DNA of 64,000 nt from Dimorphilus gyrociliatus (Eukaryota > Animalia > Annelida). How positions within the stretch are numbered: the first letter of the stretch is position 1; each line of letters starts with the position of its first letter. A model generated the notes under the pieces. It ran no database searches. It worked only from the letters and a program-made list of their open reading frames with translations, and was not told the origin of the DNA. Location: positions 352,942 through 416,941 of the forward strand of contig CAJFCJ010000009.1 of NCBI GenBank assembly GCA_904063045.1, given 5' to 3'. The translations under genes were made by a program, and so were the position numbers. Of the stretch, positions 1 through 64,000 are shown piece after piece.

Positions 1-2850
1 TTCAAGCTTTGAACCTCTGCTACCGTCAATTGAACATCGAATCGGCGTCCCAATATTTGCCTTATTTCTGTTGTCATCAAAGAGTCCAATCCCATATCTA
101 TTAGTGCAACGTCTTCGTCTATTGTCATATTATCTTCATCGATACCTAGATTTTATATAAATATAGAGTTTACAGTTGAAGAATTCAGACAATTTAAAGT
201 AAATAAATTATTACCGAGAACACTATAGATTGCCGAAATTGCTACGTGAACTCTATCTTCATTTTCGTCATTATTTGAGGAATTGCGTTGTTTAACTGGT
301 ACAATACTACTTAATATCTCCCAATTATTTAAAAGAATATTGTCCAATGTATTTAAATAAGATGCTACTCTTTGTACGCCAATTCCAGTCATGTACCACT
401 CGTTTCCCGAGAGATTGTTAACTATACAAAATTTTTCCGTCAGACATCATTACTGTTTTACTGAGGAAAACTATCATTGTAGATAACTAACTGTAGATAA
501 ATAGAACATAGCATATCTCACATTCATGTGAAAAAGTGCTCATAAAAAGAAATTATTGGCGGTAAACAGTGATATTTGCTTAATAGACCACTTTTCGCCT
601 ACATCATTTTATGATTTTATTCTTCTTAAAAGACAGCAGTACCATTTTTAATACATAACTGTATGATATTATTTTTATTCTTATTTATTTCACAAAAAAG
701 CATATTTTAATTTATCTATTGGTTTAAAATTTTTGGAAGGGATGATAAAAATTGTCCTGGAACAAATATAATACTCCTAAACACTTCAGGAACGATAAAA
801 AAAATTGTCTACAAATAAAAGCTCTTGTTGATGTTTCGTGAGGAAAGAGAAAGGATCGCCATCTGTATGTACTTCTCAAATACTGGAAGTACAATTTAAA
901 TAGTCGTTTGTTACTGTGCGAACAAACACTTCTCTAAGTATTTTAACTAGTTCTTTTCATACTTTTTCACATCCAAAATAAATCTCGTAAAATTGATGAC
1001 AAGCAGTTAACATTTCTATCGCAGATTGTTATCAACTGTTTAAAAGTATAGTACAATTAATTCATATTTCAAACAATTATGTTTTCATTAGTATATTACA
1101 TAAAGAAAAGTTTTGTAATTAAAAGCGTCAAGTATATTGTTACTTATCATAGAATTAATTTAAAATTTCATTTGGGTGTATAACTTCTTTTCTCAATAAA
1201 CATTCCAATTGTATTTTTTGCATTTTTGATATTCTTAACAATCAATTGGTGAATAAAATGTATTATACTTTTTGAAATACTCGCCTATTTGCATTCGTCA
1301 TCTTATGTTACAATGACAGTACAGGCATCGAGTTGTCTCTGTTTTCATTAGCATTATATCTCCTTAACAACCTAAAACAACTGAGTAAACACAAATTAAA
1401 ACTATACTTCTACAGCCTTTATAAATTCATATTTCATTCATAATTGTCTTATTCAAACGTATTTTATCAAAATTAAAAATATTAAATATAGAATTAAAGG
1501 TTAAGTTTATTTTCAAAAAAACAAAACTACTATCATGAAAGGATTGAATGGTATAACATTTATGATACTATATGTGTGGTTTTCTGCTGATGATGCTTTT
1601 TGATTATCCCATTCTTCTTCCGGAAATGCGGTGCTAATCCACTTACTACTCCTCTTTTTTGGTTCTTTAATGACTCTTTGAAGTTTTTCAGTAAACTGAG
1701 GTGAACAAACCATTAGTTCCGGAGAGTGGAAAGCGACACCCGAACTATCAACAATTCTAACAAAGTAGCCCTCATTCTTGAGTTGGTCAGCAAACTCCTT
1801 GACACACTCGAAAGGTCCGCTTACCGTTTGTGTTTCTTCAGAATTATTGCAAGCCGGTACAACGTTTGGTGGACACTTATTCATAGCGTCTTCCCAAGTT
1901 AAACCTACGGCTGCCATTGCTCCCGGCCGAAGGTTTGCATCCTTAATACACTTACCTCTCCAATAGGCGCATAACACAGTTTGTTCTGCAGTCAGTGTCT
2001 TATCTGCATAGGCACAACCCAACTCTCCTACCGAATGACCGATTATCCCATCAGCTTCGATCCCAAACTCTTCTAATAAATCAGTGAGCGCAATTTGTAT
2101 GGAAGTTATACAAATAAAAGTGTTGAGAGGATTTTTAAAATCATCCTCTGTGCCCTTTTCAAGTAGACGCTTCAAATCCATTCCGACGTTCATCAATGCT
2201 TTTGAACACGTTTCTATTGAATTGCGAAAGCAATCAAACGTCATCATATCTCTTCCCATGCCAACCCATTGACAACCCATTCCCGGATAGACATAATAAA
2301 TTGGTCTTTTTGTATCGGGTTCAGTGAACTTCTGTTGAATTGGATGTCATAGAGTAAAGTGTTACATTAAGATTTTGGCGGTTGGATGAATAAAATGACT
2401 TACTTGAATTCCTTTCAGAGTTGAAGGCGTATTTAACGTAATAAAACCTCTGAATGGCAAAAGATTACTGGATTCTTTCCTTTGATTGTAACATAAAAAT
2501 TGTAAACCTAAATTGTTTGTATTATTTTCAAAAAGATTCAATAGATTTTCGACCCCTTCTTTGGTTCTAGCACAAACCAAACCCACTGTAGGCCTATCTG
2601 ATAAATTGTCTATTACGCCTTCTGTTGCGTCAAAGTTGAGAATTGAATGAACGTTCGCACCGCCAAAGCCAAAAGAGTTTATGCCAACAATTCCCCCTTC
2701 CCATGGTGTTAGTCGGTCAACAACCTTAATTCTTTCACTAATCAGTGATTCAATATTTCGATTTGGCTGTTTATAATTGAGGTTCCCAGGTAGTAAACGG
2801 TGGTCGCGAGGAAGTAATAATTCTGTTTTAATTACTTCAACCAAGTGATA
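1..2850 (-). pseudogene. Deleted, decayed tandem copy of the FAS-like synthase (runs off the window start)
   Basis: 1-422 matches 4128-4549 (KR end, intron, ACP exon). 1600-2802 matches 8931-10133 (KS C-terminus, intron, AT) with only one substitution found by eye (1995 G vs 9326 A, synonymous). ~535-1470 is a frameshifted, diverged copy of ~6530-7690 (pseudo-MT), including an intron. DH, ER, most of KR and the KS N-terminus are missing. Confidence 0.85.
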
Positions 2851-3431
2851 CAAATTAAACTAATGATTAAAAAATGTAAGAATTTAATACCTGAACTACT
2901 TTTAGGCAAAAGAAAATTTTGTCGATTACGTAAGGAGAAATACTACTAATGAAATTCTTTCTGTAAGCATTTGATGCCTTTTAAATGTAACGAGGAAAGG
3001 ATTGCAAAACTCTTAAAAGTGTCAGAAACAGTGTTTGAGACAAATACAATTTCTATGCGACTAACGTTTGATAGAGATAGTGGTGACTTAGTGAAATTTG
3101 AATATGTAGGAAACTTAGATAACAAACATGGAAAAAAGAAAGATTTAAAGAGACAGAAATATGTATAATTTGTTACTGAAAATGCTACACGAGTTCTTAG
3201 TCTCTTAGTCTTCATATAGATAGCCTTCAGATAAAATTTTTTAGATATTTGATCTATCATTGACAAAAGAGCAGTTAATGAATTTGTAGGGTATCTCGTT
3301 TCACATACAAAGTCCTCTTATAACAGAGTTTTTAATTTTAATATAGGTATTTCTCTAATTGAATTCACAAATCTTTCTTCTTTCTTTTTCAAAAGAATGA
3401 TAATATCTTTTTCAACTTTATTGTACTAAAA

Positions 3432-3582
3432 CCGATCTACTCTTGCTACTGTTCACAAACAGAATTATCAAATATTTGCTATGGCAATATCTCAAGTCTT
3501 TTAGAAATGTGAACCTCGTTGACTTTTACATTTGTTTGCTATATATATATATATCTAATTTGTGTTGGAATGATGGAACTTG
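3432..3582. repeat. Diverged copy of the FAS-like gene 5' flank (pairs with 11888-12032)
   Basis: ccgatctactcttgctactgtt...aaatatttgctatg...tgacttttacatttgtttgc at 3432 vs ccgatctacgcttgctactgtt...aaatatttgctatg...tgacttcagcatttgtttgc at 11888. Confidence 0.8.
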
Positions 3583-4090
3583 TCAAAAGACACATTTATA
3601 ATATAATTAATCATTAAATGTCTATGCGATAGGAATTTTTGATAACCTATTATTTTCAGTTTCAATCAGAACGTAAGAAGTAGATCAAGCTTTTACGTCA
3701 TATCATTCACGTTTATAAAAAGATGTTGACATAGTTTATGTTGTACTTGCTAGTTGTTTTTTAAAACTATTATCGGCCTCCAGGCTCAAGTAAAAGAAAT
3801 GTTTTATTTAATAGCTACTACCTAAAAATAACACTATTTTCCATAAAACCTATAGAATTTCAATGTATTATGGCTGATTTCAGAAAGTACTAAAATGGTT
3901 TGCATAAAATTTTGAGTCACACGCAAATCATTGATGACATAAATACTATTGTTATAGTTTATTATTGTTTTCTACTCGAAGGTAAAACAAGCGTCACTTA
4001 GTCATTAGTTCATTTCTCTTATCAAAATTACCATCAAAGTTTAGTCCATTTGTTAATAATTAATAATTTTGTAATTGATTTTGTTAACTT

Positions 4091-7000
4091 TCACTTTTTT
4101 GATAAAAGTTGTGTTATTTTCTTTATATTCAAGCTTTGAACCTCTGCTACCGTCAATTGAACATCGAATCGGCGTCCCAATATTTGCCTTATTTCTGTTG
4201 TCATCAAAGAGTCCAATCCCATATCTATTAGTGCAACGTCTTCGTCTATTGTCATATTATCTTCATCGATACCTAGATTTTATATAAATATAGAGTTTAC
4301 AGTTGAAGAATTCAGACAATTTAAAGTAAATAAATTATTACCGAGAACACTATAGATTGCCGAAATTGCTACGTGAACTCTATCTTCATTTTCGTCATTA
4401 TTTGAGGAATTGCGTTGTTTAACTGGTACAATACTACTTAATATCTCCCAATTATTTAAAAGAATATTGTCCAATGTATTTAAATAAGATGCTACTCTTT
4501 GTACGCCAATTCCAGTCATGTACCACTCGTTTCCCGAGAGATTGTTAACAACTATACCAACGTCTCCCATAAAGCCCCATTGTATTCCTACAGCAGGAAA
4601 ACCATCTTTTCTCCTCTTCTCACAGATACGTTCCATGAATGAATTTGCGTATGCATAATTCGTTTGTCCTGCATTACCATATCCACTTGCTGCAGATGAA
4701 AAAACAACAAACCAATCTAGCGAATTTCGGCATTCTGCTCTTGATAGCGTGTCCAAATTTAAGGTTCCTTTAATCTTTGTCTCTGCAACTGCTTTAAACG
4801 ATTCTGCACTCTGACCACTAAAGATACCATCTCTAAGAACGGCTGCCAAATGAAAAATGCCACCAATCGGTCCAAGAGACTTTGCTTGTTGAAAGATAAC
4901 TTTCGATTCGTCTAATGAAGCAATGTTTTCCTTTAAGATAATGATATTACATCCATTTTTCTGCCAGTGTTTTACTAGCTTGGCTTGATATCCATTCTTT
5001 ATACCTGATCTTGATGTGAGTATTATACGAGTGGCTCCTCTTTGAATAAGAAATCCAGCCAGCTCTAGACCTAAACCACCCAATCCGCCAGTTATTATAT
5101 ATGATTTGTTTGGGTTACAATAAGTCTTTTTGTACCCTTGCACTAGAACACTTTCTGGTGGAAAATTTTTGTCTTTCATGCAGAGTCTTTGAAATATTGA
5201 GTATTTAGATTCAGTTCTTAGCTGACAAAAAATGAAAAAATGTAAACAAAATATCTTAAATTAATATTTATCTTTTTTAAACCTTTATTAATATTTTTCC
5301 AATATGTTTTCCTTCAGCCATGAATCTAAAGGCCTCTTCTAACTTATTCTTTGAGAATACATAAGTGGGAAGTGGTTTAACAATATTAGTCTCTAATCCT
5401 GTCTTTACAAGTTGCCAAACTTCTTGCCAAATGCTATAATCTTCGAATAGGTTCTCCAAAACTATACCGTGAAACGATATATTCTTTAGAAATGCCGACA
5501 TTCCCAGTTTATGATTCTGAGAAAGATCAAATTTTCCAATCTCCAGAAATCTACCATTTTTTGCTAAAATGTCAATTCCTGCTTGTAATTTTTCTTCACT
5601 TAATGAATTGAGCAGGATATCGACCCCTTTTCCATTTGTTTCTTGTAATATGTCATCAACAAACTGTGTAGTTCTAGAATGGGAAATTCTCTCTCTAGGT
5701 ATCTTGAAATTATCCATTAAAAACTGAAGTTTTTCTTCCGTACCAACAGTTGTATATATTATAGAATTGAACGATTTAGCAATTTGAATAGCGGCTTGAC
5801 CAACAGCACTGCATTATATAATATAAATTAGTTGAAAATGATTGAATTTAAAAGAAAACCTCGTCGCCGATTGAATCAGGATTTTTTCGCCAAACTTAAT
5901 TCTTGCTCTAACAACTAGTGCGTAATATGCAGTAGCATAAGCAACTGGAATTGTTGCTGCATCCTTTAAATTCCAATTATCGGGTACTTGCCATGAATAT
6001 CGCTTATCAATCTGAATGTTCGTTGCTAAACCTCCAAAATCAATAAGACCAATTACCCTTTTACCCGATTCATCAATTCCAGAATATTCAATACCGAGAA
6101 ATTGGTCATCATCTTGTTGCGCACCTGGAATTGCGTCTAAACTTAGGCGACCGGTCGCTAACATAACGTCTCGGAAATTTAGTGAAGCGTAGTGAGTATA
6201 AACCATCTTTTTTTCAGGACATTGATGAGGTCGTGGTTTAGATTGAACCCATTGTAAAGTTGATAAATCCCCCCGAAGAAATGCAGTTGCATAGGCATTT
6301 TCAAGATCAGTACAAGAAGTGACTGTATAATGAAAAAAGAGAATTGTATATAAAGGAATTGAACTTGAATGTCTGACGAACCATCTTCAATGTGAAAGTG
6401 ACAAAAACAACCCAAAGTTCCATTACGAAAGATATTAAAGACCAAATCTTTCGCTAATAATTCAGTAAACTTATCACCACCAGGTAGGTAACACTCAGGA
6501 ATTAATTCGTCTTCAAGGTTTGCGTTGAATAAGCACCTATAATAAGAAAACGTTGTCGGTAAACATTGATATTTGCTTAATAGATCACTTTTCAACTACC
6601 TCACTTTATCACCATCTGGTTCCTGTCTAAGGCTATTCAAAAAACCCACAATACCATTTCTATTATCTTTATCGGCTATTAACCATACTCTAGTATTCTT
6701 ATCTTTATTTGTTTCCTCCATAGCGGATTTTAACTTGTCCACCCACTCAAATTGTTCATAATCATTGCATGGTATGATAATTGGTCTTGGTACATAGGGA
6801 AGTTTTTTTTTACAAACCATAAATGAAGAAAAGATATTATCATATCTTTCGATAATTATTTTCCATCCGGCAGATTCCAATTTACTTATTATTTCACTAT
6901 AGTTTAAGCTTTTAAACGATTTACCATTAGTTGGTATTGATAAGATACTTTTTAAATTATTTAAAATGGAATGTTTGGTTGTTGTTTCGTGAAGGAAAAG

Positions 7001-10000
7001 AAATCCGTCGTCTTTAAGTACTTCCCAAATAGCTTTCAAGTCATAATTGCAAGTTAAATAGTCCTTTACTAGAACAATATCTAAACTCTTAGGATCTTTT
7101 GACCATCCGACTTGCGCAAAACTATTTTTAGAAGTTTCATCGGCTTTTTCGCATCCAGAATAAATCTCCTCAAATTGATGAGTAGCATACTGCTTCAGAG
7201 TGTTCTTAATCCTTTGAATAAATGTCCAGTTAAACGGTGATTCAGTAATATAATATAATAATCTTAATCTGTTAGTAGGCTTGTTAAGAAATATTACGTC
7301 CAAAGCCGCTTTAAATTGTCTTTCTCCCATAAGATTGTTTATTAGTTTGTCATCTGATAAGCTTTTAATTAAAGTATCTCTTGAGGGTATAGCTTTTTTA
7401 TCAATAAACAATCGAATTGTTTGTTTCAAAGTTTCAATATTCTCTTCTTTAGAAATCGATTGTCGGCGATAATGTATATTTATTGTCGACATTTTCCTCT
7501 TTGATTTACTCTCTTGTTTGTATTCATAATCTTGTGTCACGTTCCTGCCATTATCTCTATTTGCATTAGTACTATATCCTTCTAACATACTAATACAACT
7601 ATTTAAATAAAATAGAAGTTGAGAATGTACTTCAACAGTCTTCTTAAATTCAACAAATTCATATTTCTGTAATACATTTTGCTGGTTATCGAACTTTCTT
7701 GGAGAGACATTTAGCTGCAAACCAATTAATCGTACTCCTCCGGCAATGCAGGTGTTTGTTAATGGATCAAAAGTAAAGTTGATTTCTATTATTGAAAATA
7801 TTTAAAAATATCAATAAAAAAGAGACTATTTGATAATATTTTATATCTTACCTTCATTATTGATGAAAGCTAAATTATCAGTGTTTATAACCAGTCGTCG
7901 TATTCTTGTTGGTAGTTTTAGTGAGCGATTAACAGAGCTTAAAGCATGTACTTGTAACATTGAATCGAGAAATGTTATCCAACTATTTTGCCATAATATC
8001 TTTCCCGTATATCCGTTTAAGGTTGATGATGTAACTAATTGAAAATTTGGACCGTAGTCGTAACCTCTCACACGTAATTCTTTATAAATATCTTCTTTAG
8101 TTAGTTGAAATTTCTCGTCATCATCTGATAATTGTAAATTATTTCCTTCTCTACGAAAACTTGCTTTTGGTGCATGATATTTATCTATTTGTCCATTTAC
8201 AACTAAACTTTCACTTTCATTTATCTCAAACACTCCACTACTGGCAGATATTCGAACGTGAAATTCTAAATCGCCTTCCTCTGGTATTAAAACAGCGTGA
8301 TGAAGGTGAAAGTCCCTAATAACGATAGACAACGACTCCTTGTCCACTCCGATCAAACCTGCATATCTTTTCCACAAAATGTCAACATAACCAGTTGCTG
8401 GAAATAGGAGTCGACCGTCTATTTTATGATCTTTTAAGGGTTCCAATTCTTCGGCACTTAAAATTACAATTTCACCGCTATTCTTAACTGAATTTCCTCC
8501 TCTTAAATCAGTTTTAAGAAGAGGCCACTCAATTTCATGATTCCATTGGATACATGGAGATATTAATGGTGTTCCTTGACCAATAGGAAGTCTTACCTTT
8601 GGCTGTAATTTCATTGTATCAACGTTCTTTCCAATGTTATGTAATCTAATAAACATCGAAGGATAATTAATGTAAGATATTCCTCTGAAATGAAACTTAC
8701 AATCCTAGATTTTTCATAAAAAATCCCAAGTTATCTTTATCGTTCTTCTTCATTAAGCTAGTAAGATAAGCACTTGGTCCTAAGGCTCTCTTAATAACTG
8801 ATTGCAGTAGACCATGTGGACCAATTTCAATAATTATAGAATCATTCGGTATCATTTTCAAGGCAGCATTAAATAAAACAGGATGTGTGAAATTATGTGT
8901 ATGATATTCTGCTGACGAATAGCATGCCTCTTGATTATCCCATTCTTCTTCCGGAAATGCGGTGCTAATCCACTTACTACTCCTCTTTTTTGGTTCTTTA
9001 ATGACTCTTTGAAGTTTTTCAGTAAACTGAGGTGAACAAACCATTAGTTCCGGAGAGTGGAAAGCGACACCCGAACTATCAACAATTCTAACAAAGTAGC
9101 CCTCATTCTTGAGTTGGTCAGCAAACTCCTTGACACACTCGAAAGGTCCGCTTACCGTTTGTGTTTCTTCAGAATTATTGCAAGCCGGTACAACGTTTGG
9201 TGGACACTTATTCATAGCGTCTTCCCAAGTTAAACCTACGGCTGCCATTGCTCCCGGCCGAAGGTTTGCATCCTTAATACACTTACCTCTCCAATAGGCG
9301 CATAACACAGTTTGTTCTGCAGTCAATGTCTTATCTGCATAGGCACAACCCAACTCTCCTACCGAATGACCGATTATCCCATCAGCTTCGATCCCAAACT
9401 CTTCTAATAAATCAGTGAGCGCAATTTGTATGGAAGTTATACAAATAAAAGTGTTGAGAGGATTTTTAAAATCATCCTCTGTGCCCTTTTCAAGTAGACG
9501 CTTCAAATCCATTCCGACGTTCATCAATGCTTTTGAACACGTTTCTATTGAATTGCGAAAGCAATCAAACGTCATCATATCTCTTCCCATGCCAACCCAT
9601 TGACAACCCATTCCCGGATAGACATAATAAATTGGTCTTTTTGTATCGGGTTCAGTGAACTTCTGTTGAATTGGATGTCATAGAGTAAAGTGTTACATTA
9701 AGATTTTGGCGGTTGGATGAATAAAATGACTTACTTGAATTCCTTTCAGAGTTGAAGGCGTATTTAACGTAATAAAACCTCTGAATGGCAAAAGATTACT
9801 GGATTCTTTCCTTTGATTGTAACATAAAAATTGTAAACCTAAATTGTTTGTATTATTTTCAAAAAGATTCAATAGATTTTCGACCCCTTCTTTGGTTCTA
9901 GCACAAACCAAACCCACTGTAGGCCTATCTGATAAATTGTCTATTACGCCTTCTGTTGCGTCAAAGTTGAGAATTGAATGAACGTTCGCACCGCCAAAGC

Positions 10001-11357
10001 CAAAAGAGTTTATGCCAACAATTCCCCCTTCCCATGGTGTTAGTCGGTCAACAACCTTAATTCTTTCACTAATCAGTGATTCAATATTTCGATTTGGCTG
10101 TTTATAATTGAGGTTCCCAGGTAGTAAACGGTGTTCATGCGCTAATATTAGTTTAACTAAACTCGCTAGTCCAGCCGCTGGCTCACAGTGTCCCATATTA
10201 CTTTTGACAGATCCAACCAATAAAGGACTTTCCCTTTTATCACAGAATACTTTATCCAAAGCCTTTAACTCTTGGGGATCGCCAGCTTGTGTACCTGTTC
10301 CATGTGCTTCAATATAAGAAACTTTCAACGGGTCGATGTTAGCTTGACGGTAGACATCTCTTAATAAATTTGATTGAACATTTCCAGAGGGAAAAGTAAT
10401 TCCTAAGATATTGTTATTTAGTAGTTAATTGTTTCTTTAATTTGTTTATCTTTCTAACCTAATTCTTTTTGACCGTCGCAGTTATCAAGAGAACCAAGAA
10501 CAGAAGAATAGATACGTCGTGCATCTTTATAATTCTGTAGGAAAAGCGCAATGATCCCTTCACTTCTTACGTAACCATTTGCTACAATTGTTTTAAAGGT
10601 TGTATTTATTATATAAAATAAAATCTAAACATAAATAGAAACCTGAATCGTCGAATGATTTACATCTACCGTCTGGCGAAAGCATGTGAAGTTTGTTAAA
10701 TTGAACACTACTTTCGGGTCTTAAAAGAAGATGCGATCCAGCTACAATTGCATTTTCGCAAGATCCATCAAGTAGAGCATGGTATGCCAGATTAAGTGCT
10801 TCTAAACTCGAACTGCAAGCTGTGTCCACAGCTAAACTTGGACCTTGGAAGTTAAAAGAATAGGAAATTCTATTTGCCATCATTGTTCTTGCATTTCCAG
10901 TCATTTCATATCCATTTATGCTGGTAGCATCAGTTGTTATGTTGTGGTGATTGTCTGAATGTATACATCCAACATATACTGCTGTTTTTGTTCCACTCAT
11001 TTCATTTATTGTAAAACCAGAGTCCATGATAGCTTCGTACACTACTTCTAAAAGCAGTCTTAATTGAGGATCCATAGCGGTTGCTTGTTTTGCATGTATA
11101 TTGAAAAATGAAGCATCAAAATGAGTTATATCTTTTAGTTTTCCATTGCTTAGTGGCAAATCATAAATACCTTTTGTTAGGAAAATAGAAAATAGAAGCA
11201 TTACATTCAAGTCAATATATTAAAATTTACCAAGAGGCCATCTTCTCTCGTCCTCAGTTACCATATCAACGCCATCCTGAAGATTTCTCCAAAATTCATT
11301 AACATTTGAACTTTCTGGTAACCGTCCTGAAAAACCAGTTATGGCTATTCTTTTCAT
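4091..11357 (-). CDS. Type I fatty-acid-synthase-like megasynthase / animal FAS-like PKS: KS-AT-DH-pseudoMT-ER-KR-ACP, no thioesterase (~2197 aa, 12 exons)
   Basis: Exons (GT-AG, frame-consistent, 6594 nt in total): 11357-11231, 11170-10643, 10581-10459, 10402-9735, 9662-8701, 8645-7852, 7785-6600, 6536-6382, 6322-5860, 5808-5283, 5221-4342, 4272-4091. Motifs: KS DTACSSS, HGTGT, KSNMGH; AT GHSVG, VAFH; [18 protein letters not shown]; [18 protein letters not shown]; ACP MGLDSL followed by TGA at 4093-4091. Confidence 0.95.
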
Positions 11358-11887
11358 TTCTGTTGAATAAGTGATATTGAAAATGTGGAAAAATATATTT
11401 TGTACACTCAAATTACCAGATATATCCAGCAAAGCACGTATACGTAAAGCCTTGTTTAGAAAACGGGAAGATCTAAGAGACTGAGCAATTATCAGGAATT
11501 TTCAAGGTTTTTTTATTTTTACTAGAAAGTAAATAGGCAATGGATTTTAAATTTAATGATTCAACAGCAAATCTTAATTAGATGTATATATATTTTATTA
11601 AAAGATTAAAAGTTTGCCTCTTCTGAGAAAGTTTTCGACCGTTGTAAACGTTACGATGTCGCTCCTGAAAGTAAGTTTTTTTACACTATTTCAAATATAG
11701 TTAACAAAAGATCAACTCTTTGACTACATAGGATATATTTGCATACACCTAAACAATCTGCTTGAAATAAACTTTGAAAAAATTCCTTACTCTAATTATA
11801 ATCCTTAAAATATTCTAATTTTGTCTTTAAAGTAGAACTAGAAGAAAACAAGTACAGAATAATATCTTTCTTAAGTTTCTAGTATAC

Positions 11888-12032
11888 CCGATCTACGCTT
11901 GCTACTGTTAACTAGGACAATTACCAAATATTTGCTATGACAATAATCCAAGCTTTTCAGAAATATAAACTTCATTGACTTCAGCATTTGTTTGCCGAAA
12001 ATATCTAATTAGTGTTGATACGAGAGAACTTG
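11888..12032. repeat. FAS-like gene 5' flank segment duplicated at 3432-3582
   Basis: Direct diverged repeat with an offset of about 8456 nt. Confidence 0.8.
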
Positions 12033-13459
12033 CTATAGTATACATGGATAATATAACCTATTCTTTGTATATAAACTCCTTTTGATAAAGTAATGTATGT
12101 ACATATAACAGGCATATATTGAATACACATCGCATATAAATACGTATCATTCATTCATTAATTTAACAAATTCAAATATGTACTTCATGATAAAATATTC
12201 ATAAATATGATAAATAAAATGAAATAAACATAAAATTGAATCTGCTCTTTTTATTTACTTAATACATACTCAATCACATTGCTATTTAGTTCTATTGTAT
12301 GATTTTGAAATGTCTGCCTTCAACGTTATTGTTTGAATTTGATCAAAAACTGTATATACTGTATGAATTTAAAAGCAACAATTTTCTTTTAAAAATTACC
12401 CTTCCCTAAATCTTTTCTGTATAGGAATTTTTCTTGTCTAGTTAGTTGCATTTTTCACACATTTCTCTGTATTTAATAGGAATATAAGTGGCCTTAGTCA
12501 ACTCTTTCAAAGTAAACTGAATATGCTTTTTAACAAATAAATACTATGTCTTTAATTATACAATAATATTTGAAAGTATTTTTGTTTATGTAATTGACCG
12601 GCAAATACTGAATTTACAATATTATTTCTAAGAAATATTTATCAGTTCATTTTATAGGTCATCATATTTGAACTCTTTATAAATATATATTTTAAAAACC
12701 GCCTAGTTTGATACCAAAAAAGTGAAAACTTCGTAGCTACGTAATCTTTAATATTTTCTTTTTTCTTCAAGGAAACCCCTATCGTTCTTAGAACTTTACA
12801 TAACTTTACGTTATTGGTAATTAAATCTATTGAATTTTTAAATTGTTATTAATATACAGCATATCAAATGTAGAACAAATATTGAACTACATATTTGTAT
12901 ACAGTCTATCTCTTTAAGTCTATCAATATGAACCACGTGCATTTCTACGAATATGTCAAGAAAAGAAATACGCTGAAAGAATTAGCTGCTTGTATTAACG
13001 AACTGTTGTGAAGACTATTCTTCTTCTGAGTGTTTGCTTATACTACTTTAATATCTAAAAGTTTCTTTCTCTCTTCAAGCAGGAGATTATGAGATCTCAC
13101 ACCTTTTTCTATTCTAATGCTTAGAAAAAAAGTTCAACCACAGTCTAGTATTCTATACAATTATTACATAATACAATTTCATTCAAATTTGCCTCGGTAT
13201 AAAATATAAAATATATACTCTGATTATTCGATAAGAAATATAAAAGAGTTTTAATTAGGATATATACAGAATCATAGCAAATCAGTCATTTCGTATTTAA
13301 TGTTCTACTTAATGCCCTCCCAACAAACAAAGAAAGTTGGGTAAAAAACGAAAATATCAGCACTTGGACAAACAAAATTGTATCCTAAATATAAAACCCT
13401 TCTTCCCTATTTTCATATCATCTTCTTTATACTATGTTTAAAGTGCAATAGAAATACAG

Positions 13460-13521
13460 TATATATATATATATATATATAATATTTCAATACTTGTATA
13501 TATATATATATATATATATAT
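13460..13521. repeat. (TA)n microsatellites
   Basis: Two TA runs at 13460-13481 and 13497-13521. Confidence 0.9.
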
Positions 13522-13751
13522 GTCCTTGTGTTCAATAGTCATTATTTGTAATCCAAAAATTAACACATAAAAAATGATGTATAAAAAAAAACACTTTCAC
13601 ATTCTTTGACTGACAATTTTTGATCTTTAATGGATTTCTTTCAATAATTGAAAAAAGGCAAGAAATGATGATAGAAAAGAAGATATGAGGAAAAAAAATT
13701 ATTAAAGTTATTGAAATTATAATTATCATTTGTGCTAACTCTTCATTTTCA

Positions 13752-14742
13752 TTATTCTCCTAGCAAGGCGAAGATAAGTCTGAAAAAGAAAGAAGAAAAA
13801 AATTTCTTTATTGTCAATAGTTTCCAATATTTAAACAAATATGGTTTGTTTTCCTTTACCCGTAAAGATAAATAAAGAATAGGATGAGATGATAGCCGAG
13901 TTTAACTATAGCAGTTTTGATATGGTTCTTCAATTGTTGTTTGTTATGTATTTCTAAAGGATCGAATATGCCTATTTGTCCTGGAGGTTTGGTCAAATAC
14001 CTTTATAAATAGGAAAAGAAATAAACATTTATTTTCTTTCTGATAAAATATTGAAATAAAAAATTAACTTACGTGTAAGCGATATAGCCGAATAGAGGCG
14101 CGTTTACTATAAATATTTTATAATTAAAGTTGAATATAAGCATTACCATTATCAAACTATGAGCAAGCAGTTCTGGTAAAACGCACTGCAGAGTAAATAA
14201 CAGAAAATTTGGTTAATAATAAGTAATATTCTTCTCCTTCCCCCTTTATGTAATTGACCAAGTTGAATCTGCTTGTGACGAATGACTAATTTTTTTTTAT
14301 CAGATAAACTTTCGATGGATATATATTTAGAAATAAGATAAAAGAAATGTATCAAAAATTCTAATTACATCTTTCCATTTCGCAGTCTATTAACTTCAAG
14401 CAGAAGAATGTCGGTATAATTACTCTCAAGGGGATACAAAATACTAAAGACATGCTACAAACTCTGTTTAACTTTTGACAGCATTGTTGTGCATTCAGGT
14501 AGTCGCATTCTAAATCAGAAAGGGTTATAGTCTTCACAAGTTAAGAAATAATGACACTTATAAAAAACGTGAACGAAATTAGGGAGATATATAATAAAAA
14601 TTAACTATATCTAGATATATCAATATAAATAATAAATTGATTACAAATATATTGAAAAGGATACAAAATATACTGCTAAAAATAGCAGTCCTGCTCCATC
14701 GATTAGTGAGACAGAATGGGTTAAAATATTAAAGGCACCCAT
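13752..14742 (-). CDS. CNIH4: Protein cornichon homolog 4 (5 exons; missed by the ORF track)
   Basis: Spliced product MGAFNILTHSVSLIDGAGLLFLAVYF/TITLSDLECDYLNAQQCCQKLNR/CVLPELLAH...NAPLFGYIAYT/YLTKPPGQIGIFDPLEIHNKQQLK...KLGYHLILFFIYLYG/LIFALLGE*. It carries the LSDLECDY and FDPxEIHN motifs of CNIH4. Confidence 0.92.
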
Positions 14743-15125
14743 TTTCTAGCTAAGTAAAACTTTCAAACAATATTATTTATACCAGTTTTCAGAGGAGTTT
14801 CGAAAAAAATAGAAAAACCTACGTGGAAGTCAATTGATAAAGCATCATAATGAAAACAATGAATAATACTATCAGTTATCAAATCCTGATCTTTTATTCT
14901 TCAGAATGAACAGCAGTACGTGAAACAAGTGTCCATTGAATCTATCCAATGATATATCGCTATGACTTATAAATATCAAATATACAATTTATGTACATGC
15001 ATGATAGTGTTACAAGTGTTCAAGAAAAAAATTAAAATTCAATCACAGGCTTAAGTTATTATGAACAAAACGAGAATGTCAACAATACAGACAGTTGAAG
15101 TAGAAATGCAGGTTGTTTTGAACAT

Positions 15126-17312
15126 TCATATTTCACGAGATTGATAAAAAAGAATGTATCCGCTTTCGCTTTGACCTTTTTGGAAATCTTGAGCGAGACC
15201 GTAAAAGTCTTCAAAAGTCGATGGTTCAATTTTCTGAATAATTTAAATAGTTTAATAGACAATTTATCATCAACGTCATAATATTCTTACGTCAATCATG
15301 TCATCGTCAAACAATAACCATAAGCCATGTGATTTAACAATGCTAATATAATGGCCTCTATTTGGTCCTGTTCCACAATGAACGACGACAGAAACCAAAT
15401 CATATAATCTGTCTTTGTTTACAGCGTCATCGCTCTGTAAAATAGCGTAAAATGAAAGCGAATGTATATATTTAACATCGGGAAGTAGTATTATACGTAC
15501 TGTATTATACAATCGTAATTCTAATGGAAAGACAACTCTGTAACTTAATTTTGTATATCTATTGACTTGTTCCACATATTTGAATCGCTTCAAGTGGAGG
15601 GCGAGGACCTGAGGTAGATTCTTTATTCGCATTCTAAACAAGGAAAAGATATTAACAAAATAGTTTTTAATGATGAACGACTAGATCAAGTAGTTTATAT
15701 ATCACTTACCGTTTTTGAGCTTCTTGTTTACTGCAACAAACTTCACAATAGTACTTATATTCAGCACAAAGTGTTTCGGTACTACTAAATCCTCTTAGAC
15801 AATGAGATATGGATGTATTTTGTTCGACATCAACAGACAAGTCTAGAAAGTCTTCATCTTTGCTACTAACCTAAAAATGTCATAACAGAAGTCATTAATT
15901 TAAATTTATCAATGTCCAAAAAAAAAAAAGCAATACTGATTCTATTAATTACAAGTGAATTGGACCAGAAATCCTATTAACTTTTTCTGTACAAAGCTCT
16001 AGTTATAAGTAATACATTATACAGCATCTACTAGGATCATGCATATGAGAATGAGAAAAAATTACTTGAAATGTTATAAAAGCAGAATGATATTGATATA
16101 AAATAAGTGTATATAAAATACCGTTTCGCAATTCATACACTTGGTTTCGTTCGTTAGGGTTCCCTGAAATAATTCATGAACCCATGTTGGTGGCACTATT
16201 TCATTTTTATTCAGCAATGGTCCATTAGCCATGGCAGTACTACCATTTGCAGCTGATGAATGATTAGAAAGGTTGTTGCCTTTTGCAGATTTTGAAGTTA
16301 AAGATTTTTCTATAGAAACAAATGATAAAAAAGAAAATGTAATCACTTTGCAATAATAATTCATATAAAGATGCTAGTATAATTCTTTTCAATTGGTTAT
16401 TATTCTTGTTACAACAAATATGATAATAGATAGTTGCTTTTAGTTATTTTTATGATATCAAGTGTACAGAACAAATCAATTCCTTTTAAGTAAAAGAAAG
16501 TCAGTGACTAATTGATTACCTAATTTTAAACTTTTACTTATCCTTAAAACACTTTCTTCTGTTGGTTTATATTATTTAAAATTGTTAATTTAATAGGGAA
16601 ACATAAATGCAAAAGTTAGAAGAAGATACCTTGTAGTAGATCGGCTATCGTATTCAGCAAATAATTCAAGAATTCATGCGCATCTTGTTGTAGGTAGTTA
16701 TCGAACAAATCTTGACGATAGACACATTCTTAAAATCAAAAATGGCATTTTATTGAATTATATTATACCATTTTCCCTTCGAAGACGTTGAACAAATTTC
16801 TTTGGAGCAATTGTGCCAACTTTCTTTTTCTGATTGGCAATGTTATGAAATAGATCAGCTAAACAGGTTAATAATGTTTCTTTCTTCTGATTTTTCTGTT
16901 GTTGCTTGTACTGCAGAATTTTCTCTCGGAATGGACGGCAGAAAAATAAAGCTTGCAGAACAGAATTGCAGTAGCAAGTATTACCAAACTAAAAATTTAA
17001 TAATAATGAGAATATTATTGCGAAATAATGGTAACTTACATTAATTAATCCAAAGAAATGTTCGTTGGGGGGGAACTGATCAGAACCAATTTCCTTAACT
17101 AGGTGCGATTCATTCGCTCCCTAAGCAAAAGACACATGAAATTTTTACAAGTTTATCAATTATTAAATGGTTTACAAAATTCTATCAGTTTAAAACAATT
17201 AAATCTAACGACATGCAAATATACTCGAAGCAAAAATCAAATCTAATAATAGAAATACTGATAAACCATTGCTCAAAATAGTAACACAGTCTAACAATTT
17301 AAAACTTACCAT
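15126..17312 (-). CDS. USP46: Ubiquitin carboxyl-terminal hydrolase 12/46
   Basis: ATG-only first exon, then [41 protein letters not shown] (Cys box), [16 protein letters not shown]...WLLFDDD (His box) and C-terminal [14 protein letters not shown]. Confidence 0.95.
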
Positions 17313-17547
17313 GATTTGAGCAAATTCAGTTTAATCTTGTCCCACCCTTCGCCATTTTGACTTGAATATAAACATTCTCTGTACTTTCGCTCAATGTCGT
17401 TGTGACTAAATTAAAGTCACAAATTTAGTTGTAAAGATATAAATACTTTAATATAATTTAAACTTAAGTCTCAAGCATAAAAAACAATTATAATGTTTTT
17501 ATTAAAATACGAAAACATTTAGACATCCTGCCGCTAGTCGCTACAAA

Positions 17548-17559
17548 CTTCCTTTTCCC
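17548..17559 (+). promoter_or_regulatory. TCT/5'TOP polypyrimidine initiator of RPL21
   Basis: cttccttttccc followed by a short non-coding exon and a donor gag|gtagag, typical of ribosomal protein genes. Confidence 0.6.
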
Positions 17560-17821
17560 GTCGTCCATATTGGCAGAAAGGAGGTAGAGTCACTTTTACA
17601 TTTTTCTTCCTTCAAAACTAGTCTCCGTAGTTTTATTTTACGAATAAGTAATTTGTATTAAGTCGAAGTATTAATTAGCGAAGAGATATGAATAAAAAAA
17701 AGGCGAATTTAGAAATTGGAAAATTTACCACGTGCTCAAGGTTGCGCGTCAAATTTTTCTCCATTTTTTTCGTCTCGCATGTTAACTTATATTTCATTTC
17801 ATTTACTTTTCAGGTGCCAAG

Positions 17822-18651
17822 ATGACCAATACCAAGGGTTACCGCCGCGGAACGCGGTATATGTTCTCAAGACAATTCCGCCACAAGGGTCTTATTCCCT
17901 TGTCCACTTATATGAAAGTCTACCGACGTGGTGATATCGTCGACATCAAGGGAAACGGCGCGGTACAAAAGGGTATGCCGCATAAATCCTACCACGGCCG
18001 TACTGGAAAAGTTTTCAACGTTACACAACATGCCGTTGGAGTCATCGTCAACAAGCGTGTAAAGTAAGTAGCCATTTTGTTTACACTAAAAGTCTTGATA
18101 GAAACTTGATGAACACATATACCCCAATTGATAAACTAATGATCAATATGATTAGTCTTTCTGAAAGAGAGAACGCCATTTTCGAAAAATTCGGCCATGC
18201 TAAGTTTGACCACGTGTTCATTTTTAACAGGGGCAGAATTTTGCCAAAGAGAATCAACGTTAGAGTAGAGCACGTCAAACACTCGAACTGTCGTTTGGAT
18301 TTCTTGAAACGTGTAAAGGAGAATGAAAACATAAAGAAAGCCGCTAAAGCTAAGAACGAAAAGTTTACCGTTAAGAGAATCGTAAGTATTCGTTTATCAC
18401 ATGTTCTTTTTCTTGCGACGCAACATGATGAATTAACCAAAAATAGCTGGAATTACCGTTTGATCTTAATGAAACGGAATTGGCATCTGAAATTCTTCAT
18501 AAAATAATGCGTTTTTCCTCTTTCCCATACCCTCCACTTAACGGCTTTTTTTTTCAAACAGCCGGAGCAACCCAAGGAGGCTCACTACGTTAGAACAAAG
18601 TTCAACAAGCCTCAATTTTTGACACCTATTCCTTACGAGTTTATTGCCTAA
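17822..18651 (+). CDS. RPL21: 60S ribosomal protein L21 (3 coding exons)
   Basis: [17 protein letters not shown]...[12 protein letters not shown]...[20 protein letters not shown].../[13 protein letters not shown]...PIPYEFIA*. Confidence 0.98.
18106..18164 (+). ncRNA. Intronic box C/D snoRNA, LSU rRNA guide
   Basis: C box TTGATGA 18106-12, D' TTGA 18128-31, C' ATGATCA, D box CTGA 18161-64. The 11-nt guide GATTAGTCTTT is antisense to the conserved LSU sequence AAAGACUAAUC. Confidence 0.72.
18425..18490 (+). ncRNA. Intronic box C/D snoRNA, SNORD65/snR77-like (18S guide)
   Basis: C box ATGATGA 18425-31, D' TTGA 18460-63, D box CTGA 18487-90. The 14-nt guide AGCTGGAATTACCG is antisense to 18S CGGUAAUUCCAGCU. 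Confidence 0.85.
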
Positions 18652-19056
18652 TACAGTTGAAGATGAATGAAATCGAAAAACATCGTTCTTTAGTTTTTTA
18701 ACACGCGTTAGTATTCTGAATGTTCAAAAATAGAACAGATGAAAAACCATCGTAAGTTATCACCACAGGAAATATCTTCGAGAGCTAGGAATCAAACGTT
18801 TATGGACCGTGTTTGATTCAATACTTCAGAAAAACGAAGTCAAATATAATACAATACGTTGACGCAAAATTTGCAAAGTAGATGATTATAAATAAAAATA
18901 CATTTCAAGTATATGACTCTGCGGTTTCAAATTGAATAATAAGAGATATAATGAGTAAAAAGTTGTTCTAAAGGACTAGCTCAAAAACAATATTTCCGGT
19001 TTTGTATATCTAAAAGAGTATTTTATTAGAGAAATAGTAAATTTTGTTTAAAACGA

Positions 19057-20778
19057 TCAATGCACCGGAATAGGATTTAAAACATCAACTTCCTTCAAAT
19101 AGTCTGCCGCCAAGTCCTTGACCATTATATTTTTAACAAGACAATTTTCTGTATGTTCCGTATATAAGTCGTCTTTGCTCTCCGGTATCTCTATCTTTGA
19201 CATGACGCCTAGTACTTGAAGTACATCTTCTAGAAGAATTAGACTCTGCATAGGTTGAGGGAGTCGCAAACCTGAGATAAAATTTTCAATATTTTCCCGC
19301 CTATTTTCTCGAAGAGTAGTGACTGCCAGGTTGACTAGAGTTCTTGGTTTTGAACAAAGGTCAATTTCGTCAAGAAGACAACTTGAGAATGTACATTTCT
19401 GACTAGATGTTAAAAATAAAACCTTAAGTAGTCTCCTACAATTTTCATCTGAGGATAAAGATAAGGTAAGATAAGACTAAGATAGGAAATTTAAAAGTTT
19501 ACCCAAAGCTGCGAGTTCAAAACTGCCGGGAGTTTTGCCAGTGAATACGAATCCATTTTGTAGAAGCATAGGCAAGACCCAATACGCCTCTTCTATGAAA
19601 TTAGTCATTTTTTCAGTAATGGCTCTAAATATTCGATAGCAAAACTGATTTCCCAGTTTCTTTAGGGGCATTTTATGCTTATTGAAAAATCTAACAATAT
19701 CATAAACTGTCTTTCTCTGATGTTGTACAGTATTTGGCACAACAACGTAGACGGACGCACACCAAGCCTTATTTAACCACAGACTATAGACTTTTTTTAA
19801 AGTTTGCTTCTCAACAAAAAAGTCAGATAGCATTTGAACTTTGAATAAATTAGCAAAATCTACGCTCCAAATTCCACAATATAAATTCTCATCAGATATC
19901 TCCATTATATAATCGTGAAGTTCCTGTAGAATATACGGGTTCTTTTGAATAAAGTAATCGCGAATCTCCTCTGATGTTTCAATTAAATGGAAAGCTTCGT
20001 TATTGGATGGAATGTAATTCTTTAAATCTGGTTTCTCGTCAAGTAATTTAAAAAAAACATTCGAATTACCATTTTTATAACAATCAAAGAGTAATTTTTC
20101 GCTATTACTATCTCTGATACTTCCGTACAATTCCATGAATTTCTCAATATGTTGCCAAGTAACATTCCTCTCAGAGTAAAATTGAATATCATATCTTCTC
20201 TTACTTCTCCAATGGGAACTGAATCTTATTTTATTCTTTAGCCAATCAAGCATGACTATAATTAGTTTGAGTTCATCAGTGACACCTCTGGCTAATAAAA
20301 AAGCTAAGACTTTGTTATTTATTTCAAAGTTTCTCTGTAAAAGGAACCATTTCCATAAATGAAGAAAATGATCGATGTAGTTATTTTCAATGCAATATAT
20401 CAATGTATTATAAGATAGAGATGACAAATGGTCATCTCCAAATATACCGGATACTGCATCTATTTTATGGCAATCTAAATACTTCGTAATTAAAGGCCAT
20501 ATTAATTTCTTTTTGCAACATTCGAAACATTTACGATATTTTATCAACATTGAATAATCCTTTATGTTAACATTAAGAATTGAGCAAATGTAGTCGTTGC
20601 CTGCTAAGGAACAAAATTTCTTTATCGCTTTGTTTGTTATTTCCAATGATACATCAGCTGATGCACAAAAGTTTAATATCCCTGTTTTGGGTAGGCAATA
20701 TGCTGCAACGGGTATATCTACTGATGCATCTAAAATCTTCTCTACTATCGATTCCGTAAGGAACAAATTCTCAGACAT
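19057..20778 (-). CDS. Lineage-specific protein with C-terminal SOCS-box-like motif (paralog of 25847-27460)
   Basis: 433-aa ORF, a 54-nt intron (19502-19449), then exon 2 ...KPRTLVNLAVTTLRENRRENIENFISGLRLPQPMQSLILLE (SOCS-box pattern). Confidence 0.75.
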
Positions 20779-22310
20779 TGTTTAATAGAGTATGAGGAAG
20801 GGTAATGATGAAAGATCTTTGAGTACGTGCTGCTCTACGAAGTTCCAATCTGAAATCGTTGCCGTTGACAAATTTGATCAAGTCTACATGGACAAGTTAT
20901 TCCTTAAACTCAAGAAACTAATTAGTCAAAAAATTGGAAAAAGCGCTTTCAAATTTCAAATTTCCGGTTCCGTATTTTCTTCACAGTCATATGTCAAATA
21001 GAGGCAAAAGTGTCCAAATTTAAAAAGGATGCAAATAAATTATATTGTCCAGTTGAATATATTTAATTTAAACGTAATCAAATTAATTTTCTTATGTTAA
21101 CGATATTAGGTGATATATCGCCTATTCTGTCAAAAGTAATTGGACAATGCACTGAAGACGTTAGACAAAGAACAATACGCCATCTATCGTATAAAAACAT
21201 TATCAACATGATTTCCCATGAGATGATTTAACAAACACTGGAATTTTTAAGAAACGAAGAAAATAAGCCTACTTTTAAAGAGAGAGAGAGAGAGAAGGCC
21301 CGCAAGAAAAATTATAAATTTTATTTCCAAACAAACAAAAAATTACACATCAATACAACCATGTGGTTTGTTCTAGAAAATCAAATCCTTTCAAGTCTTT
21401 ACAACAAGGGTAAACTTGTTTCGTTATAATTCTCATGAAAGGACTATGTTAAGGTTATTGTTGTTTTGCATTGACTAAATAATATTCTTTTTTTTTAAAG
21501 GGTAATATATCTACTCTTTTATTGGACAGGGGCTCAGACAAATTATGTAGGCTAGCTTCTCACACTGTCTCATATGAGATGAAGGGGGCTTTGTTTTAGA
21601 AATAAATGTTCTATCGTCCTAAATATTAACATAAATATATTTTTTATTGAAATAATACTCTCTTTCTTTTATCCGTCTAAATATAGAGCATTGTATCTAA
21701 ATGTCCTGCATAAAACATAATATTTAAGATAAGTAAGAAAAAGCACCGATTGAATTCGTATATTTGGATTATAGGTTAAATACTTCTTTCTATTCTTTTA
21801 AAGTCAACCATTAAACACTACAATAACAGTTTCCTTCTTGAAGAGAAATTCAATATATTTTTAGTTTTAATTCAAATCTCTTAGAAAAAATCTTTTTATA
21901 AGAACATGCTATTTATATAAAAAATAATAGCCAGTGGTTCAATTAGCTTTTATATTTCTATATTGTTAAATTCGATAAAACAAACAGAATTCTTTCAATT
22001 ATTGATGCCTTATTGATCTTTGTTAGATAAAGACATTTCCTTTTTATTTATAATATACTTTCTGTAATGAAATTGCGTTTGAATAGACAAGGAATGATTT
22101 AAATTTACAGTTTTTTAAAAAAATTTCCCTTGTTTGAATTTATGGCGGTAAAATACCGGAAACAAATAAAATTTAAAACTGACTTGAAGGTGCGGTGCTG
22201 TCATACCGGATATTGTAATATCGCTTAGAAACAGACGTAAATAACGAATTATATGTGTATTAGAGAATATTTGACGAGTTATTAAAGAAAAGAGTTAATA
22301 GTCTATCAGA

Positions 22311-23127
22311 ATGGCAGCAGATCAAGCATCACAAATAATACAAAACCAATTGGAACAGGTATTATTGATGATTACAAATTTTCAATGTGCACGTGCAAGT
22401 TCTGACGGCAACAAAATTCTTCTTTAATTTATAGGTAGCTAAGGTTGTTGAACAGCAAGTAGACGCCGAAATTGAACGACTGGATAAACTCGATGAGAAC
22501 GATCTGGAAAGTATACGAAAACAAAGAATCGCCCAAATGAAGAAAATGCAAGAAATGAAAGCGAACTGGAAACAACTAGGTAACAGATTTTTTTGTCGAC
22601 TTTTTTCAACATAAGAAATAACTTTATGTATTATTCCTATCATAGGTCATGGAGAATACTCAGAATTAGCAGAAGAAAAAGAATTTTTTGAAGTTGGAAA
22701 ACAATCGAAAAATGCTGTTTGCCATTTTTACCGTGACAGTGCTGAACGATGCAAAATCGTTGATAAGCATCTCAGAATCTTGGCTGCGAAACACTTAGAG
22801 TGCCGATTTGTTAAAATAAACGCTGAGAAGGCTCCATTTTTGGCCGAAAGACTCAAGATTCGAGTTATCCCCACTCTATGTCTCATTAAAGACTCGAAAA
22901 CGAAAGATTATATTGTTGGCTTTGACGATTTAGGCGGTCGTGATGACTTTTCAACTGAGATGATGGAATGGAGAATAGCCCAGGCCCAAGTTATTAATTA
23001 CAGTGGCGATCTACTAACACCACCTGATCAACCAAAAAAAAGTACTAAAATTATAGGAGTATCAAAGAAAGGAAAAACTATCAGGGGTGGAGACGACGAC
23101 GACGACAGTTCAGACGACGACTATTAA
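22311..23127 (+). CDS. TXNDC9: Thioredoxin domain-containing protein 9 (phosducin-like 3)
   Basis: [33 protein letters not shown].../[15 protein letters not shown]...CHFYR...[22 protein letters not shown]...DDSSDDDY*. Confidence 0.93.
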
Positions 23128-25427
23128 ACATCTGTAAATATGCTATGAACTTCTCCATAGTGTTCCTTGCAAATTTTTACCTAAAAATACAAATAGAAAT
23201 TTATCTTTATCTATCTATCTAAAATGAATCACTTCAATCGCCAGATGGCCTTGCTTAATATGTATTTTGTTCTATCTCTTTTTCAGAGAGCAACTAAGTC
23301 CTAATTTATTCAATTCACACACATATAAATATATATTAATTATATATAGTTCGTTATGTGACATATTATGGTAACAATTGGAAAATGTTGCCCTTAAAAG
23401 CCAACCTCTCTTTGTCTAAATTAGTCAACTTTATAATCCGTTTGCCTTTTATGCTTATTGTTTTATTATTGGGAGCGCAAAGGTCATTTATAAAAAAAAC
23501 GATAAAATGCTTAGGAAGAAGTATAATGGAGTTTTTCCTATCAATTATCGTTTATCTGAAAATTCAGAATATTCTCTATTCCGGTCAGTGTAAGAGTTAA
23601 CATCCTTTACGAGATAGAACATCACTTTTTCGTCCTTTATTAACTGAATTATTGATTTTGAAAGATATTTCCCATTTGAATTGTTTTTTAATTACTTTGA
23701 TTGCAATAGATAAAACGAAGAGAGGAAGAAAAGATAACCCTTCGTATAGGTATAGTAGTATTTCTTCCTCTACACCTTCCAGATTTTTTAGGGCAGACAA
23801 AATTACCGGTTGCTTGGGCATCTTACCTATCTTTGGAAAAGAAACATACCGGTCTTCTGATCATCGATGCGGCTAATAGTTTTTTAAAATCTTATACTCT
23901 ACTCAAAGAAAAATAAATTCTATGCTTTCCCTCTTCTTTTCTATATAGGATAGTTATGCTCACACGAAGAGCATGATAAACAGGCCTGTAGTAGCTCATA
24001 AATGTGACTGAAAGTGATAAAGTAGATTATCAAACGTTTAATTATGAATACTTTGAGACACTAATTCCATTATCTGGATTATTGGGGGTAAATCTTATCT
24101 TGCTTAAAGACACCAAGCTAAAATATACTTCTTTAGCAAAGATGAGAGGAATTAATCTCTCATTCTTTAAAGCCAACAAAACGCATTATAAAAACATCTA
24201 TTGATATATGAATTGTTACCTTGAAGAGTTAATTAATAAACCTTTACTACGAACCTGTTATTGGACAAAAGTAAGAGTTACGCTTAGATGGATAATTTTA
24301 GCGAATTAAGAATGACTAGAAATATTAAATTTCCCTATAACTGAGTTGCTGTGTTTGTTGTTCTTGTCTTGAAGAACGCCTTTTAGAATATACTAGATAG
24401 AGAGTTGTTGAATTTTTCAGCTAGATAAGAAGAGAAGAATATAAATTACTTTTTTTTCGCTCTCTCTCTCTCTGTCTCTCTTTCTTCCTTCCATTCCTCA
24501 TTTCTCACTATTTTCTTTTCTTTATTTGCTTGTTTTTTGTAGTACTGTTAAAACACTCGTAGAATATTCTTAAGACAATTTTCATCCTATATTTCTTCTT
24601 TTAAAGGATTCTTAACCTCTTTCTAAATAGATCGAGCATTATAGACTTCAAAGTGAAGATTTTACGAAAAAAACTCGTCTCTAAATTTTAAACCGAAATA
24701 AAGATGGGAGAAAGAGAGAGAGAGAGAGAGAGAGATGAGCGGGTAAAAGGGGAGAGCAGTGTAAGTGTATAGAATAGTATAGGCGGTAGGAAGGAAAAAA
24801 GAGGAAGAGAGGAAGAGAGATTCTAAAGTAAGTAAAAACATTGAGATCTATTTGGTGATACACACAAAAAGAAAAAAAACCACTATAGCCAAAGGGCTAC
24901 GTTATGCCTAACAATCGATATTTAACAGCCGTAAACAAAACTTTTAGAAAACAATTAAACACACGTTTCATTTTCCATTAAAATTGAATATAAGTACAAA
25001 ATTTTCCACCAATAAGATCAGTTTATTAACCCACTTTCTTATTCATGTTTAAAAACAAGGAAAGGAATATCTTATCATTTTCTTCATTTCTTATTTCATC
25101 TATTTTTTATTTAAATTTTATGAAAAAGGGAATCGTTTTAAAATTTACACTTTTTTTTCCGATTAAGCGTTTTTTTTTTCCCCTCAATTCATAATTATAA
25201 ACGCCGGAACGGTCAAAGCGTTCACTGAATATAAGTATTGTATAGATTGTAAGAAACGTTTAATTTTGTAGTCCTATCCGGTTGGATTAACCGGAATCGA
25301 CATTGTCGACATTCTGTTTCCGTTGTTCACGTTACACAGAAAAAAAGAAATTAACAAATGCACGAAAGATGTTTTTAAGATTTAGAGTACAGTTAGACTT
25401 TCGACTTATCGTTGACGTATACAATTA

Positions 25428-25430
<3 letters not shown>

Positions 25431-25466
<36 letters not shown>
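25431..25466. repeat. (TA)n microsatellite
   Basis: About 18 TA units. Confidence 0.9.
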
Positions 25467-25470
<4 letters not shown>

Positions 25471-25846
25471 TATTTTCTTAATATTTATGATATTATGTAT
25501 CTTTATCATAAATTTATAATACTCAACAACTGAACAGCATGTTTTATCCATATTTGCAGAGATTATAACTAGTCATTTATATCTTCATCTTTTCATGATA
25601 TAATCTTTAAGAATAATTAAACTATAGTAAAAGACGCCTTTGAAATTCATATTTAGATGATGAAAAATTAACTATAAGAGTCACATCCTACCTTCTTTTA
25701 GTAGGAACAATGAGAAAAAGATTGTAAAAATTTACTTTCAATTCATAGCTGATTAGGCTTATACAATCTAGCCTGATAAGTTCGATCTACAAAAGACACA
25801 AATCTAGGTTGTGTTAGCGACTTATCATATTTAGAAATTTTATTTT

Positions 25847-27460
25847 CTAAAGTAGGGCGTCACGTATGGAATTAGGAAAGAATATGGCGGGATTCGCTTC
25901 TATCCTTCTCATTAATTCTTGCTCCAATTGAATTTGAAATTTAATAGTGGCTGGTACTTGAAGAGCTTCAATAGATCTTTTGAAAGGGCGTCTTATCGAA
26001 CGTCTAATTACTAGGGCACTTAAATGCCACAGGGGTTGAATGCCGAAATCAGGGTCCAAAATTTCTTCACCCTGCGGTCCTAGTAAACAAATGGGCCTTG
26101 ATGAGAATAACCAGAATAATTTCCTAGTTAATGGATTACATGACACGAGCCGTAGACTTCCTCGATATACATATCCGTACTCCATAAATATTGGTAGCAC
26201 TAAGGAGCCAAGGTCTAAGCAAGTGTAGTTGAACTTTAAACTACGCCTTACGTTACTTACATACCAATTACAGAAATAATTTCCAGCTTCATCTATTGAA
26301 ATGCCATAGAGATCCATAAATTTAACAATTGTCCGTAAACAACGGAAATAGTATAAGCTCAAATTCGTTAGATTGATCCCTGCCAGACCACTTTGCCAGT
26401 ACAGATATATTTTATAAAAGGTATCGCGCTTCTTGAAGAAACAAACAACAGATTCACAACGGAAAATATTCGATAGATCATTCTCCGTAAAGAGTTTATA
26501 TTTAAAATCTTTTTTACAATTGTACTTTCCCGATAAGAGATTATCGTACCATATAAGAATATCTGGAACCCGTTTTATCAAATAATCTATCATTTCAGTT
26601 GGTTTTTGCATAATCAAATACCAATAATCTTCTCGTCTGTAAATATCGATCAGATCTGGGCAATGCGATAATAAATAAATGAATATCGAGCTGTTTGATA
26701 GTTTGAAAGCATTCTCAGCAAGAATTTGAACTTTCCAACTTCTACTCCAAATATCTTTTTCTATGTTCATAACTATTACAAAATCGTCTAGCTTTATACC
26801 CGCTTCCGTACAACTTTGGAGGACTTTTACGCCAATATTCCGATAGTTAATTGATTCCGCTTTCGAACGGACTTTATTAAATAGACCGTTAAATATATGG
26901 ATTTTATCTCCGTTATCACTGTGGAGTATCAAGGGAAAGATAGTTAAAATCTTTTGGCAGTCCTCGCTTATTTCGAAAGAATAATTATCAATTAAATAAT
27001 TAATAATATTTGACTTTTTTACTTTTATAGCGTACAGTAGTGTACTGATAAGTAGGCTAAAATTCCACTGGAATTTACCGTCCAAGTCGAGTTTTTTAAC
27101 AAGTTTGCCTAAAGATAAATTCCATCCCCTGTTAACCAAAGCTCTTAGAATCGGCCAAATAACTCTGTTCTTATAATAAACAAACATATCAATTTTTTCA
27201 CTCATTAATGGAATCGAACTGTTGCAGGAGTCTAAATCTTCTTCTATAAGTGCAGCAGAAGTTATTAGGTGCATAGCCTCATTATTACATTCCAAATTAT
27301 CCAGAACGTAATCAAAGAAACTAGAGTCCTCGTATTTCATCTTGACAAAATGGTTAAGTAAACCGTCTGATGGATGGAAAGCCCTCCTAAACTCAATTTT
27401 CATTGGAGGCAATAGAGACAACACTGCCCTTTGTTCTACCGAATTTGTTGACGCCAACAT
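25847..27460 (-). CDS. Lineage-specific single-exon protein with C-terminal SOCS-box-like motif (~537 aa)
   Basis: Uninterrupted ORF with first ATG at 27460. C-terminus GIQPLWHLSALVIRRSIRRPFKRSIEALQVPATIKFQIQLEQ. Shares collinear motifs with 19057-20778. Confidence 0.8.
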   Translation of the reverse strand: MLASTNSVEQRAVLSLLPPMKIEFRRAFHPSDGLLNHFVKMKYEDSSFFDYVLDNLECNNEAMHLITSAALIEEDLDSCNSSIPLMSEKIDMFVYYKNRVIWPILRALVNRGWNLSLGKLVKKLDLDGKFQWNFSLLISTLLYAIKVKKSNIINYLIDNYSFEISEDCQKILTIFPLILHSDNGDKIHIFNGLFNKVRSKAESINYRNIGVKVLQSCTEAGIKLDDFVIVMNIEKDIWSRSWKVQILAENAFKLSNSSIFIYLLSHCPDLIDIYRREDYWYLIMQKPTEMIDYLIKRVPDILIWYDNLLSGKYNCKKDFKYKLFTENDLSNIFRCESVVCFFKKRDTFYKIYLYWQSGLAGINLTNLSLYYFRCLRTIVKFMDLYGISIDEAGNYFCNWYVSNVRRSLKFNYTCLDLGSLVLPIFMEYGYVYRGSLRLVSCNPLTRKLFWLFSSRPICLLGPQGEEILDPDFGIQPLWHLSALVIRRSIRRPFKRSIEALQVPATIKFQIQLEQELMRRIEANPAIFFPNSIRDALL

Positions 27461-27873
27461 AACTGTAGTATACAACTAGTAAGAGTAGGTTAAAAATAAA
27501 ATTACGCCGAATCTCTATAATTTAATATAAGCCCATAAATTATTAGGCCATTATGTATCTTTTTATGTTCGTATGACCATTTGCAAATAAATAACGTAAC
27601 AAGTATAAAAAAATAAAAAAAAAATTAAAATCGCCATCTATCGGTTGGCGGTCATATAAATTAAAGATAAAACACATAAAAAGAATAAAAGGGAAGAGAA
27701 AGGAAGAGAAAAAATCATTAAATTAAAAATTAAATATTTATTTGATAACAGAAAAACATTACGACTAGACCGATACGACCTGTCCATTTAGAAAAAAAAC
27801 AAAGAAGGCAAATAAAAAATCACTTACTCATTCTTATGAATAGAATCATAGTAGATTATATAGGATTACATTA

Positions 27874-27879
<6 letters not shown>

Positions 27880-27915
<36 letters not shown>
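27880..27915. repeat. (TA)n microsatellite
   Basis: About 18 TA units. Confidence 0.9.
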
Positions 27916-27917
<2 letters not shown>

Positions 27918-28074
27918 TCTTTTAAAAACAATTTTTTGCTCCTTCATGTTAGCACCATGGTCACAAATTGCAGGGAATAGGCTCATTTTTTGTGGAATAT
28001 AAGAAAAGAAAGAGTTTTTTCTTCTTTTTATCAACGTCATCATTTTCTTCTTATTCTCTTTCTTTATTTATATC

Positions 28075-31000
28075 TCAATTCCACGTAATATTTTCGACAG
28101 TTTTATATTTCTTTCGGTGTTTCGATACGTGGTCCTTATAAAGGAGAGGATCAATACGAACTTGAGAATTTTTGAGCGGCATATAACCAAATATTTTGGT
28201 TATATTTAACATACAACTCTGACTGTCGACGAAATCGGCTGAGCGTTCCATCATCCATGATTCGGATGGTTGCATACGTTCGTTAGCCGTAGAAATCTTA
28301 CGTTGTAAGACCTTAATTGGCGGACGTTTTGTTACGTGACTAACGAGAAAGTTCATGAGTATATGTGTACAATGTGGAGCAGTAGAGACAATGTTGAACA
28401 GCGGTGTATGGAGCGAATGAGTATAAAGATAATTATAATATCTGTCAGGAAATTATTTATTTAGTTAATAAACCTTGATGTCAGTATTTAATCAAGTTAA
28501 TTTTACTTATGATAAAATGAAGCGTAGGTTAGCACCATTGAGAAGTGATGTTTTTGAGCCGATGAGTACATCCACTGTTCCCTGGCCTCATGCCAATAAT
28601 GACTTCGAGCCGGATAGCCAACGATCCGATCGGGAAACTCTTGCCAGACGGAGAATGCAAAATCGATCTGTTTAACAATAAGACGACAGTGATGCACGAC
28701 GTCGTAAAGCGTAATAAAGAAAAAAACCTCGTCCGTTATCAATAAGGCATCTTCGTCTAAACTCAACACAGCGTCCGTGTCGATTTCTTCGTGTGGGTAG
28801 AAGCGTTCGTTAACGTGCTGAAAAAGCGTCACGAATATCTCGTTTAATACAAATTACTCGCAGCCCGACTCCCACCAGAAGTATTGTTATGTTAAGACAG
28901 ACTAGGGTTGGCCGAAGCTGTCTACTAAATCAATAATTGAGATAAACAGTAAATTAAAAGGCAATATATCACCGCCTAACGAAATTTTTCACCGTTAAAT
29001 AAAAGATAAATATGTAACTCTATAAAAAATTTTCATATAACATATAATTTACAAACAATAGGTCAATAGAACTTTGAACCTCTCTAGGCAAAGTCTTTTG
29101 AAAAGCTCATTACAGCAAAATCGATTTCTTTCTTTCTCAAATATATCTGTTTCTATATGGATCAATTTCGGTATGGGTCATCCTATATCTTTAATTTACA
29201 TATGTTTTCCATTTGTCAACAATTTTTCTATATAAATTATATAATAAATATTACATATGTTCTCCTAATGCACAAAAACTTGAAGAGAAATGAGAGAGAG
29301 AGAGAGAGAGAGGAAAAGGGATATGAATAAATAGAAAAAAATTATGTGCTGTAGAACAATTTTATTTCTCTTTGTATTGTTACGAAGCCATACAGTAGGA
29401 AGTTTAAATAATTTATATATAACTAGTTAAATTAGCAGAGGAGGAAAAAGAACAGCCTTGTGTGTAAATTTAGTAGAGCGTATAAAAACAACAGCGATCT
29501 AAAAACTGGATTTAAAGAATTTTATCTAATTATTTAACTACCGTTTTTTGTGAATACTTGATGAGCATAATATATTAGTATATACAATTATATAGATAAA
29601 TATATAGAAAAATGTATATATATATATACTTTGTGCTAGTATATATTTATTTATTTATTTATTTACACTTAAACTAGTTTATAAAACCTAGATGGATTAT
29701 TATAAATAAACAATAAGCTTTTAATTTGAGCTTAAAAAAACAAAATACTTTCAGTCAGATTATTAGAAAAAAGACTTTTAAATCTAGATATTCAGTTCTT
29801 AAATAACTTTTATAGAAAATTTTTAAAATTTACGTAAATTATTTGCATATTAGATGGGAAAATATTCCCTGGCGCATCAATGAGAAGCACTGATTTCTCT
29901 TCATTTAATCTAGATTATATTAGTTCTTTTTAGTCTATTTTCTCTTTTCTTTAAAAAGTCTTTTATAGTTGCTCTAGAAATTTTTATCTTGTTCACGTCG
30001 TTATAAGATGGAAATACAGGCTTTTTTCTATATAAACACTATTGATAGACCATAGAGAAAGTGGGAGCTAGAAAGAAAAGAGAGAGAGAGAGAGAGAGAG
30101 AAGGAATTACTATAGAAGAAAAATTACGTATAGTATGAAAAAGAGAGGACTCTTTTCGATTTTTATTCTTGTATGAATTATTTCTCTATTATCATCGCTA
30201 AATTCCAATACTGTCTAAATCTAGGTAGACAACATTCGCAAAGTAACACGCGTATAAAGTATTTATAGGAAAAAAAGAGAGTATGGCTCGAGTAAGAAAA
30301 TCGTTGAAATTATCTACTATAAAGTTTTTTAGACGTATCGTATGTAAAAGACGAAATTAAAAATATCTACAATATACACAAAGAAGACTTTACTTACGTT
30401 GATTACTTTGAGAATTATATTAGCTTTTACGTTTGCAAAGTTCCTACGTAATCGAAATGGAGCCGTACTCTTGTTCCATAGTAATAAAATCTAAAAAGAA
30501 AATTATTAATGGTCCAAACCGTATTTTATTCTATCTCTTATAAAAAGAAATATTTTTTCAATAGTGATCTTACTTTGGTTAAATGCGTTGACTTTGATAA
30601 GCGTTTTATAAGTCTGATTAATGGCGAAACACTTGATTGCTCCGATGAAACGTATATGACTGCTGTAAAATTTTTGGTCGAATGGAGGCGTAAACGTCGC
30701 CTAAAAAAAGGATAGTCCTTTAGAGATTCTGAAAAATCGGGAAGTGTGGCCAAAGCTCCCGGAGCGACATTCCAAACCCACTTGGAACGTGTTGCCGCTT
30801 GCGTGTCAATACGTTCCTTTATTATCTGGCAGGGTGGAGAGAAAAAAAAACGAGGCTAATTTCGCGAACATGAAACCGAATAGTAAAAATCAACCTCTAG
30901 CGTCGTCATGACGATCTTGTCGACAGATGAGAAATAAGTGCTCCACAAGAACTGTGTCTGTTGCCGCATTTCGAGAATTTTCCAATGTGGAATAGACCTA

Positions 31001-34000
31001 ACTATATCGGGTACCTGTCATAAAAAAAAGTCCACAATAAATACAAGTTTTAATAAAAGAACAAGGAACAAGGGGTAATGGCCGGAGTGATAGATGGAAA
31101 GAAGGTGGAATCGTCTCTATAAATCCCATTCTAGTCCATCACCTTTGGGAATTCTCTTACTGGGTCATCGACTTTTATTGTAAAAATTGACAGGCATATT
31201 AACAAACCACAACCATTTTTTTTTCGATTTAGAATTATTAGGAAATTTGATTTGAAACGAATAAAAGAAACGGATTGGATTGGAGCGGAAATACGGCGAC
31301 TCGCCGAAATTGGGGTAACGCTTAAACGAAACGCAACAACGGGTTGGAGAATTGATTCTGTTCGCCGAAGGGAATCAAACTGTGAAATAATGTTTGTCAA
31401 ACGTACGATCTGGCTCTGCGTTCCTATTCACTTGGAAAAGTCGCTTTTTACACTCGGCCAATTAGTTCATGGTCCATAGAATGGATAAAATGAAAGAAAC
31501 AAAAAAAAAACTTTCATCTTAACTTACTTGCAGTAGTAATCTCTCGTCCCCCCAAACAACTGCCTTCTTCCATTCAATCACCTCAGAAAAGGGTAAAACC
31601 CAACCGTTGCTGAGAAGAACTGGTATGCAGCCAGCTTCCAAAGCTTCAAGAAACCGATAAGAGCCGAGCCGACGACCCCGAGGGACCAGGCAGAAAGTTG
31701 AGTTAATAAGTAGAGTTTTGTAGTCCCATCTGTTATGGTGGTCACCATGAATGATAAATTCGAACAAATGCCTACTTGACTTAAGAAAAATACGGCGCTC
31801 TTTAGTACTTTCCCAAACAGCTTAGCTAACATACTCAAAAAATTATCAGAAAGAAGTACAATTAAAGAGACGCTAAAGATAATCCGCAAAATAAGAAAGA
31901 CAATTGTTTAAACTGTATAAATTTACACAAGACAGTTTAAGAAATATTGTCGACCACTTGGTTGGTTGAATAATAGTCATATTCGTGTCTTTTTGCATCT
32001 TTGTTCTCATCACGTTTAACATCAAAGTCGAATAATAATCATACGGAACGAAGCTTTTTACACGACTCCAAAACCTATCATTATATTCCAGTGTTATTAC
32101 GTTGACTCTTTCCTTTTCTCTTTTTGAAGTGAACACAAATATTCTCGAATTTACCTTTTTTTTAATACAAGAATGAGTTAAATTACTCCTTTTTATGCAT
32201 TCTTTTATTATTATTTAAGTTATTACTATTACTTTGAAAGCTTTACTTTTGTCAAGGTAAAGTTTGTTTATATACAAATTATATTGTTATTTTAGAAATA
32301 TAGCGCGGAAGTAAAAATAAATAAATAAGTAAATAGCTAAAATACACTGATATATACTGTATATATACAGTTTAAAGAGCGAAAATTAACTAAAGCCTTA
32401 AGCTATTATATCTCAGATGGACGAGCAACAATCAAGATGAAAAAATGACGAAAAAGTCGATTCTAACATCAGAGACGTTCGATAATCACTTCCTAACAGA
32501 CCTGTCACTAATCGTCGCTTTCCATCGATCAGAAACATTGATAAATCAACGAAAGGAATGAAAAATGGCTAAGGTCTAGTAAATAGCACGCGAGAAACTC
32601 GTCGGACGGGGAAGGTTGTCCGTGACTTAATGGACGCTTGAGAAGGGCTACAGATGCCTATACGCAGCAGCAATCGTATAAAGAAGGTATTTACGGTCCG
32701 TGGCTCTAATCAACTTTACCAACTTGATTTAGCATTCGAAAAGGGGGAGTCGTTGGAGCGCAGAAGGCGACGTGACAGGCAAAGGAGTTCGACTAGTTAG
32801 AACTTTTTTTAATTAGTTCGCGGAGGCTGTTATACGGGAAAAGAGATAAAGAAACCCGAACCGTTGATTGATTGACGCGTCCGCCTACTTTACACTATCA
32901 TTCCATCACTTAGCTTTACATAAAAGACTGTCTTTGGTTTGTATAAACATTCTATCGCCATTCTTCACCGGCACGCCGTCTAATTAGTGGAGAAAATCTC
33001 GAGCGTGACTAGCCGTCTCGACATCGATATGATACGTTAGAATTGTGGGCGTAAACCAATCGATAGATTCCAGTCCTTTCGACATTATCGAACATTTTTT
33101 GTCTCCTGTGATTTACACATTAAATCTAATCTACTTATCATATTTGGCAAAATGAGAATTAAGCTATGCTCGACTCGTTTTGTCGGACGCAAATGATATA
33201 TTACCACTAGCATACACTCCACACCTACCACCCCTCCCAAACCACTCTTATAAGCGGCAAACTGCAACATTAAACACGAAGAATGAAGACAAACAGATGT
33301 TTGAGCCTTTTGCAATACGATGCCTACGAGGCATGTTTCACGGATTTATCTCTCTGGCCGCTTCCGGTGTGGGCACTCGGACGCTTCACAAAAACAAAAC
33401 CATCCTTTCTCTTTTTATTGAAAGGATCTTTTGAAAGTTTCAAAATTAATCAAAAGGGCAAGAGAAAGAAACTCGATTGCAACTACCCAAATCTAGCATT
33501 ATAAAAGGCTTACTTGTCGTATTCAATGTTATCCTCTTCACATCTTTCATCCATCTTATTTTGCCATCCTTTACCGTGTTTACACGTAGTTAAGAGTATC
33601 ATATCCTTGCCGTTATGTATATGATACAGAGTATTTCTTGTTTCTGAGCCTATACCAGTTAGATATCGTTTACCTTTAAATACCAACTTTAAGCTTCGTA
33701 AAGCAGGAACTGTATTAGCCCTTAACAATCCATTACTACCGCCTTTTTGAGCATGCTCTTTGTGGAAGAGAGGAAGAGAAACATCAAATCCTTGTCGAAA
33801 AAAGTCCTCGGATATTGACGCTTTTGCAAGTATGGCCTTCCCATAATTGAAATCTAATCGTTCGATATAATCTGACCAACTCCCACTATATAGGTTAAAA
33901 ATAATATGATTTTTTCCTTCATTCCATAAATCGAGAGCTCGTATTTTCGATTGAACGTTGCTGACATAAAGATTACTAAGTTTATCTCGATCGAGCGTGT

Positions 34001-34421
34001 CGATAGACAAGACGAATAGGCAAGCTTCCTTGGGATCTTGCGTATAGTACCGGGATTCTTTAATCGATGTTAGTATTGCTTCGTAGATCGACTTTTGTTG
34101 GTCCTCAACTATATCTTCGTCATTCTGGGATTCCTGTCCTTCCGAAGGATAAACGTAAACTTTGAAAGCATTTCGGCACTTGGAGTAGTCGAAACAACTT
34201 TCCATACTGCATAATCGACCAGGAGAAACCTTTCTTTCCGACCAGTAAGTCTCCAAGTCATGGTGATCAAGAAAAGATTGTAATTCCTTTTTAACTGAAA
34301 ATTGAGCAGACGAATTCTCCCATTTCGGTAGGACGAAGAGCAGTAATAGACAGACTATTAAGCAAGCAGTTAGCGCTAGATAGCGTTGAATAGCCCGCAT
34401 CCGACGATGAGTTACTTTCAA
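28075..34421 (-). CDS. EXT1: Exostosin-1 (tout-velu), heparan sulfate polymerase subunit
   Basis: N-terminal TM anchor; [43 protein letters not shown] (GT47); [31 protein letters not shown] (GT64). Exons near 34421-33514, 31731-31528, 31013-30895, 30826-30572, 30487-30396, 28820-28515, 28433-28075. Confidence 0.95.
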
Positions 34422-35597
34422 GCCATGTGGTCAACATTTAACTACTCCTTTTGTTTATTGCTTTTTAAAAAATCGGCTTTTGCGCTTAGCAATCAGTTTT
34501 TCCTCATGCTGCGCGCCATTTTGATTATCTTTGTCGTCTGCTCTTTCGACTTTAATGCCATCTGTAGTCTTTGAGACTAGGCCTAAGAGAGACGCAGTTC
34601 AACCTCAGTGGTGTTTCATGTATTAATGTTTACTTTGTATATGCCAAAACCAACATAAACTCAGAATTATCTTAATCGAGAATAAATAAAAACATACGCG
34701 ATATCCAGCCCAAAATAACTGTAATTTACTGCTGCACAGCTGCAACTGTAGCCTTATCTCGTTTTCATGAGAATAAACGTCAGTTTTACTGAAGTGTTAT
34801 ATTTTTCTAGCTTTTGGTTTAAATTCCAAACAGATCCCTTTGGAAATTTTAGCAGGGCGGAGCTTTAGTTTTATACAAAACAAATAACAAAGTACATATC
34901 ATGTTTCACCATATTTCATATTCCTAATAAACAGCTATATTCGTGTTATATTGCGCTGCGAAATATTTATAGGATTTTTTATAGAACATATATAATTTGA
35001 AGCACTGCATTTATAAGTAGTCCTTTTTATCATAAGTATTATGATTTTTCCATCGATCTTTTTATAATAAAAGAGAAAGAGAGTTTTACATTGTTAAACA
35101 ATGGGTCTCAGGTACAAATAATACAGCTAATACAATCAAAATCTTATTAATTCTCCTTATCTCTAATTAGATAGATAACAAAAGCGCTTAAGGATAAGTT
35201 TTCAACAAGGGTATTTTGATGCAAAGTTCTTGATTTGGGATTGCTTAAGCGTCTGCTATGAAGAATATTTCGTAAATGTACCGCGAAGCGGAAGTCACGC
35301 TTTAAAACATCATGTAAATTTTAATACAAAATTATGTACACAAAAACTTTTGTATTATGAAATTTTTTCATAGTAATTATTGCTTTAAAATAATTATTTC
35401 GCCCAAAGAAATCCATTATTACAATAATATCTATTCTAGCGCCATCTATACTATAATTAAAATCACATTCTAATCAAAAAGTCGTTTTTCGCTCTCTTTC
35501 TACGTTCCGCGCTCACCAAACGTTCCCGTTATTTAACGTTGTCAATGGTTGAATGAATATCATGAGAAAAATCAAATAATTTGCTCGGTGTGAAACC

Positions 35598-37991
35598 ATG
35601 CCAGGTGGAGAACCTCTGCTAAATCTACCATGCGATTGTCGAAGTTGGTACAAAATCGTCAAGTGTTTGGACGCCTTCAACGATTGTACGTCGACTGCAG
35701 ATCTGCACGCTTCTCTCAGGCAACTCTACCGATCAAGCGAGATTCAATTAAGTGAACGACGATATTTAAAGCAATTTGAAGGTCTTATCTATTTCCTTGA
35801 TGAAATTGCTTCTGAAAATGAACGTATGACTTTCTATAACGTTCTTTTACCAATAATCGCCAGAAGAACAGCTTGCATGGCTTGTGTCCAAAGGCCTTCA
35901 CCATTCAGGAATAAATTCTCCTTTGTTCTTAGGAGAATTGAGCTATCCGATGACCTTGTTGCTTCATTAGTGTGTGCCAGTTTCCTAGGAATTCTTCCAC
36001 CAAATAATCCAAAGATAAGTCCAAACATATCATCGTCTTTCCGTTATTTGCAAGGAAAGGACGGAAACTTCTTTGTGGCAAACCTGCGTTATCTCTTTTC
36101 CTTTATTGAATCTCTGACGGAAGAAAAATCACCGTCCAGTATTGTGTATACACGAATCGGTTTAAGGAAGAAAGGGGACTTGAACGATTGGATAAAATGT
36201 TCCTTACCGCTATGTCAATTAAGCGTCCATTCCGTATCGCCACCTGGTCACGCACTAATGCATATAGCTACAAAAGAATGCATGCCACATTTGGCTGTTA
36301 TCACTAATTTATTATATGACAAACTGGCAACTTCTGCCAGAGAAGAAACTGTCGATGTTATTCAAACCCTTGGTGATAAACGAGATGTTTTTGTTCTTCT
36401 CGATAATCATAAAGAAGCCTTTTTAAATCATTTAGAAAAGAATTTTCTGTTAACTACTCAAAAGGGGCCTGTTAGTCATCATGTCATTAACCGGTCGTTG
36501 TCACCATCAGCAATTAATTTAGAACAAAAATTTATTCATTTAGATGCTTTTGCCGGAGACATCGCCCAAAGAGCTGTCTTCGAAGGGACATTGGAAGCGC
36601 AAAATATAATATTTGAAGCTTATAATTTATACATAGCTAGACGCTCTTCATGCAGATCATCAACAGATTCTACGTCGAGTTCAGGGACAAAACCGAGCCA
36701 AGGAAATAGGTCTAGTACATCGTCAATTGATTTCAAATTTTTAACTAACCGTCGAACTAGTGCTGAAACGTCATCTGATTTAGAGTTTCGCAGAAGAAAT
36801 TCTGCCTCATCTAGAACGAGCATTGAATCAACTGATTATGAAATTAGACGTCAGAGTTCTAGGATTAGTTGCGATTTTCCAGCGGAAGTAATTAAGGAAG
36901 AAATGGAACTGCGTCGAACAGTCAGCTCTAATCGCACTGACAACGAGAAGTTGTTTAAGCATAGTGTAAGCAGTTTGGTAGATGATATGTTAAGCGGTGC
37001 AATGGAAGTGCACAAATTATCAACTGATGATGAAAAGTCCGTTATTATACCTTTCAGAAAGTGTTCCCCACGATTAAGAAGACCTAAACAGGTAACATTT
37101 GAGAGACAATTACGGGATTTTTGTTCTGATTTGGTAAAAAGAAGTATGCTGTCAGCAAGAGCCGAATTAGAAATTGAATTCCGCCCAAATTATTTGCTAT
37201 ACTTTGCTGATATGTTCGTAAAGCGGGTTCTTGATGACGCTGTAGACAAATCCCAACAAGCTCCTGACAGAACGTTGAGTGACTTTCATTCTATGCTCGT
37301 TTCAAGTGCTCCATCACCATCTCCAAGTCTCATTTCACCAGTTGCTGAAAGCGTTCCTCTCCAATTGGAACCTATAATTCCATACCGAACTATTAAATTA
37401 AGGAGGCGCTCGATGGAGACGTTGCTCTCTGAGAAGTGGCAAATGTCACCTGGGAGAAGAAGACGATGGAGGAGCGTAAGTTCAGGTCAAATAAGTTGGT
37501 ATGTTCAGGATCTGTTAGTAGAATCCTTTGACGCAGCCTTTATAGAGTTGTTTGGTTCCGATTGGGATAGAACTTCAACGGATGTCTATAGGAGGGAAGT
37601 TGAAAGCTGGAGTACTGCATTCACTAAAGATATTCTAGGCGATGCTCTAAAGAGTGTTTATGTGATGCTAGCTAAAGAGCCATCAAGTAAGGAAGCTTAT
37701 ATTGAAAATTTTTCAAACCTAGTCTATCATGATGCCCTATCTAAAATCGTTCGTAATTCGAATGAGTCTTTACGCATGCGCAGGATTGTTCTACATTCTA
37801 GACGAGAGGAAGAATCTATGCGAACCCTTTTGGAATGGGCAGCAGCCTCTAGAGCAGGGGTGTCCATTTGCTATTTGACTTGCTCTAGACATTTATCATC
37901 GAAGATTCGAATTTGGCAAAAGAAATTCGCAAATTGGACTGTTGGACAGTTGGTTTGCTATTTGGCTCAGATAGAATGTTTCGATGACTAG
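35598..37991 (+). CDS. PARG-like protein lacking the catalytic GGG-x-QEE motif, with a large Ser/Arg-rich insertion (797 aa, single exon)
   Basis: N-terminus FEGLIYFLDE...LLPIIA...LVASLVCASFLGILP and C-terminus LLEWAAASRAG...WTVGQL resemble the PARG accessory domain and C-terminal helices. Family assignment is by recall. Confidence 0.7.
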   Translation: MPGGEPLLNLPCDCRSWYKIVKCLDAFNDCTSTADLHASLRQLYRSSEIQLSERRYLKQFEGLIYFLDEIASENERMTFYNVLLPIIARRTACMACVQRPSPFRNKFSFVLRRIELSDDLVASLVCASFLGILPPNNPKISPNISSSFRYLQGKDGNFFVANLRYLFSFIESLTEEKSPSSIVYTRIGLRKKGDLNDWIKCSLPLCQLSVHSVSPPGHALMHIATKECMPHLAVITNLLYDKLATSAREETVDVIQTLGDKRDVFVLLDNHKEAFLNHLEKNFLLTTQKGPVSHHVINRSLSPSAINLEQKFIHLDAFAGDIAQRAVFEGTLEAQNIIFEAYNLYIARRSSCRSSTDSTSSSGTKPSQGNRSSTSSIDFKFLTNRRTSAETSSDLEFRRRNSASSRTSIESTDYEIRRQSSRISCDFPAEVIKEEMELRRTVSSNRTDNEKLFKHSVSSLVDDMLSGAMEVHKLSTDDEKSVIIPFRKCSPRLRRPKQVTFERQLRDFCSDLVKRSMLSARAELEIEFRPNYLLYFADMFVKRVLDDAVDKSQQAPDRTLSDFHSMLVSSAPSPSPSLISPVAESVPLQLEPIIPYRTIKLRRRSMETLLSEKWQMSPGRRRRWRSVSSGQISWYVQDLLVESFDAAFIELFGSDWDRTSTDVYRREVESWSTAFTKDILGDALKSVYVMLAKEPSSKEAYIENFSNLVYHDALSKIVRNSNESLRMRRIVLHSRREEESMRTLLEWAAASRAGVSICYLTCSRHLSSKIRIWQKKFANWTVGQLVCYLAQIECFDD

Positions 37992-38157
37992 AAGAATATT
38001 AATTAAAAACAAAGGGAAAAAACAGTATTTTTTCAATGTGATGCCAAGTTTTTTGTCTTTCGTTCTCTTGTATTTGTTGGGCTTTTTGTTTTCTCTTTGG
38101 ATAAAAGTTGTAAAGTGAATTGCAAGTAAATTTAAAGGTACTCTTTAAAGTAAATAT

Positions 38158-38819
38158 TCAAAAATAATAATCATCAAATGGCATAAAACCATGGTAATTG
38201 TGCTGATGTCTTACTCCATAAACTTCATCTCTTAGCAATGGCCCGTAGACGTTAGGTATCGGTTTCTTGTATTGAGTAGACGTCATTGCATTAGAAAATT
38301 CATACAAATTTTTCGCTCCGTAGGTTTCGCTCATTCGTTTCATACCAAAGGCTCTCTTAGCCTCAGTTGGCGGTAAACCTTGCCTATTCCATTTAGGGAG
38401 GGGTGGCTTCACTGAGGGTTTGTATGCAGGGGCATTAGGACCTAATTTATAATCAATTTTACGTTCTACTGGTGCTCTTGGGTCAAGTCTAAAAAATTCT
38501 TCTCTCCATTCAGGATATTCAACATTCCACGGTCTTGATTCTTTATAGTAAGTGTAAAATGTATCACCAGGATTGGTATATTTATCAGCTTCAGTTCGCC
38601 TGTAAAGAAAATTATTTTTTTAGGCCTACAGCAAAAAAAAAGCGAATTTGTTCCTCCCTTTCTTTTTTTTTATAAAAAAGAAAACTCGAGGGAAAGCAAC
38701 CTTAGAAGTGCCGGTGGGTTCGGATAAGTAGGTACGTGAGGTGGGAATCTGGACCAGTTTGGCTCGTATCTTGATTTTGTTACTGTACAAGTATGAGCTC
38801 CCTTAACTGTTGCCGCCAT
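38158..38819 (-). CDS. Uncharacterised Pro/Tyr/Arg-rich protein (~185 aa, 2 exons)
   Basis: MAATVKGAHTCTVTKSRYEPNWSRFPPHVPTYPNPPALLR/RTEADKYTNPG...FMPFDDYYF*, with a canonical intron near 38701-38600. Confidence 0.75.
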
Positions 38820-38836
38820 TTTTGTTATGGTTAGAT

Positions 38837-38849
38837 ATTGCTTGGCAAC
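38837..38849 (-). promoter_or_regulatory. X-box (RFX)-like element
   Basis: GTTGCCAAGCAAT on the minus strand, in the 134-nt spacer between two divergent ATGs. Confidence 0.4.
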
Positions 38850-38953
38850 CTGTTTTCAAAACAACACCTACCTGATCAAACTAAACAAGAGCATTAAAAA
38901 AAAGGAGAAAAACTATATTATACTGCATAAAATTTGGATAGACAGTTTCCATA

Positions 38954-39507
38954 ATGTCTCTAAGCCTAGTCGATCCAACTGTAACACATTTGAGACATAG
39001 ACCCCCTCCACTGGCCTATATACCGAAACAATGGTAAGACTAATAACTTTATATTTCCCAGAAAGATTTTTTAAAAATCTCTTACTTAATTGAATTCTCT
39101 ACAGGCAAGCAGATCACAGCACTCCAAGTCCTTATCACAGTAGTCACTGCGATCGTTCTTATGGCGCATGGAGAAAATGGGGCTCAGCCATGCCAGACAT
39201 GTATGCAAGAAGTTCAACAGCTACCCACCCCGATTGGTACCAGCGACGAGTCGATACTATTCGTTCGGCTGATACAAAATACCGTCTTTGGTCATGGGAG
39301 AAAACTGATCGTCCACATGAAAAGCAAACATTTAATAACGATCACAAGCAGATGATACCGATTTATAAAGGCTTTCAAGCTGTACCCAGAGATATTCAGG
39401 GTCAGGTAGCTATGCCAAAATGGGGTATATATCATCCAAATTCTTATCAAGAAGGAGCCCGTGTTGAACCTCTACCACCGCTAAGAACTCATACAAAACA
39501 TATATGA
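38954..39507 (+). CDS. Uncharacterised Pro/Tyr/His/Trp-rich protein (160 aa, 2 exons)
   Basis: Exon 38954-39033 (MSLSLVDPTVTHLRHRPPPLAYIPKQ) splices in frame to 39105-39507 (WQADHSTPSPY...PLPPLRTHTKHI*). Confidence 0.75.
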
Positions 39508-40417
39508 TTAATATTATGTTTAAATATGGAAATTCCCATCTTAATATTAAAAATAAAAAAAAAACTACTTCTACTGAAAGCTTTTCTCTTTTTTATTAGT
39601 TTTATATAGTTGCAATTCTTTTGTTAAGTTGGTATTTTATCATGCTTAGATTAACAAATAAAAAGGCTCAAGGCGCTATTCTTTTTAATCATTAGTCTTA
39701 AAGGTATTTTAACTTGTTTACCGAATTGAGAAGTTTATAAAAAAAAGTTGTATTGCAAAGGTACCGGAAGAGAGCTAGTGAATATTCACTACTAGTCATG
39801 ACTCGTCTTTTGTATAGAATTTAAATATGCTGGATTTTATGCTTGCCAACACTCTGTGACAAGCTGTTCAAGAACCAACGTTGCTTTTATTCAAACGTTC
39901 AAATTTAGCATATACACTAAAGTAAGTTACAACTTGAATCTTTTATGTAGGTTAACGTAGAAAAAATGATTTTAAAGCGTTGTTGATTTAATAGTTTTTC
40001 TTTTATTCGTATAAAACATTGTCTAACCTGTGTTCGAAAGCCTTTGATTTATAACAAATTTCATAGGAAAGATTAAGGATTTTCTTAATAGATTTAGATA
40101 TTGGCTATTAATTCGATTAAGAAATAATATTGATAGCAACAAGGACGACGTATACGTTAACAACGTATACTAAAAAAAGGGAATATATTAATATGCACTA
40201 AACAGATTTTCCTAAGCTTTATACAAATAAAAATAGAAGTTTGCGTCCAATATTTTTTATACACTGCTTTTTTAGTCACTGCTATATATTTTTATTTCTT
40301 AGCTTTTCCATTCAAAATCCCAAAGGCCTGTACCTTTGCGACGCTATAGGCCAAATCTATGGCATGCTATTGAATCATATACCTTTTTCCTCTTAATCAT
40401 ATTACCCTACCTCACAG

Positions 40418-40724
40418 ATGACTTTAAGCGATGAAGAACTCACCAACATTTTCTACCAGTTGGACACAGACAAAAGTGGTTTAGTTGACAGAAAAGAAAT
40501 AAGAGTTATGGTTGAGAAGATCGTCAATCAACACCGTGACAAATTAGGTTCGGAGGCTAATATTCAGGCCCAAATCGAAGTAAAAAAATTGATAGCTTAA
40601 TTAAAGCCTATTGTTAACTGTACGTTTCTTAATTTAGTTCCTTATGGGGAAATTTGATGTCAATCAGGATGGACAAATCACACTCAAAGAATTTATTGAG
40701 GCTTACAGAGGAGCTAAACGCTAA
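40418..40724 (+). CDS. Small two-EF-hand calcium-binding protein (82 aa)
   Basis: EF loops DTDKSGLVDRKE and DVNQDGQITLKE; intron 40580-40637. Confidence 0.88.
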
Positions 40725-41321
40725 AACCAACCAAAAGACGGATATCTAATCTGAATACGTAAAGCCTTTTTGGTGAAGCGTGAAAATTTTTTGACTAATA
40801 CTTTTTCGTCTGATGCCTAATAATAAAGCAGCAACTAAAGCGAATTACAAGCTTCGGCTATTATATCGATACTTATGAAATAATATTTCGAAACACTATT
40901 TCGGTTAATTAAAATGTTAAGTGCTATAGAATCAGAATAACTACATAAATTCGATGCCTGCCTTAGAACCTTTAATCAATTTGAAAAAAAACACTTAGGG
41001 TAGTTTTCTGTGTTTCAAGCAAACAAGATCGTATAATATTGTAACTTTTTTATTGTATAAGCACTCAGGAAACTTTGAAGCACGGAAACGGAATTAGGTC
41101 GATTTGCAGTTGTGGAGATATTGCATGTTTTATAGTCCAATAATTGTTTACTATATATATATATTCCATAAGTTTTGCTGTAAAAAATCTTCTAGTAAGA
41201 TTAAGCAGATGATAATTTGCCTATATCTCTACGAATGATCAAGTTTAAAGACATATTAAATTCATTCGTCAAAGCTTTATTGCGAGTCAAGACAACAACA
41301 GGAAAGACGCAATTTCAACGT

Positions 41322-43354
41322 TTACTTTCCTCCTTTTTTCGACTTCTTAACTGGCTTCTTCTTCGTAATACGTCTGGGTCTCGCTTTAGAACCTGATTCA
41401 TCAACACTCGTGATCTGTAAATTACGTCAAATATTAGAAAATATCTAGTGGCCAACTTTTCAACTACCTATACTAATAAAATAAAAAAAACCCTTCAAAA
41501 AAATATCTGTCACCAAACAAATAAAAAATAAAATTCATACACATAGCTTATAATACTTCTGCTGAAAATTTAAGCGTTTCTGTTTGAAATAATTTAACTC
41601 TAAAGTGAACCGAATTTCAACAGACAAAAAGATTGTTCAATACCTCATCAATTTCACTTGAATCCAACTAAGAAGCATAAAATGAAAATAAAACTTAAGC
41701 GTTTGGTGACAACAAAAGAATCAAATTATTAGTCGACTTTGGAGAATATTTTACGAATGGTGACATCAAAACTAGGGTACTTTTGCGTAATAATTATGAG
41801 ATTTACTTACTCCACGTTTCTTATCTCTGATTGCCTGTCTTTCGATTCTTCTCTTTTCATTTGTTAAAATCGCATTTCTCTTTTGAACAATGGCGTATGG
41901 GTTCAATTTCTGCATAAGGCGTATGTTCTTCAATGGATTCTTTTTCTGGATCTTCTTGTGTGGATTCCTCTTTGGCTTCTCCAACGACTTTACAACATTT
42001 TGGGCTCGGAGAAGTCTACTTAAATCTGAGTTTGTCATTTTAGACATTGGGAGGTTATAGTTCGATTTTTCAGTAGACTCGGATTTCCATGTTCCGTAGA
42101 TGGAGTCTAACTTTTTGAAGGCTGAAGACATCCAAATACAAAAACGACCGACATGGCCACCAGGTGCGATTTTAAGGATATTTAATCGGTTTACATTTAA
42201 AAGTGTGATACCAGGGATGTTTCTGAAGGCTCGTGTTAAACCGTTGTCTTGGCTGAAAAGTAAAAAAAGTAATTTTAAGCGCTGCTTATAGTAGAAGCAA
42301 TTCTAGTTTCTTTTTCTTAAATCAGTGCCATTATGGGTAAATTCACGGTTATCAGAAACACGGACCAATGGTTAATATCATCATGATAAATTAATTTTTA
42401 TATATTTTCACAAAATTTTACTTACGCGTAGATGACAACGGGGCCTCGCTTCTGAACTCTTCGGCGATTTCTTAACTTTCCTTTACCAGCTCTCATTCTT
42501 CTTGACGCCTTAACTTTTTCGACGTCTTTGTAGGCTTTTAGTTTTCGGAGAACAGCAACAGCTTCCTTAGTTTTCTTCACTTCTTGTACATTGTCAGACA
42601 ATACCAAAGGTACTTCAGGAACTTCTTCGATTTTATGTCCCTTGCTCATGACGAGGGATGGGATTCCAGTGGCGGCGATAGCCGAACACATGGCGTATCT
42701 TCTCTGGTTAGTATTGATACGTCTGTGCCAGCGACGCCATGTTTTTGTTGGTGCAAACATTCTACCACCACGGCACATGTTTCCAAATGCACCCTGTCCA
42801 GAGCGGTGAGTACCGCCTCCTCTTACACGAGGAATTCGAGCAACAGCTCGTCCGGTTCCCCAAGATTCAGCCGAGGTTTGGTGTCCTAAAAAAAAATCCA
42901 CGTGGTAAATTTTTTGGAATGAAAATTGCTGCACAGATTCCTAAACTTTACTTTAGGCTTTTGTGTTTAAAGTTGTACGTATATGTTAAGTTAATTGACT
43001 TGAGTTTTGGCAAAAATATATAGGTTACTGAAAATTCTTCACTGACCGGCTTTTTCCGAAACAGCATAAGGCTGTCTTGTATTCTTCATCATTTCATTGT
43101 GAACGAAGTTCACAATATCGGGCCTAATTGGGGCCTTGAATACAGCCGGCAAAGTAATGTTGGTCGAAGTTGCTTCGCCTTTCTCATTGTACACTGTGAT
43201 AAGTGGTCTTGCTGCCTGAAAAAAATCACATTCTAAGCATATAAAATAATTTTAGCGCTTTAAAACTACGACATTACTATTAGTTATATTTTTAAGAGTA
43301 ACTTCAGCATAGTTAGCAAGAAATAATGGTAGAAAAGACGCAATAAATTACCAT
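41322..43354 (-). CDS. RPL4: 60S ribosomal protein L4
   Basis: [16 protein letters not shown]...[50 protein letters not shown]...KLNPYA...[17 protein letters not shown]...KKGGK*. Confidence 0.98.
42322..42384 (-). ncRNA. SNORD18: Intronic box C/D snoRNA, U18/SNORD18-like (LSU guide)
   Basis: Minus strand: C box ATGATGA 42384-78, D' CTGA 42355-52, D box CTGA 42325-22. Guide TTGGTCCGTGTTT is antisense to LSU AAACACGGACCAA. Confidence 0.88.
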
Positions 43355-43401
43355 TTTTAGCAGAGCTCCAACAACGTGGTCAAAATGGCTGACACGCAAC
43401 C

Positions 43402-43411
43402 GGAAAAAGGA
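43402..43411 (-). promoter_or_regulatory. TCT/5'TOP initiator of RPL4
   Basis: tcctttttcc about 50 nt upstream of the ATG, followed by a YY1-like GCCATTTT. Confidence 0.6.
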
Positions 43412-43692
43412 CGATTTCAGGTTCCGGTCTGTATTCCTGCGCTTCTTTCGTAAAAATCCGCTTTATTTATTCTTCTTTTTAATGACGATTATACTTTAAA
43501 AAAAATTATTTATTTTTTTGAGATGATTCAGGAATTTTTTAGACTGAGAATAAAATGAACTATTTTATATTGTATAAGGCATACTTCCGCCGAGAGAAAT
43601 ACACGTCGTCACTGTTGAAAACAATCTCTTGAAAAACAGCTTCGATAAACGATAATTGCTACAAATTTAGCATATAAAGGTCATTACTTGAA

Positions 43693-44953
43693 ATGACTAC
43701 CAATGAAATAGGGGATTGGTATCGGGGTATTCCTCAGATCACCCGATATTGGTTTACAGCATCAGTTGTCTTGCCCCTGATGGGGAAAATAGGATTAGTT
43801 AGCCCCATGACAATGATATTGGATTCGCACCTTCTATTATCAAAGTTCCAGGTATTAACATTTGTGTAAATTATCAAAATGTGTTTCATCAAGCTAACTT
43901 CAGATATGGAGACCGCTTACGGCTCTCATTTACTACCCAATCATGCCTCAAACAGGATTTCACTACTTGATAAATTTGTATTTTCTTTACTCTTATTCTT
44001 CGCGACTAGAAACTGGATTATTCGATGGAAGGCCTGCTGATTACTTATTTATGTTGATAATCAACTGGATTTGCCTTGTGGTATCCTTTTTTTAAAAATG
44101 AATTTTAACTTGACAGAGCAAGATCAATCAATTTTAACCTTTTACATTTCCTTAACCATATAATTTTTTAGTTTATAGGATTAGCTGCCAGCTTAATGGT
44201 TAGTACTTTTAAATGTTTAAATCCTTAAAGTATTGTATAGCCAGCTCCAAAAAAGTTTAATTTGTCTCTTTGAGAAATAGAAAGTTCAGTTTATTTGTAT
44301 ATAAGTAACATTTTTCATAGTTTACTATGTATTTTTAATATGGTTCATATGTACTTACCAATTTTTATTTCATAAAAATTTGCTTTCTCCCTAGCTACTT
44401 ATGGATCCAATGATACTTAGCGTTATATACGTCTGGTGTCAAATCAATAAAGATCAAATAGTATCTTTTTGGTTTGGAACTCAATTCAAAGTTTGTTTTA
44501 TCTTTTAGCATTGTTTCTCTTTATTAATTAATTGAAATTTTCTAGGCAATGTATTTACCCTGGGTCTTGGCAGGATTTAATATGATTCTAGGAGGGTTGG
44601 TTAAAAAGAGAATACTAATTTAAAATACATAATTAAAAATTTAATTTTGTGATTAGGGGTATGAGCGAATTGTTTGGAATATTAGTGGGCCATCTTTACT
44701 TCTTTATCATGTACAAATATCCTCAGGAATACGGTGGTAGAAGTCTACTCTCTACACCAGGATTTTTGTAAGATATTATAAATTCTTTATGTTCATTATT
44801 AATAATTATAATACTTTTTTTTAAATTAATAGATATAGTTTTTTTCCTAACCGTCGCAATACGGCAGGATTTGGTCAAGCGCCGTCAAGACGAACAGAAG
44901 AAGATAGAGGAGGTCATAGGTGGGGTCGAGGAAATACCCTCGGTGGAAATTAA
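43693..44953 (+). CDS. DERL1: Derlin-1 (multi-exon; missed by the ORF track)
   Basis: MTTNEIGDWYRGIPQITRYWFT.../IWRPLTALIYYP...YLINLYFLYSYSSRLETG...PADYLFML; C-terminal SHP box RWGRGNTLGGN*. Confidence 0.93.
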
Positions 44954-45613
44954 ACTACTGTACAAGATTGTTGAGAAAAATGTTTTCTTGTCTGTGTATA
45001 GGTGTATTTTATATGTTATATGCGATACTAGAAATACTGGAAGATTATTTATAAGTAATAAGTCATTAAAATGCCGATTGTTGCTCGATCAATTTACGAA
45101 ACACAAGGGGGAACTACAATCTGGCAGAACATCTAATGCAAACATTTTTCTTAATTATTTGTCAGTTAAAAAATTGTTTCATTAAGTACATTGATATCAT
45201 AAGAGCAATATAAAATATACTATGTGGTACAAAATTAATATTAAGATTTTTTGGGTGAAAAAATCTTTAATCCATATTCTATCGAAGAAATAATGTTCAA
45301 ATATTGAACTATTGTTTGTTATAGTTAATTGAAAATTTAAGTTATTTAAAAAATAAATAAAGTATTTATTTTATTTTAACTTCTAGAGGGCGCATTTTCA
45401 TTCTATTTCAAAAAATTTTGGCGCCATCTGCCTCAAATTGATTGATCATCTTTAGAGTTAAGTGATCCTTCAAGTTGATATTACAGGATCATAAATAATA
45501 AAGATCCGTCAGAGAGAGTCTGTGCCCAATTTGTATCCGGTGTGATAGCAGTATTTTAAATTATAGTTTTTATGTGTTTTTAATTCTGAACAACTCTGAG
45601 CGATAAATGAGAT

Positions 45614-48189
45614 ATGTGGTCAAGTGATGACGAATGGGTAAATGATGCCAATATACTGGATCCTGGAGGTAATAAGAAACTGTAGTCCAGATAACATTAA
45701 AACTAATTTCTGTAATCAACTAGATAACAGTATTGATACTACTATCCATAAGACAAAAGACAAAGAACTATGCTCCTCCAGTAACGATTGCGAAATCTCT
45801 GCATCAAATTTCACTGCAGGAGAACCTCAAAGTTATCCCATTAATTCAGCTCAAGAAAAAAAGACAAAGTTGGAAAGTGAGAGACAGAATGATAGTAGAT
45901 CCTCCACTGATATGAGAAATATCCATGTCGAAAAACCCATATCAAGAATGGCTTTAAATGATAATAAAGCTGGCATGCAAGGCTTGGATAAAGAAAAAAT
46001 AAATAAAATCATTCACGAAGCATCGAAAGGTAGGTTTGATGATGCTGTAGTGTGGATCGAAAAACTGTAATTATATGAACAATCTTAGGGTCTAAGTTTT
46101 ATCAAAATGAATTAAGAAAAGAGAAACAATTAGAAGAGAGAGTTAAAAGGCAAAGAGCTCAATTAAATAAGTTTACAGAAGAGCAGATTGAAGCCGCAAG
46201 GAAAAAAGTGAGTGGAATCAAAGGAAGGAAAGATTATAAATAAAGTTAATACAGTAATTTATTTTTCAATTAGGCCGACAAAGTTTTGGCCGAATTGGAA
46301 GCATTCAGGGACCTTTCTAGAATAATGGTCCATGTTGATATGGATATGTTTTATGCAGCAGTAGAAATGAGAGATGATCCTTCTCTTAGAGAAAAGGCAA
46401 TGGCTGTTGGAGGAAATTCGATGTTGGTATGTAGCTAAATTAACACTAATATCTTAGAAAATATGATTCTACTTCAGAGTACTTCCAACTATATTGCTCG
46501 CCGTTTTGGCGTAAGGGCAGGAATGCCTGGTTTCATTGCAAAAAAGCTGTGCCAAGACCTTACTATTATTCGGCCCCATTTCTTTAAATATAAAGCTGTT
46601 AGTAAACAAGTTCAAAAAGTGTTTGCAACTTATGATCCAAATTTTTCAATGATGAGTTTGGATGAAGGTTATTTAGATTTTACAAGTCATATGCAATGGA
46701 GACGTGAAAGTGAAGATTCAGAGAGAACTGTACCTGTTGTTTGGAGGAGTGAAGAAATGTGTTTTTGCGAAAAGTATTGTCCTAAATATGTATACGACGA
46801 AAATCAAGGTCAGGAAGAAATCCCAGAGAAAAATGAGGATATCTCATCCAGTCCTGATTTATTTGATGAGGATGATAGTAATGAGGAAAATATAAAAGCT
46901 AGTGGAGAAAATTTACCAGATTTTTGTGAAAATTGTGAAAAAAGAATTTTCAAAACAGCACCATTTGATGCAGTTCTTTTTGGGCTGGATATAAATGAAG
47001 CAGTCAAGGAAATGCGCTTTCGTATTGAACAATCAACACATTTAACTGCCAGTGCGGGTAAAAACTTTTGTATATATTCGCTTGTTATCAGAAATAGCTA
47101 TGATAACGTCTCCTCTGTAGGTATCGCTCCAAATACTCTGTTGTCTAAAGTGTGTTCAGACATGAACAAGCCGAATGGTCAATATCGAGTACTTCCAACC
47201 AGGGAGGACGTAATCAATTTTATCGATGAACTACCAATACGAAAGGTAAATAATATTATGTTTGTTTATCAACGACATCGAATAAATTATTTAACTCTCA
47301 GATTAGTGGAATTGGTAAAGTTTGTGAAAAAATGCTATCAGGAATGGAAATTAAATACTGCCAAGATTTGTTCAAAAAACGAGGAGAATTACAATTAATA
47401 TCGTCTGACATTTCATTTCGTTATTACATGAAAATCTCCTTAGGAATAGGTTCTACTTTTGTTAGCAGGTTTCTATTCAAAACTAGAATAGAACTATTAT
47501 TATTTATTATAAGATATTTAATTCAAAAGTATTTTCTTTATAGCCATGGAGAAAGAAAGAGTATGAGTGTAGAAAGAACTTTTAGAGAAATGACTGATAG
47601 AGATGAAATGTATAAGAAATGTTTAGATTTGTGTAATGAACTTGGAGGAGACTTAAAAAGACATAACTTAGTGGTTTAGTATTCTAGTTTCAAAATAATA
47701 TTTAAATGATTAACTTGTATGCTGCAGGGTAAAACGATTACTCTCAAGATAAAGAAGTCTGATTTTTCTGTTAAAACAAAGGCTCAAACAATAGCGAATT
47801 TTACGGATGATTATGAACTAATTTTCAAAACTGCTTATGATTTATTAGAAACTGAAATAATGAATTCTAAATTGCTGAAACTTAGACTTATGGGTGTGCG
47901 AATGTCAACTTTACAAGAAAGTAGCAAAATAACCAGTAAACAGAACGATATTAAGGGATTTTTAACAAATATGAAAAAGAAAGTTGCGAAACGAAGTGCA
48001 GAAAAACCAGATCTTATTAAGAAGGGACTAAAGCGAGATGCTGAAAAACGAGAAACTATCAACATCAAAAGAAGGGCCTCAAATAATTTAAAAGATATGT
48101 TTGCTAAGATAAAAGAGACTAGAAAAGTTGAGGCCGATGATGAAGATGATATTATAGTTGTCTATGAGAAAATAACTGATAAAAAATAG
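45614..48189 (+). CDS. POLK: DNA polymerase kappa (Y family)
   Basis: [104 protein letters not shown]. The start codon is inferred. Confidence 0.95.
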
Positions 48190-48477
48190 AATATTTTATT
48201 CGAAAATCTAATATTCTTCCATGAGATTTTTTTCTATTATATCTACTTTTATAGGTAAAGAGTTTCAAATATCGAAACATTGAGTATATATATATATATA
48301 TATATATAGATTTTCTACTTTTTCTACGATATTGATCATTTTAAAGGTCATTTCTTTTTATGAAATTTTTTAAAGCAAGAAATAAAGAATTTATTTAAAA
48401 TTTCTTTTAAATAGCTTTTTTAGTGTAGAAATGAAAAATAAATGAAAAAAAAGAAGCATAACCGAACAATTATATTC

Positions 48478-51400
48478 TTAAAAGTTGTACAAATGTTGGT
48501 CAGATGAGACAATTATTGGTGAGATAGTGTCTGGTAGACTCTTACTGAATTCTTGTAGTAATTTTGACCAATTATTTTTACCTTGGACATGATGACCTGT
48601 TACTCCAATTTTTATATAGTTTTTCGTTGTTTTTGTAATGCCTTTGAATTCGCACCAGAATTCTGTTGGTGTTTTAGGCCTGGTTCCGTATACATAAAAG
48701 ATAAAATAATTTTTGAATCCACCAGATACTAATGCTGGTTTTCCTATTCTATTTGATAAAGACCAAGCCGTAAGTTCAACATCTTTATCTGGTCTGATCG
48801 ATATTACACGTCTTTCTGGGCCTGAAAGAATGTGAATTTTTTCATAAAATCTATTTTATATCTAAATTTTATACCATCTAATTTAAAATAGACTCGAACT
48901 CCTGTCTCTGTTTCAATTCTTTTAACTTCCTCTAAATGAACTGCAGGTTCAATATTTGGTGAATCTCCAGGAATCCAGTATGAATGCTTTATCATGCGGG
49001 TAATTGGAAAATAAAAAGGTTGACCACAATAAGGCTCCTCAACTTTGCATGTTTGATGAGTGGCTTTGGCAACCATTGGATTCTTTTCTATCTGTTGAAT
49101 TCCATAATAATCGAAAGAAGAAATCCACAGTCCTGAATGAATTTTATTGAGAGAGTTTCCTTTACGTTCGGTTACAGCGGCATGCTATTTTTCACAAGAT
49201 AAACCTATAAGTTTGTTCACAAAGCTATTTTAAGATTATAAATTTTTACCTGGACTATGAGTCTTTGGGTGGATGGACTATTTTTGTTTGCTGAGTACGG
49301 AAAACCCATATTTGTAAAAAACACAAGGAGCAAACCTAATACAAGTAATCCGGCCAAGAGTAGCATCAATTTCTTAACACATTTGGTTACGTAGACTAAT
49401 GACATCTGTAATGATTATCATACAAATATTGTATATACGTAATTAATAAGAAAGATTTAAAGCTTTATCTACTTGGAAACATAGGCAGAAATAAGATAGG
49501 ATGGTAGTTAAGACTGCTATAACGTAGTCTGGAGGAATTCCATTACCAGTTCTACCAAATAGTGGTACAAAAAAGGCGTAAATATTATAAATGAAGTAAA
49601 TTCCAACGGATAGGGGAATGCTTATTGACAAAATATGTAAGAAACATCTTAATTTCAGAACGTGCAGGCTTTTTTCTGAAATTAAAAAGTTTTAAGCGAT
49701 ATAAACTCTACTTGAAAAAATTAAACTAGTATTACCCGCCGATAACAATGAACTTCCGTGGACCTTGATTAAAATCGGTGGTAACACAGTAAGAAAGAGC
49801 AGAACAGCAGAGTCTATCCTAAAAAAAAAGGAGAGATCGGGTTTTTTATTTGAATCGAAAGTACAAAATGTTACTTACTTAAATAGTGTTGCAACAAATA
49901 AAAGAATTGTGAAGATAAAAATAGTGCTTTCGAACACAATCTCCTCTATATCCATGGAATTATTCTTCAATTGGAAAAAAAGTATGAATATTAAAAGCAT
50001 ATAGTATACACTTATTAATTAAATATTCTAACTTACTTTGGTCTCTAATTTTCCTTTAAAGAAATTATGAACAGCAATCATTGACAGAAACGATGGCGCG
50101 ACGTATAACGCTAATAAAAATATATTTGCATATACTTTCGTTCACGATTTGGTAAATATAATAAATACTTACGGAATAGAAGCCAGGTATTTGTATACCA
50201 AGAAAGAACTTTATTAAATTTAGTTAGTAGGAATGCCACAGAGAAGGAGAGGAGAAGTGATGCAAAAAGAGCTATAATTTGTGCAAGTAAACCGACTAAG
50301 AAGGCTTTAATATACTCTGACCGTCCAACTCCCCCTGTTTTAATAAAAGTCATTAGTATTAATATAAAACCATTGCCGTATTATTCACTTTTTGAAAAAC
50401 CAAAAATTCTATTTATCACTTCCAAAAGAACAATTGCACAAGCGGTGCAGTTTAAAACGAGACCATAAGAAGAAGGATAAACAATCATAAAATATCCGTA
50501 GAAATCAAAAAACACAAAAGGATCCTTCTTAAATTCCGACGGTTTTGATAGATACGATGAGTTCGCAATGGCTTTTACAACAGCCAGCAAGTTTTCACCT
50601 GTGTAACATATCATCATATTGTACTTGAAAAATATTATATTTTAAACTAATTACCTCCTCGTTGAATACATCCCGTTGGAATTCGACTTGGATCATCGAA
50701 AATGGTATGATAGACATAGCCGTTATGAATATATGCGATATCCAATCCTATTTATTATAGATACATTTTAAATAACTATTTCACTGATGTAAATATAAAA
50801 CAACTACCGGATAATCCTCCATGATCTCTAAATATTCGAAAATCAGTGTCAGAGGGGATGATTCCCGATTGAAAGAGTTCTTGTCCAAATACGGCAGCAA
50901 ATGGGTGAGGAGCACTTTTAGCATAAGTATCTAAGAGCCAGGGAGTTCCAGGGCCGGCTTGAAACAATAGTTCTCTACCTCCAGCTCCAGCTGCTTCCAA
51001 ATTAACAAAAGCTCTAATAGTTTTTGCCCAAGGATGTTGAGTTATGAAACCATGGCTTGCTTGGAGGATGGTCTCTTCTGCGCCATTGAACAGAAAAATG
51101 ATTCCGTGATTCAAATTTTCTGGAGATTTACTAAGGATTCTCAAAACTTCGAGCATAAGCGCACAAGACACCACGTCGTCACTGGCACCAGGAGCCCCGA
51201 TTTGCGAGTCATAATGGCAATTTACTAATAAATCATGATTCGTACCAGATTTTGGCCTCAATCTGACTGCTATATTGTTAACATTTTCGTATAATTGTCC
51301 AAAAGAGGCACCAAGAGCATCCAATGTGTAAGAGCCAGAACTTCTCTCGGATATAATTTCGAATGTATGAGAGTTTGCCGATCCTTCGCGATATTTTCTC

Positions 51401-51732
51401 AGAGTTGACAACAAATACTCAACCGTTGTTACTTCATTTTCAACACTACCAACCGTTCGTACTCCAATATCAGTGATATTGACTAGATGGCTTCTCGCAA
51501 TTTCCTCAATAAACTCACCATCGCTTGATTTGTCAATTGTTTTGGGTTCAGGAAAGACAAAGTTGCGCGAATGAGCAAATAGAAGAAAGGCCAAGTTTAA
51601 AAGAATGATAATTAACCAAATTTTCATACCAATTTGATTATCTAATTTTTTTAACTTTGTTGAACCATTCTTCCTACTATCGCGGGTCTTAGCTTGCATA
51701 GGCTTTTCATTACTTCGCTTGCGAACCTCCAT
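48478..51732 (-). CDS. ERMP1: Endoplasmic reticulum metallopeptidase 1 (M28 family, multi-TM)
   Basis: [37 protein letters not shown], followed by multiple TM exons and a luminal C-terminus ending ...DQHLYNF*. Confidence 0.93.
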
Positions 51733-52243
51733 TATGCAAGACTTTTTGGATTATAGACGATTTTTTAGATGTTTGTTTGTATTTGGTAGGAAGCTACCCG
51801 GCGCATTTAGGAATACGAAGACGAAATCGTAAAATATAGGTTGATCAGTAAATATTTTTGAAAAATAATGAAAAGATAATTGGTTTATATTGGTTTTATC
51901 ACATCCCAATCAAGATAAATAATTGCAAGATATTCTATTATTTTCAAGCTGAGAACCGGTCATTACATTTATGGAACCGGTTAGTCCAGTGTTCTTTTTC
52001 TTAATGATTTTTCCATTTATAAAAAAATTTCCCTATTAAATTTACAAAAGCAAATATTTAAATACTTTTTAATTCATAAATAATTCCTAAAATTGACAAA
52101 AATAATAATAATAATATTAGCTTCGTTGTTTTGTTAATACTCATAAACTAATTCAGCATTCTTCATTAATTACAAAATATACAAATTTATAATAACAATA
52201 ATATTAAAAAGTAAATCATTTCGTTTTTCCAATAGACAATAAA

Positions 52244-52755
52244 TCAGTCTTTACGAGATTTTACTTTAGCCGTCTTAGAATAATAAACAACTTGAAAACA
52301 TAGTATAAAGTTCAGAAGTGAAACACTACTGTATATAGAAATCTTCAGCACATCCCCAGTTTCAATTAAATTTGTATACAGTCTTCCAGTAGTACGAAAA
52401 GTCTGTAGAAGGACTGTTAAAAGGGATAATTGTCCGCAATCTGAGTTTTTGAAATTAGCATAAATCTGAACTATCTGCAAAGAGGAGAACAGTTGTTCAT
52501 ATAGATAAATCATTATAAAAATGTATGCTGCATAATTACTTTTGAAAAAGCCACAATTGGAGTAGATAGCACTTGTAGTGTTTGATGAAATATCAATGGT
52601 ACAAATGGAGATAATAATATCAATGACATCGAAAATACAAAGATGATAAGAAAAGGTATATAAGCTCTCCTATTCGTGTAATATAGAAACAGGCAGTTTA
52701 TTATTAAGGCTTGTATACCCAGGCAGATACTTTCACCCCATACACTAAAAGGAGG

Positions 52756-52787
<32 letters not shown>

Positions 52788-53110
52788 AGAGGAATAGGTT
52801 AGTATATATATATATAAACTTTTGACAAAAAGTCTTACCTTATTGGATAATTTTTTACGTACGAATAGCTAATATTCCAGCAAGTTGTTATTAAAGCGAG
52901 GAAAACATAAAGAAATTGTATCCCCTGAACGCTTTTGACCTTCCATATTTTAAAAACTTGAGGAAGTTTTGCTTTAAAATAGAAATATTTTACATTTTAA
53001 TTGAATAAGTTACATATGTAAATATTCTATGAGATTCTTACCAAACAATGAAGTAGCTAGAATGACAGAATAGCCAATCAATTTACTAGTAAGAAGCTTT
53101 AAGCAATCTT
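52244..53110 (-). CDS. MPDU1: Mannose-P-dolichol utilization defect 1-like PQ-loop protein (5' end not resolved)
   Basis: EDCLKLLTSKLIGYSV.../AKLPQVFKIWKVKS...NYPI/.../...QIYANFKNSDCGQLSLLTV...RLYTNLIETGD...KSRKD*. Confidence 0.7.
52756..52780. repeat. (GA)n microsatellite
   Basis: GA run inside an MPDU1 intron. Similar GA runs occur near 21279, 24715, 29293, 30083 and 62283. Confidence 0.85.
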
Positions 53111-55128
53111 CTGTTAAATTTGAACAGATTACTTTTGTAAGTAGGTTAAAAACACTCTTATAAATGTTTATAACTTCAACATGGGATTCTTGAGATTATT
53201 TACGAAAAATTTATTACATATAAGACCTGTATGTAATTATATTACATAAGAAGATATTTGTGGGCCTACATCGCTAAAATATATCGATATTTGTCCTTAA
53301 TTTACCTTATAGCATTTTTAAATGGTATTACATACAGCAAGGTTTTAATGATAGGTTTACCGTTAAAAATTTCTTTCTGATTTATAAGTAGATCGTAGCA
53401 TTTTGGTGATAAGAGAAGGAAATTCTCCGACATTGCTTAGTGTCTGCTATAAGGCTAGTGAATACGGCCATATCTTTGAGAGATTGATAAGTTATTGTTA
53501 AAATTTATTCCGACAGATGCCACTTTGCTTTTTTTTCTACGTGTTATTGGTCCATACATCCTCTATTGTCCTTATTTTACACGTAATGTTGCCCGGATTG
53601 TGACTGATTTATTTTCAATAAAAGGAAAGATAAAGGACAACTTGCGCAATCTTTAAATTTGACACCTATATTGATTAGTTTATGCTAATTCAAGGGCATT
53701 TCAACAAAAGAACATTAATTTATCGAATAAACATTCAATTTTTTTTCAAATATCATAAAAAGCTAAGGTGTGTAAAATTTGAAAAAAACTCAGCAACTAG
53801 CGTAGCAATCATAACCAGTTTTCAGAACATATTTAACCAAATTGGAATATTTCGTGCCCACGTACTTTAGGAGTATACATAGGCCGTTGCAGGAAGAACA
53901 TCAAAGATATCCTTTCTTCAGCCGTATGATTATTAACCAGGTAATTAATTAATAGCAATTCCACTCATCTCTTATTCTTTTTACATTAAAGATTATATAT
54001 AATGTCTATATATTTATATCTATATATTCTACATTGAAAGACAATTATTCTAAACTTTTCCATGCATCAATGTCGTTGATATATGGAATCACGAATAATT
54101 AAACATTTTTTTACTTTCCCATTATTTAATTAATTTTATTTTATTTGAAAAAATTTGAAGAAAACATCTTCTCTTTCCAATAATCGAATATAAAATTGGT
54201 TGATTTTTAAGGTAAAGTAATTGTATTTGTATCTTAACCGCCTGAATTTCTTATACACGTTGTGACCTTACGTTTAAAAGGTTAGATAAATGCAAAAAAA
54301 TTAAATTAACTTCTATTTTACTTAAAACCAAACAATGTTCTGTATTATTTCAACACTTTTGTACTAGTTTTAACCGATTACAACATAATTAATCTGGGAA
54401 AACTGTCTGTCCTCAACGAACACACTGTGTCCGCGCTTCGATCAATGAAAGTGAATAGTTAGCAATTTCTTTTCAAATAAAAATTAATACTATATTCAGT
54501 ATTAGACTCTATTAGGTAAGAATAATTTTCATCAAGGTTATGGAATAGTGGCTTGAATATGAATATTAGGCAATCTTTTTTATGATTTATCATGAGTAAA
54601 TATAACTATCGTAATGTTAGACTACTTTTTTTTGCAAATACTTGTAGAAAAAAATTTAACTTGTCTGATTTTAAGGCTAAAATAAAAAAAGATACTTCAA
54701 ACTTTTCTTTGAGAAATGCTAAGCAGACAACATTTGATATGAACAAGTTTTTTAAATTATGACATGGAAGCTTTTTCTAGCCATTTATAATTAAAAGATG
54801 AAAGTATTCTTATCCTCACAGTATTATCAAAGGATACTTTAATGATTTATTGATTTTCCCTAATAGTTACAGATGCGACCATATGACTATCCTAGTTATC
54901 ATGAGGGGTTTTCCTTTCACCACTCTTCTTAAATGATTAATTTTATTTTCTTTTTTATAGACGCCTAATATTATTCTCATAGTAATTCTAATAAGTGTTT
55001 AATCTGTTTCTAGTTGTTGTATGTTAAGTTAAAAGTTGTCTTCTAAAACGAATCCTTGTGGGTTCGTCAATATTCTTTGGGGTTATAAAGGCGGTTGTTT
55101 TCAGGTGCGCAAATTCGCTTCAAACGTC

Positions 55129-56192
55129 ATGGCAAGCATAAGGCCTGTTGTTCTTAGCGGTCCAAGTGGCAGTGGGAAAAGTACATTGTTGAAAAAACTT
55201 ATGGAAGAATATCCTAAATGTTTTGCTTTCAGGTAAGAAATGAGAAAAATAAACGCTTATTTATTCGTGACAATCATAGTGTCCTACCTGTATTTTTGTA
55301 CACTCCATAGCTGAAAAATAATTCTATTATTTGTAGTATTTATGATTAAAAAGCCTTTGTAGACAAGTTAGGTATTGTATTCTTGCATTAAAAAAAAAGT
55401 GCTTAAAAAATATGCTATTTAGGAGAAACTTTTCTAAATAACAACGTGAGGTGTGTAATTGTTAATTGAGATACTGTTTATAATTTGTATTTGACTTGTA
55501 TGTAATAGTGAAATTTTAATTGTCTGTTTCAGCGTCTCACACACAACTCGAGATCCCCGTCCAGGAGAAAAGCATGGAACTCATTATTATTACGTTTCAA
55601 GGGAAGAAATGACTAAAATGATATCGAATAATGAATTCGTTGAACACGCTGAATTTTCCAATAATTTATATGGAACAAGTAAGATGGCTATTGAAAAAGT
55701 TCAAGCTTCTGGCAGAATATGTATGCTGGACATAGATATGCAGGTAATTTCAGAAAACGTTTCATATCAATTTCTTTCATTTTTCAAAATTTTTTTCAAT
55801 CAAGGGTGTTAAAAATATCAAAAAAACCGACTTGAATCCACTGTGCATATTCATTCAACCTCCTAGTTTAGAAAAACTAGAACAAAGATTGAGGGATCGA
55901 AAGACAGGTGATTTATAAATTAAATATATTAGCTTTGCGCTCATTGATTGACTCTTTTGGTAATCTTCTAGACACTGAAGAAGCTATCCAACGTAGACTT
56001 AAAATAGCGAATGGAGAGATGGAATATTCAAAAACCCAAGGAGCCTACGATCATATCGTTATCAACGATGAGTTGGAAATAAGCTACCAAAAGTTGAAAG
56101 GGCTGTTGATAAAGGTGAGTTCAATTTGTTTCAATTTGGAATAGTTTAAATAGCTAGAAATCTTCATTTAGTATATAGAACAAGTACAGTGA
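55129..56192 (+). CDS. GUK1: Guanylate kinase
   Basis: [15 protein letters not shown] (P-loop), [56 protein letters not shown]. The terminal exon is ambiguous. Confidence 0.95.
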
Positions 56193-57163
56193 ACAGGTTG
56201 GTTTAAAGCAAGTTTTTTTCATTTATATTTCACTCTTGCACTGACGAAAAACAATGGAATTGCATGAAAAACATAATTGTTTAAGAGAAAAGGCCTTTAT
56301 AAGATATAGTTCGTATGACAAATCACACCTTAAAACTGCCTTTAGACTTAAGCGGCTGGTTATTTTTGGCAGCATAAATCAATATTCAGCGCTTTTAAGC
56401 TATACATTCTATAGTAATTACCTTTCTAATAGCTCGTGTCTTAATCTTTACAGGTATATGTGGCTAATGTAAAGCGACGAATGATAATTTTTCTAAATAT
56501 CTAGCATCCTTTTTTCAACTGAATGTCTTGTAGTAGCATATTATATAGTGTTTAGATGTTACTTTTCTATTGACTGTTTAAAGTTAAACATTTTATATTT
56601 AATTGCAGGATATTGATATTGTCTTGAAGAACCAATACAAATCTTTCCAAGACTAAACGTCAAGAAATTAGAAAATAAGCTTCACTTAAGTTTTAATGTT
56701 TGTCTGTATTTGCACAAAATGTATCTTATAAGTATGTCTCCTGATACATTATCTCTTTCTCTTTTATGAGACCAAATATTAATTATTCTGAAAATATATC
56801 TGCTAACTGTTAGGGTAGAATACTGAAGGGAAGTAAAAGTATTTATTCCGGAAAATATTAGTATCTGTATATCTGTACGTGAAATGTATTTTAACTTTTC
56901 TTTTCTCAATCTATGTCTTAAAGTTTACTGTAACGAGATAGTGAACCCTTCCATCACACGATTTTCATTATTATTTTGTTTTTATTTCGCTTCTTTCTCT
57001 ACAAAAGAAAACTTGTAATTATTATCTTGACTTTTGTTCTACTATAAAACTGTTAAAATTTCATAAAGCTTGTGTATTTCAGTGTCCAAGATATGAAAAA
57101 TTTAAAATAAACCCGACTATGATTTATTAAAGCGAAGCTATGAAAGGTGAAAGTAAGAGCAAA

Positions 57164-57723
57164 TTAGTCCAAGCTTTCAGAATTCATTGTTTCCCCGTTA
57201 ACAACCGCTCTTTGCCAATCGTTCATTAAATCGCGAAATTTTCTCTTATAATCCTTTTCAATTATTTCGTTCTTTGTTGATCTTGATTCGGAAGAAACTC
57301 TACAAGTATTCGTTGAAATTTTTGGTTTAATTGCTTGTCTCTCCCAATTCTGGACCAAATTGACAAAGCTAGCGGATCTGACAAGAGGTTTTTCTTCTGC
57401 TTGCGTATTCGAAAGAAAGTCTTTCTCCAACGGTCTAGTTGCAATAGTTCGCTTGTCGGTAGAAGCTAGAAGGCTGTTTAGCAAAGTGTTTTTATTATAT
57501 TATCAAAATATTATTTCGCTTCTTACCCATCGTAAGTCTGAACCCCAACTGACTTTCCAAATCTAATATTCATATTAACTTGTATGCGCTTTGATCGAGG
57601 TCTGGCCCTTACCGACTTTCTCCGCAGTAATTCTACATATTGGAAGCATTCTTGGCGAAGAGTTTCGCATTCAATAGATTTCTCTGCATAAGCACGACGA
57701 AGAACATCCACTTCGTCATCCAT
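57164..57723 (-). CDS. Uncharacterised protein with N-terminal coiled-coil (~170 aa, 2 exons)
   Basis: MDDEVDVLRRAYAEK...VGVQTYDG spliced across a ~50-nt intron to LLASTDKRT...NSESLD*. Confidence 0.6.
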
Positions 57724-58119
57724 TAGATCGAATGTCGATGATCCAACAACAAAGCCAAACTTGTTAGAAATTTTTCATTGATAAGACATGAATGAAGGTA
57801 GGTAAAGCATGTTAAATCGATAATTCTTTACCTACCATAAAAAGTAACCTTGGGAAGAAGTTGTATTTTACAAATATTATATATCATTCACTATAAAGGC
57901 GGGAAAATATGCAAAATATAAAATGAATATTTATTAAATTGATTAAAAGATAAATGTATTAAAATTGTAAAAAAACGAAGTATAAAATTATGAAATTCGA
58001 ACAACAATTATAAACAAACATATCTAGAGAATGATTTCAATTAAAAAAGAATTAAAAGACTTTTGCAGTTTTTTGCAAAGGTTGAATATTTTGTTCATTT
58101 TCACTTTCTCTTTGACTTA

Positions 58120-59567
58120 TTAAGATATATACTTAATTAAAATAGGTTCATTGGGATCGAGGAGTATCCAACGCTTCATTGCTAATGGAATATCTAAATT
58201 GTTAATTGTATGTAATACATTAAATCTTGAGTGTCTTCTCACACAAATAATGCATTGTTCTCTTAAAGTTTTTGTGACTTGTGGAAGTTTAGAGTTATAC
58301 TGATGGCTGAATATAGCTCTTTCTATAAGTTCTATAGCTTCAGAATTCCTTATCCTTTCTAATAAACTATACATTTTAATTTTATTTAGATTGGTAAAGC
58401 CGTAAACTCTTATTGCAATTTTGAATGGTAAAAGACCTTTTTCAGGTTGTGCATTCCAACCCAATCCATTCCATAATTCAAAAGAATCAGCTCCATGAGT
58501 TAAAAGTAATAATCCCAAATGTAGACGATATTCACTCATATGTGATTGCAAATAACTAATACAGCAACTATCATATTGCTTTTGGGGTGAATAGTAAAAA
58601 GCCAACTCGATTGGAAAATGATACGAAAGTACAACAGCTCTTGAACTGTTTGGTCCATATTTCATGACATTCTTTAAGCATTTTTCGCAATTGAGATCTA
58701 TAGCCCAACATATTGGTGTTGCTTTCTCGTCGACATTGGCAAAACTTAGAAAGGGATTCATAGCTAAGGCTTCCTCGATTATATTACACCTGTATAATAT
58801 TAAATTATCAATATTAGCTGAAGGACTACTATGTACACTGTATATTCTATGTATATACGATATATATATATACAGTATATATATTTTTACCTATGATAAA
58901 ACCAGAGGAAATACCAAGGAGATTGTTCGTTGTTTATAGAATAAGTGACAGTAGTTGATTTGAGTAAAATACTGAGAATTTCATCACTAGCTTGGGTTGT
59001 ACAAGCCCGAATGAGAGGTGTCATACCTTGAACATTATCATATTTTTCATTTGCATTATAACTGTCCAGTAATTTGACTAAAGAAATATCATCTCTATCT
59101 ATTGCAAAATATAAGACAGAGGGAACTTTTTCCGTTTGACGAAAGCATTTGTTTTCTAAGAGAAATTTGACAATCGTGAGATTCACGGTGGCAACTGTAC
59201 ACGCAATATGTAAAGCATTATGTCCTGACGTATCTATTGCGTTAATATCAGCTCCCCAATAGCATAACAATTTAATAATGTTTATATTGCCAATTTTTAC
59301 TGCTGCATGAAGAGGAACAGGCTTGACATTAGGATCAGCTCCGTTTCTTAATAATAGCTCTACAACTTCTACACAACCACTCATACATGCAATATACAGA
59401 GGAGACAATCCAAAACTATTCTTCTCGTTCACATTTCCGTTCCATCCTATGAACTGACGAAGAAGACCAATTTCTCTGCACTCTACCAGATAATGTAAGT
59501 AATTTAAACCTTTTGGAGTTACAGTATATTCCGCTCCATAAGGCAAATCAACTTTAAAATCAACCAT
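58120..59567 (-). CDS. Ankyrin repeat and SOCS box protein (ASB-like)
   Basis: Ankyrin repeats GLSPLYIACMSG...LLLRNGADPN, PLHAAVKIG...GADIN, GHNALHIAC. SOCS box KTLREQCIICVRRH...LDIPLAMKRWILL. Two exons. Confidence 0.88.
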
Positions 59568-60777
59568 GTCTGCTCTCTCTCTAGAGTAGTATTGAACACT
59601 TTTGACTCAACTTATGTATAAAATTCGAAATATTGCGCAAACGTAGAATGTTGAACGTAGCAACAGACACGTGTTAGGGAAAATACTTGAGGAATTCCTC
59701 TATGACTCACCAACACAAAATTTCTTCCTTATATAGAAGTAGTGTACATATATGTATATATAAATATTAGAAAATATAATATTAATTAAACAAGTTGAGT
59801 AGTTTAAAAATAGAATAGTTAATTTCCTAGAAAAGAACAATTAAAAAACAAAGAAAGGAAATAGTAAACATCTTAAGGTTCTCTTCTACATTTTCCAATT
59901 AGGAACGTACCAATCTCTTCTCTTCTTATACCTTTCTAAAAAGAATATACTATATATCTTTATCTTTAATCTAAAAGAAAATAAAGAAATAAATATGAAT
60001 ATTCTGATAGAAAATTTTGTTTCTTTTTCATTAGAACTAAGTTCTTTTTATCAATAATTAGTTGGAAATATTTTGTTTGTTTTGATAAAATATTGTCTTG
60101 AGAAATGTCAGATCTTTTTATGTTTCAATCTCTTTTAGTAAGAAATACTGAGGTAAAAAAAAAATTACGTTAATTAATATGTTTTTATCATGAACGAATA
60201 GATTAGACGTTTATTAAAAAATGTATTTTGATGCTAATATCGCAAATATAAAAATGTCTTTTATGGAGTTAAGCTTCCCGATTAAAAAGTATATAGCATC
60301 TACTTAAAAAGTAACTATAACGAGAGACACTTTCAATGTTAAGATAAGATAAATTTAACATAAAAAAAAACTAAATAGAGAATCTAGAAACATCTTTCTA
60401 CTATCCAGTCTTCCTATTAAAAAATTTTTATTAGAATCTATTTTGTACTATTCCTTGACCTTCTTATCAAATGCTCCAATTAGATGACTTGAAAATGGAC
60501 AAAATAGGCTGAATTATATAGATATTCTGTAGCATTAACTTAATACATTTGACAAATGTCTTTTGTTGTCTGAAAGTTGTGTACTATTAAATATCAAAAT
60601 CCTAAACATATAAATAAGGCAAATTGTACTTTGTATTTTAAAGTTAAAGCCTAAATATTTATATAAAGTTCGAGACCTAATAAAAACCATACATGGATTA
60701 ACAAGCATACACATACACTATTCTTCCTCAACTTCATCAAATCATAAACATAAAACTAGTGCAAAAGTAAAGTAGTT

Positions 60778-62213
60778 ATGATTGAGAATATAAGAAAGTT
60801 TGTTTTATTCTCTCTTCTACTTTCTATGTTTGTACTGTGCAGAAGGTAATTAAATTTTTATTAATTAAAGCTATTAATTATAAAAGATTTCTATATTACA
60901 ATTCAATTGTCTAGTTTTAAAACTGTTTGTTACAAACGATGTGGATGTGTTACAAATGATAGATTTTTTATGGGTAAAACATTTAATCGAGTAAATTGAC
61001 TTTTAGGATTAAATAGAGCTTTTTTTCTAAATGTTTTTTAGATGCTCCTATGTTTGAATCAATAAAATCTGATGATATTACTTTTGATTTATACACTCCA
61101 GAGAAACCTAATGATCCAATTCGAACCAGTTTATCATTTTTACCGTTAAGTATTTGATTGTCTTTTCCACTTAATTGTGTTCATCTTTTGTATTGAATAG
61201 TGATGATTTTAAGAGTAATAGACCAACTAAACTCTTTCTACATGGCTGGAAAAGTTCACCCGAAACTTTTACATCAACTAAGGATAAGATATTTCAGTCT
61301 AAGAAACAAGTTAACGTTTTCCTCGTCAATTGGACATCTATTTCCAACCTATTATACTGCAAAGTAGGAAACTTAAAAATAGACTTAATTAATTAATTTA
61401 ATTAATTTCTTAGTCCGTTACCAATTTACAATTGGTCGGACACTGTGTGGCTTATTATCTAAGAAGACTAATTTATAAGTACGGTGGATCATCTATGGAC
61501 TATCATTGCATAGGTCATAGTTTGGGAGCTCACGCTTGCGGTTACATTGGTCAAAAATTCAAAAGATTTAACATGATATTAGGTCGAGCAACAGGATTAG
61601 ATCCTGCAGGTAAATATGTTTCCCTCTTTTTTTTCTATAAATTTCTCGTAACGTGTAATTAATTCTGTTTTTTTTACAACATCAAAAGGTCCTTGCTTCA
61701 AGTATACTCGTAACTCAAAGAGGTTGGATAAATCAGATGCACTTTTCCAAGATAATATTCATACGAGCACGAAAGGTTTTGACAAAGTATTAGGTATCTC
61801 CATGCCTCTTGGTCACGTAGATTTCTTTCCAAATTACCGCGAAGAGCAGCCACCGTGTGAATATGTCAGCAAGTGTATGTTAATAAGATGTTAAAAACAA
61901 TCTTTGTAGGATAAAAGGAATATTTTTTCTTATTACAGCAATATTATCTGCAAAATCTTGCGCTCATAGTATAGCTAAAGATTACTTTGTGGCATCTTTA
62001 GAGAGAGAATGCTCTTTCATTGCTGAACCATGTCACGTTGTAGGAACTAAAAGTGTTATCGATCGTTTTATAATTCACCTTTATGGTAATTGTGGTCATT
62101 CTTGTCAAATGAACACAACTTGCCAAAAGATGGGTTGGTACGCCAATGAAATGCCCGGAAGGGGCTCATTCTATCTCAGGACAAAAAGAATTTACCCTTA
62201 TTGTATAAATTAA
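60778..62213 (+). CDS. Secreted pancreatic-lipase-family lipase/phospholipase A1-like, copy 1
   Basis: Signal peptide, FLHGW, GHSLGAH (Ser), GLDPAG (Asp), CAHS (His); ends RIYPYCIN*. Confidence 0.9.
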
Positions 62214-62658
62214 TAATGCATCACGTCAACTTCACTTTTACTCTCGCACAAAACCTACTAATGTAAAGGAAAAGAAGGTTCATCTCTCTCTCTCTCTCTC
62301 TCCCTATCTCACCTTACACATATTTTTATTGTTAATACGTTGTTTTAATTAGTTAATACTTTTGTATTCTTATGATTCTAAAGTATGAAAAATGTATTTT
62401 ACTTTTAGAAATAATCTTTGATAAAGAATTTAAAAGTTTGTTCAAATTTAAATATATTTAGAAAATGAAAGTTTATGATAATCTCCTCATTTTAACCTGC
62501 GTACTTTTGGAATGTAGTTATGAAACAAATATTTTTATTCCTACATACTTTTCATAGTTATTTACAATGGGTTTGAACAGATGGATGATAAAGAAAAAAA
62601 ATTACGTTTAGGTATAAATAAGCTTAAATATATTACTTTAAAAATTATTTCAGTCATC

Positions 62659-63943
62659 ATGAAATACTTTGCGGCTTTGCTTCTATTGCCTTTTGCCTTG
62701 TAATTTTAATACATATTTAACGATGAGAGTACAGTTACGTATATTATCTCGTTTTTCTTTTTTATTTTCAGTTGTGCTGAGGTTTGTTATCCACCATGCG
62801 GATGCTTTAATGATGATCCTCCATTCGAGGGAGATTGGTTACCGGAACCCATTGAAGAACAGGATATTACATACGAACTCTTTACAAGAAATAATCGCGA
62901 TGATCCTATTGACTGTACCTTAGACCAATTACCGTAAATAGATCATTTAATATCATATTAAAACTGAACTAATTAACAGTTTTTTAAATTTAGAAACGAA
63001 TTTGATCAGAATAAGCCAACTAAATTCGTTTGGCACGGATGGAATGGTCGATCGGCTTCCCATTACGCAACTAAAGATGCTATTTTGGACCATGTCGATG
63101 CCAATGTTTTTGTTGTTGATTGGCCAGGCGCTACCGATTTAGTATATTTTCAGGTAACAAAAATTAACACAGCTTTCTTATATTCTTTCATATAATATGA
63201 TTTTTCTATAGGCTGTTGCCAATGCCCGTTTGGCCGGTAGCTGTACTGGAGTATTTACTAAAAGATTACTTGATAGATTCGGTGGAGATATCGATACCTA
63301 CCATTGTGTTGGCCATAGCTTGGGCGCTCATGTTTGTGGATATTATGGAGATATGATGAATTACACTTACAGTTTGGTTTTAGGAAGAGCCACTGGTCTT
63401 GATCCCGCCGGTAAGAATTTTGCTTAGAATTGTTTTTAAAAGAGCAACGCAATGTAATTCATTATAAAGGTCCTGGTTTCGATGGTGGAGATCCAAGATT
63501 CCGTCTTGACAAAGAAGATGCTAGATTCCAAGATAATATCCATACCAATACTAAGGGTTTCATCTATCTCGGTCTTGGAAAACCAGTTGGTGACGTAGAC
63601 TTCTTCCCAAATAAGGGAGATTTCCAACCTCCTTGCGAAGATGGTAGCTGCTCTGATCACAGTGTTTGTGTACGATACTTTAGGATTTCAATGGATAAAG
63701 ATCAATGCCAATACACTGCATATCCCTGCAACAGCGATGACGATGCCGACGATGTAAACACAAATATACTTAAAATGATTTTCTTTTATCTAAACATTCT
63801 GTATTTTCCAAAAATAGGGTAAATGTGAAACATGTACAGCAGGCGTTGATTGTCAAAGAATGGGATACTATGCCGACACTATGCCAGGTAGAGGAACCTT
63901 TTTCTTGAGAACTACACCTAACCATCCTCACTGTGAAAATTAA
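62659..63943 (+). CDS. Secreted pancreatic-lipase-family lipase/phospholipase A1-like, copy 2
   Basis: MKYFAALLLLPFAL/CAEVCYPPCGCFNDDPPF, VWHGW, GHSLGAH, GLDPAG, SDHS; ends NHPHCEN*. Confidence 0.92.
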
Positions 63944-64000
63944 ATAAAACATAAGCGGACTCTTATTAACCTTCAAAGAAATGCGATGTGTTATACAATA

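Follow-up and report, generated by a model that had tools for sequence, protein, structure and literature searches.

Gene model and domain organization

The window, a 64-kb stretch of Dimorphilus gyrociliatus DNA, carries on its minus strand the whole coding sequence of a FAS-like gene (11357–4091), hereafter copy 1. In a GT-AG model the gene has 12 exons (11357–11231, 11170–10643, 10581–10459, 10402–9735, 9662–8701, 8645–7852, 7785–6600, 6536–6382, 6322–5860, 5808–5283, 5221–4342 and 4272–4091) and encodes 2197 residues, from an ATG at 11357 to a TGA at 4093–4091, exactly the limits given in an earlier note on this DNA. The product is identical, residue for residue, to the public D. gyrociliatus protein P0406. 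A second public model, P0179, carries an annotation error at the 3' end; it was recovered with a profile built from bird FASN and the exon translations (the MAFFT alignment was poor).

In alignment, copy 1 is colinear with bird FASN residues 1–2196 at 41% identity, and its domains follow one another on a single polypeptide in the order KS-MAT-DH-psiME/psiKR-ER-KR-ACP. Pfam searches of the minus-strand exons returned KS N, KS C, the KS C-terminal extension, Acyl_transf_1, PKS_DH_N, FAS_pseudo-KR, ADH_zinc_N, KR and PP-binding. The genes around copy 1 (USP, exostosin, an L4-type ribosomal protein, a Y-family polymerase, an M28 peptidase and ankyrin) include no tailoring or release enzyme, and thus there is no sign of a cluster.

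All canonical catalytic residues of KS, MAT, DH, KR and ACP are present, so the intact KS, AT, DH, KR and ACP reported in the earlier note are borne out by Pfam and by alignment. The ketosynthase (KS; 9966–11357, minus strand, as are all domains below) contains C161 (codon 10817–10815), H293 and H331 and retains 82 of the 86 sites that are invariant across metazoans. In the malonyl/acetyl transferase (MAT; 8639–9656; Acyl_transf_1, E 1e-63), which has S582 in GHSVGE, R607 and H684, every invariant site is kept (27/27). The dehydratase (DH; 7718–8521) has H876 and D1030. It is followed by a pseudo-methyltransferase and pseudo-KR structural region (6321–7717; FAS_pseudo-KR), in whose translation no SAM-binding GxGxG was seen, and by the enoylreductase (ER; 5219–6320; ADH_zinc_N). 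The ketoreductase (KR; 4454–5182; Pfam KR, E 3e-50) contains GGLGGLG, K1995, S2019 and Y2033. The ACP exon (4094–4272; PP-binding) places S2159 of GLDSL at 4210–4208 and ends ...TQLLSKK; the TGA (4091–4093) follows 38 residues past the ACP serine, and a candidate AATAAA polyadenylation signal lies at 3958–3963, again on the minus strand, both as described in the earlier note.

Tandem copy, transcripts and orthologue

Downstream of copy 1, also on the minus strand, is a partial tandem copy (copy 2; 1–3606), which is mosaic and internally deleted and goes unmentioned in the earlier note. Its block 3400–3606 corresponds to the region upstream of copy 1 at 11859–12056 (73–77% identity, the values coming from different blastn settings), block 1563–2805 to copy 1 8888–10136 (98.6%; C-terminal half of KS and AT), block 529–1429 to remnants of copy 1 6526–7652 (63–86%) and block 1–422 to copy 1 4128–4549 (100%). 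This last block extends past the window to the ACP exon, stop and 3' UTR. Copy 2 lacks the KS N-terminus, DH, ER and most of KR. It is transcribed (RNA records 3, 4 and 6) and is not among the called genes of locus L002, the flanking sequence that reaches 5.9 kb past the window start.

Copy 1 transcript is found in a 2017 transcriptome run, where a spliced contig belonging to copy 1 has a depth of 110. A spliced RNA contig of 6903 nt confirms introns 5222–5282, 5809–5859 and 9663–9734 (the last at its twin, 2332–2403), and RNA record 6 confirms intron 4273–4341. We considered record 6 as the 3' end of copy 1 itself and rejected it, since its two SNPs and its 322-nt continuation are exactly those of copy 2. 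In this region the copies can be distinguished at three window positions, 4112, 3970 and 3927. Below 3928, DNA specific to copy 1 is covered by no RNA contig. The 3' end of copy 1 is therefore based on sequence identity, the public annotation and the orthologue, the 3'-end contig having copy 2 alleles.

The orthologue comes from a related species in an independent Logan assembly (locus L003), where it is syntenic, with the UCH...Myb order retained, and present as a single copy. Cluster look-ups of its open reading frames yielded no further species.

Enoylreductase divergence and relationship to canonical FAS

The dinucleotide-binding loop of the ER (5799–5873, interrupted by intron 5809–5859) reads QSATSAVG in copy 1 and QSASSAVG in the orthologue, versus HSGSGGVG in 23 canonical FAS, and the middle glycine of GxGxxG is thereby a serine. 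Relative to the canonical FAS ER signature (an H-S/A-G-x-G-G-V-G loop, K1771 and D1797), the lysine is retained (K1761) and both the loop and the aspartate are changed; the latter is Glu in copy 1 (E1787) and Asp in 25 of 26 other sequences. The altered loop residues are invariant from Placozoa to primates. The altered loop and D1797E occur nowhere else among the approximately 270 ER loops retrieved, and both are kept in the orthologue. Judged from these substitutions, the ER is probably impaired or altered. It may still work, because 71 of its 82 invariant sites are retained, the constraint on it equals that on KS and AT, and two of the changes, Gly to Ala at the first glycine and at the sixth position, are found in active enzymes.

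The best database relatives of copy 1 are canonical FAS, to which it is 41–43% identical; canonical FAS are 47–57% identical among themselves. The stem of copy 1 is very long, 0.89–1.75 changes per site, and the branch leading to it has roughly four times the length of the median terminal branch in FAS. Its placement varies among trees, none of which included an AFPK reference sequence. Under LG+C20 copy 1 is sister to lophotrochozoan FAS, weakly (SH-aLRT 75) and with evident long-branch effects; in a KS-AT tree, where such effects are also evident, it falls among long ecdysozoan branches; under LG+G4 it lies outside all animal FAS, and the lophotrochozoan grouping has p 0.037 in an AU test. 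We attribute the LG+G4 position to long-branch attraction, given that copy 1 moves to lophotrochozoan FAS under the C20 mixture and that the outgroup places the root among fast-evolving ecdysozoans.

The same transcriptome contains a second FAS transcript, whose contig flanks, SVLIHSGSGG and ASVRLLASHGR, are canonical ER motifs. These flanks are absent from the 64-kb window, the flank peptides match none of the retrieved proteins, and a region search (P0179:1666–1750) found no second Dimorphilus protein.

These observations bear on whether copy 1 could be the primary-metabolism FAS of dinophilids, making saturated fatty acyl-ACP whose release is left to a stand-alone thioesterase or acyltransferase from another locus. 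Several features fit such a role: the intact condensing and reducing residues together with the fully conserved MAT, the status of FASN as nearest solved structure for KS, ER and KR, the fact that its best database relatives are canonical FAS, the lophotrochozoan grouping in the C20 tree, good transcript contig depth, and the strong purifying selection described below. Against it are the replacement of ER residues otherwise unchanged from Placozoa to primates, including D1797, the long stem, and the existence of another FAS transcript with canonical ER motifs. On balance we regard this role as unlikely, although it keeps an appreciable chance of being correct. The earlier note had inferred that the gene is not the housekeeping FAS. 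The second transcript and the divergence of ER and branch are in line with that view, but a fatty-acid product is quite possible, because KS, ER and KR are nearer FASN than EcPKS1/2 and all MAT invariant sites are kept.

Absence of a thioesterase

No thioesterase (TE) was found in the 64-kb window, where tblastn with five FAS thioesterase tails gave noise (best E 0.076), nor anything real in locus L002, which covers 10 kb downstream of copy 1, nor any TE at the orthologue locus. The earlier note's statement that no TE exon lies downstream thus holds over a wider range than the window it was based on. Going downstream, the first gene reached is of the Myb/ZZ type and lies in convergent orientation. 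The earlier note had also named the outcome that would overturn its reading, splicing from AA|GTGAAA before the stop to outlying TE exons; this is very unlikely: an RNA contig from tandem copy 2, to which copy 1 is identical at that point, passes colinearly through the stop, the 10 kb downstream contain no TE, and the orthologue reaches its own stop two codons sooner.

The stop of copy 1 sits right after ACP helix 4. The orthologue ends ...KQLLS-TAG, two codons before the position of the copy 1 stop. We examined the idea that the stop represents a former ACP/TE intron donor (AA|GTGAAA) and rejected it, because the ACP exon of Lingula joins the TE without an intron and because the orthologue's TAG is two codons earlier.

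Tandem blocks of 100% and 99.75% identity are typical spots for assembly failure, and one public model is wrong at the 3' end, which raises the question of whether the TE exons lie elsewhere or were lost from the assembly in the near-identical repeat. However, (i) the independent assembly of the related species ends likewise after the ACP, with the same Myb gene downstream; (ii) one RNA contig follows the genomic sequence without interruption through stop and 3' UTR, while a second spans the repeat boundary at 422; (iii) there is no TE inside 10 kb; and (iv) copy 1 has an in-frame stop past the ACP, whereas in the Lingula FAS gene the TE is reached directly from the ACP exon. An artefact of assembly or annotation is largely refuted by this evidence and has very little probability left. 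We conclude that copy 1 truly has no cis thioesterase.

Selection on copy 1

Over 2103 codons, copy 1 and its orthologue differ with pN 0.146 and pS 0.736, and the pattern holds in every exon. Purifying selection is therefore acting on copy 1, which rules out both an artefact and a pseudogene. A decaying duplicate without a function of its own might be expected from the loss of the TE, the altered ER loop, the accelerated evolution and the plainly degraded copy 2 alongside, but the unbroken 2197-codon reading frame across 12 exons, the complete set of catalytic residues, the spliced transcript contig at depth 110 and above all the selection test refute that reading, to which we attach next to no probability, unless the orthologue comparison is paralogous.

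Proposed function

Copy 1 appears to be a working type I iterative megasynthase that is kept by selection, derives from animal FAS and lost its TE before the two dinophilid species diverged; most likely it serves as a specialized, AFPK-like paralogue alongside a more canonical FAS whose transcript occurs in this worm too. We hold this account as a whole to be reasonably probable. Given the missing TE and the altered reducing domain, the product is probably something other than ordinary palmitate. In the proposed cycle, the MAT would load acetyl and malonyl, possibly methylmalonyl, groups on Ser2159 of the ACP, Cys161 of the KS would carry out iterative condensation, and KR and DH would act in each round. 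Some double bonds may persist in the chain, because the ER loop is QSATSAVG with a serine as the middle glycine of GxGxxG and a Glu at D1797, changes that probably leave the ER impaired or altered. With no cis TE, the chain would have to be freed by a hydrolase or an acyltransferase acting separately, or else lactonize spontaneously, as has been proposed for EcPKS1/2.

A more far-reaching possibility, which we put forward as doubtful, is that dinophilid annelids have no cis-TE FAS at all: copy 1 and the paralogue with canonical ER motifs would both end at the ACP, bulk release would occur in trans, and copy 1 would have moved to an unsaturated or polyketide-like product. If the whole genome does lack a cis-TE FAS, bulk lipid synthesis in an animal can run on trans release, and dinophilids would depart from the published rule that a TE is part of every animal FAS.

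TE-less animal FAS-like synthases are a recently recognized source of animal-made polyketides and are known from molluscs and arthropods. The locus described here extends this range to an annelid lineage; there the TE-less form apparently arose independently from FAS stock and combines strong selection in two species with a conserved, unusual ER cofactor loop. The gene is compact (7.3 kb), and its host worm can be cultured and has a tiny genome, which makes it a good system for questions of product release and ER remodeling.

Comparison with known systems

Canonical FASN (for example human or pig FAS; PDB 2VZ8, 8VF7) shares the domain order of copy 1 up to the ACP and has identical KS, MAT, DH, KR and ACP catalytic residues, and it is the best PDB match for the KS, ER and KR of copy 1. 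The Lingula FAS gene, in addition, has in common with copy 1 an intron ahead of the ACP exon. FASN and copy 1 differ at the C-terminus, where FASN has a TE and copy 1 ends 38 residues past the ACP serine, and in the ER, where FASN has HSGSGGVG and D1797 in place of QSATSAVG and Glu.

TE-less FAS-like proteins are not new in animals, given the mollusc AFPK clades and the annotations from Lingula, Mytilus, a tick and a firefly. The annotated paralogues Lingula FAS2 (XP_013396069), Mytilus FAS-like (XP_076103743), Dermacentor FAS-like and a Pyrocoelia tandem unit, some of which may be truncated gene models, end 34–47 residues past the ACP serine, like copy 1. In our trees the Lingula, Mytilus and Dermacentor proteins are each sister to the FAS of their own species, which indicates that TE loss has been repeated; unlike copy 1, they have a canonical ER loop and short branches.

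The AFPKs EcPKS1 and EcPKS2 of Elysia chlorotica (PDB 9CQ1, 9CTK) end in an ACP and contain an ER that is inactive (PMC11831141), and mollusc AFPK clades 1–3 have no TE (PMC10764717). Copy 1 has the architecture that defines these mollusc clades, a set of FAS-like domains that ends at the ACP with no TE (PMC10764717), and it further resembles the AFPKs in its inactive methyltransferase and possibly non-functional ER. By sequence similarity the AT exon scores 345.8 bits against EcPKS1 and 341.6 against FASN, whereas matches to EcPKS1/2 structures are lower than those to FASN for KS (116–129 versus 193–201 bits), ER (64–81 versus 183–187) and KR (161–186 versus 262), and there is no AFPK among the best 120 relatives of copy 1. 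The earlier note's proposal of a new animal polyketide synthase thus stands in part: copy 1 is TE-less, intact and divergent, but its KS, ER and KR are much closer to FASN than to EcPKS1/2, and a polyketide synthase reading is plausible but unproven. AFPKs have been described from molluscs and arthropods, whereas the host of copy 1 is an annelid.

Gene structure and the missing thioesterase

On the minus strand, Pfam detects the complete animal FAS domain set in ORF pieces running from 11357 to 4091: the N and C parts of the ketoacyl synthase (KS) with its C-terminal extension, Acyl_transf_1, PKS_DH_N, FAS_pseudo-KR, ADH_zinc_N, KR and PP-binding. After joining across eleven GT-AG introns of 51–72 nt each, the coding sequence of this gene (copy 1) comprises 6594 nt, or 2197 codons, and the model matches a public protein from the same 2.69-Mb contig (P0406, 2197 aa) at every residue. 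DgyrCDS7222 (CAD5118531.1, P0179, 2157 aa) represents this gene too, but with the last intron (4273–4341) read through, and consequently without the acyl carrier protein (ACP). Residues 1–2196 of bird FASN are colinear with the model at 41% identity; the bird protein then extends to residue 2513 with its thioesterase (TE).

The last exon (4272–4091, minus strand) encodes the ACP with its GLDSL motif (Ser2159). The TGA stop lies 38 residues beyond this serine and is followed on the same strand by AATAAA at 3963–3958. Using five FAS thioesterase tails as queries, we found no TE in the whole 64 kb window (best E 0.076). The locus L002 comprises copy 1 with 10 kb on either side; window 1–21357, once reverse-complemented, matches the first 21357 bases of L002 exactly. 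No TE was found in the 10 kb of L002 downstream of copy 1, and the gene called next there, of the Myb/ZZ type, is convergent. The claim in the earlier note that no TE follows the ACP is thus borne out. In the Lingula FAS gene an intron lies directly before the ACP exon at the same place, but, unlike in copy 1, that exon continues into the linker and TE. Copy 1 is therefore truncated within what is one exon elsewhere.

Conservation in a related species

An orthologue is present on L003, a 43.8 kb contig from the Logan assembly of run SRR23372228 from a related species, with nucleotide identity to copy 1 of 72–73% and amino-acid identity by exon of 63–88%. The FAS-like gene is single copy there, with a UCH-type gene region upstream and the Myb/ZZ gene downstream. 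It ends in KQLLS-TAG, two codons ahead of the D. gyrociliatus stop, with no TE within the following 9 kb, and hence loss of the TE predates the split of the two species. An assembly artefact is excluded by this syntenic orthologue with the same TE-less end. A pseudogene is likewise excluded by conservation of the pair (pN 0.146 vs pS 0.736, the latter saturated; Nei-Gojobori counts over 2103 codons), with constraint in every exon, including those of the ER and ACP. The orthologue has an extra intron (L003:9926–10001) within D. gyrociliatus exon 10, which fits intron loss in the compacted D. gyrociliatus genome.

Transcripts and the tandem copy

Logan contigs from a 2017 RNA run (X2) show zero differences from the genome across 1228 nt of copy-1 exons, and a 6903-nt contig (depth 110) represents the spliced copy 1 mRNA, confirming three introns. 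An 875-nt contig skips the intron at 4273–4341 and then continues colinear past the stop and AATAAA as far as 3928. It shows no splice at AA|GTGAAA, in agreement with the terminal exon proposed earlier, although its alleles are those of a partial tandem copy (copy 2). Because its two differences (4112 and 3970) and a further 322 nt match copy 2 exactly, the direct 3′-end RNA evidence belongs to copy 2; this contig has a depth of 391. In the coding part at the 3′ end the two copies are identical, the difference at 4112 being synonymous. Copy-1-specific DNA below 3928 is covered by no X2 contig, a lack that contigs cannot turn into proof of absence and that fits polyadenylation after AATAAA. Two short unspliced contigs from a 2024 coral metatranscriptome are 98.5–99.5% identical to window 234–437 and 4113–4300; that coral sample probably contained a Dimorphilus-like worm.

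Copy 2 (window 1–3606; L002:17752–21560) is colinear with copy 1 apart from internal deletions and is not included among the genes called in L002. Its identity to copy 1 is 73–77% in the upstream region (blastn, settings differ), 98.6–99.75% in the C-terminal half of the KS and the AT, 63–86% in the psiME remnants, and 99.5–100% in the KR tail, ACP exon and 3′ UTR. Such a patchwork of old segments and almost identical ones points to an old duplicate that has undergone gene conversion. The KS N-terminus with its active cysteine, the DH, the ER and most of the KR are absent. Its unique DNA is transcribed at low depth, and its last two exons are intact: an ATG at 392 with the conserved splice would yield a predicted protein of ~121 aa (KR tail, linker and ACP), possibly a free-standing ACP.

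Some X2 contigs match the window only inside 5581–5805, with no listed difference from copy 1 there. Translated, their loose ends read SVLIHSGSGG on the upstream side and ASVRLLASHGR on the downstream side, both canonical FAS ER motifs, and the upstream sequence is absent from the window. Hence the same animals also transcribe a second, more canonical FAS. The common stretch reflects either gene conversion between the paralogues or a chimera in the assembly graph. Copy 1 itself is most likely a specialised paralogue.

Active sites and the ER loop

At sites invariant among 23 canonical FAS from Trichoplax to primates, copy 1 keeps 82 of 86 in the KS, 27 of 27 in the MAT, 22 of 25 in the DH, 71 of 82 in the ER, 52 of 57 in the KR and 7 of 9 in the ACP. 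Every named catalytic residue of these domains is present except in the ER, where the canonical dinucleotide loop HSGSGGVG is replaced by QSATSAVG in copy 1 and QSASSAVG in the L003 orthologue. Among ~270 ER loops of retrieved proteins, the His-to-Gln and fifth-position Gly-to-Ser changes are confined to this gene; Gly-to-Ala changes at the first Gly and at the sixth position also occur in TE-bearing FAS or PKS. Five TE-bearing FAS (P0217, P0317, P0334, P0372 and P0403; three named as bee proteins, from Hylaeus, Osmia and Megachile) have HSGSGAVG or HAGSGAVG, so the second Gly of the GG pair is not strictly required. Asp1797, which Maier et al. in 2008 reportedly proposed as one of two ER proton donors, corresponds to Glu in copy 1 and to Asp in 25 of 26 other sequences. 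The loop change is not random decay but an old feature that has been conserved; judged from sequence, an impaired or altered ER is close to an even bet.

Relationships

The best 120 database relatives of copy 1 are canonical FAS (1786–1903 bits, 41–47% identity), nearly all with PF00975; Lingula, Lineus, Mytilus and Lymnaea are close to the top, and no animal FAS-like polyketide synthase (AFPK) or other annelid is among them. Against PDB structures, the KS, ER and KR score far higher with FASN than with the Elysia chlorotica AFPKs EcPKS1/2; for the AT, FASN and EcPKS1 score alike. Judged by similarity, copy 1 would not be a member of the sacoglossan AFPK clade. Its placement varies with the tree model: it falls among long ecdysozoan branches in a KS-AT tree, outside all animal FAS in a full-length LG+G4 tree (AU p 0.037 against a lophotrochozoan grouping), and as sister to lophotrochozoan FAS under full-length LG+C20 (SH-aLRT 75, stem 1.75). 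We read copy 1 as a strongly accelerated offshoot of lophotrochozoan FAS whose placement is model-dependent.

In Lingula, Mytilus and a tick, proteins without a TE end 34–47 residues past the ACP serine, and each groups as sister to the FAS of its own species; TE loss therefore seems recurrent in animals. Annotated FAS-like proteins of Lingula (P0319), Mytilus (P0280/P0284), Dermacentor (P0322) and firefly (P0001) end directly after the ACP; the firefly protein also lacks the AT.

Comparison with known systems

The earlier note had described a TE-less FAS-like megasynthase and proposed a new animal polyketide synthase. The observation is confirmed and strengthened, and the proposal is supported in part. 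Copy 1 is a genuine FAS derivative that lacks a TE, is conserved and has an unusual ER; it may be a polyketide synthase. The literature searched holds no account of a TE-less FAS in Dimorphilus or annelids, and annelids enter the survey of Lin et al. 2024 (PMC10764717) solely through FAS sequences used for training. According to that study, a TE is present in all animal FAS, mollusc AFPK clades 1–3 lack it, and arthropod AFPKs mostly retain it. EcPKS1/2 have their ACP at the C-terminus and an ER that does not function, and they yield polyene pyrones (PMC11831141). As a TE-less FAS-like enzyme, copy 1 is thus of a kind already known.
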